Assembly (NCBI GenBank): GCA_964531375.1
Contig: CAZHDO010000001.1
Location: forward strand, 96,879 to 160,878
From: an uncultured Candidatus Saccharibacteria bacterium
GTDB taxonomy: Bacteria; Patescibacteriota; Minisyncoccia; Phycocordibacterales; UBA12445
Length of the DNA stretch: 64,000 bases
Reading direction: 5' to 3'
Shown here in pieces: positions 1 to 64,000 of the stretch; position 1 is the stretch's first letter; every line of letters begins with the position of its first letter. The notes beneath the pieces are model-generated. The model worked only from the letters and a program-made list of their open reading frames with translations. It made no database searches and had not been told where the DNA came from. A program made the translations under genes and the position numbers.

Positions 1-984
1 GTTGGACCCTTTGACGCAGAGGTTCTAGAAAAAGTTTTTGCGCCAAAATTTACAGCAGAAGATATTGTAAATCTTGGTATGTATCAGATGTATTTATCTT
101 TAATGATAAATGGCGTCGGTTCTACTCCTTTTTCTGCAAAAGGAATGGCGCCAATTGCTCAACCGGAAGTAAAGGTGGTTGACGAAGTGATTGCTTACTC
201 TAGAGCTACTTATGCAAAGCCTCGCGACGTCGTAGAAGAAGAAATCAGAAAGTGGCACGAAGCTCCAATCGTTGAGGGTAAAATTTACGACAAAGTTGCG
301 GTTAAAAAAGAGTTGGATGTGATCAAGAAAGATTACGGAATAAAAGAATTTCCAGCTAAGAAAACTTTTCCTTCCAGTAATAATAATGGAACGTTTAATA
401 AGAATGAAAAAAAAGAATTTACACCAAACGCTTCACAGCAAAAAATCGCGCCAGTTCCAAATATGTCTTATAAAACAAGTACTCCGCCACAGGTAGTTGC
501 GCCGACACCTAAGCCTGTTTCCAATTTACAAAAAACTCTCGAAAAAACAGTGGGTCAGGTTATTGATAGTTCTATTAAAAACAACAAGCCTTTTGTTATT
601 AATATTACATCGAGCACACAAGAAAAAGTTTCGCTAAGTTCGTTAAACAAAGCACCTCAAGAAGACAAAAAATCTACAGGCAAAAATATGGCTGATTTTA
701 AGAGCGTTCTGTCTCAAGTTATGGAGTCAAAGGATAAAAGTTTTTCATTGGGAAAAATAGATGCAAAAAAAGATACTTCAGCTCCAGAGGATAGGGAGGT
801 TGTTATTGAAGACAAGGAGATTGAAACACAAAAGAAACCTATTTCCACTAATCCAGTTATAGATAAAAAGGTAGACGGGACTGAGGTTGTAAAAGAGGTT
901 CCAGAGCATGTATTGAGAAAGATTATTGATAATAAAGAAAGTGAAGATAAGAAAGGTAATGATTCTTTAACGAAAATAAATTAA
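1..984 (+). CDS. hypothetical protein, C-terminal part; the gene starts upstream of the window; K/E/P-rich low-complexity tail
   Basis: Frame 1 is open from base 1 and in frame with the tracked ORF 79..984. No recognisable catalytic motif. Confidence 0.4.
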   Translation, partial: VGPFDAEVLEKVFAPKFTAEDIVNLGMYQMYLSLMINGVGSTPFSAKGMAPIAQPEVKVVDEVIAYSRATYAKPRDVVEEEIRKWHEAPIVEGKIYDKVAVKKELDVIKKDYGIKEFPAKKTFPSSNNNGTFNKNEKKEFTPNASQQKIAPVPNMSYKTSTPPQVVAPTPKPVSNLQKTLEKTVGQVIDSSIKNNKPFVINITSSTQEKVSLSSLNKAPQEDKKSTGKNMADFKSVLSQVMESKDKSFSLGKIDAKKDTSAPEDREVVIEDKEIETQKKPISTNPVIDKKVDGTEVVKEVPEHVLRKIIDNKESEDKKGNDSLTKIN

Positions 985-988
985 TTTT

Positions 989-2194
989 ATGTCAAAGAGA
1001 GTATTGATTTTTTCTCTTGCTTATTATCCAGACCTTATTGGTGGCGCTGAAGTTGCAATAAAAGAAATTACAGACAGGATTCCTGGTAGTGAACTTGAAT
1101 TTGATATGGTCACGTGTTTGTTTAACAGTGAACTTCCAAGACATGAAAAGATTGGTAATATTAATATATACAGAGTCGGTTTCGGAAAAAGTAAACCAAC
1201 ACCCGAAGATCTTTTAAAATTTCCGCTTGTTCTAAATAAATATTTGTTTCCATTTTTTTCCTACGTAAAGGCTGTTGAGCTTAATAAAGTTCGTCACTAT
1301 GATACTACCTGGGCAATGATGGCTAATTATGCAGGTTTTGGGGCAATGTTTTTTAAACTCTTTCACTCAAAAATTTCTTATTTACTTTCTTTACAAGAGG
1401 GTGATCCAGTTGAATATATTAAAAAAAGAGTAAGGTTCGCGTATCCGTTATTTGAGAGAATTTTTACTAAGGCTGACCGAATACAGACCATATCAAACTA
1501 TCTTGCAGGTTTTGCAAAAGAGATGGGATACAAGGGTGAAATAGAAGTTATTCCAAACGGAGTTGATATAGAAAAATTTTCCAAAAAATACTCTGAAGAG
1601 GAGTTGGATAATATAAAACATAAATTAGGCAAAAGGACGGGAGACGTTTTTATTGTAACTGCTTCAAGGTTGGTGAAAAAAAATGCGATTTCCGATGTTA
1701 TAAATTCACTTTTATTTTTGCCGAATAATTATAAATTTATAATTTTAGGCTCAGGTCCAGATCTTAATATTTTAAAGAAATTAGTAGAAAGCGAAAAACT
1801 TAATTCCAGGGTAAAATTTTTAGGTTTAATTGCTTACAGTGAACTTCCTGGATATTTAAAAGCATCTGATATTTTTATACGACCCTCTTTGTCAGAGGGG
1901 ATGGGTAATTCCTTTGTGGAAGCCATGGCTGCTGAAATACCCGTAATTGCAACGCCAGTCGGGGGTATTGTTGATTTTCTTTTTGATCCTGATAAAAACA
2001 AAGACAAAAAACCAACTGGGTTATTTTGTGATGTTAGTGACCCTAAAAGTATTTCCGAAAAGGTTTTAAAAATAACAAAAGAACCGGAACTTAAAAATAA
2101 ATTGGTTAGGAACGCAAAAGAATTAGTAGCTGAAAAATATAATTGGAACATTATAGCGCAAGATATGTTAAGGTTATTTAAGGAGATATGTTAA
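989..2194 (+). CDS. glycosyltransferase family 4 (GT1-fold)
   Basis: C-terminal EGMGNSFVEAMAAEIPVIATPVGG motif (EX7E-type), typical of group 1 glycosyltransferases. Confidence 0.8.
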   Translation: MSKRVLIFSLAYYPDLIGGAEVAIKEITDRIPGSELEFDMVTCLFNSELPRHEKIGNINIYRVGFGKSKPTPEDLLKFPLVLNKYLFPFFSYVKAVELNKVRHYDTTWAMMANYAGFGAMFFKLFHSKISYLLSLQEGDPVEYIKKRVRFAYPLFERIFTKADRIQTISNYLAGFAKEMGYKGEIEVIPNGVDIEKFSKKYSEEELDNIKHKLGKRTGDVFIVTASRLVKKNAISDVINSLLFLPNNYKFIILGSGPDLNILKKLVESEKLNSRVKFLGLIAYSELPGYLKASDIFIRPSLSEGMGNSFVEAMAAEIPVIATPVGGIVDFLFDPDKNKDKKPTGLFCDVSDPKSISEKVLKITKEPELKNKLVRNAKELVAEKYNWNIIAQDMLRLFKEIC

Positions 2195-2235
2195 AAAAGT
2201 TTTACAGAAAAATAAATATTAAGATGGAGGAGAAA

Positions 2236-3777
2236 ATGCCGAGTGCCTATCTCTTTATGTATAAGAATCGACTTTTTGTTAAGTATCTTATTTCCGGCTT
2301 TTTTGCTGCCTTTGTTGATTTGTCGTCTTTGTATCTTTTAACCGAGTATGTTTTTAGTCCAAGGTTATATTTAGTATCTGTTGTTTTTGCTTTTATTTTT
2401 GCCTTTATGGCAAGCTTTTCTTTGCAGAAATTTTGGACATTTAAAGATAACTCAACCAAGCAGATGGGTCTTCAGGTTTTTATTTACTTTTTGGTTGCAG
2501 TTGCAAATCTTGCACTAAACTTATTTGTTATTTTTGTCCTTGTTGAGGTTTTTGATCTTTGGTATTTCTTTGCTCAGGTTGTGGCAGGTATTCTTCTCGC
2601 TGGTGTAAGTTTTGTTTTGTATAATCGTTTCGTTTTTAAACACTCTTTGGTGGTTAAGGGGAGTGTGCTTTTGGCCTGCGGAATATTTCCTCCAGACGTT
2701 GGTGGTCCAGCTACACATAATTTAAGATTTTTGAAAGGTTTGAATGATAGAGGTATTAAGACTGGTGTTGTTACATATTCTGATGTTAAGAAAAGTAATA
2801 TAAACGATAGTTCCTATGAAGTAGAAAGAGTTTCCAGAAAATATCTTTTTGGAATAAGACATCTAATATTTTTTTTCCGTCTATTAATTTCTTCTTTAAA
2901 ATATGAGATTATTTATGCTCAGGATATTACGGCCACTGGTGTTCCGGCTACAATTGTCGCTTTTTTATTTAAGAAAAGATTTTTCTTAAGAATTGGTGGT
3001 GATATTTTATGGGAAAGGATTGCGGAAAGTGGTAGAACAAACCTTTCAGTTGTTAATTTTTACAAAGAAAATAAGCATCTAAAATATTATCTTTACCATA
3101 TAGGTCAATCTGTATTAATGAAGGCCGAAAAGATAATTGTCCCAACTGATTTATTGGCGAATATTTATGAAAATTATTACGGAATACCAGAGAATAAAAT
3201 TATAGTTATTCCAAACCCATTACAGGTTGTTCAAAAAAGTGAAAATGTGGTCATAGAAAAAAATATTTTATTTGCTGGACGTTTTGTTAAATATAAGAAT
3301 TTACAAAGGCTGATTATTGCTTTTGCTAATATTTATAATGAAATCAAGCCTGCCAAGTTGGTATTGGTGGGTGAGGGGCCTGAAAAAAGAGATTTAGTTA
3401 GGCTTACAAAAAAACTTAATATCAAAAATCAAGTTTTGTTCAAGGATAAAATGAACCAGAATGGATTAATGAAAGAAATTGAAAGTAGCTCACTTTGTAT
3501 TGGTCCAGCTCTTACTGAGTTTAATCCAAATTTTATCTTGGAGTGTTTGTCTCTTGAGAAGCCAGTTTTGTTAACAAAAGAAAATGGATTATCTATTAAA
3601 TTACCACCCAGATTTTTATTGGATCCTGACGATATAAAAGACATGGAAAATCGTATTATTGACCTGCTTTCTTTAGGTGGTAGGGCAAATCAAGAATTAT
3701 TGAATTCGATAAAGAGTTCAAAAGTATTATCTTGGGACGGGATAATAGACGAACACATAAAAATATTTAATCAGTAA
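2236..3777 (+). CDS. GtrA-like membrane domain fused to a group 1 glycosyltransferase domain
   Basis: N-terminal FVKYLISGFFAAFVDLSSLYLL with four predicted TM helices (GtrA-like), followed by a GT-B fold region. Tracked ORF starts at 2188; start 2236 is preferred because GGAGG lies 5 nt upstream. Confidence 0.65.
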   Translation: MPSAYLFMYKNRLFVKYLISGFFAAFVDLSSLYLLTEYVFSPRLYLVSVVFAFIFAFMASFSLQKFWTFKDNSTKQMGLQVFIYFLVAVANLALNLFVIFVLVEVFDLWYFFAQVVAGILLAGVSFVLYNRFVFKHSLVVKGSVLLACGIFPPDVGGPATHNLRFLKGLNDRGIKTGVVTYSDVKKSNINDSSYEVERVSRKYLFGIRHLIFFFRLLISSLKYEIIYAQDITATGVPATIVAFLFKKRFFLRIGGDILWERIAESGRTNLSVVNFYKENKHLKYYLYHIGQSVLMKAEKIIVPTDLLANIYENYYGIPENKIIVIPNPLQVVQKSENVVIEKNILFAGRFVKYKNLQRLIIAFANIYNEIKPAKLVLVGEGPEKRDLVRLTKKLNIKNQVLFKDKMNQNGLMKEIESSSLCIGPALTEFNPNFILECLSLEKPVLLTKENGLSIKLPPRFLLDPDDIKDMENRIIDLLSLGGRANQELLNSIKSSKVLSWDGIIDEHIKIFNQ

Positions 3778-3816
3778 AATAATTTTAGTATCTTGGAATA
3801 AAATTTATAATTATAT

Positions 3817-4968
3817 ATGGATATTACCTTGAGAAAAATAAATGTTTTGTTTATTGGTAGTGATATGAAGATATTCGAAGAGGGTAGTGACGCTAATAGG
3901 CGAATGAAAGAATATGGAACCTTGGCCAACCGCTTAGATATTGCTGTTTATAATGGAAATATTTTTATGGGAAGCGAAGACGATGCCTATAAAGTGTCTT
4001 CTAACGTTTTTGCTTATCCAAGAGCTTTGTGGGGGTTGTTTTCTTTGTTTAAGATTAGAACCTGGAGGCTTTCTTTTGTTTTAAATCACAAAATAGATTT
4101 AGTGTCTCCCCAAGATCCTTTTGTTTTTGGTTTTTTGGGTTATGCGATAGCAAGGTGGCTTGGGGTACCATTACAACTACAGGTTCATACAGACCTACTA
4201 AGTCCATATTTTAGAAAGGAATCCCTAAAGAACAGAATCTATGTTTTTATTGCTAAATATCTTTTACCCAGAGCAAATGGTATTAGGGTTGTTTCAAACA
4301 AAATAAAAGAATCGATTGTAAAGGAAATTAAATTAAAAGTAGAACCAGAAGTTTTGCCAATTTGGATTAATACCGAAACTACCAAAATTTCACAGGTCAA
4401 GACAGATCTAAGAAAAAAATATCCGCAATTTGAAAATATAATTTTAATGGCATCAAGAATTACTGTTGAAAAAAATATTTCAATGGCGATTGAGGTTGTT
4501 GGAAATATTATAAAAAAGTTTAATAAGACAGGTTTAATAATTGTCGGAGAAGGTCCTTTGAAAAAGAAATTTGAAGAAGAAGTTTTGAATTTTGGTTTAG
4601 AAAAGAATGTTATTTTTGAACCATGGTCAGATGATCTACCTTCTTATTATAGGACTGCTGATATATTTTTGAATACATCAAACTATGAAGGTTATGGTAG
4701 GACGATTGTAGAAGCTCTGGCTGTTGGAACCCCAGTGATTACAACAGATGTTGGGTGTGCCGAAGAAGTAATTCAAAATAAAAAAAATGGTTATATAATT
4801 CCAGTTAATGGAAAAGATGAACTTCTTGATTGTTTAAATGAATTTATTGGAGATAAAAAAATAAAAGAAGAGATGAAGAAAGCTGTTAAGGATATAGGTT
4901 TAAAACTAATGTCAAAAAATGAATATTTGGATGGATATCTAAAGGGGTGGCTAGATTCTCTTAAATAA
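3817..4968 (+). CDS. glycosyltransferase family 4
   Basis: EGYGRTIVEALAVGTPVITTDVGCAEEVI motif. Confidence 0.8.
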   Translation: MDITLRKINVLFIGSDMKIFEEGSDANRRMKEYGTLANRLDIAVYNGNIFMGSEDDAYKVSSNVFAYPRALWGLFSLFKIRTWRLSFVLNHKIDLVSPQDPFVFGFLGYAIARWLGVPLQLQVHTDLLSPYFRKESLKNRIYVFIAKYLLPRANGIRVVSNKIKESIVKEIKLKVEPEVLPIWINTETTKISQVKTDLRKKYPQFENIILMASRITVEKNISMAIEVVGNIIKKFNKTGLIIVGEGPLKKKFEEEVLNFGLEKNVIFEPWSDDLPSYYRTADIFLNTSNYEGYGRTIVEALAVGTPVITTDVGCAEEVIQNKKNGYIIPVNGKDELLDCLNEFIGDKKIKEEMKKAVKDIGLKLMSKNEYLDGYLKGWLDSLK

Positions 4969-5011
4969 TGTAGAATGTTTAAATTATTATTTAATTAATA
5001 AAAATAAAGAT

Positions 5012-5557
5012 ATGTTTATATTTGGCATAATATTATTGTTTATTTTATACACTATTTATAGCTATAACGGTTTTGTGGTTATTGTTAACCGTGCAAAAGA
5101 GGCTTGGGCAGATATAGATGTTCAGCTGAAGAGAAGATACGATCTTATCCCTAATTTGGTAAATACTGTAAAAGGTTTTGCAACTCAGGAAAAAGGTGTT
5201 TTTGAGAATGTTGCAAAGGCTCGAGCTGTCGCTATGGGTGCGTCTACTCCAGCTGAGAAGGGGGCTGCAGAGGCTTCATTGTCTGGAACTCTTAAGACAT
5301 TGTTTGCTGTTTCTGAGGCGTATCCTGAACTTAAGTCAAATGAGAATTTTTTGGAATTACAAAGAGAGCTTTCCGATACAGAAGATAAAATTCAGGCAGC
5401 AAGAAGATTCTATAACGGAAATGTTCGCGATTTAAATACAGCAGTAGAAGTATTTCCAGGAAATGTAATTGCAAATATGTTTGGTTTTTCTAAGATGGAA
5501 TTCTTTGAACTTGAAGCAGGAAGTGCCGAAAGAGAAGTTGTTGAAGTAAAATTTTAA
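5012..5557 (+). CDS. lemA: LemA family protein
   Basis: N-terminal TM helix then VNRAKEAWADIDVQLKRRYDLIPNLV...ARRFYNG, the LemA signature. Confidence 0.85.
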   Translation: MFIFGIILLFILYTIYSYNGFVVIVNRAKEAWADIDVQLKRRYDLIPNLVNTVKGFATQEKGVFENVAKARAVAMGASTPAEKGAAEASLSGTLKTLFAVSEAYPELKSNENFLELQRELSDTEDKIQAARRFYNGNVRDLNTAVEVFPGNVIANMFGFSKMEFFELEAGSAEREVVEVKF

Positions 5558-5570
5558 TTTAATATAAAAT

Positions 5571-5604
5571 AAAAAACAGCGACCACAATGGTTGCTGTTT
5601 TTTA
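5571..5604 (+). terminator. rho-independent terminator hairpin after lemA
   Basis: AAAAAACAGCGACCACAATGGTTGCTGTTTTTT: a GC stem followed by a T-run. Confidence 0.7.
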
Positions 5605-5977
5605 ATACAAAAAATTGGCAAGTGAAAAGCCCCCTTCAGATGAATGAATGGGGGCTTGCGGAGTGAGGTGAAGCTAATCTATGTAATGAATGTCTTGGGA
5701 GACACTCTTGTTTTGCGTTATGCAGTGATTGTTTGTGAGACAATCGTTTTTTTTTCTGAGAAATGAATTTCACAGAAGAAGGTGCAATAAAGCAAAAAAT
5801 AGATTTTTTTTCTTGAAGAACTCAAGAAAATTTGAAGCTTTCACCTCGGCTTTAAATGTCAATGAACTCACTTAACAAATACATTATATCACCAAGATAA
5901 AATAATACAAGTTTAAAATTAAAAACAGGCTTCTGTGTGTTTTATTTTTTTTATTTATTCGCTATACTTATAAATAT

Positions 5978-6856
5978 ATGATTTACAACGAACAGGATAA
6001 AAACACTAGGAAAACATGGTTGTTAATGACCCTTTTCTTGGTATTTATAATTTTATTTACATGGGTTTTGGCTCAAGTTTATAATAACTCTTTTATTCTT
6101 TATTTTGGTGTTATTTTTTCTATTGGTTCTAATTTTCTTAGTTACTGGTATTCGGACAAAATTGTTCTTTCGATGTCGGGGGCCATACCAGCTGACAGGG
6201 AGAATTATTTTGATTTATATACAGTTGTTGAGAATCTCTCTATTACAGCTGGTTTACCAAAGCCGAAAGTTTACATAATAAATGATTCGGCTCCGAATGC
6301 GTTTGCAACGGGTCGTGATAAGGAACACGCGGTTGTTTGTGTCACAAGCGGACTTTTAAATATTCTAAATCGAACTGAGCTAGAAGGCGTTATTGCTCAC
6401 GAACTTTCCCATATAGGCAATAGGGACATTTTACTTTCTACCATTGTAGTTGTTTTGGTTGGTTTTGTTTCGATCGCTTCTGACTGGTTTTTGAGATCAG
6501 GCTTCAGAAGAAGCGATGATCGAGAAAGTAATAGTGGTTTATGGTTGATTCTTGGAATTGTTTTTGCAATACTTTCGCCGATAGTTACAAATCTTATCCA
6601 TTTAGCCATCTCAAGAAAAAGAGAATATTTAGCAGATGCTTCTGGTGCACTTCTAACAAGATATCCAGAAGGGCTTGCAAGCGCTTTGGAAAAAATAGGT
6701 GGATATTCTGGAGGTTTAAAAACAGCCAGTAATGCAACCGCGCATCTTTTTATTTCGAATCCTTTTGGAAATGTGACAAAGGGGATTGGTAATCTTTTTC
6801 AAACACACCCACCGATTGAAGAAAGGGTAAAAATTCTAAGAGGAATGGATTTGTAA
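5978..6856 (+). CDS. htpX: HtpX-like zinc metalloprotease (peptidase M48)
   Basis: HELSHIGNRD HExxH motif and TM helices. The LemA-HtpX pairing is common. Confidence 0.85.
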   Translation: MIYNEQDKNTRKTWLLMTLFLVFIILFTWVLAQVYNNSFILYFGVIFSIGSNFLSYWYSDKIVLSMSGAIPADRENYFDLYTVVENLSITAGLPKPKVYIINDSAPNAFATGRDKEHAVVCVTSGLLNILNRTELEGVIAHELSHIGNRDILLSTIVVVLVGFVSIASDWFLRSGFRRSDDRESNSGLWLILGIVFAILSPIVTNLIHLAISRKREYLADASGALLTRYPEGLASALEKIGGYSGGLKTASNATAHLFISNPFGNVTKGIGNLFQTHPPIEERVKILRGMDL

Positions 6857-6859
6857 ACT

Positions 6860-7087
6860 TTAGTCACCAATATATTTAAATCTCGGAATTTTTTCGCCAT
6901 TAATTTCGACATGCTCTGTGAACATGCTAAGTGGTCTTACCCAGATAGCGTTTGTTCCGAATTCTTTCGATTCATAGAGCGCTTTATAAACCACAAGCGA
7001 TTCTAGGGTTTCGCTATGGTGGGTGAGACCGATTACTTCATATTCTTTACCTTTGTAGTGTTTATATTTTCCGGGTTTTGGGAACAT
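6860..7087 (-). CDS. DUF1653 family protein
   Basis: YKHYKGKEYEVIGLTHHSETLESLVVYKALY...WVRPLSMF matches the DUF1653 pattern. Confidence 0.6.
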   Translation of the reverse strand: MFPKPGKYKHYKGKEYEVIGLTHHSETLESLVVYKALYESKEFGTNAIWVRPLSMFTEHVEINGEKIPRFKYIGD

Positions 7088-7094
7088 TGTTTTA

Positions 7095-7697
7095 TTATAT
7101 CTTCCTCGCGAAAATTTCCATGTGTCTTTTTGTTGTGAGACGATTGAATTCTATTATTTTAAAACCGTGATTTATGATTAGATTTTTAAAAGAATCTGGA
7201 GTAAGTCTTTTTTTGAGTATTTTAATAACATCAGCATCGTAAGCTTCGTAATCTTTTTCTTCGTCGCTTATTGCAGAGGTAATATAAAGAATACCCTCTT
7301 TTTTAAGTGAATTATTAAATATATTTAGAATGTCATCTTGCTCTGCGATAGAAATATGATGGAATACCGCCGAGCACCATATGCCGTCGTATTTTTTTTC
7401 TTTTGATAAATCTTTTAGGTTAAGAATCGCAAAGGCTGCTTTTGGGGCATATTTCTTTGAAAGCTTAATCATTTCCTCTGATCCATCAATACCAGTAACC
7501 GAGCAATTATTTTCAGATAAAAATTTTGAATCCTGGCCCCCGCCACAACCTGCGTCTAAAACATTGGCTTTGGGTGGAAGAAGGCCTAGGAACTTTTTTA
7601 GTGAAGGAAGTGCGTGGTGTTGGTCATAGCCAAATTTTTTAGCATATTCGTAAGCTGTTTCATTAAAGGCTTCTATGACTGTTTTTTGTTTTGTCAT
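7095..7697 (-). CDS. class I SAM-dependent methyltransferase
   Basis: VLDAGCGGGQDSKFL motif I (GxGxG). Confidence 0.8.
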   Translation of the reverse strand: MTKQKTVIEAFNETAYEYAKKFGYDQHHALPSLKKFLGLLPPKANVLDAGCGGGQDSKFLSENNCSVTGIDGSEEMIKLSKKYAPKAAFAILNLKDLSKEKKYDGIWCSAVFHHISIAEQDDILNIFNNSLKKEGILYITSAISDEEKDYEAYDADVIKILKKRLTPDSFKNLIINHGFKIIEFNRLTTKRHMEIFARKI

Positions 7698-7741
7698 GTT
7701 CTAGACATATTATCAAATTAATTTTAATTATAAAAATTTTT

Positions 7742-7856
7742 CAAGAGAGATTTGGTCATAGATAATTTTTCTGCGAAAAATTTCTACAACCCTGACTCAG
7801 CTTCCTTTCTTGTAGAAAGGGGCCCGCTTCCGTCTTTCGAATCTTGATTTTTGCGC
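7742..7856 (-). repeat. tRNA-3'-linked module, A-type (GGGCCCCTTTCTACAAGAAAGG core), distal copy downstream of tRNA-Ser(GGA)
   Basis: Minus-strand reading: CAAGATTCGAAAGACGGAAGCGGGCCCCTTTCTACAAGAAAGGAAGCTGAGTCAGGGTTG...GTGACCAAATCTCTC. Nearly identical to the cores at 22021-22075, 49640-49700 and 43300-43350(-). Confidence 0.8.
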
Positions 7857-7923
7857 TACAAAAATCATGTCGTAAGATTTCTGCAATAAAATTTCAAGAA
7901 ATTTACGACCAAACCTCTCGGCG

Positions 7924-7969
7924 CAACGACAAACCGTCTAAATGTTTGCACATTTAGACGGGTCGTTTG
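7924..7969 (-). terminator. hairpin between the two modules
   Basis: CAAACGACCCGTCTAAATGTGCAAACATTTAGACGGGTTTGTCGTTG: a long perfect inverted repeat. Confidence 0.5.
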
Positions 7970-8120
7970 CGGAGGGTGAGATTCGGCTTCGACTAAAATT
8001 TTCTTCCGAAAATTTTGTCTAGCCACCGCCTTGCTATTTTGTTCGCCAGATGCTCACAAAATTATAGCTCCAGCGTTCGAATCTCTCGCGCAGGCAAAGC
8101 AGTTTGCCTACTACCCTCCG
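7970..8120 (-). repeat. tRNA-3'-linked module, B-type (GCAAACTGCTTTGC loop inside a mirror copy of the tRNA 3' half), proximal to tRNA-Ser(GGA)
   Basis: Minus strand reads CGGAGGGT (rc of the acceptor 3' strand), then AGTAGGCAAACTGCTTTGCCTGCGC, then GAGAGATTCGAAC (rc of the T-arm). It ends with CCGAATCTCACCCTCCG, a direct copy of the tRNA 3' end. Confidence 0.8.
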
Positions 8121-8125
8121 TTCAA

Positions 8126-8151
8126 TAAAATCACCGCTTTTGGCGGGATTT
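8126..8151 (-). terminator. hairpin immediately 3' of tRNA-Ser(GGA)
   Basis: AAAATCCCGCCAAAAGCGGTGATTTT on the minus strand. Confidence 0.5.
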
Positions 8152-8159
8152 TAAACGAA

Positions 8160-8246
8160 CGGAGGGTGAGAGATTCGAACTCTCGGGGCGATTTCTCACC
8201 CACAGTCTTTCCAGGACTGCGCACTAGACCACTATGCGAACCCTCC
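8160..8246 (-). tRNA. tRNA-Ser (anticodon GGA), type II with long variable arm; CCA not encoded
   Basis: rc folds as acceptor GGAGGGT/ACCCTCC, anticodon arm CAGTC-CTGGAAA-GACTG, T-arm GAGAG-TTCGAAT-CTCTC, discriminator G. Confidence 0.8.
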
Positions 8247-8486
8247 AATATTATATTTTTTCTTTATCTTTTCTCTTTTATAACCTTTCTTATGTTCCTT
8301 TTCAATGACAACTGAATCTTTCTCGCTATCTGTTTTTGTTATTTCAAGAATTTTAAACGGTCTTCTTGATTTTGTGGAGGAAACTCTGCCATTGTTATGT
8401 TCAGATAACCGTCTTTCTAAATTATTGGTTCTGCCTATATAAAGTCCTTTGTCTTTATCGCTTTGAATTATATATATGTAGAACAT
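8232..8486 (-). CDS. GIY-YIG domain nuclease, small single-domain (COG2827/YhbQ-like)
   Basis: FYIYIIQSDKDKGLYIGRTNNLERRLSEHNNG contains the GIY...YIG...R...E...N motif order. The last 15 nt, including the stop, are the first 15 nt of tRNA-Ser. Confidence 0.75.
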   Translation of the reverse strand: MFYIYIIQSDKDKGLYIGRTNNLERRLSEHNNGRVSSTKSRRPFKILEITKTDSEKDSVVIEKEHKKGYKREKIKKKYNIGGFA

Positions 8487-8489
8487 TAT

Positions 8490-8545
8490 CGCACTGCTTT
8501 ACTAGACCCATGCCTGCCGGCAGGCAGGACTATGCGAACCCTTCA
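8490..8545 (-). repeat. partial duplicate of the tRNA-Ser(GGA) 5' segment, interrupted by a palindrome
   Basis: Minus strand: GAAGGGTTCGCATAGT, then CCTGCCTGCCGGCAGGCATGG, then GTCTAGT. Compare the tRNA 5' end GGAGGGTTCGCATAGTGGTCTAGTG. Confidence 0.65.
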
Positions 8546-8694
8546 ATATTTTAATACTATATACAAAATACTTGATACTTAATACTCGCTCAATAGGATA
8601 ATATAAATTATCTTTTATGCCAATAGCAGATTGAATATTTTAAAATGCTATAATATTTTTCAATATAGATATTGTTTGTTTAATTTAAATAAAA

Positions 8695-9102
8695 ATGGAT
8701 AAAATAATTTGGAAAATAGAATATAGCGTTGGTGTAAAGGAGATAGATGAACAACATCAGCACTTTTTCAGTGTTTTAAATGAATTGTATATATCTCAAT
8801 ATGCGAACAAAGAGAAAGAGTGGATGTTACATATTTTTGAACAGCTGGATGGTTACATAAGATTTCATTTTGCTACGGAAGAGAAATATTTTGATGAAAT
8901 AAAATATGAATATTCTGATCAGCATAAAAAGAGTCATCATGAGTTTATAAACAAAATAGAAAGTCTTAAGCAGGGTTTTGAGGACGGTAAAACAAATGTT
9001 GCTGAATCACTAGCAACTTATCTTGAAGATTGGTTTGTTAACCACATAGATAAGGCGGATAAAAAGTATACCGATATTTTTCACAAGAATAATATTTATT
9101 AA
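8695..9102 (+). CDS. hemerythrin-like metal-binding protein (bacteriohemerythrin)
   Basis: H-x3-H...E...H...H-x4-D ligand spacing: DEQHQHFF, HFATEEKYF, HKKSHHEF, NHIDKAD. Confidence 0.75.
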   Translation: MDKIIWKIEYSVGVKEIDEQHQHFFSVLNELYISQYANKEKEWMLHIFEQLDGYIRFHFATEEKYFDEIKYEYSDQHKKSHHEFINKIESLKQGFEDGKTNVAESLATYLEDWFVNHIDKADKKYTDIFHKNNIY

Positions 9103-9198
9103 TTTTTTAAAAATAACCTATTAATAGGTAGTGGAAAAATTCGGCTTGTTCGTGTTAGTATTAAATATACAGTTTATAAACAAGATAATTTAATAAAA

Positions 9199-9849
9199 AT
9201 GAGAGGATTTGATATTAAGAAGTCGGCAATCATTATTTTTACCATAATAGCGCTAGGGTTTGTCTTCTCTGATTATGTTATAAACCTAGATACAATCTTT
9301 GATAATTTTATGTCTGGTATCAGGACTGTGACAGGTATGAAATTTTTTGGTTGGCTAACTATTTTAGGTGATAAATATGTGATATCTTTTTTGGCTCTTG
9401 TTCTTACTTATTTTCTTTGGAGATTGCCACTATCGGGTTCTCGCTTTCTTCGGGTCTTTTGGATTTCCTTTTTGTTGGATGTGTCCACAGGCGCTGTTCT
9501 TAAATATATAGTAGGGAGAGATAGGCCACTCGGTGCTGAGGTATATGAGGGATTTACATATTCTTTTCCAAGCGGGCACGCAATCGCATCTATTTTCTTT
9601 TATGGTTTTATTGCGGTAGCTATGAATCGTCTAACAAAGATTGATATAAAATTAAAATATTTAACTAATTTTATTTGTTTTATTTTAGTTTTTTTAATTA
9701 GTTTTAGTCGCCTATATCTAGGTGTGCATTATTTAAGTGATGTTGTCGCCGGACTTGCAATCGGATGGTTTTGGTTGAATACAATTTTGTATTTTACGAG
9801 AGATATACAAATAGAAAGAAAAATTAATATTGTCAACGTAAAATCTTAG
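9199..9849 (+). CDS. PAP2 family phosphatase (undecaprenyl-diphosphatase-like)
   Basis: KYIVGRDRPL, SFPSGHA and SRLYLGVHYLSDV, the three PAP2 motifs. Multiple TM helices. Confidence 0.85.
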   Translation: MRGFDIKKSAIIIFTIIALGFVFSDYVINLDTIFDNFMSGIRTVTGMKFFGWLTILGDKYVISFLALVLTYFLWRLPLSGSRFLRVFWISFLLDVSTGAVLKYIVGRDRPLGAEVYEGFTYSFPSGHAIASIFFYGFIAVAMNRLTKIDIKLKYLTNFICFILVFLISFSRLYLGVHYLSDVVAGLAIGWFWLNTILYFTRDIQIERKINIVNVKS

Positions 9850-10009
9850 TATCTTTTAATCATATTTTAGGCTTATTAATTGCTATTTTTTGAAGTTCCT
9901 GTTTTACTCTAAATTTTTTTTGTTTTGAAGTAATTTAAAAAAGATAGTTATCCACACTATTTTTTTTATTTTGAATTAGAATGAGCAGGTTATTAGCTAT
10001 ATTAAAAAA

Positions 10010-12334
10010 ATGCCAGAGGAAAAGAAAATAATAAAAAGGAAGCCGGCAAAAATGCCAACGAAGATAACGAAGCGAGATGGGACTTCAGTCGATTTTGATA
10101 TAAATAAAATAACCAATGCAATTGCAAAGGCCATGGAGGCCTCTGGTGAAGGTAAGGAGGAGGACCTTAGGTATGTTGCGCACTCGGTTGTAAAAGAAAT
10201 CACACAAGTGATGAATGATGAAAAGGGATATATACCTACTGTTGAAGATGTTCAAGACGCGATTGAGAACGAGCTCATTATGATGAGTTACCCAAAAACA
10301 GCGAAAGCTTATATTCTTTATCGAGAGAAAAGAGCTGAGGCAAGAAGACACTCAGGTGTTGTTGTTCATGAGGAGGTTAGAACACTAGTCACGGAGAGTA
10401 AAAAATATTTTAGAAACGCATTGTCTGAATTTGTTTACTATAGTTCATATTCAAAATGGTTGCCTGAAAAAAGTAGAAGAGAGACATGGCTAGAGACTGT
10501 TGGAAGGTATATTGATTTTATGAAGGAGAATCTTGGCAAAAAATTAACGGATGCTGAGTACGAAGAGATACAGGATTATATGTTATCAATGAAGACGCTT
10601 GGTTCGATGAGACTTTTGTGGGCCGCCGGTAGAGCTGCAAAGTCGACAAACGTTGCTGCTTATAATTGTGCTTTTATCGCTCCGAAGTGTTGGCGAGATT
10701 TTGGAGAGATGATGTATGTTCTTATGTGCGGTACTGGGATTGGTTTTTCAGTTGAGAGACAGAATGTCGAAGTCCTTCCAATTATCAAAAGACAAACAGG
10801 AAAGAAATTACCAGTACATACTGTTCTCGATAGTAAGGAGGGTTGGGCAGACGCCTTGATTCTTGGTTTAGATACCTGGGCAGAAGGAGGAGATGTTGAT
10901 TTTGATTATTCTCAAGTAAGACCTCAGGGCTCAAGACTTGCAACTATGGGTGGTAGGGCTTCTGGTCCGGAACCATTGAAGGCTCTTTTGGATTTTTCAA
11001 GAAGCCAGATGATGTTAAGACAAGGAAGACATCTCACAACTGTTGATGTGCACGATATAATTTGCAAGATAGGGGAGGTTGTTGTTATGGGGGGTGTAAG
11101 AAGAAGTGCTTTGATATCTCTTTCGGAGTTAGATGATCCAGAGATGAGAGATGCTAAGAACGGTCAATTCTACTTATCGCACCCAGAAAGAAGCATGGCT
11201 AATAATTCAGTTGTATATAGCGAAAAGCCAACTGCGACACAATTTTTAGAAGAATGGATTAGCTTAATGAAGTCTGGTTCGGGAGAAAGAGGTATTTTTA
11301 ATAGAGGCAGTCTTTCAAAACAAATGCCAGAAAGAAGATGGAAGGTCTTTGAGAAAGATGCTGTTGATTCAGGAATAAATCCTTGTGGAGAAATTATTTT
11401 GAAATCAAAACAGTTTTGTAATTTGAGCGAAATCGTAGCCAGAAAAGAAGATACAGAAAAAACACTTCTTGATAAAGCAAGAATTGCTGCGATATTAGGA
11501 ACATACCAGGCAACCTTAACGAAGTTTCCGTATCTTTCTAGAGAGTGGAAAAAGAACTGTGAAGAAGAAGCCCTGCTTGGGGTTTCTATAACAGGACAGT
11601 GGGATTCAAAAGTTGTAAGAAATCCTAAGGTTTTGGAGAAGATGAGAGAGGTTATTGTTGAAACAAATAAAAAGTATGCAAAGAAGTTTGAGATAAATCC
11701 CGCAACGGCCGCCACTTGTGTAAAGCCTTCGGGAAATGGTTCACAACTTTTTGACTCCGCATCTGGTTGTCATCCTAGGCATTCAAAATATTACATAAGG
11801 AGGGTTAGAGTAGAGAATCATAATCCACTTTTTATGATGTTGAGAGAAATGGGTGTTCCACACCAGCCAGAAGTTGGGCAAGATGAAAGTAATGCAAAAA
11901 CATACGTATTGGAATTTCCTATAAAATCTCCAGATGGCGCAATTGTTAAAAACGACCTTTCGGCTATAGATCAACTAGACTACTGGAAGATTTTAAAAAC
12001 ACACTACACAGAACATAACCCTTCAGTCACAATTTCCGTAAGCAATGATGAGTGGCTTAAAGTTGGTAGTGCAGTTTATGAAAATTGGGATATGATTGGC
12101 GGACTTTCCTTTTTACCTAGAGATGAACATGTATACAGACTCGCTCCGTATGAAGAAATAACTGAAGAGGAATACAAGAAGAGGGCCGCTGCATTTCCAG
12201 AAATAGATTTTTCTAAACTGGTTTTGTATGAGTACAATGACCAAACTAAAGGTTCTAAAGAATTGGCTTGTACAGCTGGTCTTTGTGAAATAGAACCACC
12301 AACAAGTGTTTCTGGGGATAAAAGTAAGGAATAG
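10010..12334 (+). CDS. nrdJ: ribonucleotide reductase with N-terminal ATP-cone; class II (adenosylcobalamin-dependent) type inferred
   Basis: ATP-cone KITKRDGTSVDFDINKITNAIAKA. The large RNR catalytic region has an active-site Cys-containing NPCGEI segment. Class assignment is by overall architecture only. Confidence 0.7.
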   Translation: MPEEKKIIKRKPAKMPTKITKRDGTSVDFDINKITNAIAKAMEASGEGKEEDLRYVAHSVVKEITQVMNDEKGYIPTVEDVQDAIENELIMMSYPKTAKAYILYREKRAEARRHSGVVVHEEVRTLVTESKKYFRNALSEFVYYSSYSKWLPEKSRRETWLETVGRYIDFMKENLGKKLTDAEYEEIQDYMLSMKTLGSMRLLWAAGRAAKSTNVAAYNCAFIAPKCWRDFGEMMYVLMCGTGIGFSVERQNVEVLPIIKRQTGKKLPVHTVLDSKEGWADALILGLDTWAEGGDVDFDYSQVRPQGSRLATMGGRASGPEPLKALLDFSRSQMMLRQGRHLTTVDVHDIICKIGEVVVMGGVRRSALISLSELDDPEMRDAKNGQFYLSHPERSMANNSVVYSEKPTATQFLEEWISLMKSGSGERGIFNRGSLSKQMPERRWKVFEKDAVDSGINPCGEIILKSKQFCNLSEIVARKEDTEKTLLDKARIAAILGTYQATLTKFPYLSREWKKNCEEEALLGVSITGQWDSKVVRNPKVLEKMREVIVETNKKYAKKFEINPATAATCVKPSGNGSQLFDSASGCHPRHSKYYIRRVRVENHNPLFMMLREMGVPHQPEVGQDESNAKTYVLEFPIKSPDGAIVKNDLSAIDQLDYWKILKTHYTEHNPSVTISVSNDEWLKVGSAVYENWDMIGGLSFLPRDEHVYRLAPYEEITEEEYKKRAAAFPEIDFSKLVLYEYNDQTKGSKELACTAGLCEIEPPTSVSGDKSKE

Positions 12335-12345
12335 TTTATAAAGAG

Positions 12346-12376
12346 AAAAACCACTCATTTTGAAGAGTGGTTTTTC
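12346..12376 (+). terminator. terminator hairpin after the RNR gene
   Basis: AAAAACCACTCATTTTGAAGAGTGGTTTTTC. Confidence 0.7.
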
Positions 12377-12379
12377 ATT

Positions 12380-12723
12380 CGTCTGTACCTATAAGCCGAA
12401 TTTTGTTTCATTTCTGTGATTAAGCAGGAATGAAGATAGCTATTTATCTGGTATCAATATTACTATTGAAATCTAGCGGCACTCTTGACCTTGCGACCAA
12501 GCTCGGCCTTGCACTCAAGTAAGGATTTTGCCGTTTCACTTCTTGTATTTCTACAAGATTCACCCAGCCTCAAAAAGAAGTTGGGCGAATTTTATTTTTC
12601 AATAAAATTCGTCACTGTTCGCACCTCTATGATTACTCAAGACGGGGATTACCCGCTACTTTTTAATGAGTGTTCGGACTTTCCTCTCTTTGCAAAAGCA
12701 AAAAGTAGCTATCCGGTACAGGC
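12380..12723 (-). ncRNA. rnpB: RNase P RNA, bacterial type A
   Basis: Minus strand has P1 CUGUACC...GGUACAG, the P4 5' strand AGAGGAAAGUCCGAAC, and the 3' conserved block ACAGAAA...UUCGGCUUAUAGG. The P4 pairing CCGAA/UUCGG covaries relative to the consensus CCGGG/CCCGG. The tracked ORF 12485..12736(+) overlaps it and is spurious. Confidence 0.8.
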
Positions 12724-12857
12724 AAAAAAATTATAATACTAATTTTAGTATCTGTCTAGTTTGTATCATGTAACCTAAAATATTAGAATTAGTTCTATTA
12801 ACAGAGGTGTATTTTTTTTTATTATTCATATTTTAAATTATTAGATTAAAAAAAAAG

Positions 12858-15299
12858 ATGGAAAACTACAAAAGCACAGACGAAAATATAAATATGGTCG
12901 GAAGTAATGAAGATGGATCTCTTGAGGTTAGCGCACCAGTTTCATCGAGAGTTTCTTTTTTTGAAAAATTATCTCAGTGGATAATAATAGCTCTTGTATT
13001 TTTGCTTCCTGTTTTTATTTATAATCCCTTTCCGGGTTTCTCTTTGGATTTTAGTAAGAAATCTATTCTTTTCACTGGTGTAATTTTAGCACTTATCTCT
13101 TGGTTGATTGCAAGATTTGGAGATGGGAAGTTTTCTTTCCCTGGCGGTTATTTATTCAAGAGTACAGTTTTGCTTTTTTCATCTTTCTTCTTGTCTTCTA
13201 TTTTTCTTTTGAATTCTGCTGATCAGTCAGTTGGACAATCTGTTTTTGGGTTGGGTTTTGATACTGATACCCTTATGACAATGATTGTTATGCTTGCGCT
13301 GATGTTCTTGTCGTCTATCTATTTCCAGTCAATAAAAAGGTTGTCTTATTTTTACATAGCCCTCTTGTCTTCATTTGTTTTTGTCTTAATAGCTGAATTT
13401 GCTCAGCTTTATACTGGAGGTAAGGTTCTTGCTGATAGTGGTCTTGTGTACAATTTGATTGGCAAGTGGAATGACATGGGTATATTTTTTGGATTAGGAG
13501 CTGCGCTTTCTTTGTCAGCAATCGAACTTCTTGAATTAAATCTTTATCCAAAATTGGTTATTTGGTTTGTTCTCATTGCTTCTTTGGTTTCGGTTGGAAT
13601 TGTGAATTATAGTCCGGTATCTATTATGGTTGGTGTTTGTGCTCTTATTTCTCTAATCTACTCCGTATTCTTTAATGGAATGTTTAAGGAAGGTGAGGCA
13701 TATTCCAAAGGTAAAATACTAACAAGACCATCCTTCGCTGTTCTTGTTATTTGTGTCGCATTGTACTTTTCACAGGGTTGGTTAGGAGATCAGTTGGCAA
13801 AATACAATGTTGTAAATATTGACGTAAGACCTTCTCTTTCTGCAACAATTGATATCGCTCAGAATACAATGAAGGAGGGCACAAAAAATATTTTGTTTGG
13901 TGCTGGTCCAAATAATTTTTCTACTCAGTGGGTTAAGTTTAAGCCAAACGTTGTTAATGATACAATTTTCTGGAACGTTGATTTTAATTCAGGCGTTGGA
14001 AGAATTCCTTCATACGCGATTACCTTGGGATTGTTCGGTATCGTTTCTTGGATTATATTCTTGGGTTTGCTTTTGTATTATGGTTTCAGTACTGTTCTTT
14101 ATTCAAGTATACCAAGGTCATCTAAGTTTATTGTATTTACATCTTTTGTTGGTGTAATTTACCTCTGGGCATTTTCTTTAGTTTATGTTACAGACACTGT
14201 TCTCTTTGCACTTTCCTTTATGATAACCGGTGTGTTTATCGCATCTCTTGTTAAGTCAGGAGTTCTAAAGAATTTTGAGTTTTCTTTCTTAAATGACCCA
14301 AGACTTGGTTTTGCTTCTGTACTTGTTTTAGTTCTTTTGATAATTACAAGTATTTCCGGTGGTTACTTGATTAGCAAGAAATTTATTGCGAATTATTATT
14401 TCCAAACAGGAATGTATAATTTAAATGTTCAGGGTAATTTAGATGGAGCTCTTCAAAACATAAGATTAGCGAGCGAGTATGATGAACAGGATCTTTACTT
14501 TAGATCGTTGTCAGAGATAAATATTGTAAGCTTGCAGAAGTTTATCTCAGAACAAAAAATATCTGACAAAGAATCTTTGGCTAAACTTCAGGAAATGATT
14601 GTCGCCGCTTCTGCTAACGCAAGAAAATCTATTGATCTAAATAAATCCAACTACTTGAACTGGGTAAGTCTAGGTATGGTTGGTGAGGCAGTCGTTCCTT
14701 TGAAAGTTGTTGATGGATCTTATCAGTTGGCGTTAGATTCTTACAAAAAAGCATTTTCTTTGAACCCAAACAATCCAATGATTTTGCTTAATATTGCCAG
14801 ATTAGAAATCGCAAATAACGATACTAATAAAGCAAGAGAATATTTGAACCAATCCTTACAGCTTAAGAGTAACTTTACAGCAGCATTGTATTTATTGTCT
14901 CAAATAGAAGCTAGCCAGGGCCACTTGAAGGAGGCAATTGCAAAAGCAGAGCAGGCTTACTTATTTGCTCCAAATGACCTTGGTGTTTTATTCCAGCTTG
15001 GATTCTTGAAATTCTCAAATAAGGATTATGAAGGTTCTGTTGCTTCATTGGAAAGAGCTATTTCTATCAATCCTCAATATTCCAACGCAAAGTATTTCTT
15101 AGGATTAAGCTATGCTAAGCTTGGAAGAAATAGTTTGGCTTTAAAACAGTTCAAGGAGATTAGTGCCCTAAATCCAGATAATGATGAAGTTAGGTCTATC
15201 ATAAAGAATCTAACTGAAGGAAACGATCCTTTTGCCAAGGCTCCTGTTGTTAAGGCAGAGCCAGAGAAGAGAGAGAAGTTGCCAGTAAAAGAGAATTAG
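12858..15299 (+). CDS. polytopic membrane protein (O-antigen ligase/polymerase-like) with C-terminal TPR repeats
   Basis: About 12 hydrophobic helices in the N-terminal 500 aa. The C-terminal 300 aa has TPR-like repeats (AxxxYxxAxxLxPxN pattern). Confidence 0.55.
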   Translation: MENYKSTDENINMVGSNEDGSLEVSAPVSSRVSFFEKLSQWIIIALVFLLPVFIYNPFPGFSLDFSKKSILFTGVILALISWLIARFGDGKFSFPGGYLFKSTVLLFSSFFLSSIFLLNSADQSVGQSVFGLGFDTDTLMTMIVMLALMFLSSIYFQSIKRLSYFYIALLSSFVFVLIAEFAQLYTGGKVLADSGLVYNLIGKWNDMGIFFGLGAALSLSAIELLELNLYPKLVIWFVLIASLVSVGIVNYSPVSIMVGVCALISLIYSVFFNGMFKEGEAYSKGKILTRPSFAVLVICVALYFSQGWLGDQLAKYNVVNIDVRPSLSATIDIAQNTMKEGTKNILFGAGPNNFSTQWVKFKPNVVNDTIFWNVDFNSGVGRIPSYAITLGLFGIVSWIIFLGLLLYYGFSTVLYSSIPRSSKFIVFTSFVGVIYLWAFSLVYVTDTVLFALSFMITGVFIASLVKSGVLKNFEFSFLNDPRLGFASVLVLVLLIITSISGGYLISKKFIANYYFQTGMYNLNVQGNLDGALQNIRLASEYDEQDLYFRSLSEINIVSLQKFISEQKISDKESLAKLQEMIVAASANARKSIDLNKSNYLNWVSLGMVGEAVVPLKVVDGSYQLALDSYKKAFSLNPNNPMILLNIARLEIANNDTNKAREYLNQSLQLKSNFTAALYLLSQIEASQGHLKEAIAKAEQAYLFAPNDLGVLFQLGFLKFSNKDYEGSVASLERAISINPQYSNAKYFLGLSYAKLGRNSLALKQFKEISALNPDNDEVRSIIKNLTEGNDPFAKAPVVKAEPEKREKLPVKEN

Positions 15300-15308
15300 T
15301 CCTAAATT

Positions 15309-15343
15309 AAAAAAGCGGTCTTCTCAAGAGACTGCTTTTTTTA
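15309..15343 (+). terminator. terminator hairpin
   Basis: AAAAAAGCGGTCTTCTCAAGAGACTGCTTTTTTT. Confidence 0.7.
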
Positions 15344-15405
15344 TTACCTTGATTATTCGTGTGTAAACTTTGAAATATTGTTTATTTTCTTGTATATTAG
15401 ACCGC

Positions 15406-17202
15406 ATGGATAATATAAGAAATTTTTCTATTATAGCTCATATCGACCACGGTAAAAGTACTTTGGCCGATAGAATACTTGAAATAACTAACACAATAGA
15501 AAAAAGAAAGATGAAGGAACAGGTGCTTGATAGCATGGAGCTTGAAAGAGAGCGCGGTATTACTATCAAGATGCAGCCTGTACGCATAAAATACGCCCAC
15601 AATGGCATTGATTATATTTTGAACCTCATTGACACTCCTGGCCACATAGACTTCTCCTATGAGGTTTCTAGGGCCTTGAAGGCCGTTGAGGGGGCAATAT
15701 TACTTGTGGACGCAACTAAGGGTGTTCAGGCTCAAACACTGTCTACCTTAAGAGTCGCAAGAGAATCAGGTCTTAAAATAATTCCCGTAATCAATAAGGT
15801 TGACCTTCCTTCTGCAAACGTTGAAGAAGTTTCAATGGAAATCGCTCAGATACTAGAATGCGACCCAGGTGACATTATTAAGGTTTCTGGTAAGACTGGT
15901 TTTGGTGTTAAAGAGCTTTTGGAGGAAGTTATTAAAAAAGTTCCGCCCCCTGTGGATAATAATATAAATAGCGGAAATCTTAGTGCTCTTATTTTTGATT
16001 TCGAATATTCTAATCATCAAGGAATAATTGTATACGTCCGAGTTTTTGAGGGCGTTATGAAAACAGGAGATGATTTAATTTTCGCCACAACAGGAGAAAG
16101 ATTTAATGCAAACGAAACGGGATTTTTTATGCCGGAGAAAAATATTTTTCCTCAAATTTCAGCGGGGGAAATTGGTTATGTTGTGACCGGGATAAAAAAT
16201 TTAAACAGAGCAACTGTCGGTGATACTATTACTAAATTTTTTAAACCATCTCCTGCGCTTATCGGATATATGCAACCAAAGCCAGTTGTTTGGGCCTCTA
16301 TTTATCCGGAAAGTCAGGATGATTTTGGGTTATTAAAACACTCCCTCGAAAAACTTAAACTTTCTGATTCATCCCTTGGTTTCGAAGAAGAAAACTCAGC
16401 CTCTTTGGGAAGAGGATTCAAGTGTGGTTTTCTTGGAATGTTGCATTTGGAAATTATTACAGAGAGATTAAGAAGAGAGCATAATATAAATATAATTATC
16501 GCAGCTCCGACCGTTGGATATGAAGTTATCTATAAAGGTAGTGAAAAAAGAGAATTAATATATTCAGCTGCTCATTTTCCCGATAGAGATAAAATAGAAA
16601 AGGCATTTGAGCCGTGGGTAAACGCTCAAATAATTACACCACCAGAATATGTCGGTGAGGTTATGAAGATACTTTATGAGCACGAAGCTATTATAGGCGA
16701 CACGGAAATTTTTGGAGATAGTAGAAATAATCTTTTAGTTGAGATGCCACTCCGCGAGCTTATGAGGAATTTCTTTGATGAACTCAAAAGCGTTTCTTCT
16801 GGATATGCGTCACTTTCGTACAAAATGATAGGCATGAGAGAGGCTGACGTTGCAAGGATGGATGTTCTCCTTGCAGATGAACCCGTTACTGCCTTTTCAA
16901 GAATAATATCCAGAAGAAGAACCGATACGGAGGCAAATGAAATTGTTGAAAAATTAAAGAATCTTCTGCCGCGCCAAATGTTTGATTTTAAAATTCAATC
17001 TAAAATAGACGGAAGGATCGTTTCTTCACGAGCTGTGTCTGGAATGAAAAAAGATGTTGCGGGATATTTGTATGGTGGAGATATCACCAGAAAAATGAAA
17101 CTGAGAGAAAAACAAAAGAAAGGAAAGAAAAAAATGAAACAACTTGGAACTGTAAACATTCCATCAGAAGTTTTTTTGAAGGTTATGAAAGGTAAGGAAT
17201 AA
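15406..17202 (+). CDS. lepA: translation elongation factor 4 (LepA)
   Basis: NFSIIAHIDHGKSTLADRIL G1 motif, DTPGHIDF, NKVD, and a LepA-specific C-terminal domain. Start at ATG 15406; tracked ORF begins at 15370. Confidence 0.9.
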   Translation: MDNIRNFSIIAHIDHGKSTLADRILEITNTIEKRKMKEQVLDSMELERERGITIKMQPVRIKYAHNGIDYILNLIDTPGHIDFSYEVSRALKAVEGAILLVDATKGVQAQTLSTLRVARESGLKIIPVINKVDLPSANVEEVSMEIAQILECDPGDIIKVSGKTGFGVKELLEEVIKKVPPPVDNNINSGNLSALIFDFEYSNHQGIIVYVRVFEGVMKTGDDLIFATTGERFNANETGFFMPEKNIFPQISAGEIGYVVTGIKNLNRATVGDTITKFFKPSPALIGYMQPKPVVWASIYPESQDDFGLLKHSLEKLKLSDSSLGFEEENSASLGRGFKCGFLGMLHLEIITERLRREHNINIIIAAPTVGYEVIYKGSEKRELIYSAAHFPDRDKIEKAFEPWVNAQIITPPEYVGEVMKILYEHEAIIGDTEIFGDSRNNLLVEMPLRELMRNFFDELKSVSSGYASLSYKMIGMREADVARMDVLLADEPVTAFSRIISRRRTDTEANEIVEKLKNLLPRQMFDFKIQSKIDGRIVSSRAVSGMKKDVAGYLYGGDITRKMKLREKQKKGKKKMKQLGTVNIPSEVFLKVMKGKE

Positions 17203-17209
17203 AAAATTA

Positions 17210-17237
17210 AAAACACCACTCATAAGTGGTGTTTTTA
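17210..17237 (+). terminator. terminator hairpin after lepA
   Basis: AAAAACACCACTCATAAGTGGTGTTTTT. Confidence 0.7.
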
Positions 17238-17415
17238 ATAAATAACTTATGTAAAAAGCGCGGGTATGTAAAGCAAAATCATACTCACTATTACCAAGAG
17301 ACATATTACAGCCCAAATAGCACTAACTTTTTTTCTGTGTTTATTTTGTGACAACATATAGAATCTGTTTTTAAAATAACGTATAATTAAATAGAAACTT
17401 AATAATAGTATTAAA

Positions 17416-17811
17416 ATGAGAGATTTACAAGGGAGAAATAGCTGGAAAAGATTTTTTTATTCAGACATTGTGGCTATTGTGCTTCTGGTGATTTTGTTTT
17501 TTATAGCAAGAAATGTTTTTGATGTTTATACAAAAGACACAACTGCTCAGAAAAAATTAGAATTAGCTCAACTTAATCTTTCTGCCTTGAACGACAAAAA
17601 ACTTGCACTAAAAGACAATGTTGATAAATTAAAGACCGACCGCGGTGTCGAAGAAGAACTAAGAAGACGATTTCAGGTATCAAAAGAGGGGGAGCAAGTT
17701 TTGGTAATTGTCGACAAAAATGAAGGTAAGAAAGAGGTAGAAGTAGAAGTACCAAAAACATGGCTCCAAGATTTTTGGGATAAATTTTTAGATATTGTAA
17801 GTTTTAAATAA
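17416..17811 (+). CDS. septum formation initiator family protein (FtsB/DivIC-like)
   Basis: N-terminal TM helix, then a coiled coil LELAQLNLSALNDKKLALKDNVDKLKTDRGVEEELRRRFQVSKEGEQVLVIV, resembling the FtsB signature. Confidence 0.6.
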   Translation: MRDLQGRNSWKRFFYSDIVAIVLLVILFFIARNVFDVYTKDTTAQKKLELAQLNLSALNDKKLALKDNVDKLKTDRGVEEELRRRFQVSKEGEQVLVIVDKNEGKKEVEVEVPKTWLQDFWDKFLDIVSFK

Positions 17812-17866
17812 ACAATAAATAGTGGAAATTTATTACAGTTTTGTATATTATCTATTAAGAATTATT

Positions 17867-17937
17867 GCGGGTATGGTTTAGTGGTAGAACACGACCTTCC
17901 CAAGGTTGAGACGGGGTTTCGATTACCCCTACCCGCA
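17867..17937 (+). tRNA. tRNA-Gly (anticodon CCC); CCA not encoded
   Basis: Acceptor GCGGGTA/TACCCGC, anticodon arm CGACC-TTCCCAA-GGTTG, T-arm GGGGT-TTCGATT-ACCCC. Confidence 0.8.
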
Positions 17938-17985
17938 TAAAATAATGAAGTAAATATGCTAATATTTACTGACTATATTTTTTAA

Positions 17986-18240
17986 GGGTAGGGGTAATCG
18001 AAAAGCCGCAGTCGGGCCCCTTTCTGCAAGAAAGGGAGGCGAGGCGGGGCCGAGAGTACTTAGTCCGCGCAATATTGCGAAGCAATATGAGCAGACTTAG
18101 TAACTCGTGGCTCGATTACCCGCGCAAACAAACTGCTTTGTTTGCGCGGGTAATCGAAAAGCCGGAGTATATCGCCGAAGGCGATACGAGGCGGGGTAGC
18201 GGCCGAGCGGAGCGAGAGCTGTGACTCGATTACCCCTACC
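17986..18240 (+). repeat. two tandem tRNA-3'-linked modules downstream of tRNA-Gly
   Basis: Module 1: GGGTAGGGGTAATCG (rc of the tRNA-Gly 3' end), then AAAAGCCGCAGTC, then GGGCCCCTTTCTGCAAGAAAGGG, then AGGCGAGGCGGGGCCGAGAGTACTTAG...CTTAGTAACTCGTGGC-TCGATTACCC. Module 2: the GCGCAAACAAACTGCTTTGTTTGCGCGGGTAATCGAAAAGCC hairpin, then CGAGGCGGGG...GAGCTGTGAC, then TCGATTACCCCTACC, a direct copy of the tRNA 3' end. Confidence 0.8.
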
Positions 18241-18269
18241 TTAATAGCGAAAATATTCAGAAGTTGATA

Positions 18270-18330
18270 GTATATTGTGTAGTGATTTTATTTTAATTAT
18301 AATTATATAATATTAGATTAATGAAATAAG
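18270..18330 (+). repeat. promoter-like segment repeated at 20004-20060
   Basis: TTGTGTAGTGATTTTATTTTAATTATAAT compared with CTTGTGTAGTAATTTTATTTTAATTATAAT. Confidence 0.6.
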
Positions 18331-18337
18331 CTAAAAA

Positions 18338-19471
18338 ATGAAAAATATTGATAATCAGCAGGCGGGGGAGGCCCAGAGAACAAAAAAGGAAATCGATGAC
18401 AAAATGAACGATGAAAAGTTTTTGGATTTTTTAAAGAAGAATTCTGATGCTGTTAAAAATGCAACCGATGATGAATATCTGCTTAAAAAGATTGAAGTTT
18501 TTGAAAATATTAAGAAGGCCAGGCAGGAGATAACGAAGTATATTACGGGTGAATCAAGTGTTGAGTTTGGTGGTATTGTCAATGATGCTTTTTTGAATAG
18601 TATCGAAGATTCAGCAATAAAAAGTCCTGGGGATTTTTCTTCCTTTTTAAAAAAAATAATAAGGTATGCGGAAGTGAAGGAAAAAAGCAAAAAGTTAATG
18701 TCTGTGTATGGAGAAGTTTCAAAAAAACTTTTAGAGAGTGGACAGAGTGATTTCGAAAAAATGTCAATTGAGCAAAAAAGAGATTTTGTTAAAAAGGTTC
18801 ATGATTCGATCGAGGAGCGTAGGTCTGAAATTGATAAAGAAAAAACAACCAATGAAACAGAAAGAAGTTATCTCTCTTATATTCCAGTTACAGGTTCAAG
18901 AAAAGAGTGGCTAAAGCAGGCCGAAAACCTAAAGATTAAATTAGAGGAAATTAGGCAAGGAGAAAAAACATTAGAAGTAGACACCGTAAAATCTTCTTTG
19001 GATGAATTGCAAGCACTTAATGAAAGTTTTGCAGGCAATCAGTTTTTTGAAATTATCAGAAGTGCATTCAAAGACGAGGCTTTAAAAAAGACGAAAGATG
19101 TTATTGATAGTGGTTTTAGTGATCAAATTATTGAAAACAGGGGGGTGGTAGAAAAAATAAGGAACAATCAAAGTATTCTTCGGAATAATGATTTCGAGGC
19201 GATTGAAAAGGAGATTAGGGATGCTTTTAACAAAAACACTGAAGATGAAACGGTAAAGACTGTAGATCAGGGAAAAATTTTATCTGAAGTTGATAAAGGG
19301 GTAGATAATATGAGGAATAAGGGTTTGGAATTGGGACTTAGCGTAAAAGTGTGTAATGAACAAATTGCAGCTGCTTTAGATAAAAAGATTTCTGATATGA
19401 TCAAGGCTTCAGATCCGAAACTTAATATAAATATTATTTTAGCAAAAAGAATATTAGCTAAATTAAGATAG
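18338..19471 (+). CDS. hypothetical protein, K/E-rich, predicted coiled coil
   Basis: Long ORF with AT-rich codon usage typical of the window. No recognisable motif. Confidence 0.5.
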   Translation: MKNIDNQQAGEAQRTKKEIDDKMNDEKFLDFLKKNSDAVKNATDDEYLLKKIEVFENIKKARQEITKYITGESSVEFGGIVNDAFLNSIEDSAIKSPGDFSSFLKKIIRYAEVKEKSKKLMSVYGEVSKKLLESGQSDFEKMSIEQKRDFVKKVHDSIEERRSEIDKEKTTNETERSYLSYIPVTGSRKEWLKQAENLKIKLEEIRQGEKTLEVDTVKSSLDELQALNESFAGNQFFEIIRSAFKDEALKKTKDVIDSGFSDQIIENRGVVEKIRNNQSILRNNDFEAIEKEIRDAFNKNTEDETVKTVDQGKILSEVDKGVDNMRNKGLELGLSVKVCNEQIAAALDKKISDMIKASDPKLNINIILAKRILAKLR

Positions 19472-19475
19472 AAAT

Positions 19476-19760
19476 ATGACAAATAATACACAACAGGAAA
19501 ATATTGAAAAATTTAATGAAATTATTGGACGCGATATTAATGATTTGTTTGACCAAAAAATATCAAAAGAAGATTCAGATTTATTGGTACTACAAGAGGT
19601 TGGTGACATGATAAATGAGGTTGTTTTTATGGATAACAAGGGCAACGAATTATTATTAGAAACAAAAGATTCGCTGGATTTACTACAAGGAATTAAAAAA
19701 AGTGTAGACGATATTGAAAAAATAAGTCGAATTAAAGAAGATTTGGCGAATATAGTTTAA
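19476..19760 (+). CDS. hypothetical protein
   Basis: ORF lies 4 nt downstream of the previous gene. No motif. Confidence 0.45.
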   Translation: MTNNTQQENIEKFNEIIGRDINDLFDQKISKEDSDLLVLQEVGDMINEVVFMDNKGNELLLETKDSLDLLQGIKKSVDDIEKISRIKEDLANIV

Positions 19761-20223
19761 GGATTAGTTGCTGTTGATAGTGATTTAAAAGACCGTGTTT
19801 AATTTCTTGGATTTTTTCACCGAGTAGTTTTTGGTGTTGTTTCGCAGTAGGACGAGACCTTTTTGGGGTTGAGACAGTGTTCTGGTTACCATTCCACACA
19901 ATCTGAAATATAAAAATTTTTAATGGTAGATAAAATATTAGCGTTTTAATTAAAAAAATAAAGTATGGTCAAAAGGCGTTGTATTATAACACTAAAAAAC
20001 ACCTTGTGTAGTAATTTTATTTTAATTATAATGTCACCGCAATTGATTAGTTAAGTAAGTAAAAAATATTTTTTTGGAATATATTTGCAGAATATAGTTT
20101 AAAGATTAGTTACTATCAACAGCCGATTTAAAAAGACTGTTTTTTTATTGAATTTTAAAATTGAGTATTTTGTTTACATGTTATTTTAGCCTGATTAATT
20201 AAAATTATTTATTAAAAATAAAA

Positions 20224-21516
20224 ATGCCCAATAGCGAATTTGCCCCAAATTCAAAATCTTATTTTAACCAAGATAAAAAAACAGATATAGAGTCGCAAGA
20301 TCTTGTTGTTAAAAAGGAAAAAGAAGGTTGGAACGAATTTTTGAGTGAAAATATTGATGAATCACCCACGGTCTCTGGTGGGGCTTTTTATGGCAATAAA
20401 TTAAACAAGACGAGTGATAAAGAATCTAGCGAGGAACAACAGAAAATTGATACCCATGGCGAATTAATTAAGACGCCTGAATTATTAGTCGAAGGGGCTA
20501 GGAGTATTAATGATTTAAAAGAAGTTATTAAGAAAATAAATTCTTTTACATGGGTAACTGGCAATACATACCCGACAAAAAAAGTAATAAAACAAATAGA
20601 ATATATTCAAGAAAAATTACATAATTTTAAGAAAATTGGTTCTATATCCAAAAGCAAGGTGTCAGTCTCCATTCCAGAAGAATATGGTATTCGGGATAAG
20701 GTTATTGAGCTTTTTGATAATATTTTAGCGCCTAAAAATAATGAATTAAAAAAGGAAAATAAGAAGGCAAAAGAAAATATTTTTTTCAGCAATGTTGTTG
20801 ATAAAAAAATCCGTGGTAGTTTAGATAAAAATAATAGTGTAATTAATGACACAGATAAGGTAAGTGTTGACCACGACCGACTAGAACTCCTTGCTTTAAA
20901 ACAAAAACTTGAAAAAAATATCGGTATTATATATGGAGGTGTAAGTGATGAAGTCTTAAAATACCACTTGAGTTTAATAAATCACGACCACAAGCCTAGT
21001 GGTTCAGCAGGTGGTGTTTTGGTTGAAAAGGTTGAGAAGACAAATGGCAGTGTTCTTAAGATAGACAGTAAGGAGTCTCAACGAGAGTCTGTAGATAAAA
21101 TACAAATAGAAGATAAAGAAGGGATAATACAAAAAAATACACAAGATTTAAATAAATATTTTAAAGACTTAAAAATTGCTGATCTAGAGAGCTCTCTTAA
21201 AAAACTAGAGAGCAGGATGTGGATATCTAAAAATAGCTTATTAACACTTTCTAAAGAACACAGATTCCTTTTCGAAAAACGCAAAAAGCTTATTGAGGAT
21301 GAAGGTGTTTGGGGTTTGATAAAAAGCATTTTTGGTTATTCTGCAGAGAGGGACAGTTTGAATACTAAATTACAGTCACTTGAGATTCAGTTTGGGGACG
21401 AAGGGAGGGTTAAAAAAGAAATAGAAAAAGAAATACACGACACCATGAGTAGAATAGAGAAAGAAAAGAACATAACTGGAAATCTCGCAATAGCATCAGA
21501 AAACCTACAGGAATGA
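20224..21516 (+). CDS. hypothetical protein, K/E-rich
   Basis: Long ORF, no motif. Confidence 0.5.
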   Translation: MPNSEFAPNSKSYFNQDKKTDIESQDLVVKKEKEGWNEFLSENIDESPTVSGGAFYGNKLNKTSDKESSEEQQKIDTHGELIKTPELLVEGARSINDLKEVIKKINSFTWVTGNTYPTKKVIKQIEYIQEKLHNFKKIGSISKSKVSVSIPEEYGIRDKVIELFDNILAPKNNELKKENKKAKENIFFSNVVDKKIRGSLDKNNSVINDTDKVSVDHDRLELLALKQKLEKNIGIIYGGVSDEVLKYHLSLINHDHKPSGSAGGVLVEKVEKTNGSVLKIDSKESQRESVDKIQIEDKEGIIQKNTQDLNKYFKDLKIADLESSLKKLESRMWISKNSLLTLSKEHRFLFEKRKKLIEDEGVWGLIKSIFGYSAERDSLNTKLQSLEIQFGDEGRVKKEIEKEIHDTMSRIEKEKNITGNLAIASENLQE

Positions 21517-21851
21517 AAAAACTAAACCGACTTTCAAAAAGTTGGTTTTTCTATTATATTGTTTATATGTCACAAAAATTCCAACGAACAATTGAAGATT
21601 TTGAATGTGAAAAATGCGGTAATTTTGTAATTGGTACCGGATACACAAACCATTGTCCTAAATGTCTCTGGTGTAAGCATGTTGATATTTTCCCAGGAGA
21701 TAGGTTGAATGAGTGTTTGGGGCTAATGAAGCCAATTTCTGTTATTAATGAAAAAGGTGAATTTGTCTTGGTCCATAAGTGTGAAAAGTGTGGAGAAGAA
21801 AAAAGAAATAAGACATTAAAAGAAGATGACCTATCTGTGCTCTTGCACTAG
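21513..21851 (+). CDS. RNHCP domain-containing protein
   Basis: FECEKCGNFVIGTGYTNHCPKCLWCKHVD matches the RNHCP signature (CxxCG...NHCPxCLxSxHVD). Second Cys cluster HKCEKCG. Confidence 0.65.
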   Translation: MKKLNRLSKSWFFYYIVYMSQKFQRTIEDFECEKCGNFVIGTGYTNHCPKCLWCKHVDIFPGDRLNECLGLMKPISVINEKGEFVLVHKCEKCGEEKRNKTLKEDDLSVLLH

Positions 21852-21887
21852 ATTTTAGTGTAATTTTGTGTTACTTTTCATTAACAA

Positions 21888-21959
21888 GCTCCCATAGCTC
21901 AACGGATAGAGCAGTCCCGTCCTAAGGGAAAGATGTGGGTTCAATTCCTGCTGGGAGCA
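21888..21959 (+). tRNA. tRNA, most likely tRNA-Arg (anticodon CCT); CCA not encoded
   Basis: Acceptor GCTCCCA/TGGGAGC, D-arm GCTC-AACGGATA-GAGC, T-loop GGGTTCAATTCC. Anticodon loop GTCCTAA has an unusual G at position 32. Confidence 0.6.
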
Positions 21960-22006
21960 CAAAACAACCAAACAAATGTGAAAACATTTGGGTGGTTTTG
22001 TTTTGT
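21960..22006 (+). terminator. hairpin immediately 3' of the tRNA
   Basis: CAAAACAACCAAACAAATGTGAAAACATTTGGGTGGTTTTGTTTTG. Confidence 0.5.
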
Positions 22007-22007
22007 A

Positions 22008-22127
22008 GCCACAGCAGAAATTGAAAGACGGAGGCGGGCCCCTTTCTGCAAGAAAGGGAGCTGAGTCAGGGTCGCGGAAATTTTTATAATAAAAATTATC
22101 TGTGACCAATTCCTGCTGGGAGCACAA
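22008..22127 (+). repeat. tRNA-3'-linked module, A-type, downstream of tRNA-Arg
   Basis: CACAGCAGAAATTGAA (rc of the tRNA T-arm/acceptor region, 1 mismatch), then AGACGGAGGCGGGCCCCTTTCTGCAAGAAAGGGAGCTGAGTCAGGGTCGCGG, then ...TCTGTGACC, then AATTCCTGCTGGGAGCACAAA, a 21-nt direct copy of the tRNA 3' end. Confidence 0.85.
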
Positions 22128-22169
22128 ATCTGATAGTGTTTTATTTTTATAATATGATAAAATACCAAC

Positions 22170-22610
22170 ATGAAACCAAATAAGATTAAAAATAATCCAA
22201 AACAAAGGGTGGCTGATGAGAGTGGGCAAGAAAAAACAGACAGAGAATTGTTGACAGATAAATTGGGATTACCGAAGGATGTAGATTTTAAAATAATAAA
22301 AAAAGCCATTGAGATATTAAACGAGAAGGATAGTTTACCAACAAGAGCTCTTACAGTCGGCGTTCCAGAAAATAGCCCCGCAGAAGTTGTAGTGACGGCT
22401 GAGCTTTTGTTGAAGAAAAGGAATAGGGACGAGGATAGACGATATTTGCTTACGAAAATTTTTGATATACCAGATAATATGCCTGATGATTTTTATAAAA
22501 ATCCTATTTTTAATCAATCACTAATAAATTTAGCTAATAAATTTGGTTTGCCGATTGATTGTAGTTTGGAGGATATCTTAAATGCAAAAAGGTTAAAAGA
22601 TAAAAAATAA
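22170..22610 (+). CDS. hypothetical protein
   Basis: ORF only. Confidence 0.45.
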   Translation: MKPNKIKNNPKQRVADESGQEKTDRELLTDKLGLPKDVDFKIIKKAIEILNEKDSLPTRALTVGVPENSPAEVVVTAELLLKKRNRDEDRRYLLTKIFDIPDNMPDDFYKNPIFNQSLINLANKFGLPIDCSLEDILNAKRLKDKK

Positions 22611-22613
22611 TTT

Positions 22614-22901
22614 ATGGAAGATAAAACACAAGAAGAAATTTTAAATCTTACTCGAGAAAATAATAAAATTCTTAGGAGCATGAGGGGGTCTCAAAGACGA
22701 ACGAGTTTCTTTCAAGCTATTTATTGGTTGTTTATAATTGGTTCTGCGATGTCTGCTTATTATTATCTACAGCCAATGTTCGATTCTGCAATGAAGGGAT
22801 ACCAAGACACCGTCTCAAAAATAAACGACGCGAGTGACGCCCTGCCTTTAAAAATGGACACGGAAACAGTTCAAAAAATGCAAAAAGCTTTGGGTATTTG
22901 A
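22614..22901 (+). CDS. hypothetical small membrane protein
   Basis: One hydrophobic helix (FFQAIYWLFIIGSAMSAYYYL). Confidence 0.4.
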   Translation: MEDKTQEEILNLTRENNKILRSMRGSQRRTSFFQAIYWLFIIGSAMSAYYYLQPMFDSAMKGYQDTVSKINDASDALPLKMDTETVQKMQKALGI

Positions 22902-22938
22902 AATTCCTATAAATTTATGTAATATATAAAGGTAGCTT

Positions 22939-23014
22939 GCCGAGGTAGCTCAGTTGGTAGAGCATGTGCCTGAAGAGCATGGGGTCGGCGGTTCAAGTCC
23001 GCCCCTCGGCACCA
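22939..23014 (+). tRNA. tRNA-Phe (anticodon GAA), CCA encoded
   Basis: GCCGAGGTAGCTCAGTTGGTAGAGC...CTGAAGA loop...GGTTCAAGTCCGCCCCTCGGCACCA. Confidence 0.9.
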
Positions 23015-23052
23015 TTTAAAAAACAGACATATTTGTCTGTTTTTTAAATGGT
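23015..23052 (+). terminator. hairpin 3' of tRNA-Phe
   Basis: TTTAAAAAACAGACATATTTGTCTGTTTTTTAAA. Confidence 0.6.
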
Positions 23053-23229
23053 TTCGAGGGAGAAAGCAAACTGCTTTGCTTTTGGGCGGACTTGAAAAGC
23101 GGAGCCATGTTGCGAACCGCCCTTAGGCGGGAGGAACAGGCGAGCTGGGGCCGAAAGTACTTAGATTTTTATGAGCAAAGCGACATAAAAAACTTAGTAA
23201 CTTGTGGCCAAGTCCGCCCCTCGGCACCA
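23053..23229 (+). repeat. tRNA-3'-linked modules (B-type hairpin plus A/D-type tail) downstream of tRNA-Phe
   Basis: TGGTTTCGAGGG, then AGAAAGCAAACTGCTTTGCTTTT, then GGGCGGACTTGAA (rc of the Phe T-arm), then AAGCGGAGCC...GGCGAGCTGGGGCCGAAAGTACTTAG...CTTAGTAACTTGTGGC, then CAAGTCCGCCCCTCGGCACCA, a 21-nt direct copy of the tRNA 3' end including CCA. Confidence 0.85.
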
Positions 23230-23326
23230 AAAAATCAAAACCCCAGTAAAACTGGGATAAACTATCTCTTTCAGGTAGTTTGTTTGGTTATCTGGGGAAA
23301 ATAATGTTATTATTTGTCTATAATTT

Positions 23327-24196
23327 ATGGACATTGTACCCCAAATTATTATAAATAGTATTATTGCCGGATCACTTTATGCACTAGTTGCTTTGGGGTT
23401 TAATTTTGTTTATGGAACCACAAAGTTTTTTAACTTGGCTCATGGGGCTATTGCGGTAGCGGGTGGATATGTCGTTTATTTCTTCACAAAAATAATTGGC
23501 TGGACTGCGACCCCCTCTATTATAATAGGTTTACTCTTAGCTGGTCTTATTGGTTATTTATCTGAGCGTTTTGTCTATCGCCCTTTACGAGTCAGGAAAA
23601 GCTCTCATATGGTTTTACTTGTGGCTTCCCTTGGTGTTCTGACTGCGTTACAAGCTGTTATTGCCATACTCTTCACCAGCCAGTTTCAAACTCTTGGCCA
23701 GATGGATAGCGTAAATAGAAATTTTAATATTTTTGGTGGAGTGATTACCAAAATACAATTAATTATGCTTTTTACGGTCGTGGTCACAATGATTCTTTTA
23801 GCGCTAATCTTGAAATTTACTTTTTTTGGTAAGTCTGTCAAAGCTATTAGTGACGACGAAGAGGTGGCTCGAATGGTGGGTATTGATACCAATAACGTGG
23901 TGGGGATTGTTTTTTTTCTTGGTTCAATTATTGCTGGTTTGGCGGGAATACTTAATGGATACGATACGGGATTGGAGCCGACAATGGGTATGAGTTTTTT
24001 GTTGAAAGGAGTTATTTCTTCTATTGTTGGTGGTATCGGTAATGTCTATGGTGGGGTGCTTGGTGGATTCCTGCTTGGTTTTGTTGAAAACTTTGGTATT
24101 TGGAAAATCTCTGGCGAATGGAAAGATGCCATTGCCTTTGGCCTTCTTCTTATCTTCTTGCTCTTCAGGCCGAATGGAATATTGGGGAGGAAATAG
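23327..24196 (+). CDS. livH: branched-chain amino acid ABC transporter permease (LivH-like)
   Basis: Multi-TM permease with the conserved segment GLEPTMGMSFLLKGVISSIVGGIGNVYG. Confidence 0.8.
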   Translation: MDIVPQIIINSIIAGSLYALVALGFNFVYGTTKFFNLAHGAIAVAGGYVVYFFTKIIGWTATPSIIIGLLLAGLIGYLSERFVYRPLRVRKSSHMVLLVASLGVLTALQAVIAILFTSQFQTLGQMDSVNRNFNIFGGVITKIQLIMLFTVVVTMILLALILKFTFFGKSVKAISDDEEVARMVGIDTNNVVGIVFFLGSIIAGLAGILNGYDTGLEPTMGMSFLLKGVISSIVGGIGNVYGGVLGGFLLGFVENFGIWKISGEWKDAIAFGLLLIFLLFRPNGILGRK

Positions 24197-24199
24197 AAA

Positions 24200-24847
24200 T
24201 TATTTTTTTCTCACTATGTAAAGTATATAAACTGGTCTGTCCATATTTGGGTGTTGAAATTCTTTTTCTTTTAAAATTTCAAGACCATTTTCTGCGACTT
24301 GTTCTCTCGTTTCCTGTTCCGAAACAATATGGTCATCAAATTCTATATAATCACCACTAATTAGTCTCACTTTTAAGTGAACTTTGTTATTGGTTAATTT
24401 TTCGAAACTAATCAAATCTGAGTTGGTGGGAGACGCAAAAAGTCTTGAACTGGTTGTTAAAATATAAACCAGACCATTTTCTGCTACTATTTCACTGATT
24501 TTTTTAATGATAGCTTTTCTACCATTAGTAGGCTCTACGGACAAGATGTTGATAAGCAAGATTGTATTAAACGGAGTTGCAGACTGAAATTCTAAAATAT
24601 CTTGTTTTTGAAATGTGAAATTTTTACTATTTAGTAAATCGCTATTTTTATCAATGCCAAGCAACTTTTTGTCAGATTTTATTATTATTTCAGAAAAAAA
24701 ACCCGTTCCACAACCAAGATCAATGATTGGTTCTTTAAATACCAGACTTTCAAAATAAGGTTTTAGGAGGGTTTCTTTTAAAACTGTAGGTATTTTATAT
24801 TTTGGCAAATGTTTATCCCAAGATATTGTTTCTGGTGGTTTATCCAT
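24200..24847 (-). CDS. class I SAM-dependent methyltransferase
   Basis: IIDLGCGTGFFSE motif I. Confidence 0.7.
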   Translation of the reverse strand: MDKPPETISWDKHLPKYKIPTVLKETLLKPYFESLVFKEPIIDLGCGTGFFSEIIIKSDKKLLGIDKNSDLLNSKNFTFQKQDILEFQSATPFNTILLINILSVEPTNGRKAIIKKISEIVAENGLVYILTTSSRLFASPTNSDLISFEKLTNNKVHLKVRLISGDYIEFDDHIVSEQETREQVAENGLEILKEKEFQHPNMDRPVYILYIVRKK

Positions 24848-24929
24848 GTATATACATTAGCATTATTTTTTTAGTTGCCATACAGAGCTTGGGGGTGTAA
24901 ACTTTATAAAGTTAATTTATAAAAATAAT

Positions 24930-25994
24930 ATGAAAAAATATATCTGGTTTGTGATGGTAACGATTAGTATTTTATTGGTATTTGTTGTTGTTTATACAAA
25001 AAAAACCGAAATCTCTGAAAAAATAAAAGTGGGAGCTGTGTTTTCTATGACTGGATTTGGTCAACTTTATGGAGAAGAAACCCTAAAAGGGTTTGAGCTG
25101 TGTAAGAATGACAATATTGAACTTATTGTTGAAGATTCTCAGTCAAAGCCAGCTGTTGGTGTGACAGCTTTTAATAAATTGATTAGTGTTGATAAGCCAG
25201 ATATTGTTTTAGTAATGATGAGTTCTGTGGCTGAGTCTACTTTACCCTTAGTTAAAAATTATGCTGGCCCAGTTTTAGCTACTTCAGTTTCCGCTTCAAA
25301 AATTACCGAGAGGGGTGGGGAAAGGTATTTCAGATATTTTTCAACAGGCGAAACCGAATCAAGAACCTCCGCTGAATATATGTTGAACACCCTAAAAGTT
25401 AAAAAAGTTGGTGTTTTATATTTGAATTCAGATTATGGCCTAACTTATATTAACGGTATTACTGAGGTATTTGGAAAAGAATCTGTTGTTGGCGAACCCT
25501 TTAATCAAGGAACTACTGATTTTAAGACTCATATTATTAAACTTAAAGAAAATGGTGCTGATGCTATCTACATTGCTGGTTATGACAATGATTTATTGTT
25601 GTCTATAAAAGACATAAGACTTCTTAAATATAATGGTATTGTGTTTGCTAACGAAATATTTACAAATATTACCAGTAAGTTGGATAAAACAGTATTAGAT
25701 GGAATATACTTTTCCGCCTTGAGGTTTTTTACAACCGAAAAAAGTGATTCTTTCTATTTCAATTTTAAAGAAAAATATAACACCGAAGCCACTTGGTATG
25801 CTTCTATGGGTTGTGATATTGCTAGACAGATCAACGGAGATAAATCTAAAGATTTGTTAAGTTATTATTCTAATCTAAAAAAATTTAATGGTTTGAATGG
25901 TGATATTAATTCAAAAGGTAGAGAATTAGAAATTATGTCGGATATTGCAGTTTACAAAGACGGAGGTATTAAAATATTGAAGGTTATTAGATAA
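24930..25994 (+). CDS. ABC transporter substrate-binding protein (Leu/Ile/Val-binding family)
   Basis: N-terminal TM/signal anchor and a periplasmic-binding-protein type I fold pattern (KVGAVFSMTG...). Confidence 0.7.
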   Translation: MKKYIWFVMVTISILLVFVVVYTKKTEISEKIKVGAVFSMTGFGQLYGEETLKGFELCKNDNIELIVEDSQSKPAVGVTAFNKLISVDKPDIVLVMMSSVAESTLPLVKNYAGPVLATSVSASKITERGGERYFRYFSTGETESRTSAEYMLNTLKVKKVGVLYLNSDYGLTYINGITEVFGKESVVGEPFNQGTTDFKTHIIKLKENGADAIYIAGYDNDLLLSIKDIRLLKYNGIVFANEIFTNITSKLDKTVLDGIYFSALRFFTTEKSDSFYFNFKEKYNTEATWYASMGCDIARQINGDKSKDLLSYYSNLKKFNGLNGDINSKGRELEIMSDIAVYKDGGIKILKVIR

Positions 25995-26074
25995 GAAAAT
26001 CTCTCCTTTTATTCTTTTTCCGAAATACCACAAAGAGTGCGGAAAAATAATTAATAAAAGATGTAATATGTGAA

Positions 26075-26941
26075 ATGGAATATTTAATACACTTAGCCAT
26101 ATTGTTTGTTATCTATGTGCCGTTGGCTGTATCACTGAATCTGGTGGTTGGTTATGCTGGCCTGTTGTCTGTTACTCATGCGGCTTTTTATGGGGTAGGT
26201 GCTTATGCCACCGCTTTGTTTATGGTGGACTTAGGCTTGGGTTTTATTCCCGCATTACTCCTAGGGATGTTTTTATCTGGCCTACTTGCCACACTTTTTG
26301 GCCTTATTCTTAGCCGTTTTCGTGATGATTATTATGCCTTAGTTTCTTTTGGCTTCAATATTATTGTTTATAGTATTTTATTAAACTGGGGGGGGTTAAC
26401 TCGTGGGCCACTTGGTATCCCAGGTATCCCAAGACCAGAAATTTTTGGCTTCATCTTTGATTCTAATCTATCATTTTTGATTTTAGCCCTCATTTTGGCC
26501 TTGGTTGTTTATCTGGTCTCGGCTGGTATTGTAAAATCATCTTTTGGACGAGTCTTGAGGGGGATCAGAGAAGATGAAGAGGTGCTCGGAGTTTTTGGTT
26601 ATAATACAAAAATATTTAAACTAGTGATTTTTAGCGTAGCGGCAATGATGGCGGGTCTCGCGGGTGGGCTCTTCGCCACCTATATTACTTTTATTGATCC
26701 CTCTACTTTTGGTTTAAATGAAAGTATATTTATACTAGCCATGATTATCTTGGGCGGTCTAGCCAATATCCGTGGTTCCGTTCTTGGTGCCCTTTTTCTA
26801 ATTCTCCTGCCCGAAATCCTTCGTTTTGTCGGTTTTCCAACGGACACCGCCGCCCAAATGCGTCAGGTTGTGTACGGCCTCTTTCTTGTCCTGCTTATGC
26901 TTTATCGCCCCCAGGGCCTAGTCGGGGAATATAAATTATGA
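26075..26941 (+). CDS. livM: branched-chain amino acid ABC transporter permease (LivM-like)
   Basis: Multi-TM protein with the GGLANIRGSVLGALFL motif. Confidence 0.8.
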   Translation: MEYLIHLAILFVIYVPLAVSLNLVVGYAGLLSVTHAAFYGVGAYATALFMVDLGLGFIPALLLGMFLSGLLATLFGLILSRFRDDYYALVSFGFNIIVYSILLNWGGLTRGPLGIPGIPRPEIFGFIFDSNLSFLILALILALVVYLVSAGIVKSSFGRVLRGIREDEEVLGVFGYNTKIFKLVIFSVAAMMAGLAGGLFATYITFIDPSTFGLNESIFILAMIILGGLANIRGSVLGALFLILLPEILRFVGFPTDTAAQMRQVVYGLFLVLLMLYRPQGLVGEYKL

Positions 26942-27023
26942 TGTATTTTTGCAGTTTTTTGAGGCTAATTTATTAACAGTGTCGCTCCTTAATGAACGGT
27001 GCGATATAATTTCGTAAAATTAC

Positions 27024-28163
27024 ATGAGTAAAAAATTAATTTTGGCAATAGTTGTGGTTGTGGTGGTTTTGATTTGGTGGGGGGTAGCGAAGAATAACCC
27101 ACAGGGTGATATTGAGGTGATCAAGATAGGAGCTTCTCTTTCTCTAACTGGAAATTTTGCTTCAATTGGTAGTTCTGAAAGGAATGGCCTAATTTTAGCC
27201 TCAGAAGAAATAAATAAAAAGGGCGGTGTTGGGGGGAGAAAAATAGAAATAATTATTGAAGATAATTTTGGTGATCCGAAATCTGCCGTTAGTAACGTTC
27301 AAAAATTATTGAACATAGACAATGTGGATATTATTTTTACTGCTTTTACTCCTATAACTAAGGCCATTGCCCCAATCATTAAAGCCAAAAAAGTTCCAAT
27401 GATTTATGCGGCTGTTGATGGCTCTATCGCTTTTGAAAATGATTTAATTTACAGGGACTATGTTGATGCCGAACAAACAGCAGTAGCTTTGTTTAAAAAA
27501 ATCAAAGCAGATGGAGCAAAAAATATTAAATTCCTTTCTGAACAAAGTGACGCTGGTAAAATATTTGCCGACGCTCTTAAGAAGGAAGTTGTTTTATCTG
27601 ATATTAAAATAGTGGAAGAAGTTTACTTCCAACCCACGGAAAAAGATTTTAGAGCCTATCTTACAAAACTTAATCTGAAGAAGGATGATTTCCTTTTGAT
27701 TAATGCCCCGAAACACGCTAATTTAATTATTAAAAATATATTTAATTTAGGATTAATAGAAACACCAACATATCAATTTTTAGCTCCTTTCCTCGCAGCT
27801 TCAAAAGAGCCAGATATAACTGAATTATTTACTAAAAATAAAACCATTAGTAGTTGGTATGGGTTTGCAGATAATAATAACACGGAAGATCAGGAAAAAT
27901 TTATTATAAATTACAAAAATCGCTTTAATGAAGTTCCCATTGAAGATGGTTCTTTTGCCTATGACGACGTATACATATTAGCAAATATATTAAATAAATG
28001 TTTCTCTAAAAATGCGGTAGATAATAATTGTTTTAAATTACAAATGTCCAGTCTAGATTACAATGGAGTCGCTGGAAAAGTAAGTTTTGATGAACATGGT
28101 AGATCAAATCGAGAAACCCTAATTATTCAAGCTAAAAATAATGAATGGGTAACTGTTAAATAG
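27024..28163 (+). CDS. ABC transporter substrate-binding protein (second Liv-type SBP)
   Basis: Signal anchor and IKIGASLSLTGNFASIGSSERNGLILA, typical of the LivJ/K family. Confidence 0.7.
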   Translation: MSKKLILAIVVVVVVLIWWGVAKNNPQGDIEVIKIGASLSLTGNFASIGSSERNGLILASEEINKKGGVGGRKIEIIIEDNFGDPKSAVSNVQKLLNIDNVDIIFTAFTPITKAIAPIIKAKKVPMIYAAVDGSIAFENDLIYRDYVDAEQTAVALFKKIKADGAKNIKFLSEQSDAGKIFADALKKEVVLSDIKIVEEVYFQPTEKDFRAYLTKLNLKKDDFLLINAPKHANLIIKNIFNLGLIETPTYQFLAPFLAASKEPDITELFTKNKTISSWYGFADNNNTEDQEKFIINYKNRFNEVPIEDGSFAYDDVYILANILNKCFSKNAVDNNCFKLQMSSLDYNGVAGKVSFDEHGRSNRETLIIQAKNNEWVTVK

Positions 28164-29121
28164 CTTTTTTAAGAACTGCTAGGCCAAATTTACAGATGAT
28201 GTAAGTTTTTCCATCCTCCTCTATATAACCAGAGATGCCTAATTCAGTATCTTTTTTCTTGAGATCTTGGTTGGAAAAAAGGTTGCGCAATTTTGCTATT
28301 TTATCTTTGTCTTTTATGTTAAACCTGTCGGCATATATTTCCGATGATAAAAACATTGTAAGATTTTCGATGTAGCTAATTTTGTGATTTACACCCAGGC
28401 TCTCAGTAATCTTACCCATTTCTTCTAACGAAATTAGGTGCCTGTTTCCTTTGACAATAGTTAGCGGTATATTAGTTATTATTGAATCAATATTGGCATC
28501 AAATTCGTCTACAAAACAGGATTGTTTTTCCGTGTTAGTAGCCCAAGGCCATGTTACAATTAATTCGGCATCGGGTTTTAATACGCGCAACATTTCTTGA
28601 ATTGCGATAGGTTGATTTTCTTTGCTTATATATTGTATGGCAGATCTAGAATATCCTACGTCTACACTACTGGTTTCCAGAGGGATGTTTGTGAGGTCTC
28701 CTAAAATTCCATAAATTTTTCTGTTGCGATTGACATCTTCTTTAGAAATAAATTTGTCTTGCATTGTCTCTAGATGTTTGGGTGTGAAATCAATATTCAC
28801 TCCTTCTATTTTGTTATAGCCCTCTTCTGCTAATTGTTTAGTTATGGTATTCAATAAAACGCCATCTCCGCCACCAAAATCAGCTATTTTAATTTGTTGC
28901 TCAGTAGTTATTCCCCTTGCCTTAAGATTTTGTATTATCCTATTGGTAAATGTTTCTTTTATTAATTTTGGGTCAGTATAAAAAAGGATAAGGCGACCTT
29001 TGTGTTCGCAGAATCCCCAGTGATCTTTTTGTTTCTTATTTCCAACAATCTTCTTGCCAAGCTCAGAATAAGTTGTGGACATTTTTTCTCTTTTTTGAGT
29101 AAAATTATTAGGTTCAATCAT
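28156..29121 (-). CDS. class I SAM-dependent methyltransferase
   Basis: IADFGGGDGVLLN glycine-rich motif I. Confidence 0.65.
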   Translation of the reverse strand: MIEPNNFTQKREKMSTTYSELGKKIVGNKKQKDHWGFCEHKGRLILFYTDPKLIKETFTNRIIQNLKARGITTEQQIKIADFGGGDGVLLNTITKQLAEEGYNKIEGVNIDFTPKHLETMQDKFISKEDVNRNRKIYGILGDLTNIPLETSSVDVGYSRSAIQYISKENQPIAIQEMLRVLKPDAELIVTWPWATNTEKQSCFVDEFDANIDSIITNIPLTIVKGNRHLISLEEMGKITESLGVNHKISYIENLTMFLSSEIYADRFNIKDKDKIAKLRNLFSNQDLKKKDTELGISGYIEEDGKTYIICKFGLAVLKKAI

Positions 29122-29343
29122 CTTAAAAGCATATAGTATAATTATTATTGTCGCAAATGTTTTTTGTCTAATGGTTAGAGGTTGATAATTAATTTTTTAC
29201 CTATACAATCTTCTTGTCACCTTATTGTAATCTAGTTTACCAGTGCAGATTTTTACATAGCCAAAACCGTAACAAATTTAAAACTTTTTATAGTAAGACA
29301 AAAAATATTCCTAAAATTGAGTATTTTTTGCTATACTAATTAA

Positions 29344-30096
29344 GTGCTGGTGTTAAGAACACAAAATATTCATAAAAACTTTGGTGGTGTGAAAGCGGTA
29401 GACGGGGTGTCTATTGATTTTGTTCCGGGGAAAATTACAGGAATAATTGGTCCAAACGGTTCTGGAAAATCTACCCTGATTAATATTCTAACCGGTTTTT
29501 ATCCTTTTGATGCTGGTTTTATTTGCATTGGCGAACACACAAAACTTGAGCAGATACAATCTTCTGATTTACCAAATTTTGGTATTACTCGTACTTTTCA
29601 GGATATTCGCTTGTTTGAGCAAATGCCGGTTTTGGATAATATTTTGATCGTTATTACTTCTCGAAGCGTGTTCGGTTCTATCTTTGAAAAACATAAAAAA
29701 TATCATCTGGATATTGCTGAGAAGGTTTTAAAACAAGTAGGGCTTTGGAACAAGAGGAATAGCTTGGCTCACGATTTGTCATATGGTCAGAGAAAATTAC
29801 TAGAGATTGCTAGGGTTCTAGCTTTGAATGAAGATAGTTATGAAACCCTGCATACGGTTTTATTTGATGAGCCTTTTGCCGGACTTTTTCCAGAGATGAT
29901 AAAAACGGTGACGGAAATATTAAAACTCCTAAAGACTCAGGGTAAGATCGTGGTGCTTATAGAACATAATATGGATATTATCCGTGAATTATCTGATCAT
30001 GTTATTGTTCTTGATAGTGGCAAGATTATTGCGGAAGGTGCTCCAGTCCACACCCTCTCTCAATCTAATGTGATAGAGGCGTATTTGGGTAAGTAA
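29344..30096 (+). CDS. livG: ABC transporter ATP-binding protein (LivG-like)
   Basis: Walker A GPNGSGKST, signature LSYGQRKLLEIAR, Walker B LFDEP. Confidence 0.85.
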   Translation: MLVLRTQNIHKNFGGVKAVDGVSIDFVPGKITGIIGPNGSGKSTLINILTGFYPFDAGFICIGEHTKLEQIQSSDLPNFGITRTFQDIRLFEQMPVLDNILIVITSRSVFGSIFEKHKKYHLDIAEKVLKQVGLWNKRNSLAHDLSYGQRKLLEIARVLALNEDSYETLHTVLFDEPFAGLFPEMIKTVTEILKLLKTQGKIVVLIEHNMDIIRELSDHVIVLDSGKIIAEGAPVHTLSQSNVIEAYLGK

Positions 30097-30104
30097 CAGA
30101 TATT

Positions 30105-30827
30105 ATGAAAAAAGAACAATTATTGAGGCTTGAAAATGTAAGTGTAAACTTTGGTGGTGTGCGAGCGCTCAAAGACGTGTCTTTGTCTTTCGCTGAGGGG
30201 GAAATAATAGCCGTGATGGGGCCAAATGGCGCCGGTAAGTCTACTGTACTGAAAGCGATTTTTGGTTTAGTAGAAACAGCTGCCGGAAAAATATTGTGGA
30301 ATGAGCAGGAAATAAAGCCTATTCCACACGAAGTTGTAAAATTAGGGATATCTTTTGTGCCGCAAGGCAGAAGGGTGTTTAAATATTTGACAGTAAAAGA
30401 AAATTTGGAGATTGGTGGAGTGACGATAAAAAACAGAAATATCTTGAAGGAGAGAATTGAAGAAGTGCTTGTTTTGTTTCCAGTTTTAAGAGAAAAATTA
30501 AACAATAAGACAGGAACTTTATCTGGTGGTCAGCAGCAGATGGTGGCTATTGCTAGGGGGCTGGTTACTGCACCAAGGGTGTTGTTGCTAGACGAGCCGT
30601 CTTTGGGTTTATCACCTAAGATTGTGAAGGAGATGTTTGAAAAGATTAGAGAGATAAACGAAAAAAGAAAAATGACGATTATAATTGTTGAACATAATAT
30701 AAAATCTATTTTATCTATCACAAACAAAGCCTATATTTTAGATAAAGGGTTATTGGTCCACACTGGTGTGGGGGCAGAGATATTGAAGGATAATATTTTA
30801 GAGAAGGTGTTTTTGGCAAAAGTTTAA
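30105..30827 (+). CDS. livF: ABC transporter ATP-binding protein (LivF-like)
   Basis: Walker A GPNGAGKST, signature LSGGQQQMVAIAR, Walker B LLDEP. Confidence 0.85.
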   Translation: MKKEQLLRLENVSVNFGGVRALKDVSLSFAEGEIIAVMGPNGAGKSTVLKAIFGLVETAAGKILWNEQEIKPIPHEVVKLGISFVPQGRRVFKYLTVKENLEIGGVTIKNRNILKERIEEVLVLFPVLREKLNNKTGTLSGGQQQMVAIARGLVTAPRVLLLDEPSLGLSPKIVKEMFEKIREINEKRKMTIIIVEHNIKSILSITNKAYILDKGLLVHTGVGAEILKDNILEKVFLAKV

Positions 30828-30881
30828 GTTAAGATAAATATATCTTGGATCATTCTTAATTGCGTACTTTGATTTAATCTA

Positions 30882-30915
30882 AAAATCAAAACCCCAGTTG
30901 TGCTGGGGTTTTGAT
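30882..30915. terminator. bidirectional terminator hairpin
   Basis: AAAATCAAAACCCCAGTTGTGCTGGGGTTTTGATT. Confidence 0.7.
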
Positions 30916-30918
30916 TAA

Positions 30919-31371
30919 TTATACTGATTTTATTTTTAAGCTCTTCGATTTTTCTTTTAGTATTTTTGGAAGTTTTATTGTTAAGAGCCCGTGTTTTTCT
31001 ATTGCTTCGGCGTTATCAACATCTACTTCTTGTGGGAGGGTAATCGTTCTTGTGAAAGAACCCCAATAAAGTTCTTGGGTGAAAAAGTCACTGTCACCAA
31101 CTTCATTTGTCATACTTCTGTTTCCCCTGATTGTGATCATTTCTCTTCCAATTGATACCTGAAGGTCTTCTGGTTTAACACCGGCCACCATTGTTCTTAC
31201 TATTATCTCTGTGGGTGTTTGATACATATCTAGCGCAAGTTCTGCGTCTTCTGGAGTATTATCTGTTGTAATGGAATATTCTTCGTCGATATTTTCAATC
31301 GGTTTTATTTTTGATTCCTTGCTCCCTGTTAAGCGTTCAAAAAAAGATGTTTTTTCTTTATTATTTTTCAT
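30919..31371 (-). CDS. Hsp20/alpha-crystallin family small heat shock protein
   Basis: Alpha-crystallin domain pattern: LDMYQT...VRTMVAGVKPEDLQVS...GSFTRTITLPQEVD...GLLTIKLPK. Confidence 0.8.
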   Translation of the reverse strand: MKNNKEKTSFFERLTGSKESKIKPIENIDEEYSITTDNTPEDAELALDMYQTPTEIIVRTMVAGVKPEDLQVSIGREMITIRGNRSMTNEVGDSDFFTQELYWGSFTRTITLPQEVDVDNAEAIEKHGLLTIKLPKILKEKSKSLKIKSV

Positions 31372-31378
31372 AAATAAT

Positions 31379-32062
31379 TTATTTTTTTATATTTTTAATT
31401 TTTTCACAAACCAAGAGAAGTCCGACTGTGAACAACCATAATATTGCAAAAACAATCAGTATATTTTCTCCCTTGTTTCTTATTATAAAAAGATTAAACA
31501 TACTATGCAATGTGGTGGCTGTGAGTAACCCGAGAATAAGGTTAATTGTCTTGATTTTTTTGTTTTTATAAAAAGAGAAAGCTAAAAATACCCCAACAAT
31601 TGCCGATGCAAAAAGATGTAGGTTGGTTGCGCCAATAAAACGCATATTTGCAGTAATAATGGAAAGTAATGAAAACTCTGGTTTAACAAGAAAGAAGAAA
31701 TTTTCTGCAGCAGAAAAGCCGAGTGCCGCTGTTATTAGATATATTACAGCGTCCATTGGTTCGTCGTATTCTTTCGATCTTAATGCCACAATGTATGCAG
31801 AAAGATATTTTGCGATCTCTTCTGTGAGCGGCCACAGTATTAGTAGAGAATAATCATAACTGATTACTTTTGAGATTAATTGCTGAACAATGAACGTTGG
31901 AAAAATAGCGAACATTCCCGCAATAAAAGTCGCGACTATAGTGTTTCTCGGTTCTGGGTTTACACTATCTTCTCTCATCCAAAACCAAAGCCAAAATAGC
32001 GGTGGAATAATACCAGTTACGAGTGATAAAAAAACTGTGGATACTGTTATGCTTGTGGCCAT
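31379..32062 (-). CDS. intramembrane metalloprotease, PrsW/CPBP-like
   Basis: Multi-TM protein with an EEIAK (EExxK) motif and an FxxxH-like HSMFNLF. Family call is tentative. Confidence 0.5.
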   Translation of the reverse strand: MATSITVSTVFLSLVTGIIPPLFWLWFWMREDSVNPEPRNTIVATFIAGMFAIFPTFIVQQLISKVISYDYSLLILWPLTEEIAKYLSAYIVALRSKEYDEPMDAVIYLITAALGFSAAENFFFLVKPEFSLLSIITANMRFIGATNLHLFASAIVGVFLAFSFYKNKKIKTINLILGLLTATTLHSMFNLFIIRNKGENILIVFAILWLFTVGLLLVCEKIKNIKK

Positions 32063-34257
32063 GATTCTACCATTATAAGGGTAGAATCATTTTTACCAAA
32101 ATGTTTATTCACAATTTCCCAAATTTCTTCCGTGATGTATGGCATAAAAGGGTGCAGGAGCTTTAGATTTGTTTCAAGAATTTTCTTAAGCATCCATTTT
32201 GTGGCTATTCTTTCATCTATTTTGATATTTTCCCCATTAAGTTTTAGTTTTGAATCCTCAATTATTTTATCAGCAAAAGTGTGCCAGAAATAATGATAGA
32301 TTTCTTCCGCTGCAATATGAAATTTATTATTCTCTAGATTTTGTGTTGAGTTTTTAACAAGAGTATCAAGCTCCGCAAAAATTTCTTTATACTCCTGTGT
32401 GTATTCTTTTGGTTCTTCCTCTATGTTTTCTGTGTTTGATAATACGAACCGAGCAATGTTCCAAATTTTATTTGAAAAATGTTTGTACCCCTTTATTTTA
32501 TCTTCATAAATTCTAGTGTCTGTTCCCGGGCTTGATCCAATGATCAGTGACATTCTTGCGGCGTCGGCTCCATATTTATTTGAAATATCTATTGGGTCAA
32601 TTCCATTACCCAGAGATTTACTCATTTTTCTTCCTTGTTGGTCTCTTACTGTTCCATGAAAGTAAACAGTCTTAAACGGTATTTCTCCAATCAAATATCC
32701 GGTCATTAGTATCATTCTTGCAACCCAGAAGAAAATAATTTCATATCCAGTTTCAAGCATATTCGTGGGATGATATATCTTGAGGTCTTCTGTTTGTTCT
32801 GGCCAACCAAGTGTGCTAAAAGTCCAAAGTCCAGATGAAAACCAGGTATCAAGAGTGTCTGAATCTTGAACCCAGCCACCTTCTTTTGGGGCCTCCATTC
32901 CTGAATAAATTTCGTCGCCTTTATACCAAACAGGAATTCTGTGCCCAAACCAAATTTGTCTACTTATGCACCAGTCGCGAAGATTTTCTATCCAGTGAAA
33001 ATATGTTTTATTAAGGTGGTCGGGGATTATGTTTATTTGCCCATTCTCAACAGCCTTTTTCATTATCTCTTTAATAGTGGTTTCTTCGCCGGAATTAATT
33101 CCCTTGATATTTGAATAGGGAAGTTTGAATTTTTTATTTACATTTACGAACCATTGAAGTTTTGGTAATGGTTCAATTATTCCTCCTGTTCTTTCTGCTG
33201 TTGATATATTTTGGTTTACCTCTTCCTCCTTTTCTAATAGTCCTTCTTTTTTGAGCCATTCAACAATTATTTCTCGAGCTTCTGTTGTTTTTTTACCCCT
33301 AAGTTCAGGTGTATCAACTGTTATTTTTGCATACTCATTTATTACTTGTGGGCGAAGTAGATTGTGTCTTTCTGCAATGTCCCAGTCGGTCATGCTGTGT
33401 GCGGGTGTTACGCCAAGCGCGCCTGTTCCAAATTCCTTATCTACAGATTCATCCGCGATTATTTTTATGTGAATTGGAACACCGGCAAAATTCATATCGT
33501 ATTCTTTACCTACGAATTTTTTATATCTTTCGTCTTCTGGATGCACAGCGACTGCAGTATCACCAATTTTAGTTTCAGGTCTTGTTGTGGATATTGAGAT
33601 AGGGAAGTCTTTGGAATACTTGAACGTATACATTTTTGCCTTTCTCTCTTCATAAACAATTTCGTCGTCCGAAACAGTTGTCTGGCCTTTTGGATCCCAG
33701 TTTACAATTCTGTGTCCTCGATAAATGAGTCCGTCATCGTACATTTTCTTAAAAGCGGTCCTTACTGCAAAATTTCTTTTTTCGTCGAGTGTATATGCTT
33801 CACGACTCCAATCTAGTGAGGCACCCAATGTTTTTATTTGACTTACAATCGTGTCGTGACTGTCTTGGGCGAATTTATTTACGCGCTTTAAAAATTCATC
33901 ACGTCCTAGGTCGTGTCTGTTTTTGCCTTCGGCTTTATAGATATCTTTTTCAACTCTCGATTGGGTGGCAATAGCGGCGTGATCGGTTCCTGGAATCCAT
34001 AAGGTTCTTTTGCCCCTCATTCTGTTAAATCGGACCATTATATCTTCGATGGTAACCATCATTGCGTGGCCCATATGAAGAATACCCGTAACATTTGGTG
34101 GCGGAAGGACCATAGAAAAAACAGGCGCATCTTTTTTTGTTACGCCTTTTTTAATACAAACGTCGGGATTAAAAAACCCACTTTCTTCCCAGATTTTATA
34201 AATTTTAGCCTCAACCTCTTTTGGCTCATATGGCTTTAAAAGTTTTTCATTCATCAT
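32047..34257 (-). CDS. valS: valine--tRNA ligase
   Basis: LPPPNVTGILHMGHA (HIGH region, ValRS-type PPPNVTG) and KMSKSLGN. Shorter than the canonical ValRS. Overlaps the upstream gene by 16 nt. Confidence 0.85.
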   Translation of the reverse strand: MMNEKLLKPYEPKEVEAKIYKIWEESGFFNPDVCIKKGVTKKDAPVFSMVLPPPNVTGILHMGHAMMVTIEDIMVRFNRMRGKRTLWIPGTDHAAIATQSRVEKDIYKAEGKNRHDLGRDEFLKRVNKFAQDSHDTIVSQIKTLGASLDWSREAYTLDEKRNFAVRTAFKKMYDDGLIYRGHRIVNWDPKGQTTVSDDEIVYEERKAKMYTFKYSKDFPISISTTRPETKIGDTAVAVHPEDERYKKFVGKEYDMNFAGVPIHIKIIADESVDKEFGTGALGVTPAHSMTDWDIAERHNLLRPQVINEYAKITVDTPELRGKKTTEAREIIVEWLKKEGLLEKEEEVNQNISTAERTGGIIEPLPKLQWFVNVNKKFKLPYSNIKGINSGEETTIKEIMKKAVENGQINIIPDHLNKTYFHWIENLRDWCISRQIWFGHRIPVWYKGDEIYSGMEAPKEGGWVQDSDTLDTWFSSGLWTFSTLGWPEQTEDLKIYHPTNMLETGYEIIFFWVARMILMTGYLIGEIPFKTVYFHGTVRDQQGRKMSKSLGNGIDPIDISNKYGADAARMSLIIGSSPGTDTRIYEDKIKGYKHFSNKIWNIARFVLSNTENIEEEPKEYTQEYKEIFAELDTLVKNSTQNLENNKFHIAAEEIYHYFWHTFADKIIEDSKLKLNGENIKIDERIATKWMLKKILETNLKLLHPFMPYITEEIWEIVNKHFGKNDSTLIMVESWPQA

Positions 34258-34315
34258 GCTGTAAATGTTATCAAATTTAATCTCTTTTTTCTAATTTTAT
34301 TTAATTAAAATAAAA

Positions 34316-35485
34316 TTATTTTAAAACAAGATTGCCATTAGCTTTAATTTTGGATATTTTTTTCCAATCAAATTTTGGTTTATTTTTAACGCTTCTTAAA
34401 TATCCAGCAATTCCTATCATAACAGCGTTATCAACAGAAAGGTTTTTTTCTGGAATAAGCAAACTCACATCGATAAAGTCTTTTTTAACTATTCCAATAA
34501 GAGAATTTCTAAGTTTTGTGTTTGCAGAAACTCCACCGCCTACAATTAGTGTTTTAGCCTTATGTTTTATTAAAGCCTTTTTTGTTTTAGTGCCAAGGGT
34601 TTCTATAACAGAATTTTCAAATTCATGTGATATTTCTTTTTTGATATCATCAGTAAGCGTGCCAAGCTCTTTGACCTTATAAAGCACAGAAGTTTTTAAT
34701 CCCGAGAATGAGAAATCAAAATCTTTTGAACGTATCATCGGGCGAGGGAAGACTATTCCTGTCTTTTTGGTTTGATCGAATTCTTCTGCGAGCTTGGATA
34801 TTTTTGGTCCGCCAGGGTAGGCGAGGCCGATCATTCTGGCGACCTTGTCGAAAGCTTCACCTGCAGCATCATCGCGAGTGGCTCCAAGTATTTTGTATTT
34901 AAACCAATCTTTAATTAAGACGAGTTCTGTGTGTCCGCCACTTACCAATAATCCAACTGCAGGAAAAATTATTTTTCTAGAATTATTTTTTTCGTCCACA
35001 AGAGAGGAGAGTAAGTGTCCTTCCATGTGGTTTATAGAAATCACAGGTATTTTCCAAATAAAAGACAATGCCTTTGCGAGATTTATTCCAGTCCAAAGAG
35101 CTGGTTCCAGTCCTGGGCCGAATGTAACTGCGATTGCATCTATCTTTGGTTTAATGATTTTTGGTATAAGTAATTTAAGCGCTTTAAATAGTTCGGGCTC
35201 CCTTTTTAACATCTCTTCAATTTCAGCAGGGAAGTCCATTTCCTTTTTTGAGGAGTTGAGAAGGTGCGCGTTTATTAAAGAAGTTTCAAGTAAAGGGACT
35301 AAGTTTATCGAATGTTCTCTTTTTGCGAGAAAGGGCACAACACCACTCCACTTTGCATGTAACTCTATCTGTGAATGGGTTAAATTAGACAATACCTTAA
35401 AAACAGGCCTTTTAAGCCCTCCATTAGCCTCTATTATCGCGATGGCAGTATCATCACAACTTGTCTCGATAGCTAGTATGCGCAT
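34316..35485 (-). CDS. tsaD: tRNA N6-adenosine threonylcarbamoyltransferase
   Basis: MRILAIETSCDDTAIAI N-terminus and the metal-binding histidine pair HMEGHL. Confidence 0.85.
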   Translation of the reverse strand: MRILAIETSCDDTAIAIIEANGGLKRPVFKVLSNLTHSQIELHAKWSGVVPFLAKREHSINLVPLLETSLINAHLLNSSKKEMDFPAEIEEMLKREPELFKALKLLIPKIIKPKIDAIAVTFGPGLEPALWTGINLAKALSFIWKIPVISINHMEGHLLSSLVDEKNNSRKIIFPAVGLLVSGGHTELVLIKDWFKYKILGATRDDAAGEAFDKVARMIGLAYPGGPKISKLAEEFDQTKKTGIVFPRPMIRSKDFDFSFSGLKTSVLYKVKELGTLTDDIKKEISHEFENSVIETLGTKTKKALIKHKAKTLIVGGGVSANTKLRNSLIGIVKKDFIDVSLLIPEKNLSVDNAVMIGIAGYLRSVKNKPKFDWKKISKIKANGNLVLK

Positions 35486-35718
35486 AATTTTAGTGAGCCT
35501 AATCTAGCAAATTTAAGCCTTAAATGGAAGCCTCGACGGTATATCATGCGCTTGGTATTGACAAATTACCCAGTATATGTATAATTTAAAAAAGTAATAA
35601 TGTTATTTGAAAATTCTCAGCCATAGCTAGAAGATATTGAATTATTGATATTTTCTAGCTATGGCTGAATAAAAATATCAGCCCGCTGGCTAAAAAATCA
35701 AAAGGAGAAAACTGTTAT

Positions 35719-36297
35719 ATGGAAAAACAGAAAACCTTCGACTCACAAACGGCAAAATTTCTTTCTCGAGTGGCGGAAAATATGCGACAAATGACCGCGG
35801 ATGTAATGCGGTGGTGGATCCAGCACCCGAAAGAACTACAAGGGGCTCTTTCTGGTCTTGCGTATCCAAAGCGGTACGTTTATCGTTTTACGGTTGATTA
35901 CGATCTTTCTCTTGAGTCAATGATTAATCTGGGCTCTTATGACTGGGTAGAAGGTTTGATTACCGCAGGGGTGTTCGAGGTTTTTGGAAAGGGCAAGGAG
36001 AGTTTGTTGGCCGAGCTTGTTAAATTTGAGGATAACATTTCCTTTTGTAACCTGGATAGGTTTATGGATGAGATGGGATTTAGGCACGCGACGTTGGCAG
36101 AAATTTTGGCGTTTGGTGCAAAATACCCCAAGGCCCAAAGGCAATTTTCAGTTGCCGCACTTGGCTCTCGCCGAAATATTCATGACGGCTTTGAAATGCC
36201 CTGTTTGTCTCAAAGGGATTCGGAACGAACCCTGGATTTGTTTTATTGTGTTGATGATTGGTTGGCTAGTTCCACGTTTCTTGCTATCCGTAAATAA
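35719..36297 (+). CDS. hypothetical protein, compositionally atypical (GC-richer)
   Basis: 192-aa ORF. Local GC is clearly higher than the flanks and the protein is rich in W, R and A. Confidence 0.5.
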   Translation: MEKQKTFDSQTAKFLSRVAENMRQMTADVMRWWIQHPKELQGALSGLAYPKRYVYRFTVDYDLSLESMINLGSYDWVEGLITAGVFEVFGKGKESLLAELVKFEDNISFCNLDRFMDEMGFRHATLAEILAFGAKYPKAQRQFSVAALGSRRNIHDGFEMPCLSQRDSERTLDLFYCVDDWLASSTFLAIRK

Positions 36298-36335
36298 GAT
36301 TTTTTGTCTTTTTTTGTTTTAGTATAAGGCTCTCG

Positions 36336-36371
36336 AATCATCCCTGTGATTTCTATCACGGGGATTTTTTT
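36336..36371 (+). terminator. terminator hairpin
   Basis: AATCATCCCTGTGATTTCTATCACGGGGATTTTTTT. Confidence 0.7.
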
Positions 36372-36544
36372 ATTTTTCCTAATTTATGATTTTTAAAACG
36401 AAATATTTTCTAAATATAATAGGACGACTTATTCTCATGGTATAAATAAATTCATATTTGGCGAGATGTTGATAGTTAAGGGAGTCGTTGCGGGTTGAAA
36501 AAATGAATAAAAGATGATTTAATAGAATAACTTTTAAAAGTTTA

Positions 36545-36618
36545 GGGCGTTTAGCTCAGCTGGTTAGAGCGTTACATTGACATTGTAAAGGTCACAGGTT
36601 CGAGTCCTGTATCGCCCA
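36545..36618 (+). tRNA. tRNA-Val (anticodon GAC); CCA not encoded
   Basis: Anticodon arm TTACA-TTGACAT-TGTAA, T-arm ACAGG-TTCGAGT-CCTGT, acceptor GGGCGTT/ATCGCCC with one T-T mismatch. Confidence 0.8.
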
Positions 36619-36621
36619 CAT

Positions 36622-36650
36622 AAAAACTGTCCCTAAAAGGGCAGTTTTTG
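36622..36650 (+). terminator. hairpin 3' of tRNA-Val
   Basis: AAAAACTGTCCCTAAAAGGGCAGTTTTT. Confidence 0.65.
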
Positions 36651-36651
36651 T

Positions 36652-36780
36652 TTGGGCGATAGGAAGCAAACTGCTTTGCTTCCGACAGGACTCGAAAAGG
36701 TTCTCCGTTATGTTTAAGAAATTTTTATTTCTAAAACATCGGAAACCTATACAGTCCTCGTAGAGGAAGAGTCCTGTATC
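36652..36780 (+). repeat. tRNA-3'-linked module, B-type, downstream of tRNA-Val
   Basis: TGGGCGAT (rc of the acceptor), then AGGAAGCAAACTGCTTTGCTTCCG, then ACAGGACTCGAA (rc of the T-arm), then AAGG...ACAGTCCTCGTAGAGGAAGAGTCCTGTATC. The terminal copy matches the tRNA 3' end AGTCCTGTATC. Confidence 0.8.
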
Positions 36781-36842
36781 TTTTAATTGTGGTGTTTTTA
36801 ATCTAAAAACCCCGCCTACGCGGATATCTCGAGATTGTTGTA

Positions 36843-37430
36843 TTAATCTAAATTTTTCCTCAAGTCCACCTTCTCGCTTTCTTTACCAATCTTTTCTCCT
36901 TCGTAAATAATATAATCAACTGAGTTTTTTATGTCTTCGTCTAAATCTTCTATTTTTCTCATATAAGATTGTCCGCTTATATTCGCGGAGGTTGTTATGA
37001 ATGGTATGCCAGATTTTTCAATTATTTCAGTAAACCAGTGTTGGGGGATTCGTACACCGATTGAATCATCAAGCGGGTTTACTTCGTCGCTTATACAGTC
37101 TGTATTTTTTAAATCTAAAAATAAAGTATATCTTCCGGGAAGTTTTTCCAGCCATTTTTCTGTTTCTTTATCGGTCTCACAGTTTTCTTTTATCCAGTCG
37201 ATATTCGGAGCAATCACAGAAAAAGGTTTTGTTTCTCTTTGTTTTATTGTTCTAATTTTCATTACAAAGTCGTCTTTTGTTGCATTTGTACCTATTCCGT
37301 AAATAGTGTCTGTCGGATAAATAAAAACTAAACCGTCCTGAATGGCCTTAATTATCTCTTTTTGGTTGTTTTCGACGTATTCTTTGTCGATAAGTTTCAT
37401 AAAATAAAAATAACATTTAAATTTACCCAT
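36843..37430 (-). CDS. tsaC: L-threonylcarbamoyladenylate synthase (TsaC/YrdC/Sua5 family)
   Basis: VFIYPTDTIYGIGTNA (YrdC motif) and C-terminal ITTSANISG. The start may be the internal Met (MKLIDKEY, about 37400). Confidence 0.8.
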   Translation of the reverse strand: MGKFKCYFYFMKLIDKEYVENNQKEIIKAIQDGLVFIYPTDTIYGIGTNATKDDFVMKIRTIKQRETKPFSVIAPNIDWIKENCETDKETEKWLEKLPGRYTLFLDLKNTDCISDEVNPLDDSIGVRIPQHWFTEIIEKSGIPFITTSANISGQSYMRKIEDLDEDIKNSVDYIIYEGEKIGKESEKVDLRKNLD

Positions 37431-37474
37431 GGCAATACTAGTAAGCGCCTGTATGGTTGTGGTAAAATAGAAAA

Positions 37475-37855
37475 ATGAAAGTACTAATTATTGAAGATGA
37501 TCCTTTGTTGTCGGAGATGGTTGCACTAAGACTACAAAAGGACGGTTATGAGGTCAGTAGTTCTTTTAATGGAAAAGAAGGGTTGGTAAAAGCAAAAGAA
37601 GTTATTCCTCATATAATTTTGCTTGATTTAAATATGCCAATTATGAACGGTTTTGAGGTTTTAGAGAAATTAAAACAAGACTCTGAAATGAAAGAAATTC
37701 CTGTTATTATTTTTTCTAGTCTCGGAGATAGGGAGGAGAATGTTCAGAAGTGTAAAGCTCTTGGTGCCGATGATTTTATAATTAAATCTCAGTTGTCACT
37801 TCATGATATTTCTGGAAGAATAACCGAAGTTGCAAAAAGAAGGGGGGTTCTCTAG
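37475..37855 (+). CDS. response regulator receiver domain protein (CheY-like, stand-alone)
   Basis: EDD acidic pocket, LLDLNMP phospho-acceptor Asp, and the conserved T/S and K positions. Confidence 0.8.
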   Translation: MKVLIIEDDPLLSEMVALRLQKDGYEVSSSFNGKEGLVKAKEVIPHIILLDLNMPIMNGFEVLEKLKQDSEMKEIPVIIFSSLGDREENVQKCKALGADDFIIKSQLSLHDISGRITEVAKRRGVL

Positions 37856-37869
37856 AATTAGCTTTAATT

Positions 37870-37897
37870 AAAAAATCGCCAACAGTGGCGATTTTTT
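37870..37897. terminator. bidirectional terminator hairpin
   Basis: AAAAAATCGCCAACAGTGGCGATTTTTT. Confidence 0.7.
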
Positions 37898-39566
37898 ATT
37901 TTAACCCTATTTTGTTTTTTGTGGTCTTGATTAGATCAATCATTTCTTCTGACCTTAGAGATAGTGAGATAATTACAAAAGCTATTACTGCAAAAAAGGT
38001 TGAAAATGACAGTTGCGCCAATATTCCCAAGAAGGTTTTATTGTTTATAAATGGCTCAATAAAATAAAGACTTAGATAACCGCTTATTCCCGCTACAAGT
38101 CCAGCTGATAAATATTTTAAAAACGAAGTGCTAATTTTTTTTGCATCGATATCAATGTGTCCAAATTTCCACTTTAAAATTAAAAATAAAGCGACGGCAT
38201 TAAATAAAGAGGCAATAGAAAAACCAAACGGCAGGGCAAGTACTCTTAAATCACCTATTCCCTCTAGTTTCAAAAAGGCGACAGTTGTTTGAAAAAAAAT
38301 ACCATTAGAATCAAGGAGTAAAAGAAAGGAAAAGGTTCCGAGTACATTAACAACGATAGAGGATAGGCTTACCAGTAATGGTACAGTTGTGTTTTTTAAT
38401 GCGAAAAAAGCTCTTGATAATAAAGGCGTGAGTCCTTGAAAAATAAAACTACCTGCAAAAATCGCCAACGTGCCAGCGGCTAAACGTGTTTCTTGCCAAT
38501 CTAAATTTTTTGTACCCATTATTAATCGAATTATCTGGGCTCTAAAAATAAAAGTAAGGATTGAGAGTGGGATTAAGAAAAATAGAATTTGTCTGGCGGT
38601 GTATGAAAAATCGCGCTTAAAATCTTCAAAATTCTTTTTGGCGAGAGCACTGCTTAGGCTTGGAAAAACCGACACAACAAATGAGACTGCGAAAATCCCA
38701 ATAGGTAATGATTCTATGCTGTATACAAGATTGAAAATCGCGACACTTCCTACTGTTAACATAGACCCGATAAAAGTCCCGATTATTTGACTAATTTGCG
38801 AGGAATCGATAGCTAAGATTCGTGGAACAATCAATTTTACAATCTCTCTAACGCCATTATTTTTTAGGTCAATGACACTTCGCCATTTAAACCCAAATTT
38901 AACCGCACCGGGAATTTGAATTAAGATGTGCAATATTGCGCCCGCTATAACTGCAATAGCTACTCCATAAATACCAAGCGTCGGGGCAAGGAAAATAATC
39001 CCCAAAATAATTGCTGTGTTGTAGAGTAAGGGGGCCAGTGCTACTAAGAAGAAACTTCTAAACGAGTTTAAGATACTAGAGAAAATAGAACTTATGCTAA
39101 AGAGAAGCGGGGACAGCATTAATATTCTCGTTAAATTAACAGTCAGAAGGTACGTTTCATTTGAAAATCCAGGGCAGAGTAATTTTACAAAATAGGGAGC
39201 GCCAAGAAAGAAGAAAAAAGACAAAAGTCCCATTACTGTGATGGTCAGGTTTAAGATTGAATTTGCGATTTTCCAAGCTTCGTCTTTGTCTTTGTTTAAA
39301 TATTCGCAAAAAACAGGAATAAAGGCGACTGAGAGTGTGGCAGAAATTAATAAGTTGTAGGCAAAATTTGGTATTTGAAAAGCTGCAAAATAGGCATCAA
39401 GCTCACCGCCGACCCCGAAAGCACCAATAAGTAGTCTTTGTCTTATCACCCCAAGTAAACTGCTCGTTAAGGTGGCAATTCCAAGCATTAAAGCTGCCGA
39501 GGCAATGTTCTGGGTTTCGTCATTAAAGAATCGTTTAATAATTTTGTCTTTTATTTCTTTTACCAT
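37896..39566 (-). CDS. murJ: lipid II flippase MurJ
   Basis: 14-TM protein with N-terminal ASAALMLGIATLTSSLLGVIRQRLLIGAFGVG...DAYFAAFQIPN, typical of MurJ/MviN. Confidence 0.8.
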   Translation of the reverse strand: MVKEIKDKIIKRFFNDETQNIASAALMLGIATLTSSLLGVIRQRLLIGAFGVGGELDAYFAAFQIPNFAYNLLISATLSVAFIPVFCEYLNKDKDEAWKIANSILNLTITVMGLLSFFFFLGAPYFVKLLCPGFSNETYLLTVNLTRILMLSPLLFSISSIFSSILNSFRSFFLVALAPLLYNTAIILGIIFLAPTLGIYGVAIAVIAGAILHILIQIPGAVKFGFKWRSVIDLKNNGVREIVKLIVPRILAIDSSQISQIIGTFIGSMLTVGSVAIFNLVYSIESLPIGIFAVSFVVSVFPSLSSALAKKNFEDFKRDFSYTARQILFFLIPLSILTFIFRAQIIRLIMGTKNLDWQETRLAAGTLAIFAGSFIFQGLTPLLSRAFFALKNTTVPLLVSLSSIVVNVLGTFSFLLLLDSNGIFFQTTVAFLKLEGIGDLRVLALPFGFSIASLFNAVALFLILKWKFGHIDIDAKKISTSFLKYLSAGLVAGISGYLSLYFIEPFINNKTFLGILAQLSFSTFFAVIAFVIISLSLRSEEMIDLIKTTKNKIGLK

Positions 39567-39736
39567 TAAAGTACGCGATAAAATTGAAACATTTAATTTT
39601 ATTAGATTATAACAGAACTTGATAAACGAACATAGTTGGTTTTTTAGAAAGAAAAGAATTATGAATTTAAATAAAAAAACCCTCCCGAGATGGGGAGGAG
39701 TGTTTCGTGTGCGGAGCCGTAATATTTAAGAAAGTT

Positions 39737-39991
39737 TTAACCCTCCAGTATATCTTGTAAGATTAGTTTCTGGTTTGAACGATGGGATATGCCGATGGAT
39801 TTACAGGAAGATTTGCAGGGGTTTTTCCATGTATCTGGTCCTTCGTCTCGTGCGTTTTTCGCAGCGATTTCGCGGGCTTGTTTGGCATTTCTTGCGGATA
39901 CTATAACCCCGGAAACAGAGTCCCATTCCACCTTCATTTTATTGGTTAAAATCCAAATAAAGTTTTCCATCACTTTCTCCTTAGTTGTCAA
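39737..39991 (-). CDS. hypothetical protein
   Basis: ORF only. Confidence 0.35.
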   Translation of the reverse strand: MTTKEKVMENFIWILTNKMKVEWDSVSGVIVSARNAKQAREIAAKNARDEGPDTWKNPCKSSCKSIGISHRSNQKLILQDILEG

Positions 39992-40063
39992 AGAATTTGT
40001 GGGTTAAAAGAACACTATTATTTCAGCAGACTAGCATATCCTATTATTTTTGTTAAATTTTAC

Positions 40064-40564
40064 TTGTCTGGTAAAATACTTTGTATGAAATTATTAATCG
40101 AGAAAATGTTGTCAGAAAAGGGTGTTGAATTTAAATTACTTAAATTAGAACAAAAAGTTTATACGGTTGAAGATGTTAAAAAATTTAATAACGGTTTGGT
40201 TAATTTAGAAGAGATATGCAAAACGATAATACTGGTTGGAAAAAAGACTGGGTTAAAAATAGCTGTTTTGTTTAGGGGAAATGATCGTTTGAATTTTAAG
40301 CAAGTAAAGAAATTGTTTGGTGGAGAAATGCGGATAGCTGATGCGGAAGAGGTGAGGGGCTCAGGTGGTGGAGAAATTGGCGCAGTTTGTCCTTTTCTTG
40401 TAAATATCCCACTGTTTGTAGATAAAAAAGTTTTTCAGTTAGAAAAGATAAATTGCGGTTCAGGTGAACACTCCTGTGGTTTGGAGGTTCGAGTAATAGA
40501 TTTAGAAAAAATATCAAATTTTCAAGTTGTGGAGATTACTTGGGGGGTAAAAATGAGTTGGTAA
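40064..40564 (+). CDS. YbaK/ProX-like aminoacyl-tRNA deacylase domain protein (tentative)
   Basis: Size and the GGEIGAVCPFLV segment resemble the YbaK family. Confidence 0.4.
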   Translation: MSGKILCMKLLIEKMLSEKGVEFKLLKLEQKVYTVEDVKKFNNGLVNLEEICKTIILVGKKTGLKIAVLFRGNDRLNFKQVKKLFGGEMRIADAEEVRGSGGGEIGAVCPFLVNIPLFVDKKVFQLEKINCGSGEHSCGLEVRVIDLEKISNFQVVEITWGVKMSW

Positions 40565-40678
40565 ATTAAAATTATCAAAATCCTTGAGGGTGGTAATTTG
40601 TATTTTTGCTATCTAATTTTATTTTTTCAAAAATAAATACAACTTGTCTAAAAAATCACAAAGGATACAATTGATAAT

Positions 40679-41131
40679 ATGAAATTTTATAATGTTAAGG
40701 GCGAAGAACAAAAACCACCAAAAGAATATGGGTGGAGGCCTGCTGTGTATGGTGTCTTAGTTAAAGACAAAAAACTTCTGATTATTCAGCCTAATTGGGA
40801 TGATAAATATTGTCTTCCTGGCGGGTCGATCGATTTGGGAGAAACGCCAATAGAATCTCTCAAGAGAGAGTTTCTTGAGGAGACAGGGTGTTCGGTAAAA
40901 ATCGCCACTCAACCAATCTTTGTTGATAGTCATTTATTTGCAAATCCTGAAAAAGAAAAATATTTCCAGAGAATAAGTATCTATTATAATATAGAGTTGA
41001 TTTCTGAAAACCAGTCAAAAGATTTAGACAAAGAATCAACTGCCGTAGTTTGGAAAAATTTGGACGAAATAAGTAGTGACGATTTTACTTATTTTCAAAG
41101 AGAATTGTTGGGTGTTATTTTGAAGAAATAA
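40679..41131 (+). CDS. NUDIX hydrolase
   Basis: Nudix box GGSIDLGETPIESLKREFLEETG. Confidence 0.85.
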   Translation: MKFYNVKGEEQKPPKEYGWRPAVYGVLVKDKKLLIIQPNWDDKYCLPGGSIDLGETPIESLKREFLEETGCSVKIATQPIFVDSHLFANPEKEKYFQRISIYYNIELISENQSKDLDKESTAVVWKNLDEISSDDFTYFQRELLGVILKK

Positions 41132-41149
41132 AAGTAAAAAACAATAAAC

Positions 41150-42238
41150 ATGAGCAATATGGATAATATTAACAACCTACCAGTACCAGCAAGGTTTCAA
41201 AAAGAAAAAATTGAAAGAATAGAGGATATGTTTAAAAGAAGAAAAAACATAAGCGTTGAAATTGTTAAAAAGGCGTTTCAAATTAAGGAGTTTGAGTTAG
41301 TGGGCAAGAAAATTAAAATAGTTGGTGTTAGTCACCACCCGTTGACTTTAGAAATTCCGGAGTTTCGGACAGAGATTGAAAATGCGATTGAAAATTCTTC
41401 TTCTGTTGTTTTAGAAGCAGCTCCTTCTGTTGACACAGAGTACACGCTCGATGATTTAAAAAAAATGTTGCTATCTGCAGATTTATTTTCAAAAGAAGAA
41501 GCGGATATCATGCTTCCTGTTTACATCAAGGGGTGGAAAGAGGACCCCACAGAGGATTTTTTTAAAAAAATAGAAGATATTGTAGCCAAAAACAAAAAGA
41601 GATTAACCATAGTAGATCCTAATTTAGATTCATTTAAAAACATAGAACTTAAGTCAGGAGATGCTAGTATTAAAAAAGTAAAATTTATTTCAGAGCTTTT
41701 TGTTTTAGGGTATGGTTATTTAAGCTTAAGAGATCTTACAAGGATAATAAAACCGATAGCGCAACCTAATAAACAAAAAAATAAAAAAGATAAAGATGTT
41801 TTGGTTGAGTCAGAAAAAAAAGGAATAACTAGAAGGGAATTTTTAAAATTAGGAGCAGTCACGGCGTTGGGTGCGCTTGGTGTCGGTTCGTTAATTAGCG
41901 ATTTTTCTTCAACAAGAAGAGAAGTTTCCGCTGAAAGTAGAGATAGAGATGCATTTGATCATTTTCTTTATAATCTGGTTGACTATCGTGATGCCGTTAT
42001 TGCCGATGAATTAGATAAACTTTCCAGAGACAGTATTGATTCAAAACCCATAGTTTTAATATATGGTTCGGGACATATTTCAGGCATACATTATTATTCA
42101 TTAAACCCAAGAGAAAGAAAATTAAAAATACAATTATATCGCCCCTTTTTTGAAAAAGAAGATGATAATACAAAATCATTTTTGTATGATTCTCTTGATA
42201 AGAAATGGGAAAAACAAGTAAAGCCAAATAAAAATTAA
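41150..42238 (+). CDS. hypothetical protein with an internal twin-arginine-like segment
   Basis: ORF. Residues about 225-250 read ITRREFLKLGAVTALGALGVGSLI, the RRxFLK motif plus a hydrophobic stretch. Confidence 0.45.
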   Translation: MSNMDNINNLPVPARFQKEKIERIEDMFKRRKNISVEIVKKAFQIKEFELVGKKIKIVGVSHHPLTLEIPEFRTEIENAIENSSSVVLEAAPSVDTEYTLDDLKKMLLSADLFSKEEADIMLPVYIKGWKEDPTEDFFKKIEDIVAKNKKRLTIVDPNLDSFKNIELKSGDASIKKVKFISELFVLGYGYLSLRDLTRIIKPIAQPNKQKNKKDKDVLVESEKKGITRREFLKLGAVTALGALGVGSLISDFSSTRREVSAESRDRDAFDHFLYNLVDYRDAVIADELDKLSRDSIDSKPIVLIYGSGHISGIHYYSLNPRERKLKIQLYRPFFEKEDDNTKSFLYDSLDKKWEKQVKPNKN

Positions 42239-42240
42239 CA

Positions 42241-42768
42241 ATGAATATTGAGAATAAACAACAAGGAAAGCCCGAGGTAATTTCTAAAACAAGGGAAAAA
42301 TTGATTTCTTTGGAAAAAGAAGGGAAATATGTTTTTCATGGTGGACCTACTTTACTTGAAAAATTAGAACCAAGACAACAGACTAGCTATTGTAAGGAAA
42401 CGGGCAAGAATGAGAACGATGGTGAGCCGTCTGTTTATGTAACTCCTTTTGCAGATATAGCGATATTTAGAGCTATTGTTAATCCCAAAAATTCGCCGTC
42501 GAAAAAATACCACAGTCGTTTTGGTGTTACTATTGACGAGAATGGTACGGTTATCGATATAAATTTAAAAACAACACCGGAAGCGGTTGATGAGGTGCGG
42601 GATAAGCACGGATATGTTTATGTGTTGGATAAAAGTCAATTTGAAAAATTTTCTGATCACGAAATGAGGGCCAGAAAAGAAATTAAACCAATAGAAATAA
42701 TAAAAGTATTTTTCAAGGATTTACCAAGCTTTCAACAGCTACCGGTAGAGTTCTTTAGAAAAAAATAA
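42241..42768 (+). CDS. hypothetical protein
   Basis: ORF only. Confidence 0.45.
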   Translation: MNIENKQQGKPEVISKTREKLISLEKEGKYVFHGGPTLLEKLEPRQQTSYCKETGKNENDGEPSVYVTPFADIAIFRAIVNPKNSPSKKYHSRFGVTIDENGTVIDINLKTTPEAVDEVRDKHGYVYVLDKSQFEKFSDHEMRARKEIKPIEIIKVFFKDLPSFQQLPVEFFRKK

Positions 42769-42829
42769 ATTATTCTATGGTGTAAACCTAGAGTGGTTTA
42801 TTCACTAAAGAAAAAATTCTTTAATGAGG

Positions 42830-43012
42830 TTATGTGGAAATCTCTAAAGAAGACGGATCTTCATTTTCTATATAAAGTGCAGTAGCTTCTCTTATATTGT
42901 TTTCTAGTTCCGGTAATGTTTTTCCGAATGTAAAAATAGGGAAATCCACCGCCTTAGCGCAGTAAACATCATCCTCATCTTTTTTGATTGTAAATTGAAT
43001 TATACTTGACAT
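42830..43012 (-). CDS. HicB-like antitoxin family small protein (tentative)
   Basis: 60-aa protein YCAKAVDFPIFTFGKTLPELENNIREATALYIE, resembling the UPF0150/HicB-N fold signature. Confidence 0.45.
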   Translation of the reverse strand: MSSIIQFTIKKDEDDVYCAKAVDFPIFTFGKTLPELENNIREATALYIENEDPSSLEIST

Positions 43013-43134
43013 ATAGTGATTATATACTATTTTTTTAATATGATCAGGCGCCTTTCTTCCTAATTTTCATTTAGGATTTTTCTCGTCGAAATAGTACGGG
43101 TTTTGTTCCTGGGGTCGTTAGGACAATCAACCTT

Positions 43135-43430
43135 TCTAAAACCTACGGGGAATTTCGGTTGTTACACAACCAGTAGCCTGATTGGATTTTTTCTTCGTTC
43201 TTCGAACTCCAAAAAATGCTCAATCAGGTTTCGAATCCCCGCCGAAATATGGAGGGATACTCGGTCACGCATAAATTTCTTGGCAGAAATTTTGCTCGAC
43301 CCCGACTCAGCTCCCTTTCTTGCAGAAAGGGGCCCGCTTCCGTCTTTCGAATCCCCGTAGGGGCCCATTAAAACAAAATCACCGAATGCTTTCGCATCCG
43401 GCTCATTTGTTTTATGACCCTACGGGGATG
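43135..43430 (-). repeat. orphan pair of tRNA-3'-linked modules (A-type plus C-type) with tRNA-Glu-derived flanks
   Basis: Minus strand: ATCCCCGTAGGGTCAT, then a hairpin, then GGGCCCCTACGGGGATTCGAAAGACGGAAGCGGGCCCCTTTCTGCAAGAAAGGGAGCTGAGTCGGGGTCG...GTGACC, then ...GGGGATTCGAAACCTGATTGAGCATTTTTTG...GAAATTCCCCGTAGG. Confidence 0.8.
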
Positions 43431-43515
43431 GAAATGGAACTCTTTATTTGAAAATATAAAGAAGATTGTCGATTTGCGGGAGGAGAAAAGTTTCTAGATT
43501 AAAAGTTTTTTAAAA

Positions 43516-44748
43516 TCATTTCGTGTATTTTTCAAGGAGTTCTGTAGATGTTGAAGTTTCTGTGATATTTTTAGTTTCAATGTAAGAAACTATATTTTTA
43601 TTTATTTGTAGTGCTCTGCCGTTTTTATTATTTGTGGCCACAACAAATAAAAATTGGTTGTCTTCTCCGATAAGAAATATTTTTTCGTGATTAAAAACAA
43701 GTGTCGAATCGTTTGCAATAATTTTAACAAGTCGAGGTTCGCCACCCCCTATTACAAATGATATTTTTGGGAAAATTGTGGCGCCAAAGATAAATAATGA
43801 TGCCAATAGGGGGATGACTAGTTGTTGGGCTACAATCTGTAAATTTCCATAATTACTTATATGTTCAATAAACTTTAATTTAAGTTGTTCGGCAGGCAAT
43901 TCTGTGTTGTTTAAAAATATATATATGGTAAAAATTGAAGAAAATAACCAAGAAAATAGAAGCCCTTCGTTTATTGGCTGAAAGTAAGAAAAAGACTGGA
44001 AATCAAATAACTCAATACGAAGTTTTAAAAATGAGCAAATAGCAGTAGAAATATATAGACAGATAATTAATATGTCTAAGCTAAAAATAAAAAAAGAAAA
44101 ATAATTATTATAGGTTTTATCTTTTTCTTTTTCAGTTATAAGTATCGCCAACTGGGAAACATCGGTTTTATCAATATCTTTTTTTATCTCACACTTCCTT
44201 CTAAGAGATATTATCCAGGAGTTGATGGTTGTTAGGCATGCTATGGCAATAATAAATAGGAACAAATAAGAAAAAGAATAAAGCCAGAACTTTAATATGA
44301 AGTTTGCACCCAATGAAATATTTATCGGAATTTGTAAAATTTTTTCGCCAATAAAATCATAATTACCAAACAATGGTTTAAATATTAATATCTGATTATT
44401 TAGTGGGGTTGTATATAAACCGATTTTCATCAATTGAGATAAGGCAAGATCTGCTATCAAAAGATAAATTAATATTTGTAGATGATTTAGAAATCTTTTT
44501 TTCCAACTTTTTATTTCAAATAGTTTATCAATTGGGATATGTGCATACATCAACCATGATAGAAACATTGCCACAGTTAGAGATAGTAGTGGGTAAATTC
44601 CAGCTATAATATAACGGGTATTTATTAAATCGAAACTTACTATCCCAAACCGAGAAAGATATGCGTTTATACAGATAAAACCAAAGAAGTATAAAATAGC
44701 AGACGGTATGATGAGTATTTTAGATACTTCTTTTAGTTTGTCGAACAT
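43516..44748 (-). CDS. hypothetical polytopic membrane protein with C-terminal soluble domain (island cargo)
   Basis: About 8 hydrophobic helices. No motif. Confidence 0.5.
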   Translation of the reverse strand: MFDKLKEVSKILIIPSAILYFFGFICINAYLSRFGIVSFDLINTRYIIAGIYPLLSLTVAMFLSWLMYAHIPIDKLFEIKSWKKRFLNHLQILIYLLIADLALSQLMKIGLYTTPLNNQILIFKPLFGNYDFIGEKILQIPINISLGANFILKFWLYSFSYLFLFIIAIACLTTINSWIISLRRKCEIKKDIDKTDVSQLAILITEKEKDKTYNNYFSFFIFSLDILIICLYISTAICSFLKLRIELFDFQSFSYFQPINEGLLFSWLFSSIFTIYIFLNNTELPAEQLKLKFIEHISNYGNLQIVAQQLVIPLLASLFIFGATIFPKISFVIGGGEPRLVKIIANDSTLVFNHEKIFLIGEDNQFLFVVATNNKNGRALQINKNIVSYIETKNITETSTSTELLEKYTK

Positions 44749-44924
44749 ATTTTTTATAAAAAATATAAATTAAGTATCACTTTAAATTTAAGAAAATTCT
44801 TATTCTCTGTGTGGTTGTATTGTGTCGATACTTTTATCATATTTTTTAGTTTTATACAATAAAAATTATTTAATTTAAAAACCCTACATAGTAAATGCAA
44901 TAAATCTTTTTTTTATTAAAAAAA

Positions 44925-45136
44925 TTAAAAATCAGTAAGCTCGTTGACTTTTAGCCCTAGTGCTCCAGAGATTTTATCCATATTTGTAAGAGTAATATTT
45001 TTTTCTGCTCGTTCAATCATCCCGATATATGTTCTGTGACTTTAGCCAGTGCGCCAAGTTTTTCTTGAGAGATACCTCTTTTCATTCTTTCTTCTCGAAC
45101 CCTTTTGCCGAATTTTATAAGTATTTGTTTGTTCAT
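44925..45136 (-). pseudogene. XRE-family (Cro/CI-type HTH) transcriptional regulator carrying a frameshift
   Basis: The first frame reads MNKQILIKFGKRVREERMKRGISQEKLGALAKVTEHISG then a stop. The +2 frame continues GMIERAEKNITLTNMDKISGALGLKVNELTDF, the rest of the HTH_XRE domain. This implies a 1-nt deletion near 45017. Confidence 0.6.
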
Positions 45137-45221
45137 ATCTACACTAAAAGTGTAGATTCTTGCTAACTTTAGCTCTACATACTATAGTTAGCACATATAT
45201 TTAAATAAATGTAATTAAAAT

Positions 45222-45716
45222 ATGTTCTTAATATTAATTTTTGTGGTTATTTTATGGCTTCTGGTAAAATCATTGACCTATGATAATCAGGCAAACGATA
45301 TTGAAGTCAAAAAAGAAACCGTTATTGAATATTTGCCTTATTATAAAAAGAATTACTTGATGACAGGAGCCGAACATAACTTTTTTAAAGTTTTAAATTC
45401 TATTGTTGATAATAAATATTATATTATTCCTCAGGTTGGATTATCTAAAATCGTGGGTATTAACGGTTCTGATAGATATAACTATACTTATTTAAATAAA
45501 ATAGATAGAAAATCTTTGGATTTTGTCCTTTTCGATAAAGATAGTTTTTCTCCCATTGTGATTATCGAACTAGATGATAGCTCCCATGAAAGAGAAGATA
45601 GAAAAGAGAGAGATTCTTTTGTTGATAAAATTGCCCAAAAAATTGGTTTAAAAATTGTTCATATCAAAACTTCTTATAATTACGATTTAGAAATGTTAAA
45701 GAAAGATATTTTTTAA
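45222..45716 (+). CDS. DUF2726 domain protein (restriction-endonuclease-like fold)
   Basis: HNFFKVLNSIV...YYIIPQVGLSKIV...SLDFVLFDKDSFSPIVIIELDDSSH...KIGLKIVHI matches the DUF2726 pattern. Confidence 0.6.
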   Translation: MFLILIFVVILWLLVKSLTYDNQANDIEVKKETVIEYLPYYKKNYLMTGAEHNFFKVLNSIVDNKYYIIPQVGLSKIVGINGSDRYNYTYLNKIDRKSLDFVLFDKDSFSPIVIIELDDSSHEREDRKERDSFVDKIAQKIGLKIVHIKTSYNYDLEMLKKDIF

Positions 45717-45956
45717 ATAATTATTTCTTTGCATTTTTGTGTTAGCACAAGATAATGAGCTTGGGCATTGCTCATGTAGTATTTTCCCTTATAAGGAAGA
45801 AAATCAACCACAGGGTTTTGAACAAGTTAAGGGGTTAAATAAAGCGAATGGAATGAGCCCGGTATTGCGGTAATCAACCATAGAATCTTGCTTGTCGTTT
45901 TTGTAGGTGGACAAGATTGGTGAATTTAAAGAAATTTTAAGTGACTACTAGGTTAG

Positions 45957-46667
45957 GTGATCATGGACATTTTGTTATTTCGTGTTAGATTTCTATTTAT
46001 GGATAGTTATCTAGCAGATAAGATTAAAATTTTAGAGATGATTTGTGCGTCTTTGCCTCCGATAAATGTAATCGAGAATGACGATATAGAGTTATCATAT
46101 TTTGAAGACGAGTTTGTGTTTGAAGGATTATCCTATAATACAGCAATTAATTTATTGAGGGAGGTATTGGGCAAGGGTTTGATAAATAATTTTAATCCAA
46201 ATATTTTTGAGAATAATAAAAGAGGGATTAAATTTACTGTCGGGCGGGATATAGAAATTTATCTGAGGAAGATTAAATATCCAGGCTATGAAGATGGACT
46301 TTTGGGTGCATATATGGAACATCAAATTTTCGATAATGAAGTCCCTAAGGGTGTTTTAAAAACTCCTATTATTATTAATGATAAAAAAGGTATTTATAGA
46401 TTAGATAAACCCGAGTTGTTTTATGGAGTAAAAAATCCATCAAAGCGTTTTGATTTAATTATTTATCTTAGCTGTAAAGACAAGGTCTCGGTTTCGGAAT
46501 TAGCGAAAGAAACAAAACAGGGTCAAGCTGTAATTATGAAAGAAATAAAAAATATAAATTCTATTTTTAGAAAAAAATTAGCCGTTGTTAGTGATTTAAT
46601 TAAACATATTGAAACTAGTGGATATTCTCTTAATAAGGATGACTTTGATATAAAGATTCAAACATAA
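45957..46667 (+). CDS. hypothetical protein (island cargo), possible C-terminal winged-helix segment
   Basis: ORF. VSVSELAKETKQGQAVIMKEIKNIN is HTH-like. Confidence 0.4.
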   Translation: MIMDILLFRVRFLFMDSYLADKIKILEMICASLPPINVIENDDIELSYFEDEFVFEGLSYNTAINLLREVLGKGLINNFNPNIFENNKRGIKFTVGRDIEIYLRKIKYPGYEDGLLGAYMEHQIFDNEVPKGVLKTPIIINDKKGIYRLDKPELFYGVKNPSKRFDLIIYLSCKDKVSVSELAKETKQGQAVIMKEIKNINSIFRKKLAVVSDLIKHIETSGYSLNKDDFDIKIQT

Positions 46668-46781
46668 CCTTTGGTGGGTGTTAACAACCTCTTTTACAAG
46701 ACCTTAAAATAAGGTCTTTTTTGTCTGTAGGGTTGTCTAAAAGTTATCTTGTTAATTGATTAATCTTGTTGCTAGTCACGT

Positions 46782-46810
46782 TTCCTGCTGTCGCTTAAGC
46801 GAAGCAGGAA
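46782..46810 (+). promoter_or_regulatory. candidate rolling-circle double-strand origin hairpin upstream of rep
   Basis: TTCCTGCTGTCGCTTAAGCGAAGCAGGAA is a perfect inverted repeat, followed by the GTCGAGCGAAGCGAGAC iteron-like repeat. Confidence 0.4.
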
Positions 46811-46863
46811 GTCGAGCGAAGCGAGACTGTTTACTTGATTATAACAACACTTAGAGAGAAAGT

Positions 46864-47664
46864 ATGAAAGTTACTAATTTAAAGGTTATCGTTACTGGTT
46901 CTATAATTGAGGTTTATTTTTATCCTGAAAGGGTGCTTGCCTATGACTATCAATCAAATAAAGGCGTTAATTCTGGTGTGAATAGAATTATTGACCAAGA
47001 AGAAGATCTTAGAAACAAGGAATCATCTGTTAATCGGACTAGGTCTAATCTAAAAAGATTAATTAATGCAAATGTCTATATTCCAAACAATCCTTTTTCT
47101 CCTGTGTTTTGGACATTAACCTTTAAAGAAAATATTCAGGATTTAAAGGTTGCCAATAAAATATTTTCTAAATTTATCAAAAGACTTAATTATTTTGTCG
47201 GAAACGGGACAAAAAAGACTTTTTTAAAATATGTTGTTGTTCATGAGTTTCAAGAAAGGGGAGCTGTTCATTATCATGCTATATTCTTTAATCTTAAATT
47301 TATTCATGTAAATATTCTTGCTGATATCTGGGGTCAGGGTTTTATTAAAATAAATAAAATTGATTGCGTTAAAAATATCGGTTCTTATATTTCTAAATAT
47401 TTAGGTAAAGATCTTGCTGGTGGTAAGTTGGATGGACATAAGAGATATTTTTCAAGTAGAAATTTAAAACGTCCTATTTTTATAAAAAATCAACAGGCTT
47501 GTGAAGAAATATTAAAAAATATTCCCAAGGAATTTTTGGTTGACAGTAGGGAGTTTCAAAGTGAATATCACGGAAAGGTTTTTTATACTCAATTTAATAT
47601 TGGTAATAGTGGATATCATGCAGGTTTAATTAAAAGAGTAGCAGGACCTTGCGATAATGATTGA
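46864..47664 (+). CDS. rep: HUH-superfamily rolling-circle replication initiator (Rep)
   Basis: Motif 1 FWTLTF, motif 2 GAVHYHAIFF (HUH), motif 3 SYISKYLGK (YxxK). Confidence 0.75.
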   Translation: MKVTNLKVIVTGSIIEVYFYPERVLAYDYQSNKGVNSGVNRIIDQEEDLRNKESSVNRTRSNLKRLINANVYIPNNPFSPVFWTLTFKENIQDLKVANKIFSKFIKRLNYFVGNGTKKTFLKYVVVHEFQERGAVHYHAIFFNLKFIHVNILADIWGQGFIKINKIDCVKNIGSYISKYLGKDLAGGKLDGHKRYFSSRNLKRPIFIKNQQACEEILKNIPKEFLVDSREFQSEYHGKVFYTQFNIGNSGYHAGLIKRVAGPCDND

Positions 47665-47842
47665 TCTCCAGAAATGCCGACAAATTGCACCTGAACTTTC
47701 TGATATATCAGACGAAGATCTTCAAAAAATTCTTGATTCTCTTTACGAATTGGGTAATTTGGCTTTTGATGTTTGGATTGATAAAAATAAGAGTTCGAAA
47801 TATCCCCATAGGTCAAATGGATTAATTAAGGAGGATAAGTAA
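47657..47842 (+). CDS. hypothetical small protein (island)
   Basis: 61-aa ORF between rep and the recombinase; overlaps the rep stop. Confidence 0.3.
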   Translation: MIDLQKCRQIAPELSDISDEDLQKILDSLYELGNLAFDVWIDKNKSSKYPHRSNGLIKEDK

Positions 47843-47848
47843 AATACT

Positions 47849-49378
47849 ATGAATATGGCCGAAACAAGAAATGGAATAATTTATTGCCGAGTTTCTTCTT
47901 TGGAACAGGTAGACGGCACAAGTCTCGAATCTCAAGAGAGGGTTTGTAAGGAATATGCTCAAAGATTAAATATTAATATTACTGGAATCTTTATTGAAAA
48001 AGGAGAGTCAGCTAAAACAGCAGATAGAACAGAATTTAATAAGGCGGTAGCTTTCTGTTCTGTTAAAAAGAATCAGATCGAATATTTTATTGTATACAAA
48101 CTAGATAGGTTTGCTCGAAATCAAAATGACCATGTAGCTGTTAAGCAGATTCTAAGCAAACACGGGGTCAAATTACGCTCTACAACAGAACCTGTTGATG
48201 ACACACCAACAGGCAAACTCATGGAGGGTGTTCTCTCTTCTTTTGCGGAGTTTGATAATAATATCAGGAGAGAGAGAAGCGCTGGTGGTATGAGAGAAAG
48301 AATGAAGCAGGGGATTTGGGTTTGGAGAGTTCCTCTTGGTTACTCTCGTGTTGGTAAGGGTAAGGGAATAAATATTTCTCCAGATCCAAAATATGCCCCA
48401 TATGTTAAATTAGCTTTTGAAGAATATTCTAAAGGTATTTATACATTTAAATCACTGGCTAACTTTTTAAATGAAAGGGGTTTTGTAACTGAAAACAACA
48501 AGCGAGCCGTTCCGCAGTTAACGGAAAAATTAATTAAAAATAAATTATATTGCGGAATAATAAGTGTTCCAGATTGGAATATTGAAACCAAGGGAATTTT
48601 TGAACCAATAATAAGTGAGGATTTATTTTATAAATGTCAGGTTGGGGGCAAAAGAAGTATTCCTCATCTTGAAAAGAATATCCTATTTCCTTTAAGAAAG
48701 TTTGTCGTTTGTGAGCTTTGTAATAATCCTTTTACAGGTAGCTCTTCTACTGGAAAATGTGGCGTTAAATATCCTTATTACCATCATCAGAAACAAAAAT
48801 GTATCCATGCTCAATATATCTCCAAGGACGATTTAGAAAATAAGTTTGTGGAACTTCTAAATAAAATTAATCCTAGTCAAAAGTTTTTAAAATTATTTAG
48901 AGAAGTTGTTTTGGATATTTGGAAAAATAATTATCAAAAGATTTCAAATGATAACAAAATAATTAAAAGGGATATCGATAATTTAGAGTTAAAAAAACGA
49001 ACAATATTTAATAAACATCAATCGGGAGTTTACACAGACCAAGAGTTTATCTTTGAGAAAGATCTTGTTAATAGACAGATAGCTGAGAAGAATCTTTTAA
49101 TAAAAGACGAAAGGGAAGATAACTTTAATATGGAAGAAGCATTGGACTTTAGTATTGGATACATTAAAAACACTTCCAAAACATGGCTGGATTTAGAAAA
49201 TGATTTTGACAAGAGAATAAGGTTCCAAAAATTGATTTTTGAACAAAAATTAAAATTTATTAAAAATGAATTTGGAACTCCAAAATTAAGCCCAATTTAT
49301 GAGCTTAATAAGCAGTTTTTAGTTAATCCAACAACGTTGGTGACCCTACGGGGATTCGAACCCCGATTTCCACCGTGA
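47849..49378 (+). CDS. large serine recombinase (integrase)
   Basis: N-terminal resolvase domain GIIYCRVSSLEQ (catalytic Ser) plus YKLDRFARN, then a recombinase domain and a Cys-rich zinc-ribbon region (CELCNNP...C). The C-terminus reads through the tRNA-Glu 3' end. Confidence 0.85.
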   Translation: MNMAETRNGIIYCRVSSLEQVDGTSLESQERVCKEYAQRLNINITGIFIEKGESAKTADRTEFNKAVAFCSVKKNQIEYFIVYKLDRFARNQNDHVAVKQILSKHGVKLRSTTEPVDDTPTGKLMEGVLSSFAEFDNNIRRERSAGGMRERMKQGIWVWRVPLGYSRVGKGKGINISPDPKYAPYVKLAFEEYSKGIYTFKSLANFLNERGFVTENNKRAVPQLTEKLIKNKLYCGIISVPDWNIETKGIFEPIISEDLFYKCQVGGKRSIPHLEKNILFPLRKFVVCELCNNPFTGSSSTGKCGVKYPYYHHQKQKCIHAQYISKDDLENKFVELLNKINPSQKFLKLFREVVLDIWKNNYQKISNDNKIIKRDIDNLELKKRTIFNKHQSGVYTDQEFIFEKDLVNRQIAEKNLLIKDEREDNFNMEEALDFSIGYIKNTSKTWLDLENDFDKRIRFQKLIFEQKLKFIKNEFGTPKLSPIYELNKQFLVNPTTLVTLRGFEPRFPP

Positions 49379-49412
49379 AAGGGTGATGTCCTAACCATTA
49401 GACGATAAGGCC
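49338..49412 (-). tRNA. tRNA-Glu (anticodon TTC), CCA encoded
   Basis: rc: GGCCTTATCGTCTAATGGTTAGGACATCACCCTTTCACGGTGGAAATCGGGGTTCGAATCCCCGTAGGGTCACCA. The acceptor has two G-U pairs. Confidence 0.8.
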
Positions 49413-49487
49413 GTTTGTATTTAAAATACAAAACTAATATAACATTATTTTGAAAAAATGCAAAAAGTGTGGTAGTTTTTAGGTACT

Positions 49488-49574
49488 GGAGGCGTGGGTG
49501 AGTGGTTGAAATCACCGCATTCGAAACGCGGCAGACCTTAACGGGTCTCGGAGGTTCAAATCCTCCCGCCTCCG
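49488..49574 (+). tRNA. tRNA-Ser (anticodon CGA), type II; CCA not encoded
   Basis: Acceptor GGAGGCG/CGCCTCC, anticodon loop TTCGAAA, long variable arm AGACC..GGTCT, T-arm GGAGG-TTCAAAT-CCTCC, discriminator G. Confidence 0.75.
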
Positions 49575-49860
49575 TAAATGGCCCACTTAAATTTGAAAAC
49601 ATTTAAGTGGTTCGCCATTTTAAGAGGCGAGAGGATTTGAAGGACGGAGTCGGGCCCCTTTCTGCAAGAAAGGGAGACGAGTCGGGGTCGAACAAAATTT
49701 TCGTAGAAAATTTATGTGTGACCAAATCCTCCCGCCTCCGCAGGAGTTTGAAAGCAATTTTAAATTGCTTTCAAAAAGAGGATTTGAAGCCTGATTGAGC
49801 ATTTTTTGTCTGTAAGATTCAAATCCTCCACTGGTGGTTTTGAAAGTTAACAGTAAAATT
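49575..49860 (+). repeat. tRNA-3'-linked modules (hairpin, A-type, hairpin, C-type) downstream of tRNA-Ser(CGA)
   Basis: Hairpin CCACTTAAAT...ATTTAAGTGG. Then GAGGATTTGAA (rc of the T-arm), GGACGGAGTCGGGCCCCTTTCTGCAAGAAAGGGAGACGAGTCGGGGTCG...GTGTGACC, then CAAATCCTCCCGCCTCCG, a direct 3' copy. Then hairpin GAAAGCAATTTTAAATTGCTTTC. Then GAGGATTTGAAGCCTGATTGAGCATTTTTTG...ATTCAAATCCTCC. Confidence 0.85.
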
Positions 49861-49927
49861 CTTATTTTGCAGTATGTTCTAAAAAAGAAATTATCAAAAA
49901 TTATTGAATCATAAAGCAGTTTGAATT

Positions 49928-50797
49928 ATGGAAAAAATCGAATCACAACAAAAGCATAAAGAATCAATAAAGATCTCTGAAAAGGCGGATTATAAAGAAG
50001 TTTTGGATGGTGCAGAAAAAATTGCCAATATTGAAAAAATACCCCAAGGTCATTTTGAATTAATTGATATCGATAAAGAAACTGAACTTTTTTACTCATT
50101 TATGAAAAGGGGAAGATTTTCCTCTGCTTTTGATAAGATGTATCCGGGATTACGAGTAATACAAGAAGAATGCAAAGATAAGGATGAGTGCACAAAAAGG
50201 TATAGAAAATTTCTTGAAGATTTGCGAATCACCAAAGAGGAAGAAATGTTGGTTGCAAGGGAACAGATTGAATCTGAATGGAAAAAAATAGAAGTAGTTT
50301 TTTTAAAGACACTGTCAGAACATTTTGAAACCGAGTGGCCGGGGGATAAGCCAAATATCGTTGGCTATGTCTCAAATTTACCAATTTTTCCAAGATTTTT
50401 AGATAATTATCAGTTTTGTGTTGGTTATAAAAAAATATCTGATTCAATAGAAACTTCAGCCCATGAAATAGTTCATTTCCTTTGGTTTAAAAAGTGGAAA
50501 GAAGTTTTTCCTGAAATTGAGCGGAAAGAATACGAGGTTCCCCATTTGGCGTGGCGCTTAAGTGAGATTATGGATCCTATTATTTTACAGTGTCATCCTA
50601 AGATTAAAGAAATAATCAAGCCAAAAAGGTGGGGGTATACATCTTTTGAAAGCATTAAAATTGGTGATGTGGGTATGGTAGATTTTTTTAAAAAGATATA
50701 TCTGGATTGTATTAATTCTGGTGATAATTTTGAAACCATTTTGAAAAAGCTTTGGGATGAGGCTAAAAAACATGAAAAAGAGATTAGTGTATTTTAA
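49928..50797 (+). CDS. hypothetical protein with HExxH motif (putative zinc-dependent hydrolase)
   Basis: SAHEIVHFLW contains HEIVH. Confidence 0.4.
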   Translation: MEKIESQQKHKESIKISEKADYKEVLDGAEKIANIEKIPQGHFELIDIDKETELFYSFMKRGRFSSAFDKMYPGLRVIQEECKDKDECTKRYRKFLEDLRITKEEEMLVAREQIESEWKKIEVVFLKTLSEHFETEWPGDKPNIVGYVSNLPIFPRFLDNYQFCVGYKKISDSIETSAHEIVHFLWFKKWKEVFPEIERKEYEVPHLAWRLSEIMDPIILQCHPKIKEIIKPKRWGYTSFESIKIGDVGMVDFFKKIYLDCINSGDNFETILKKLWDEAKKHEKEISVF

Positions 50798-50808
50798 TAA
50801 TAATTTTT

Positions 50809-51264
50809 ATGAATGACAAACATTTTTTACAAATAGCGATTTCTAAGGCAGGAGAATCGGTTTCTTTGGGTGGTTTTCCTGCTGGTGCGATTCTTGTTAA
50901 AGATGGCCAGATTATTGGAGAGGGTGTGAGTGTCGGCAATAAATTAAATGATCCTACGAGCCATGGTGAAATGGTTTCAATAAGAGAGGCTTGTAAAAAA
51001 CTAAAAACGACGGAACTTTCTGGTTCTGTTTTGTATTCCTCAATGCAACCATGTTTGATGTGTTTGGGTGCGTCTATGTGGGGTTCTGTTTCAAAAATTA
51101 TTTACGCTTGTTCAAAAGAAAAAGTTGATGTTGGTTATTATGGCGGGGAATACCTTGCTTCTGAAATAAACTCAAAATTAATACGCCCTATTGAATTAAT
51201 TCATTTTGCAGAATTAGAAGAAGAATCTTTGAAGATTGTTCGAGGTTGGGAGAAAACTTTGTAA
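50809..51264 (+). CDS. CMP/dCMP-type nucleoside deaminase (TadA/guanine deaminase-like)
   Basis: HGEMVSIREA (H-x-E) and PCLMCLGA (PCxxC) zinc-binding motifs. Confidence 0.8.
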   Translation: MNDKHFLQIAISKAGESVSLGGFPAGAILVKDGQIIGEGVSVGNKLNDPTSHGEMVSIREACKKLKTTELSGSVLYSSMQPCLMCLGASMWGSVSKIIYACSKEKVDVGYYGGEYLASEINSKLIRPIELIHFAELEEESLKIVRGWEKTL

Positions 51265-51274
51265 GTTTTTTTTA

Positions 51275-52774
51275 TTAAACTTTGTGCGCTTTTAGGTAAT
51301 TGCGTATAACAGACATAAACATTTCTCCGAACCTTGAAAGTTTTTGATTTCCGACACCGTTGATGTCCAAAAAGGCTTTTGAGGTTTGCGGGAGACTGGT
51401 AGACATCTCACGGAGTGATTTGTCTCCAAAAATAATATAAGGAGGGACTTTTAATCTTTTGGCCTCCTGTGTTCTTATTGTTCTTAATTCTTCAAATAGC
51501 TCAGCGTTAAATGTTTTTGCGCCGGAGACAGAGCGGGTGGTTTTTGGTTTTATAATCTTTAGGCTTATTTGATTTATATTTAACGGAGTTTGTGCGACAC
51601 ATCCATCACAGTTTCCGCAGTTTGTTTGTTCCCATACTTCGTTAAAATATTGAAGTAAGAATTGGCGACGGCACCCATGCAGATTTCCGTAAGAGATAAC
51701 GTGTTCTAGCTTTTCTTGTGCCTTTTCTTTTTCTATTTCACTTGGCATATTACGTATAAAATAGTCATGCTTGAATTTATCGGCATAAGAAAAGAATAAA
51801 GCACATCTTGATGGAAGACCGTCTCGTCCAGCGCGACCGGTTTCTTGATAGTATCCTTCTATTGATTTAGGTAGGCTATGGTGTATTACAAGTCGCACGT
51901 CTGGTTTATTGATTCCCATTCCAAAAGCGATAGTCGCGACCATAATATTGATTTCGTCTCTAATAAAACGCTCTTGATTGTCTTTTCTTTTTTCTGTAGG
52001 CAGGCCAGCGTGATAGGCGGCGGCTTTTAATCCGTATTTTTTCAGATCAATAACTAGTTTTTCCGTATCACTACGCGAGAAACAGTATATAATTACACTT
52101 TCATTTTTATATTCACTAAGAAGCGCTAGTATTGATTTTAAAGAATCTTTTTTGGGTAAAACTTCATAACTTAAATTAGGACGATTAAAGCTTGAAATAA
52201 AAGTTTTTGAGTTTTTTATATTCAGTTGTTTAATAATATCTTCTCGAACTTTTGGTGTTGCTGTTGCGGTAAGTGCAATTATCGGAATTAAAGGGAATTT
52301 TTTTCTTAACATTTTTAAGTTTCTGTAGTCAGGTCTAAAATCATGACCCCACTCAGAAATACAATGTGCTTCATCAATAGCAAATAAACTTATTTTCAAA
52401 GTATTTAAAAAATCTTCAAATCCTGGAACGCTAAGCCTCTCTGGTGCCAGGTAGAGTATTTTTACTTTCCCATCTTTGATTCTGTTTGTTACGTCAGTAA
52501 TTTCGTCTGAGGTTAGTGTGCTGTTTATTAGCTCGGCTGTGATACCGTTTGCGCATAAAGCGTCGACTTGATCTTTCATAAGGGAAATAAGTGGAGAAAT
52601 GACGATTGTTATGCCAGGAAGTACAAGGGCGGGGAGTTGGAAGCAGAGCGATTTTCCTCCCCCTGTAGGCATCAAAACAACGCAATCTTCGCCTTTTAAT
52701 ACCAGCCCTATAATTTCTTCTTGGAGCGGTCTAAATTCATCATAACCAAAATGTTTTTTGAGTAGTTTTTTCAT
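51275..52774 (-). CDS. recQ: ATP-dependent DNA helicase RecQ (no HRDC extension)
   Basis: Walker A MPTGGGKSLCFQLPAL and DEAH box IDEAHCISEWGHDFRPDY. RecQ-Ct zinc-binding Cys cluster CGNCDGC. Confidence 0.85.
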   Translation of the reverse strand: MKKLLKKHFGYDEFRPLQEEIIGLVLKGEDCVVLMPTGGGKSLCFQLPALVLPGITIVISPLISLMKDQVDALCANGITAELINSTLTSDEITDVTNRIKDGKVKILYLAPERLSVPGFEDFLNTLKISLFAIDEAHCISEWGHDFRPDYRNLKMLRKKFPLIPIIALTATATPKVREDIIKQLNIKNSKTFISSFNRPNLSYEVLPKKDSLKSILALLSEYKNESVIIYCFSRSDTEKLVIDLKKYGLKAAAYHAGLPTEKRKDNQERFIRDEINIMVATIAFGMGINKPDVRLVIHHSLPKSIEGYYQETGRAGRDGLPSRCALFFSYADKFKHDYFIRNMPSEIEKEKAQEKLEHVISYGNLHGCRRQFLLQYFNEVWEQTNCGNCDGCVAQTPLNINQISLKIIKPKTTRSVSGAKTFNAELFEELRTIRTQEAKRLKVPPYIIFGDKSLREMSTSLPQTSKAFLDINGVGNQKLSRFGEMFMSVIRNYLKAHKV

Positions 52775-52915
52775 TGATAAAGACTGCCGGTGTTATTTTC
52801 TTATAAGATAATTTTATATAATCATACATCTTTAAATTAATTTATACTAAAGGTTATTTTGCACACCAAACAAAAAACACCAAATTTTTGTTTGGTGTTT
52901 TTTGTTGATCAATTA

Positions 52916-54160
52916 TTATTTTGATTTTCTTCTTAAGAATGCTGGGACTGAAGACCATTTATCATCATCAGTATCAACTTCTTCGTCCTTGTCTTCTTCT
53001 GGTTCTTTTGGTTCAACCACTTTCTCTCTTTCTCGAACGGGTTCTTCTCTCTTTGGGGTTGGTTTGTGTTCGATAATTGGCCTAACTGGTTCTTTGTATT
53101 CAACAACTCTTGGTTGTTCTACTACTCGCACAGGTTCAGTTCTTGATTCAGAAGCAAAGGGTCTTGGGTCTGCAATTCTTTCTCTTGTGGCAACTGTTCT
53201 TTTGTCTGTTGAGAAACCTGTGGCAATAACTGTAACTTTTATTTCATCCTTCTTTAGTTTAGGATCTCGAATGGCTCCGAAAATAACTTTTGCATCTGGG
53301 TCAATCGATTCTGTAATTACTTTTGCAGCTTCTTGGATTTCAAACATTGTCATATCATCACCTCCCGCAATTGCAAACAAAACACCATGAGCACCTTCGA
53401 TTGATATATCTAGAAGAGGGGAATTGATAGCGGCTTTTGCAGCTTCTTCTGCTCTATTTTCTCCAGAAGCAGAACCTACACCCATTAATGCTGAACCTGC
53501 ATTTTGCATAACAGCTTTTATATCTGCGAAGTCGACATTGATGATACCAGGAGTTGTGATTAAATCTGAAATACCCTCAACAGCTTGTCTTAATATTTCA
53601 TCACACATCGCAAAAGCTGAAAGACAGGATGTGGATTTATCGATAATGCTAAGTAGTCTGTCGTTTGGAATTACAATAAGAGCGTCAACTTCATTTCTGA
53701 GCCTTTCTAGTCCTTCGTTGGCCAATCTCATTCTCTGTGCCCCTTCAAAAAAGAAAGGCTTGGTAACCACACCAACGGTGAGAGAACCTTGCTCTTTAGC
53801 TGTTTTAGCGATAATAGGGGCAGCTCCTGTACCTGTTCCACCACCCATTCCACAAGCGATAAACACCATATCAGCGCCTTTAGTAACACCCTGAACCTCT
53901 TCGATGGTCTCTTCGGCTGCTCTTTTGCCAATTTCAGGATTCATTCCTGTGCCTAGTCCACGGGTTAGATTCTTACCGATGTGAATTTTTTTAGAAGCTA
54001 GCGATTTGTGGAGATCTTGAGCATCTGTGTTCATTGCAACGAACTCAACGCCACCAATCTTGGAATTAACCATATGATTTATAGCATTGCCCCCGGATCC
54101 TCCAACTCCAATTACCTTAATTCTTGCAAAAGACTCAATCTCGGGATTAATTTTTGGCAT
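52916..54160 (-). CDS. ftsZ: cell division protein FtsZ
   Basis: Tubulin signature GGGTGTGAAPIIA. Acidic C-terminal tail. Confidence 0.9.
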   Translation of the reverse strand: MPKINPEIESFARIKVIGVGGSGGNAINHMVNSKIGGVEFVAMNTDAQDLHKSLASKKIHIGKNLTRGLGTGMNPEIGKRAAEETIEEVQGVTKGADMVFIACGMGGGTGTGAAPIIAKTAKEQGSLTVGVVTKPFFFEGAQRMRLANEGLERLRNEVDALIVIPNDRLLSIIDKSTSCLSAFAMCDEILRQAVEGISDLITTPGIINVDFADIKAVMQNAGSALMGVGSASGENRAEEAAKAAINSPLLDISIEGAHGVLFAIAGGDDMTMFEIQEAAKVITESIDPDAKVIFGAIRDPKLKKDEIKVTVIATGFSTDKRTVATRERIADPRPFASESRTEPVRVVEQPRVVEYKEPVRPIIEHKPTPKREEPVREREKVVEPKEPEEDKDEEVDTDDDKWSSVPAFLRRKSK

Positions 54161-54224
54161 AGCTTTAATATAGGTTAATAATTTAACTTTTGTTTTAATG
54201 AATTAATAATAGCAGAACGCAAAA

Positions 54225-55430
54225 TTAAGGCAAGAATTGTTGAGAAAGTTGGTGGAGAGACCTTTTTATTCTTTTTATGAAATTTTTGAAAGAAGAACCA
54301 CTGCTACTTTCTCCTTTTGATTCGTCGAATAAAGTACAGAGGCCATATGCTACAGCCCAAGAAGAATCGATGACTTTTTTATTTACAATTCCATCACCAG
54401 ACATTTGTGTTGGATAAGAAACCACCGGCACTACAAGTGAGGAGGCGTGAGCTGGTAGGTCTAAATATTCTTTTGCAAAACTATCAATTGTTTCCAAATT
54501 TGCACCACCTCCGATAATTATTGCACCTGCTGGCAATAAACTATTTTTACCAATTTTTTTTAAATGAGATTGTACTAGCTCGAAGATATCAGAAAGTCTT
54601 GCGTTAATTATTTCGTCGAGTTTTTTCTTTGTTGAACCAATATCTCTTCTTTGGACTTTTAAGAGTTCAGCCTCTTCAAGCGGAATTCTAAAACCAAGGG
54701 CAATGTCATTTGTAATATCGGTTGAGCCAAGCGGGAAAACTTCAAGCGAGATAGGAATACCATCTTCAAAGACCGCCAGTGAGACCGTTTCTGCCCCAAC
54801 ATCAACAAGTACTGAACCTGCTGTTTTTTGGATTTTTGTAAGTGTAATATAACTTGCTGCGATGGGGGAAGCTGTCACTCCTTCTAGCATTATTCCTGCA
54901 TTTTCAATTGCGCTAATTAAAGAGAGTCTATGTTGTTCAAGACATGAAATGAAAAGAGTTTTTACTTCAAGAGTGCTACCTTTCATTCCGATTGGAGTTC
55001 CAAGCGTTTTTTTGCCATCAACTTTAAAGTAGACAGAATAATTTTGTAAAATAAATTTGTTTGCAGATTTTTTTAAATTGGACTCGCTTGCTTCAATTAC
55101 TTTTTTAATATCTTCTTCTTTTATTTCTTTATCCTCACTGATTATTTCGATAGATCCATGAGCAATAGAAGATTCCAAACTGACCCCACCTATTCCAGCT
55201 TGCGCATATTCAATTTTTGTTTTAGAAATTTTTTCAGCATCCGCAACTGCTTCTTTTATTGATTTTGTGACCTCATCGATGTTTGTAATGTAGCCATGTC
55301 TGACACCTTTTGACTTTTTATTTATCATAGCCAAAATGCGGGGGAGCTCTTCTCCCTTTATGCATTCTGACATCACAATCCTAATAGATGATGTGCCTAC
55401 GTCTATTCCTGTGGTTATTATTCTATTCAC
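54225..55430 (-). CDS. ftsA: cell division protein FtsA
   Basis: Actin-fold ATPase segments (GIDVGTSSIRIV, DVGAETVSLAVF). Position immediately upstream of ftsZ. Confidence 0.85.
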   Translation of the reverse strand: MNRIITTGIDVGTSSIRIVMSECIKGEELPRILAMINKKSKGVRHGYITNIDEVTKSIKEAVADAEKISKTKIEYAQAGIGGVSLESSIAHGSIEIISEDKEIKEEDIKKVIEASESNLKKSANKFILQNYSVYFKVDGKKTLGTPIGMKGSTLEVKTLFISCLEQHRLSLISAIENAGIMLEGVTASPIAASYITLTKIQKTAGSVLVDVGAETVSLAVFEDGIPISLEVFPLGSTDITNDIALGFRIPLEEAELLKVQRRDIGSTKKKLDEIINARLSDIFELVQSHLKKIGKNSLLPAGAIIIGGGANLETIDSFAKEYLDLPAHASSLVVPVVSYPTQMSGDGIVNKKVIDSSWAVAYGLCTLFDESKGESSSGSSFKNFIKRIKRSLHQLSQQFLP

Positions 55431-55469
55431 GCTTAGTGAGTAGGGGTTATTATTAAAGAAGAAGGAAAG

Positions 55470-55841
55470 TTAAGAGAAATTTTTTCTTATTCTTTCTTCC
55501 TCTTCCTCCATTTTACTACCATGATCGAAACCTTTCAAATGAGTTATCCCATGTATGAATAAATATTTGAAATATTCCTGAAAAGTTTCATTAATTTTAT
55601 TTGCTTCAGCCTTTGCGATTAGTGGACAAATAAAAATTTCTCCTTCTGTTTTTGTAAGAGGGAAGCTTAATATATTTGTAGCTTTGTCTTTTTGTCTATA
55701 TTTAAAGTTTAGATTTCTTATGAATTTTTTGCCGACAAAAACTAGGCTTAATTCATAATTTTCCCCTAAAGCAAAATCGGCTAATTTTTCATAGCCGATT
55801 TTTAAAATATCTGAACGTGTTTTATTTCTTATGAGCACCAT
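55470..55841 (-). CDS. ybeY: rRNA maturation RNase YbeY
   Basis: HGITHLKGFDH metal-binding H-x3-H-x5-H motif. Confidence 0.85.
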   Translation of the reverse strand: MVLIRNKTRSDILKIGYEKLADFALGENYELSLVFVGKKFIRNLNFKYRQKDKATNILSFPLTKTEGEIFICPLIAKAEANKINETFQEYFKYLFIHGITHLKGFDHGSKMEEEEERIRKNFS

Positions 55842-56073
55842 TTCTAGGAGTGTCTTTAATTTTTCCTAACTTCTTTAGTTTTTCAATTTCTTCTCTGTTT
55901 TTAATTCTCTTAAGAGTCGCCATTTTCTTCTTGTAGTAAGAAAGTTTTCTCTCGTTATATCGCAAGCTTTTTGCTCGTCTGATAACACCAGATTCTTGAA
56001 CTCTTTTTGTAAACCTTCTTATAAGGCTTGTCGGGCTTTCGCTATTAGTTTTTGTTACTTGAATTAATATCAT
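55822..56073 (-). CDS. rpsU: 30S ribosomal protein S21
   Basis: SLIRRFTKRVQESGVIRRAKSLRYNERK follows the S21 pattern. Confidence 0.65.
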   Translation of the reverse strand: MILIQVTKTNSESPTSLIRRFTKRVQESGVIRRAKSLRYNERKLSYYKKKMATLKRIKNREEIEKLKKLGKIKDTPRNGAHKK

Positions 56074-56129
56074 ATATGGCGATTAGGTTAACATATTGTT
56101 GTTTTTTATGCAACCTTTATTTTTGTAAT

Positions 56130-57533
56130 TTACTTAAGTTTCTTGATATATTCTGTTAATTTGTCTAGTTTTATTTCCTCTTGGGACCTGTCGTCCATAT
56201 TTCTTACAATTACGGTTCCATCCATAACTTCTTTTTGTCCAAGAAGAATAGCATAAGGAATTTGTAGTTTTTCAGCGGTCGCTAATTGAGAAGATAGGCT
56301 GTCTTTGCTTAGCGAGTGCATTACCCCAACCTTTGCCTTTCTTAATATTTCGATTATCGATAAGCTTTTTAGTTTTGCGCTAAATCCTAATTGTATAAAG
56401 AAGAATTTTGGTTTTTTAATAATTCTAGGCATTACCGGGTCAAATCCTTTTGCCATTATTACTCGATCTACTCCAATTCCAAATCCAACCGCGGGAACAT
56501 CTTTTTTGTTTCCAAGAGCTTTTGCGAGGTAGTCATATCTTCCACCGCCACCAAGAGCCAGAGATGTAAATTCTCTTGAGTCATCCTCAAGTCCTAATTT
56601 CATTGTGGCAGTATCAACTTCTTCTTCGACGCATTCTTCTGTTTTTTCTTCGAGTGGTTTTTCGGTATTTTGTTTTGTATTTTCAACTTTTGAAATAACC
56701 TCAAACACTGTTCTTGTGTAATAATCCAAACCTCTTACAAGATTATTGTTGATAGTGTATTCGATTCCAAGAAATTCTAAATACTCGAGAACTTCTTTAA
56801 AGTGTATTTTGCATGGATCACAAAGGAAGCTAACTGATTGTGGTGCTTTTTCCTTTACTGGTTGGCATTTTGGATCTTTACAGTCGAGGAGCCTAAGGGG
56901 GTTTGTTTTAATTCTCAATTTACAGTCTTTGCAGATTTCGCTTGTGTGTTTTTTGTAGTAATTAAGGAGGTCTCTTCTGTATGAGCCTCTGCAAGATTTA
57001 TCACCAATACTGTTTATTTGGACAGAAAGATTTTTTAATCCAGCTTCCTCGAACATTGTCACAGCTGCCTTTATTATAATTGCGTCCGCAATACTTTTCT
57101 CTGTTCCAAGAATTTCTAGTCCAAACTGGCGTAATTCTCTAAATCTGCCACGTTGTGGTTTTTCGTGTCTAAAAAATGGGCCATAATAATAGAGCATTAC
57201 GGGTTGTGGCCAGCTCTGCATTCCGTGTTCGATGTATGCGCGAACTACTCCGGCGGTGCCTTCTGGTCTTAGTGTGAGTTGGTCGCCACCTTTTGTTTTA
57301 AGAGAAAACATTTCCTTCTCAACAATATCTGTATCTGTTCCTATTCCAGAAGTGAATAGGGAAGTATCTTCTAGTACAGGAGTTTCTATTGGCTTGAAAC
57401 CATAATACTCTGCAATTTCTGCGGATTTTTCGTAAAAACCTTGATAGTCGTAGTAATCTTTACCAATTATATCTCTCATTCCCTTTGGCGCCTGTGGTGG
57501 AACTCTTTTGCCTCCTGTTTTCTTTTTTTCCAT
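56130..57533 (-). CDS. hisS: histidine--tRNA ligase with a Cys-rich insertion
   Basis: Class II motif 2 FRHEKPQRGRFRELRQFGLEILG and the HisRS-specific GGGRYD. The insertion carries CKDCK...CKDPKC...CDPCK. Confidence 0.85.
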   Translation of the reverse strand: MEKKKTGGKRVPPQAPKGMRDIIGKDYYDYQGFYEKSAEIAEYYGFKPIETPVLEDTSLFTSGIGTDTDIVEKEMFSLKTKGGDQLTLRPEGTAGVVRAYIEHGMQSWPQPVMLYYYGPFFRHEKPQRGRFRELRQFGLEILGTEKSIADAIIIKAAVTMFEEAGLKNLSVQINSIGDKSCRGSYRRDLLNYYKKHTSEICKDCKLRIKTNPLRLLDCKDPKCQPVKEKAPQSVSFLCDPCKIHFKEVLEYLEFLGIEYTINNNLVRGLDYYTRTVFEVISKVENTKQNTEKPLEEKTEECVEEEVDTATMKLGLEDDSREFTSLALGGGGRYDYLAKALGNKKDVPAVGFGIGVDRVIMAKGFDPVMPRIIKKPKFFFIQLGFSAKLKSLSIIEILRKAKVGVMHSLSKDSLSSQLATAEKLQIPYAILLGQKEVMDGTVIVRNMDDRSQEEIKLDKLTEYIKKLK

Positions 57534-57587
57534 ATCTATATTCTAGCTGACCTATTATAAAATAGGCTTAGTTTTCTGATAATAATC

Positions 57588-58205
57588 TTAAATTATTTTA
57601 GCCACAGCGCCAGGAAGTACTTCGGCTTTTGAAATTGGAAGTAGTCTGAGAAGAACACGTCCTGTGATTAAATTTTTACTCACAGGTCCCCAGTCTCTGG
57701 AATCTGAACTAGCACCTCGATTGTCTCCCATCACGAAGTATTCGGAATCTCCTAATTTAACCTCAATGTCTCTTTTTTGGAAATCTAAATTTTTGACATA
57801 TTTTTCGTTAAGAATAAATCCCTCATCGTTTTCTTTGTTTTTAATTGTAACTTGGTTATCTTTAACAATCAGTGTCTCTCCCGGAAGGCCAATAATTCTC
57901 TTGATAAAGTACTTTGAAGGATTTTTAGGATATCGAAAAACGACAACCTCGTCTCTTGCTGGGGTGTTGAAATAATAGGATATTTCATCAATAATTAAAT
58001 ATTGACCATCAGCAAAAGTAGGATCCATTGAGCTTCCACTAACAAGAAAGGGTTGCGCGATATAGAATCTTATTGGTAGAACGATTATTAAGGACAAAAC
58101 TGTAAACCTTGTTATTTCTTTGAAGAAATCCCACCATGTTTCAGGCTTCTCTTCATTGATTGTGGGGCTTAAATTAACATTATTTTCTAATTTTTCCTCG
58201 TTCAT
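57588..58205 (-). CDS. lepB: signal peptidase I
   Basis: GSSMDPTF (Ser box), GDNRGASSDSR, KRIIGLPGE. Confidence 0.85.
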   Translation of the reverse strand: MNEEKLENNVNLSPTINEEKPETWWDFFKEITRFTVLSLIIVLPIRFYIAQPFLVSGSSMDPTFADGQYLIIDEISYYFNTPARDEVVVFRYPKNPSKYFIKRIIGLPGETLIVKDNQVTIKNKENDEGFILNEKYVKNLDFQKRDIEVKLGDSEYFVMGDNRGASSDSRDWGPVSKNLITGRVLLRLLPISKAEVLPGAVAKII

Positions 58206-58373
58206 ATACGTGCTATGATACTATAAAAATTGCGTTTGTGCAAGCTATTGATTTTTTGTGGGTTTTATTGTGTTTTTTAATATTTAACCAAGTTTTTTGT
58301 TCTAAACGCTATTATTCTTTTTAATTTGCTCAAAAAGATATAAAATAGGGTATTATCATTTTTTACTAAATTT

Positions 58374-58973
58374 ATGTTTATTATTGTCGGACTAGGAAAT
58401 CCCGGAGAAGAATATGTGGACACAAGACACAACGCAGGGAGGATTATTTTAGAATATATAAAAAAAGCACTATCTAAGGATGAAGATTTTTCTGACTGGG
58501 AAAATGACAAAAAATTAAAGGCACTCGTGAGTAATGGTCAAATAGGAAAAGAAAAGGTGCTATTACTGGAGCCTGATAATTTTATGAACAATTCGGGTTC
58601 GAGCTTAAAGCCACTTATTACAAACAAGAAAAAGGCAGAGAGTCTTGTTGTAATTCATGATGATTTAGATTTGCCAGTTGGCAAGCATAAAATAACTTTT
58701 AATCGTGGTTCAGGTGGTCACAAGGGCGTGGATTCAATAATCAGCAATATTAAGACGGAGGCGTTTGTGCGTTATCGAATTGGAATTAGTCCAGTTACAC
58801 CCGGCGGTAAAATGAAAAAGCCAAAAGGAGAAAAAGATGTTACATCTTTAATAATGGGAAGTTTTAAAGAAAAAGAAACGGAAGAGTTGAAAAAGCTTGG
58901 AAAGAAATTAGCTGAGGCTACTCAAATGATGATTAAAGAAAGCAGAGATAAGGCAATGAGTTTATATAATTAG
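58374..58973 (+). CDS. pth: peptidyl-tRNA hydrolase
   Basis: MFIIVGLGNPGEEYVDTRHNAG N-terminus; HDDLDLPVG. Confidence 0.85.
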   Translation: MFIIVGLGNPGEEYVDTRHNAGRIILEYIKKALSKDEDFSDWENDKKLKALVSNGQIGKEKVLLLEPDNFMNNSGSSLKPLITNKKKAESLVVIHDDLDLPVGKHKITFNRGSGGHKGVDSIISNIKTEAFVRYRIGISPVTPGGKMKKPKGEKDVTSLIMGSFKEKETEELKKLGKKLAEATQMMIKESRDKAMSLYN

Positions 58974-58980
58974 GATTAAC

Positions 58981-59016
58981 AAAAAACACCCACCAGATAA
59001 GGTGAGTGTTTTTTTG
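58981..59016. terminator. bidirectional terminator hairpin
   Basis: AAAAAACACCCACCAGATAAGGTGAGTGTTTTTTTG. Confidence 0.7.
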
Positions 59017-59025
59017 TTTAAAATT

Positions 59026-60165
59026 TTATTTTACCTCTTCTGCTAGTTTTACTTCAACTCCATCTTCCATAAGAACTAAAGTCATCCTCTGCTCCTTTGG
59101 TTCAAAAAGATTTATTGAGAAGTTGTATGTTTTTCCTAATTCAAGCTTTTGTTTCATTTTCTCTTCTGTTCCAAAGTTTGAAATATGGACTAGTCCAGCA
59201 ACACCTTCCTCTATACTTACAAGGATTCCGTGTTTGTTGTACTTTATTGGTACGCCAGAAACTTTCATTCCTTTTTTGTATTTTGCCTCAGCGTTTTTCC
59301 AAGGGCTCTCCTTTAGTGCTTTTATTGAGAGTGACATTTTACCGTCTTTGATCTCAATTACTTGTACTTTTACGCTGTCACCAACCTTGAATAGTTTTCT
59401 TGGGTTATCTACGAGTGACCAATCCATTTCTGAGATATGAACTAGACCTTCTAATCCATTCTCAACCTTAACGAAGATACCGAAATCAACAACTCCTGTA
59501 ACTTCGCCATTTAGTGTATCTCCAACTTTGTATTTTTCAACAAGTTCTGTTTTGTCTTTTTGGTCGACTGTTTTTTCAGAAAAGATAAGCTTGTCTTCCT
59601 TTGGTGTTGCTCCAATAATTGTAACAGCGATTTTCTTTCCGACTAATTTTCGTAATTCATCAAGAATTCTGTCTTTGTTTCCATCTGTAACTCTAGGGTA
59701 GTGCTCTTCTTTTAATTGAGATGCTGGCAAGAAACCTGAAACACTCTGCCAATCGAGCATAAGTCCTCCTTTGTTTGCATCCTTAACCATAAGTTCAAAA
59801 ATAGTTTTGTTCTTTATGGCTTCTTCTGCGTCGCTCCAAATAGCAGCTTGTCTTGCTTCTTTTAGTGAAAGACCAATGTATCCGTCATCTGTTTCTGGTT
59901 CAATTACTTTTGCTGTAATTATGTCGCCAGGTTTTACATTTTTTATAACATCTCTCGCGTTTAAATATTCTCTACCATATATAACCGCAGTTCCAAAAGG
60001 CTTAATATCGATAAATAGAGAAAGTTTCTCTTGTCCGATAACTTTACCTTCTACTAATTGACCCACCTGTGGAGGTGCTTGCGTATCTCGCAAGATCTTA
60101 TCCATAAAGGTCAGATTTTTTGCGGGTATTGTTTTATCAACAATTATTGTCATTTTAATTCCCAT
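59026..60165 (-). CDS. rpsA: 30S ribosomal protein S1 (four S1 domains)
   Basis: Repeated S1 OB-fold segments (GxV.G.V....GAFV). Start is probably MGIKMTIIVD with GGGG 5 nt upstream; tracked ORF extends to 60219. Confidence 0.8.
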   Translation of the reverse strand: MGIKMTIIVDKTIPAKNLTFMDKILRDTQAPPQVGQLVEGKVIGQEKLSLFIDIKPFGTAVIYGREYLNARDVIKNVKPGDIITAKVIEPETDDGYIGLSLKEARQAAIWSDAEEAIKNKTIFELMVKDANKGGLMLDWQSVSGFLPASQLKEEHYPRVTDGNKDRILDELRKLVGKKIAVTIIGATPKEDKLIFSEKTVDQKDKTELVEKYKVGDTLNGEVTGVVDFGIFVKVENGLEGLVHISEMDWSLVDNPRKLFKVGDSVKVQVIEIKDGKMSLSIKALKESPWKNAEAKYKKGMKVSGVPIKYNKHGILVSIEEGVAGLVHISNFGTEEKMKQKLELGKTYNFSINLFEPKEQRMTLVLMEDGVEVKLAEEVK

Positions 60166-60326
60166 TTTTGCCCCTTTGTTGGGATTCGGGGGGTTCTGCT
60201 TGTTCTTAAATCGGCACAAGCAGTGTTATTTAATAATATGGCCAGTATACATATAAATAAGGAAAAGTAAACTTGTAAAGGTTAGAAATTATCCACTCTT
60301 GTGTCTCTGGTGATAATTATGCAATA

Positions 60327-61664
60327 ATGTTTCAAATGAATTCAGATTGGAAAAAAATTAGTTCAATTTTAGTTTCGCTCGTCATTATTGGCGCGGCCTT
60401 TGGTGTCGGGGTTGGAGTTGGAGTTAATTCACGACCAGAAATAGAAAAGGTTGTTGAAATTAAGAATAAAGAAACGTTGGCAACTACGCAGACAGATTTT
60501 GCACCTTTTTGGACAACATGGAATCTTATTAATCAAAAATATGTAAATAGTGGAATGGGTACAGCGACCCAAGCAAGCGCAACTTCTTCATTGGTAAAAA
60601 AGATGCCAACAGATCAGGATAAGGTCTGGGGAGCGATATCTGGGTTAGTTGGCTCTTTGAACGATCCTTATTCAGTATTTATGCCACCAGAACAGGCAAA
60701 GAGCTTTTCGAGTCAAATCAGCGGTACTTTTGAAGGCGTTGGAATGGAGCTTGGAATTAAAGACGGCGTCATTACGGTAATTGCGCCACTTGAAGGCACA
60801 CCTGCAAAAAGGGCGGGTATAAAAGCTGGAGACAAGGTTGTTTCAATAAATGGCAAGACATCTATGGGTATGGGTGTGGAAGACGCTATTTTGCTTATTA
60901 GGGGTAAAAAAGGCACAGAAGTCGCTTTGTCTATTGCAAGAGAAGGAGAAGAGGCTCCGCTTGAAATTAAGATTATTCGCGATGTTATTGATATGCCGAC
61001 TATTCAGCTTGGTAATGGAAAAACAAAAGATGGCAAAGTTGTTTTGGGCAACAATACTGGTGATGGATTGAGAGATGATGGAACTTTCGTAATAAGGTTA
61101 TTTAATTTCTCGGCAAACTCTGCAGAACTATTTAGGGAAGCATTAAAGAAATTTATTTCTTCTGGTTCAAATAAATTAATTCTTGATCTCAGAGGGAATC
61201 CTGGAGGTTATCTTGAGGCTGCTGTTGATATGGCAAGCTGGTTTCTTCCTGCTGATAAACTGATTGTTAAGGAATCGTTTGGAAAGAATAGTAATATTGG
61301 AGACAAGATTCACATGAGTAAGGGTTATAATGTTTTCAATGATAAGTTAAAGATGGTAATTCTGATTGATCGAGGTTCAGCTTCCGCTTCTGAAATTTTA
61401 GCGGGTGCATTGAATGAGCATAAGGTTGCGACTTTGATAGGCGAGAAGAGTTTTGGAAAAGGTTCAGTTCAAGAACTTGTTCCTATTACCGAAGATACTT
61501 TCTTGAAAATAACAGTTGCTAAGTGGCTTACACCAGGCGGTCATTCAATTTCTGATTTCGGACTTACACCAAGTATTACTGTTGCTGTTACAAAAGAAGA
61601 CGTTAAGGCTGGTAAGGATGCGCAGTTAGAAAGAGCCGCTGAATTTTTAGTTAAAGGTAAGTAA
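60327..61664 (+). CDS. ctpA: carboxy-terminal processing protease (S41, CtpA/Prc family)
   Basis: PDZ segment then LIDRGSASASEILAGALNEHKVATLIGEKSFGKGSVQ, with the catalytic Ser/Lys region. Confidence 0.85.
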   Translation: MFQMNSDWKKISSILVSLVIIGAAFGVGVGVGVNSRPEIEKVVEIKNKETLATTQTDFAPFWTTWNLINQKYVNSGMGTATQASATSSLVKKMPTDQDKVWGAISGLVGSLNDPYSVFMPPEQAKSFSSQISGTFEGVGMELGIKDGVITVIAPLEGTPAKRAGIKAGDKVVSINGKTSMGMGVEDAILLIRGKKGTEVALSIAREGEEAPLEIKIIRDVIDMPTIQLGNGKTKDGKVVLGNNTGDGLRDDGTFVIRLFNFSANSAELFREALKKFISSGSNKLILDLRGNPGGYLEAAVDMASWFLPADKLIVKESFGKNSNIGDKIHMSKGYNVFNDKLKMVILIDRGSASASEILAGALNEHKVATLIGEKSFGKGSVQELVPITEDTFLKITVAKWLTPGGHSISDFGLTPSITVAVTKEDVKAGKDAQLERAAEFLVKGK

Positions 61665-61695
61665 AATAATATTATTGGATTGCTGATATAAAAAT

Positions 61696-62139
61696 ATGAA
61701 AATAATTTTAACAAAAGATGTTCCAAAGGTTGGTAGAAGATTTGAGATATTAGAAGTCTCTGATGGATACGCACGAAATTTTATTTTAAAAAATAAACTT
61801 GGCGAGATTGCTACGAGCGAGGTCATAAATAAAATGGATGCTCAAAAGAAAAAGAATGAGGAGGCTCGAAAACAGAGAGAGAAGGAAGTTATTTTAAAAC
61901 TAGAGAGCGTCGCATCTCTTGGGCTTTCTATAAATGCGAAAGTTAATAAGGAAGGTCACTTGTTTGCTGGGATAAAGAAAGATGACATATACAAACTCGT
62001 AACCGAAAAAGGAGTTGAAATAAAAGATGAGGAATTAATTTTCGATAAACCAATTAAAGAAGTTGGCGACTACGATATTGTTGTAAAAATAGGGGAGAAG
62101 AACACAAAATTCAAGCTTTCTGTGGTGGCTCTAGAATAA
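61696..62139 (+). CDS. rplI: 50S ribosomal protein L9
   Basis: MKIILTKDVPKVGRRFEILEVSDGYARNFIL. Confidence 0.85.
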   Translation: MKIILTKDVPKVGRRFEILEVSDGYARNFILKNKLGEIATSEVINKMDAQKKKNEEARKQREKEVILKLESVASLGLSINAKVNKEGHLFAGIKKDDIYKLVTEKGVEIKDEELIFDKPIKEVGDYDIVVKIGEKNTKFKLSVVALE

Positions 62140-62217
62140 AAAAGTAATAAAATTATCTTATATTACCTTCGCTTTTTAACAGCAGGCTTTTTTTCTTCGT
62201 TTGACAAATTTGACAGG

Positions 62218-63105
62218 TTGTGCTATACTATGTCTAATATGTTAGAAATTACACACAAAAACAAAGAAATATTCATGTCTGGCTTGATAATAGGCGTTAT
62301 TTTGTCTGTATTAATAACCACTTTTCCTGCTAGTATTCTTGGTCGTATTGAGAATATGCCCAACAATAATATAAGCCAGGTAAGTAATGCTTTTCAGTTT
62401 AATGTTGAACCTGTTTCAAGTATTTCTAGTGTGGTAGACCTGGAGAGTGAACCAACTAAACGTGTTCCTGTTTCCAATTATATCGGAATGATTGTTCATA
62501 TTATTTGTCCTATTTCTGATGGTGTTATAACGGGTAGTGGGATAATAATTTCAGGAGATAGTTCTGGAAATGCCAGGGTGCTTACAAGTAAACATATTTT
62601 GAAGAATATGACTGGGGTATGTAAGGTTTATCAGTCTGAATCTTATGACGAGCAACCAAGTTTATTTTTTAAAACTTCAAATAATTTTGTATTCAGTCAA
62701 AAATATGATTTGGCGATACTTTCCTATTCAGACGATTTTTCGATGAATAGTTCAAATTTAAATTTTGAATTTGCTAAAAAGTCAGAAGGTTTGTTTGAAG
62801 ATGTATTCGTATTCGGTTTTCCACCATCTGCTGGAAGTAATATAACTTTTACAAAGGGTGTGATTAGTGGGGCTGAGAAAATTGCCGGAGATACTATGCT
62901 CAAGACTGATGCAAAGATTGATAATGGTAGTTCAGGTGGCCCAGTATTTAATAAAGCTGGTAATCTTATCGGTATTACAACATATGCTTCACAAGGAACA
63001 TATTCTTCTTATGGATATATAATTCCATCTGAGATTGTTAAGGAATTTATTAATGATGTTGCACTGCAAGACAGTAATAAGATTGGTACAGTCATTATTA
63101 GATAA
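62218..63105 (+). CDS. trypsin-like serine protease (S1 family), membrane-anchored
   Basis: N-terminal TM helix and GSSGGPVFN around the catalytic Ser; His and Asp regions upstream. Confidence 0.75.
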   Translation: MCYTMSNMLEITHKNKEIFMSGLIIGVILSVLITTFPASILGRIENMPNNNISQVSNAFQFNVEPVSSISSVVDLESEPTKRVPVSNYIGMIVHIICPISDGVITGSGIIISGDSSGNARVLTSKHILKNMTGVCKVYQSESYDEQPSLFFKTSNNFVFSQKYDLAILSYSDDFSMNSSNLNFEFAKKSEGLFEDVFVFGFPPSAGSNITFTKGVISGAEKIAGDTMLKTDAKIDNGSSGGPVFNKAGNLIGITTYASQGTYSSYGYIIPSEIVKEFINDVALQDSNKIGTVIIR

Positions 63106-63120
63106 ACTCAAAATATAATT

Positions 63121-63154
63121 AAAAAACCGACCATTAAATTGTGGTCGGTTTTTT
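63121..63154. terminator. bidirectional terminator hairpin
   Basis: AAAAAACCGACCATTAAATTGTGGTCGGTTTTTT. Confidence 0.7.
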
Positions 63155-63168
63155 AATTTGTTTTTAAA

Positions 63169-63441
63169 TTAGTTTACATTAACAACTGTCTTTCTCTTTA
63201 TCTTTCCGTTGAATCCAACTTTTCTTTTTGTACTAAAGGAAACTTTTCCTTCTTTTGTTGCAAATAATGTGTGATCTTTTGCGCACAAAACATTATCGCC
63301 AGCAATAATAACTGTTCCTCTTTGTCTTATTATAATACTTCCAGCCTTAGCTGTTTCTCCGCCATAAAGTTTGGTTCCTAGATATTTAGGCTTTGAATCC
63401 CTCAGGTTTTTTGCGCTACCACCAGCTTTTGTATGTGCCAT
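63169..63441 (-). CDS. rpmA: 50S ribosomal protein L27
   Basis: [29 protein letters not shown]. Confidence 0.85.
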
Positions 63442-63534
63442 ATAAAATTAGTTATAAGGTTATAATGTTAAAAAGTTCACATGTTCCTGTAAAAATTTGG
63501 AATTTCCCAAGAAATATACTAACCTTTTATAATA

Positions 63535-63896
63535 TGGTGATATTAAATCATTTGTGGGAAAAAATCAAGGCTTATCAGGAAGAGATTTACTTATTGCTTA
63601 TAATCGTGCTTTCTGGATTTTTCGGTTTCGGACTCGGTAGGCTTTCTCAAATAGAAGATCGGAAGGTGCCGATAACCATCGAAGATGTTGGGAATACTCC
63701 TGTAAATGCAACAAGTTCTGAAAAAATAGACCAAAGCAAAGATTCTTTTGTGGCTTCAAAAAACGGGAAGAAGTATTATTTTTCTTGGTGCGATGGGGCC
63801 CAAAAGATTAGTAAAAAGAACATAGTTTCTTTTAATTCTAGAGAAGAAGCCGAGAAAGCTGGCTACGACAAGGCTTCGAATTGTCCAGGGTTATAA
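63535..63896 (+). CDS. hypothetical membrane-anchored protein with C-terminal Ada-like metal-binding motif (tentative)
   Basis: TM helix LLIIVLSGFFGFGL. C-terminus YYFSWCDGAQKISKKNIVSFNSREEAEKAGYDKASNCPG resembles the Ada Zn-binding pattern. The tracked ORF start 63393 overlaps rpmA, so the internal Met is preferred. Confidence 0.35.
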
Positions 63897-64000
63897 ACAC
63901 CCTTGCACTTGATTTTGTTAAACTAAATGATATTATGGCTTTTCTCGTTAAAGGTCGAAGAAGTTTGTTAGAGTATTTTTTTAAATTCAAATGAATAATA

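Follow-up and report, generated by a model that had tools for sequence, protein, structure and literature searches.

The tRNA-Glu locus

The DNA analysed here is a stretch of 64 kb (the window) with 34% G+C and seven tRNA genes. All seven tRNAs have modules flanked by copies of their own sequence, and the set that belongs to tRNA-Glu is an orphan: it lies at the far end of an integrated element that separates it from the gene. The features of the region are collected in Table 1, which also refers to L029 and RA.bin60, two related genomes that are described below.

Table 1. Features of the tRNA-Glu region and of the comparison locus, in window coordinates
Feature	Position	Strand	Basis or remark
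Outer direct arm ATTCCCCGTAGG	43142-43153	-	Pairs with mirrored arm 1
C core, 76 nt: long arm CCTGATTG...CAATCAGG and small hairpin GGTTG-TGTAA-CAACC	43154-43229	-	Covariation and fold
Mirrored arm 2 GGGGATTCGAA	43230-43240	-	Reverse complement of tRNA-Glu T-loop and T-stem 3' strand
Linker between A and C cores, 13 nt	43241-43253	-	Fold and sequence
Inner T3'-like arm GAGTATCCC	43254-43262	-	Fold and sequence
A core, 83 nt, three-way junction, 3' end GTGACC	43263-43345	-	Covariance model, 106.9 bits
Mirrored arm 1 CCCTACGGGGATTCGAA	43346-43362	-	Exact reverse complement of 17 nt of tRNA-Glu
Former tRNA-Glu terminator hairpin, 46 nt	43369-43414	-	Conserved flanks; compensatory centre changes in RA.bin60
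attR core, displaced tRNA-Glu 3' fragment ATCCCCGTAGGGTCA (15 nt)	43415-43429	-	Exact repeat search
Integrated element, 5,911 bp between 15-bp cores	43430-49340		Direct repeats and gene content
P-arm motif GAGTTCCA	43435-43442		Also in L029; as GAGTTC in RA.bin60
Rolling-circle replication initiator (Rep), PF23343 REP_ORF2-G2P, phrog_3419	46864-47664	+	Profile match
Large serine recombinase (LSR), 509 aa	47849-49378	+	Resolvase, Recombinase and Zn_ribbon_recom domains; motif YCRVSSLEQ
tRNA-Glu(UUC), island-regenerated, ends ...GGGGTTCGAATCCCCGTAGGGTCACCA	49338-49412	-	tRNA prediction
attL core inside tRNA-Glu	49341-49355	-	15-bp repeat
Modules after tRNA-Ser(CGA) (gene end 49575)	49580-49829	+	Comparison locus

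The orphan module pair

Read on the minus strand, positions 43142-43429 hold, in this order, a copy of the tRNA-Glu 3' end, a terminator hairpin, an inverted copy, the A core, a second inverted copy, the C core and a direct copy. The hairpin, with the centre GCCGGATGC-GAAA-GCATTCGGT and a T-run, is an intrinsic terminator by its score. Mirrored arm 1 spans the T-loop, the T-stem 3' strand and the acceptor 3' strand of tRNA-Glu, and the outer direct arm copies the end of the T-loop, the T-stem 3' strand and the start of the acceptor 3' strand, with one T added. The A core is made up of GAA-R, P_a, a GGA/GA loop, P_b, a hairpin (CCCUUUCU-GCA-AGAAAGGG) and P_d, which ends in GUGACC, and the C core is an intact member of the C-type three-way-junction family. 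By fold prediction the pair is nested, with a single outer helix (CCUACGGGGAUU / AAUUCCCCGUAGG) around both cores, as at the tRNA-Gly locus. The predicted RNA fold of the orphan has -92.9 kcal/mol, compared with a shuffle mean of -66.6 (z = -6.3). Small open reading frames over the modules (43103-43360 on the plus strand and 43162-43368 on the minus strand) were discarded as coding because of the compensatory pattern of the base-pair changes.

All of the parts that a preliminary description of this DNA had listed at 43135-43430 of the minus strand are present at the place and on the strand given there. The copies had been called T-arms; they do derive from the tRNA tail, but they run on into the acceptor 3' strand. 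That the source is tRNA-Glu, as had been proposed, is borne out by searches of the 64-kb window. The 17-mer TTCGAATCCCCGTAGGG, with up to two mismatches, has two sites, tRNA-Glu and the inverted copy at 43346-43362, and the 15-mer ATCCCCGTAGGGTCA, with up to one mismatch, likewise has two, tRNA-Glu and the direct copy at 43415-43429; 0.00 matches are expected by chance in shuffled sequence for either. Since both are confined to tRNA-Glu and the orphan and none occurs in shuffles, the observation is correct and chance is excluded. TTCGAATCCCC is absent from every other tRNA in the window, and none of the others shares the tail of tRNA-Glu.

A second tRNA-Glu isoacceptor outside the window could carry the same tail; the comparison covered the seven tRNAs of the window.

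At the tRNA-Ser(CGA) locus the order is hairpin, mirrored arm, A core, direct arm, hairpin, mirrored arm, truncated C core and direct arm. The A cores of the two loci are 90% identical over 68 nt and the starts of their C cores 93% identical over 29 nt; the best copy in the A/B covariance model scores 118 bits, the orphan 106.9. The alignment that had been suggested, with the Ser(CGA) locus and with the tRNA-Glu 3' end, thus gives closely related cores together with tail copies of 17 and 15 nt. The layouts of the two pairs had been described as the same, which is right as to the parts, but the Ser(CGA) pair consists of two tandem self-closed modules with a truncated C core and the orphan is nested.

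The integrated element

The element encodes a 410-aa protein for which no family match was obtained, a DUF2726 protein, a 236-aa protein, a rolling-circle Rep that is about 35% identical to the Reps of small phage-like replicons, a 61-aa protein and a serine recombinase. The recombinase matches PF00239 (1.1e-32, residues 10-156), PF07508 (8.2e-12) and PF13408 (1.3e-05) as well as the "integrase" family phrog_95 (2.3e-79). It has the N-terminal resolvase catalytic domain with its serine motif, the C-terminal extension with Recombinase and zinc beta-ribbon domains and a length within that of LSRs (about 450-700 aa). LSRs of the phiC31, Bxb1 and TP901-1 type are the integrases of phages and mobile elements, and the window enzyme shares with the phage integrases the three domains, a size of about 500 aa, the catalytic motif and the position of its gene at the element end next to the att site. 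The LSR frame runs into tRNA-Glu, which is on the other strand: its stop and last 13 codons lie within the gene, and these 13 codons are the reverse complement of the tail. If the element were circular, the frame would run 22 codons past the core into the other end of the element.

As in tDNA islands generally, an intact tRNA lies at one end of the element and a 3' fragment in the same orientation at the other, with the recombinase gene at an end. The island copy of the tRNA-Glu tail encodes CCA; the displaced original tail does not, and the terminator stands directly next to it. Taken alone, the displacement event is the textbook signature of a tRNA island, which is ordinary and adds little. 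A regenerated gene and a displaced 3' fragment mark the ends of tRNA and tmRNA islands in the Islander/TIGER sense (PMC4383910), and the window element agrees with these islands in its intact tRNA-Glu, its 15-nt direct copy of the tail, its integrase beside the tRNA and its island-supplied tail, as does a relative, L031, in having tandem attR remnants. It differs from them in that an LSR takes the place of the tyrosine recombinase and in that the LSR frame enters the tRNA on the opposite strand.

In a 2014 survey the serine recombinase class was not known to use tRNA genes. According to a preprint on tycheposons, a minority of the integrase-carrying, tRNA-flanked elements use an LSR (10.1101/2020.12.28.424599). 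The window element, too, is taken to replicate autonomously, as is frequent among tycheposons. Compared with known LSR elements, the present one is unusual in its Patescibacteria host, in being a 5.9-kb rolling-circle replicon, in having 15 bp of att identity, which is more than an LSR needs, and in a specificity for tRNA-Glu that is kept down to 58% identity of the recombinase.

Distribution and plan of the modules

Directly behind six of the seven window tRNAs, and on their strand, lie one to three modules; in 5/6 of these cases a terminator-like hairpin comes first. Apart from the orphan, all matches to the A/B model in the window lie behind tRNAs. When one genome per species was scanned, the A core turned up in RA.bin60 and in a single contig from a Bacteroidota bin, and nowhere else. 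RA.bin60 has modules behind the tRNAs for Lys, Gly, Phe, Ala, Val, His, Leu, Ile and Arg(GCG) and behind tmRNA. In the scan matches the A core occurs behind tRNA-Lys, Gly, Val, His and Ile and behind tmRNA, and modules of the C-type or B-type occur behind Phe, Ala, Leu, Ile(UAU) and Arg(GCG). Homologues of the 289-aa protein that flanks the window locus (63-74% identity) lie in non-syntenic contexts, and modules are absent behind the tRNA-Gln and tRNA-His genes near them; their absence at these tRNAs of relatives with about 70% identity argues that the modules are lineage-restricted. The modules form two core families, A/B and C, which are restricted to this lineage and to positions behind tRNA and tmRNA genes.

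A module consists of an inverted copy of the 3' strand of the gene, reaching from the T-loop to the discriminator and often further, followed by a core and a direct copy. The direct copy begins near T-loop position 56-57. The arms cover tRNA positions ~57-73 at the majority of loci, and at most loci 12-20 nt of them are identical to the tRNA there; they also track the single-base differences between the tRNA-Val and tRNA-Gly genes of two genomes. Because the two strands of the closing helix are an inverted and a direct copy of the same gene strand, the helix imitates a stacked acceptor and T-stem, and at most loci it is a minihelix of this kind that ends at the discriminator. The mirrored arm is interrupted by a hairpin, at the acceptor/T boundary or at most one base from it, in the modules of Phe, Val, Ser(GGA), Ala, Leu and Ile. 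In a tRNA this boundary is the place of the D and anticodon arms.

Some of the arms have been cut short or have degenerated; L001 Lys and L002 Gly are examples. The mirrored arms of first modules often extend the inverted match through the terminator into the A-rich trailer of the tRNA, so that tRNA tail, terminator and mirrored arm make up one palindrome, an arrangement that fits palindrome growth at the DNA level as well as it fits RNA pairing. What the arms copy is the gene and its trailer, not the mature CCA end, and many direct arms match perfectly as far as the discriminator or CCA. The types of module at orthologous tRNAs differ between genomes, which points to turnover.

Islands at tRNA-Glu in related genomes

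Homologues of the LSR number 1,596 at E <= 1e-20, and all those with a named source come from Patescibacteria. The recombinases of L029 and L030 are 61% identical to that of the window and the one of L031 58%; each overlaps the 3' end of a tRNA-Glu(CUC) gene identically. The order of Rep, small open reading frame and LSR is kept in the islands of L029/L030 and L031, and the cargo varies.

At the far end of the L029 island, GAGTTCCAATTTAACGCCCTTTGGGTCAC is followed by a hairpin and then by two A/B modules (79.6 and 70.9 bits). The attR of L029 reads GAGTTCCA...GGGTCAC, with the same distance from GAGTTCCA to the end of the core as in the window attR, and the arms of its modules (GATTCCCCGTAGGGTCAC and the complement) correspond to the T-loop variant GATT of L029's own tRNA-Glu. 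In RA.bin60 (JAKLHJ01; L015) the terminator hairpin has the flanks TAAAACAAATGA...GGTGATTTTGTTTTAA as in the window and a centre with compensatory changes. Modules of the Glu type lie 3' of this hairpin in a tandem 182-nt duplication, and the locus is near Sua5 and response-regulator genes, which are also neighbours of the window locus. An island end bearing GAGTTC precedes the hairpin, and the cargo of this island is a type III restriction-modification system. In L031 three attR-like sites lie in succession (GGTTCCAA...CCCCACTTGGGTCA, at 1936, 2425 and 3181), and L031 contains neither an A/B-module match nor an inverted repeat of the tRNA tail. At its tRNA-Glu, which lacks modules, elements with recombinases of the same family have inserted repeatedly.

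For the empty site we searched, with both flanking proteins as exact queries, a same-species set of GCA_037130235.1 (NCBI), two ENA assemblies and those Logan contigs that reach the site, which end within the A core or the att core. All same-species contigs with the exact flanking proteins carry the island, and the exact pattern of the predicted empty junction had 0 matches in the JGI metagenomes. The order of events is therefore based on the comparison of structures rather than on the observation of an allele that predates the insertion. The preliminary description had looked to relatives for the empty arrangement; what they carry at tRNA-Glu is other islands of the same family. IMG/VR contained neither the A core nor close relatives of the LSR, and the phage and plasmid collections gave no DNA match to the orphan region.

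Order of events and probable crossover point

The minus strand of 43142-43429 is the original downstream flank of tRNA-Glu, comprising its terminator and one nested A+C unit. As the comparison with L029 and RA.bin60 shows the terminator and modules to be shared and the islands to differ, the modules are chromosomal and predate the insertion. Moreover, the displaced fragment lacks TTCGA and the mirrored arms copy it, so the arms formed while the full tRNA tail was adjacent and not after the split. The preliminary description had held that the element inserted between tRNA-Glu and its module pair and that the modules are the older of the two. Both claims stand: 15-bp direct repeats bracket the 5.9-kb element with its Rep and serine recombinase, and the same arrangement with other cargo recurs in the two related genomes. 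The finding of a displaced flank is real and the central reading is right. The best explanation for the whole is, with good if not complete confidence, that the tRNA-Glu flank was displaced by an LSR element and that the modules belong to a lineage-restricted family linked to tRNA and tmRNA genes.

The flank was separated from its gene when a 5.9-kb rolling-circle replicon with an LSR integrated into the 3' end of tRNA-Glu, presumably through serine-recombinase exchange between an attP bearing a tRNA tail and an attB in tRNA-Glu. Exchange of attP with attB is the established mechanism of this enzyme family. The element brought its own copy of the tail (ATCCCCGTAGGGTCA plus CCA) and so regenerated the gene, and the old tail fragment, the terminator and the modules were left at the far end, as attR. 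The predicted attB junction before insertion is GGGGTTCGAATCCCCGTAGGGTCATAAAACAAATGAGCC, and that predicted for the attP of the excised element is GAGTTCCATTTCCATCCCCGTAGGGTCACCAACGTTGTTGG.

The shared core lies within the T-stem and acceptor 3' strand of the tRNA. Since GGGTCA(C) is all that the cores of the window and L029 share, the crossover most likely falls in the acceptor 3' strand, and from these sequences we infer a 2-bp exchange within GGGTCA. The first module starts 52 nt downstream of the core, past the 46-nt terminator. The recombinase had been thought to act at the junction of tRNA and module, a proposal that is not supported: the shared core is inside the tRNA, the terminator intervenes and the L031 tRNA-Glu is targeted without modules. 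The last of these also indicates that the recombinase is independent of the modules.

Structure of the cores and searches for known families

In the alignment of A/B cores 93.9% of the cells are paired, compared with 77% in shuffles and 36-45% in slid controls, and double changes occur in 21/29 pairs. One G.U pair is invariant in 16/16 sequences, which argues for a strand-specific structure that is read on the tRNA-sense strand. In at least four genomes the bases left unpaired at the junction (GAAR, GGA/GA and GG) are conserved. The C core is a second three-way junction, with compensatory changes in 19/33 pairs. Pairs in the arms have no excess of G.U over A.C.

A search of Rfam 15 brought up only noise for the modules, both for the window with the gathering threshold and for three module regions with relaxed E-values. 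The noise consisted of models for CRISPR-DR, miRNA and snoRNA that scored 10-26 bits, all far under their gathering scores; most E-values were 0.2-8, and the best, 0.004, came from long-hairpin miRNA-precursor models. RF00005 did not match a module up to E 10, and ARAGORN and Rfam find only the seven true tRNAs in the window. The modules are neither tRNAs nor pseudo-tRNAs, as the core replaces the T-loop, and they are not MITEs or REP elements either, as their arms are locus-specific, equal to the adjacent tRNA, and constant terminal inverted repeats are lacking. A search of the full-text literature found no description of modules that copy tRNA tails, and this family of repeats wrapped in tRNA tails seems to be undescribed.

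Possible roles of the modules

The functions considered for the modules are putative. Tentatively, we favour a model in which they are sense-strand RNAs that are trimmed by tRNA-processing enzymes and have their arms kept in step by gene conversion and unequal crossing-over. Module RNA would arise by read-through of the terminator or from starts just past the T-run. Because the closing helix imitates the acceptor/T-stem stack, tRNA-processing enzymes could define the module ends, recognising the minihelix and trimming there. Gene conversion and unequal crossing-over between the direct copies would hold the arms equal to the tRNA, and tandem duplications such as those in RA.bin60 and L029 would be expected by-products of such crossing-over. 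The modules might then be an undescribed class of structured RNA in this Patescibacteria lineage, linked to tRNA and tmRNA genes and with a helix continually re-templated from the neighbouring tRNA, a view that the covariation and the matching arms make possible and that still falls somewhat short of probable.

Some observations count against the RNA model, among them the strong terminator between most tRNAs and their modules. The truncated and degenerate arms and the lack of a G.U excess over A.C in the arms do so as well.

If the RNA model is true, each tRNA gene would have its own look-alike of the acceptor and T-stem, which could be excised by the processing enzymes or could act on these enzymes or on factors that target tRNA tails, such as integrases or toxins. 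From the orphan at tRNA-Glu it would follow that the unit remains intact when no tRNA adjoins it.

The main rival is that the modules are selfish or neutral DNA palindromes and not functional RNAs, and that template switching extends the terminator palindrome outward; by fold-back priming or quasipalindrome correction the tail would be copied first inverted and then direct around a hairpin-prone core, and gene conversion would spread the cores between loci. Such growth would account for the long palindromes formed where the mirrored arms of first modules pass the tRNA end into the trailer, for arms that copy gene and trailer instead of the mature CCA end, for the turnover of module types at orthologous tRNAs, for the many truncated arms, for the terminator between most tRNAs and modules, and for tandem duplication in the arrays, as predicted by unequal crossing-over. 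It does not readily explain the strong compensatory covariation, the invariant strand-specific G.U pair and the unpaired bases kept in at least four genomes, nor the placement of the hairpin at the acceptor/T boundary in several modules or the confinement of modules to the tRNA-sense strand behind genes with a T-arm. On balance we consider this origin unlikely, although it deserves to be taken seriously.

Improbable is a role as spare or decoy att sites at the DNA level, which would divert integrases or allow insertions to be deleted precisely. Modules do lie behind tRNA and tmRNA genes, the classic targets of integration (PMC4383910), many of their direct arms repeat the tail without a mismatch as far as the discriminator or CCA, and tRNA-Glu is a recurrent target in the lineage. 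However, the islands of the window, L029 and RA.bin60 all used the real tRNA tail and not a module arm, which makes a decoy role less likely, and the covarying cores and the inverted arm would be left unexplained.

Two other accounts concern the origin of the orphan and are effectively excluded. Delivery of the pair by the island, as part of the element, might be suspected from its position against the island end and from the presence of both in all sampled same-species genomes, but the pair lies outside the direct repeats and past a terminator whose orthologue in RA.bin60 stands behind another island, the related L031 islands lack modules at 3/3 attR sites, the L029 arms match the T-loop variant of their own host, six other tRNAs of the window have modules without an island, and viral contigs gave no A-core match. 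Equally negligible is formation after the insertion with the tRNA fragment in attR as template: such a fragment does lie just upstream of the modules, but it comprises no more than ATCCCCGTAGGGTCA, TTCGA of the T-loop is also copied in the mirrored arms, and two other genomes have the same arrangement with independent cargo.

Several known kinds of element were rejected. Remnants of group I or II introns would be far larger than the modules, which also have no matching domains, and the published group I introns in tRNAs of Patescibacteria are anticodon-loop introns unrelated to the modules. A guide RNA like those of IS110 or TnpB was dismissed because no such gene is nearby and relatives of the LSR integrate without modules, and primer-binding sites of the retroviral type because the arms copy gene and trailer and not the mature CCA end. 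In integron attC sites the arms are conserved and the centre is variable, the reverse of the modules.

Significance and relation to known repeats and RNAs

The LSR belongs to a large family (more than 1,500 homologues), and in Patescibacteria the 3' end of tRNA-Glu is a target of members with as little as 58% identity. The displacement at this locus argues independently that the modules are a stable part of the chromosome rather than debris of integrating elements, and with their chromosomal nature shown the most obvious trivial explanation is removed. The combination of strong covariation of the RNA type with arms that track the adjacent tRNA was not found in the described RNA families and repeat classes. 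If functional, the modules would point to tRNA-linked biology not yet known, in organisms whose genomes are minimal; if selfish, they would represent a new mode of propagation for a repeat. The parts worth following are the specificity of the LSR family for tRNA-Glu and the family of modules that copy tRNA tails.

REP/BIME, Correia and RUP elements are extragenic palindromic repeats or MITEs. Like them, the modules are short, multi-copy, intergenic, hairpin-forming, often near terminators and prone to duplication. Unlike them, the modules have inverted arms that are locus-specific, and they occur only behind tRNA and tmRNA genes, on the strand of the gene. They differ from MITEs also in that neither a transposase nor a target-site duplication is evident.

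Elements of the mascRNA type are cut out by RNase P and RNase Z. The modules resemble these elements, the tRNA-like domain of tmRNA and bacterial Y RNA (PMC4201824) in having a helix that mimics the acceptor and T-stem on a different body, and the tRNA, tmRNA and Y-RNA models gave no match to the modules. In the modules, in contrast to these tRNA-like RNAs, the core replaces the T-loop, the helix is locus-specific and copied from the upstream tRNA, and the 5' strand is a perfect complement of the 3' strand rather than a copy of the tRNA 5' strand. Some modules share with the tRNA-like RNAs a single hairpin at the position of the D and anticodon arms.

The recombinase gene and tRNA-Glu

In three genomes (the window and the comparison loci L029 and L031), the reading frame of the large serine recombinase (LSR) stops about 40 nt within tRNA-Glu, which lies on the opposite strand. 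Because the frame ends inside the tRNA gene, integration and excision would give the protein different C-termini; for the window LSR, the prediction is a gain of 15 residues in the excised form over the integrated one. L031 also carries three tandem attR-like sites with the sequence GGTTCCAA(T/C)TCTC-CCCCACTTGGGTCA, and a terminator-like hairpin comes after each of them. These sites suggest that elements with the same LSR family have integrated repeatedly at one tRNA-Glu, in a genome that is free of modules. Directly beyond the orphan modules of the window is a small ORF with a weak match to HicB-like antitoxins.

Coordinates of features in the window and in comparison loci
Feature	Location	Positions	Strand	Remarks
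LSR frame; tRNA-Glu	window	47849-49378; 49338-49412	(+); (-)	
LSR frame; tRNA-Glu	L029	10001-11521; 11481-11555		
LSR frame; tRNA-Glu	L031	10001-11524; 11484-11560		
attR-like site 1	L031	1936-1949	(-)	
attR-like site 2	L031	2425-2438	(-)	
attR-like site 3	L031	3181-3194	(-)	
60-aa ORF	window	42830-43012	(-)	E = 0.0025, below Pfam cut-off
A-type module, tmRNA 3'-end-derived arms	L005 (RA.bin60)	1485-1619	(-)	
tmRNA gene adjoining the module	L005 (RA.bin60)	1671-2073	(-)	
Bacterial RNase P RNA class A	window	12376-12724	(-)	121 bits, gathering score 100

The assemblies are fragmented by the module and att repeats. Logan contigs from SRR12676970 break within the orphan A core, one starting at window position 43315 (L010) and another ending at 43316 (L014). 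A Logan contig from SRR12676969 (L011) begins within the att core, at window position 49349, a break that could hint at mixed island states.

Modules behind tmRNA and displaced arrays

In the related genome RA.bin60, the tmRNA gene is followed by an A-type module whose arms derive from the tmRNA 3' end, and the same arrangement occurs in L016; the module system therefore extends to tmRNA as well as tRNAs. The RNase P RNA gene of the window has no module behind it, which fits the view that modules belong to T-arm-bearing genes.

A second displaced array lies at about 5090-5300(-) in locus L003, relative to tRNA-Ala at 7820-7893(-), and L021 has the same array. Part of the tail of this tRNA-Ala (GTCCAC) recurs about 2.5 kb downstream of the gene, together with the same terminator and the start of a module. 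Between the repeats lie small ORFs and the genes of an HTH protein and a methyltransferase; none of them encodes an integrase. Since the repeat, of about 65 nt, takes in the terminator, the insertion is not a simple exchange of tRNA tails.

The tRNA-Val gene and its modules have opposite orientations relative to the neighbouring Sua5 gene in the window (36545-36760(+)) and in RA.bin60 (L015 4427-4686(-)). Only the C-type follows tRNA-Val in the window genome, whereas RA.bin60 has both A-type and C-type modules there.

Arms, core and spacer

Many mirrored arms start with TTTTGTAG (L002 3260-3285, L004 at about 300-325, and L003, L006 and L007). Set against GTGC..., the exact reverse complement of the tRNA end, these arms have one extra A, a recurring single-base bulge between the complements of the discriminator and of the acceptor strand.

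The best-conserved hairpin of the A core is CCCUUUCU-GCA-AGAAAGGG(AG), as at window 43299-43317(-) and 49660-49678(+). The Shine-Dalgarno sequence pairs with the 3' tail of 16S rRNA as CCUCCUUUCU / AGAAAGGAGG. The A-core hairpin resembles this pairing; the window itself has no 16S gene for comparison.

A further conserved spacer, at window 7850-8158(-) and at about 440-515 in L004, consists of two hairpins, GGTCGTAAATTTC...GAAATCTTACGACC and then TGATTTTTGTAGNGCAAAAATCA, and stands in the place of the terminator ahead of some modules.
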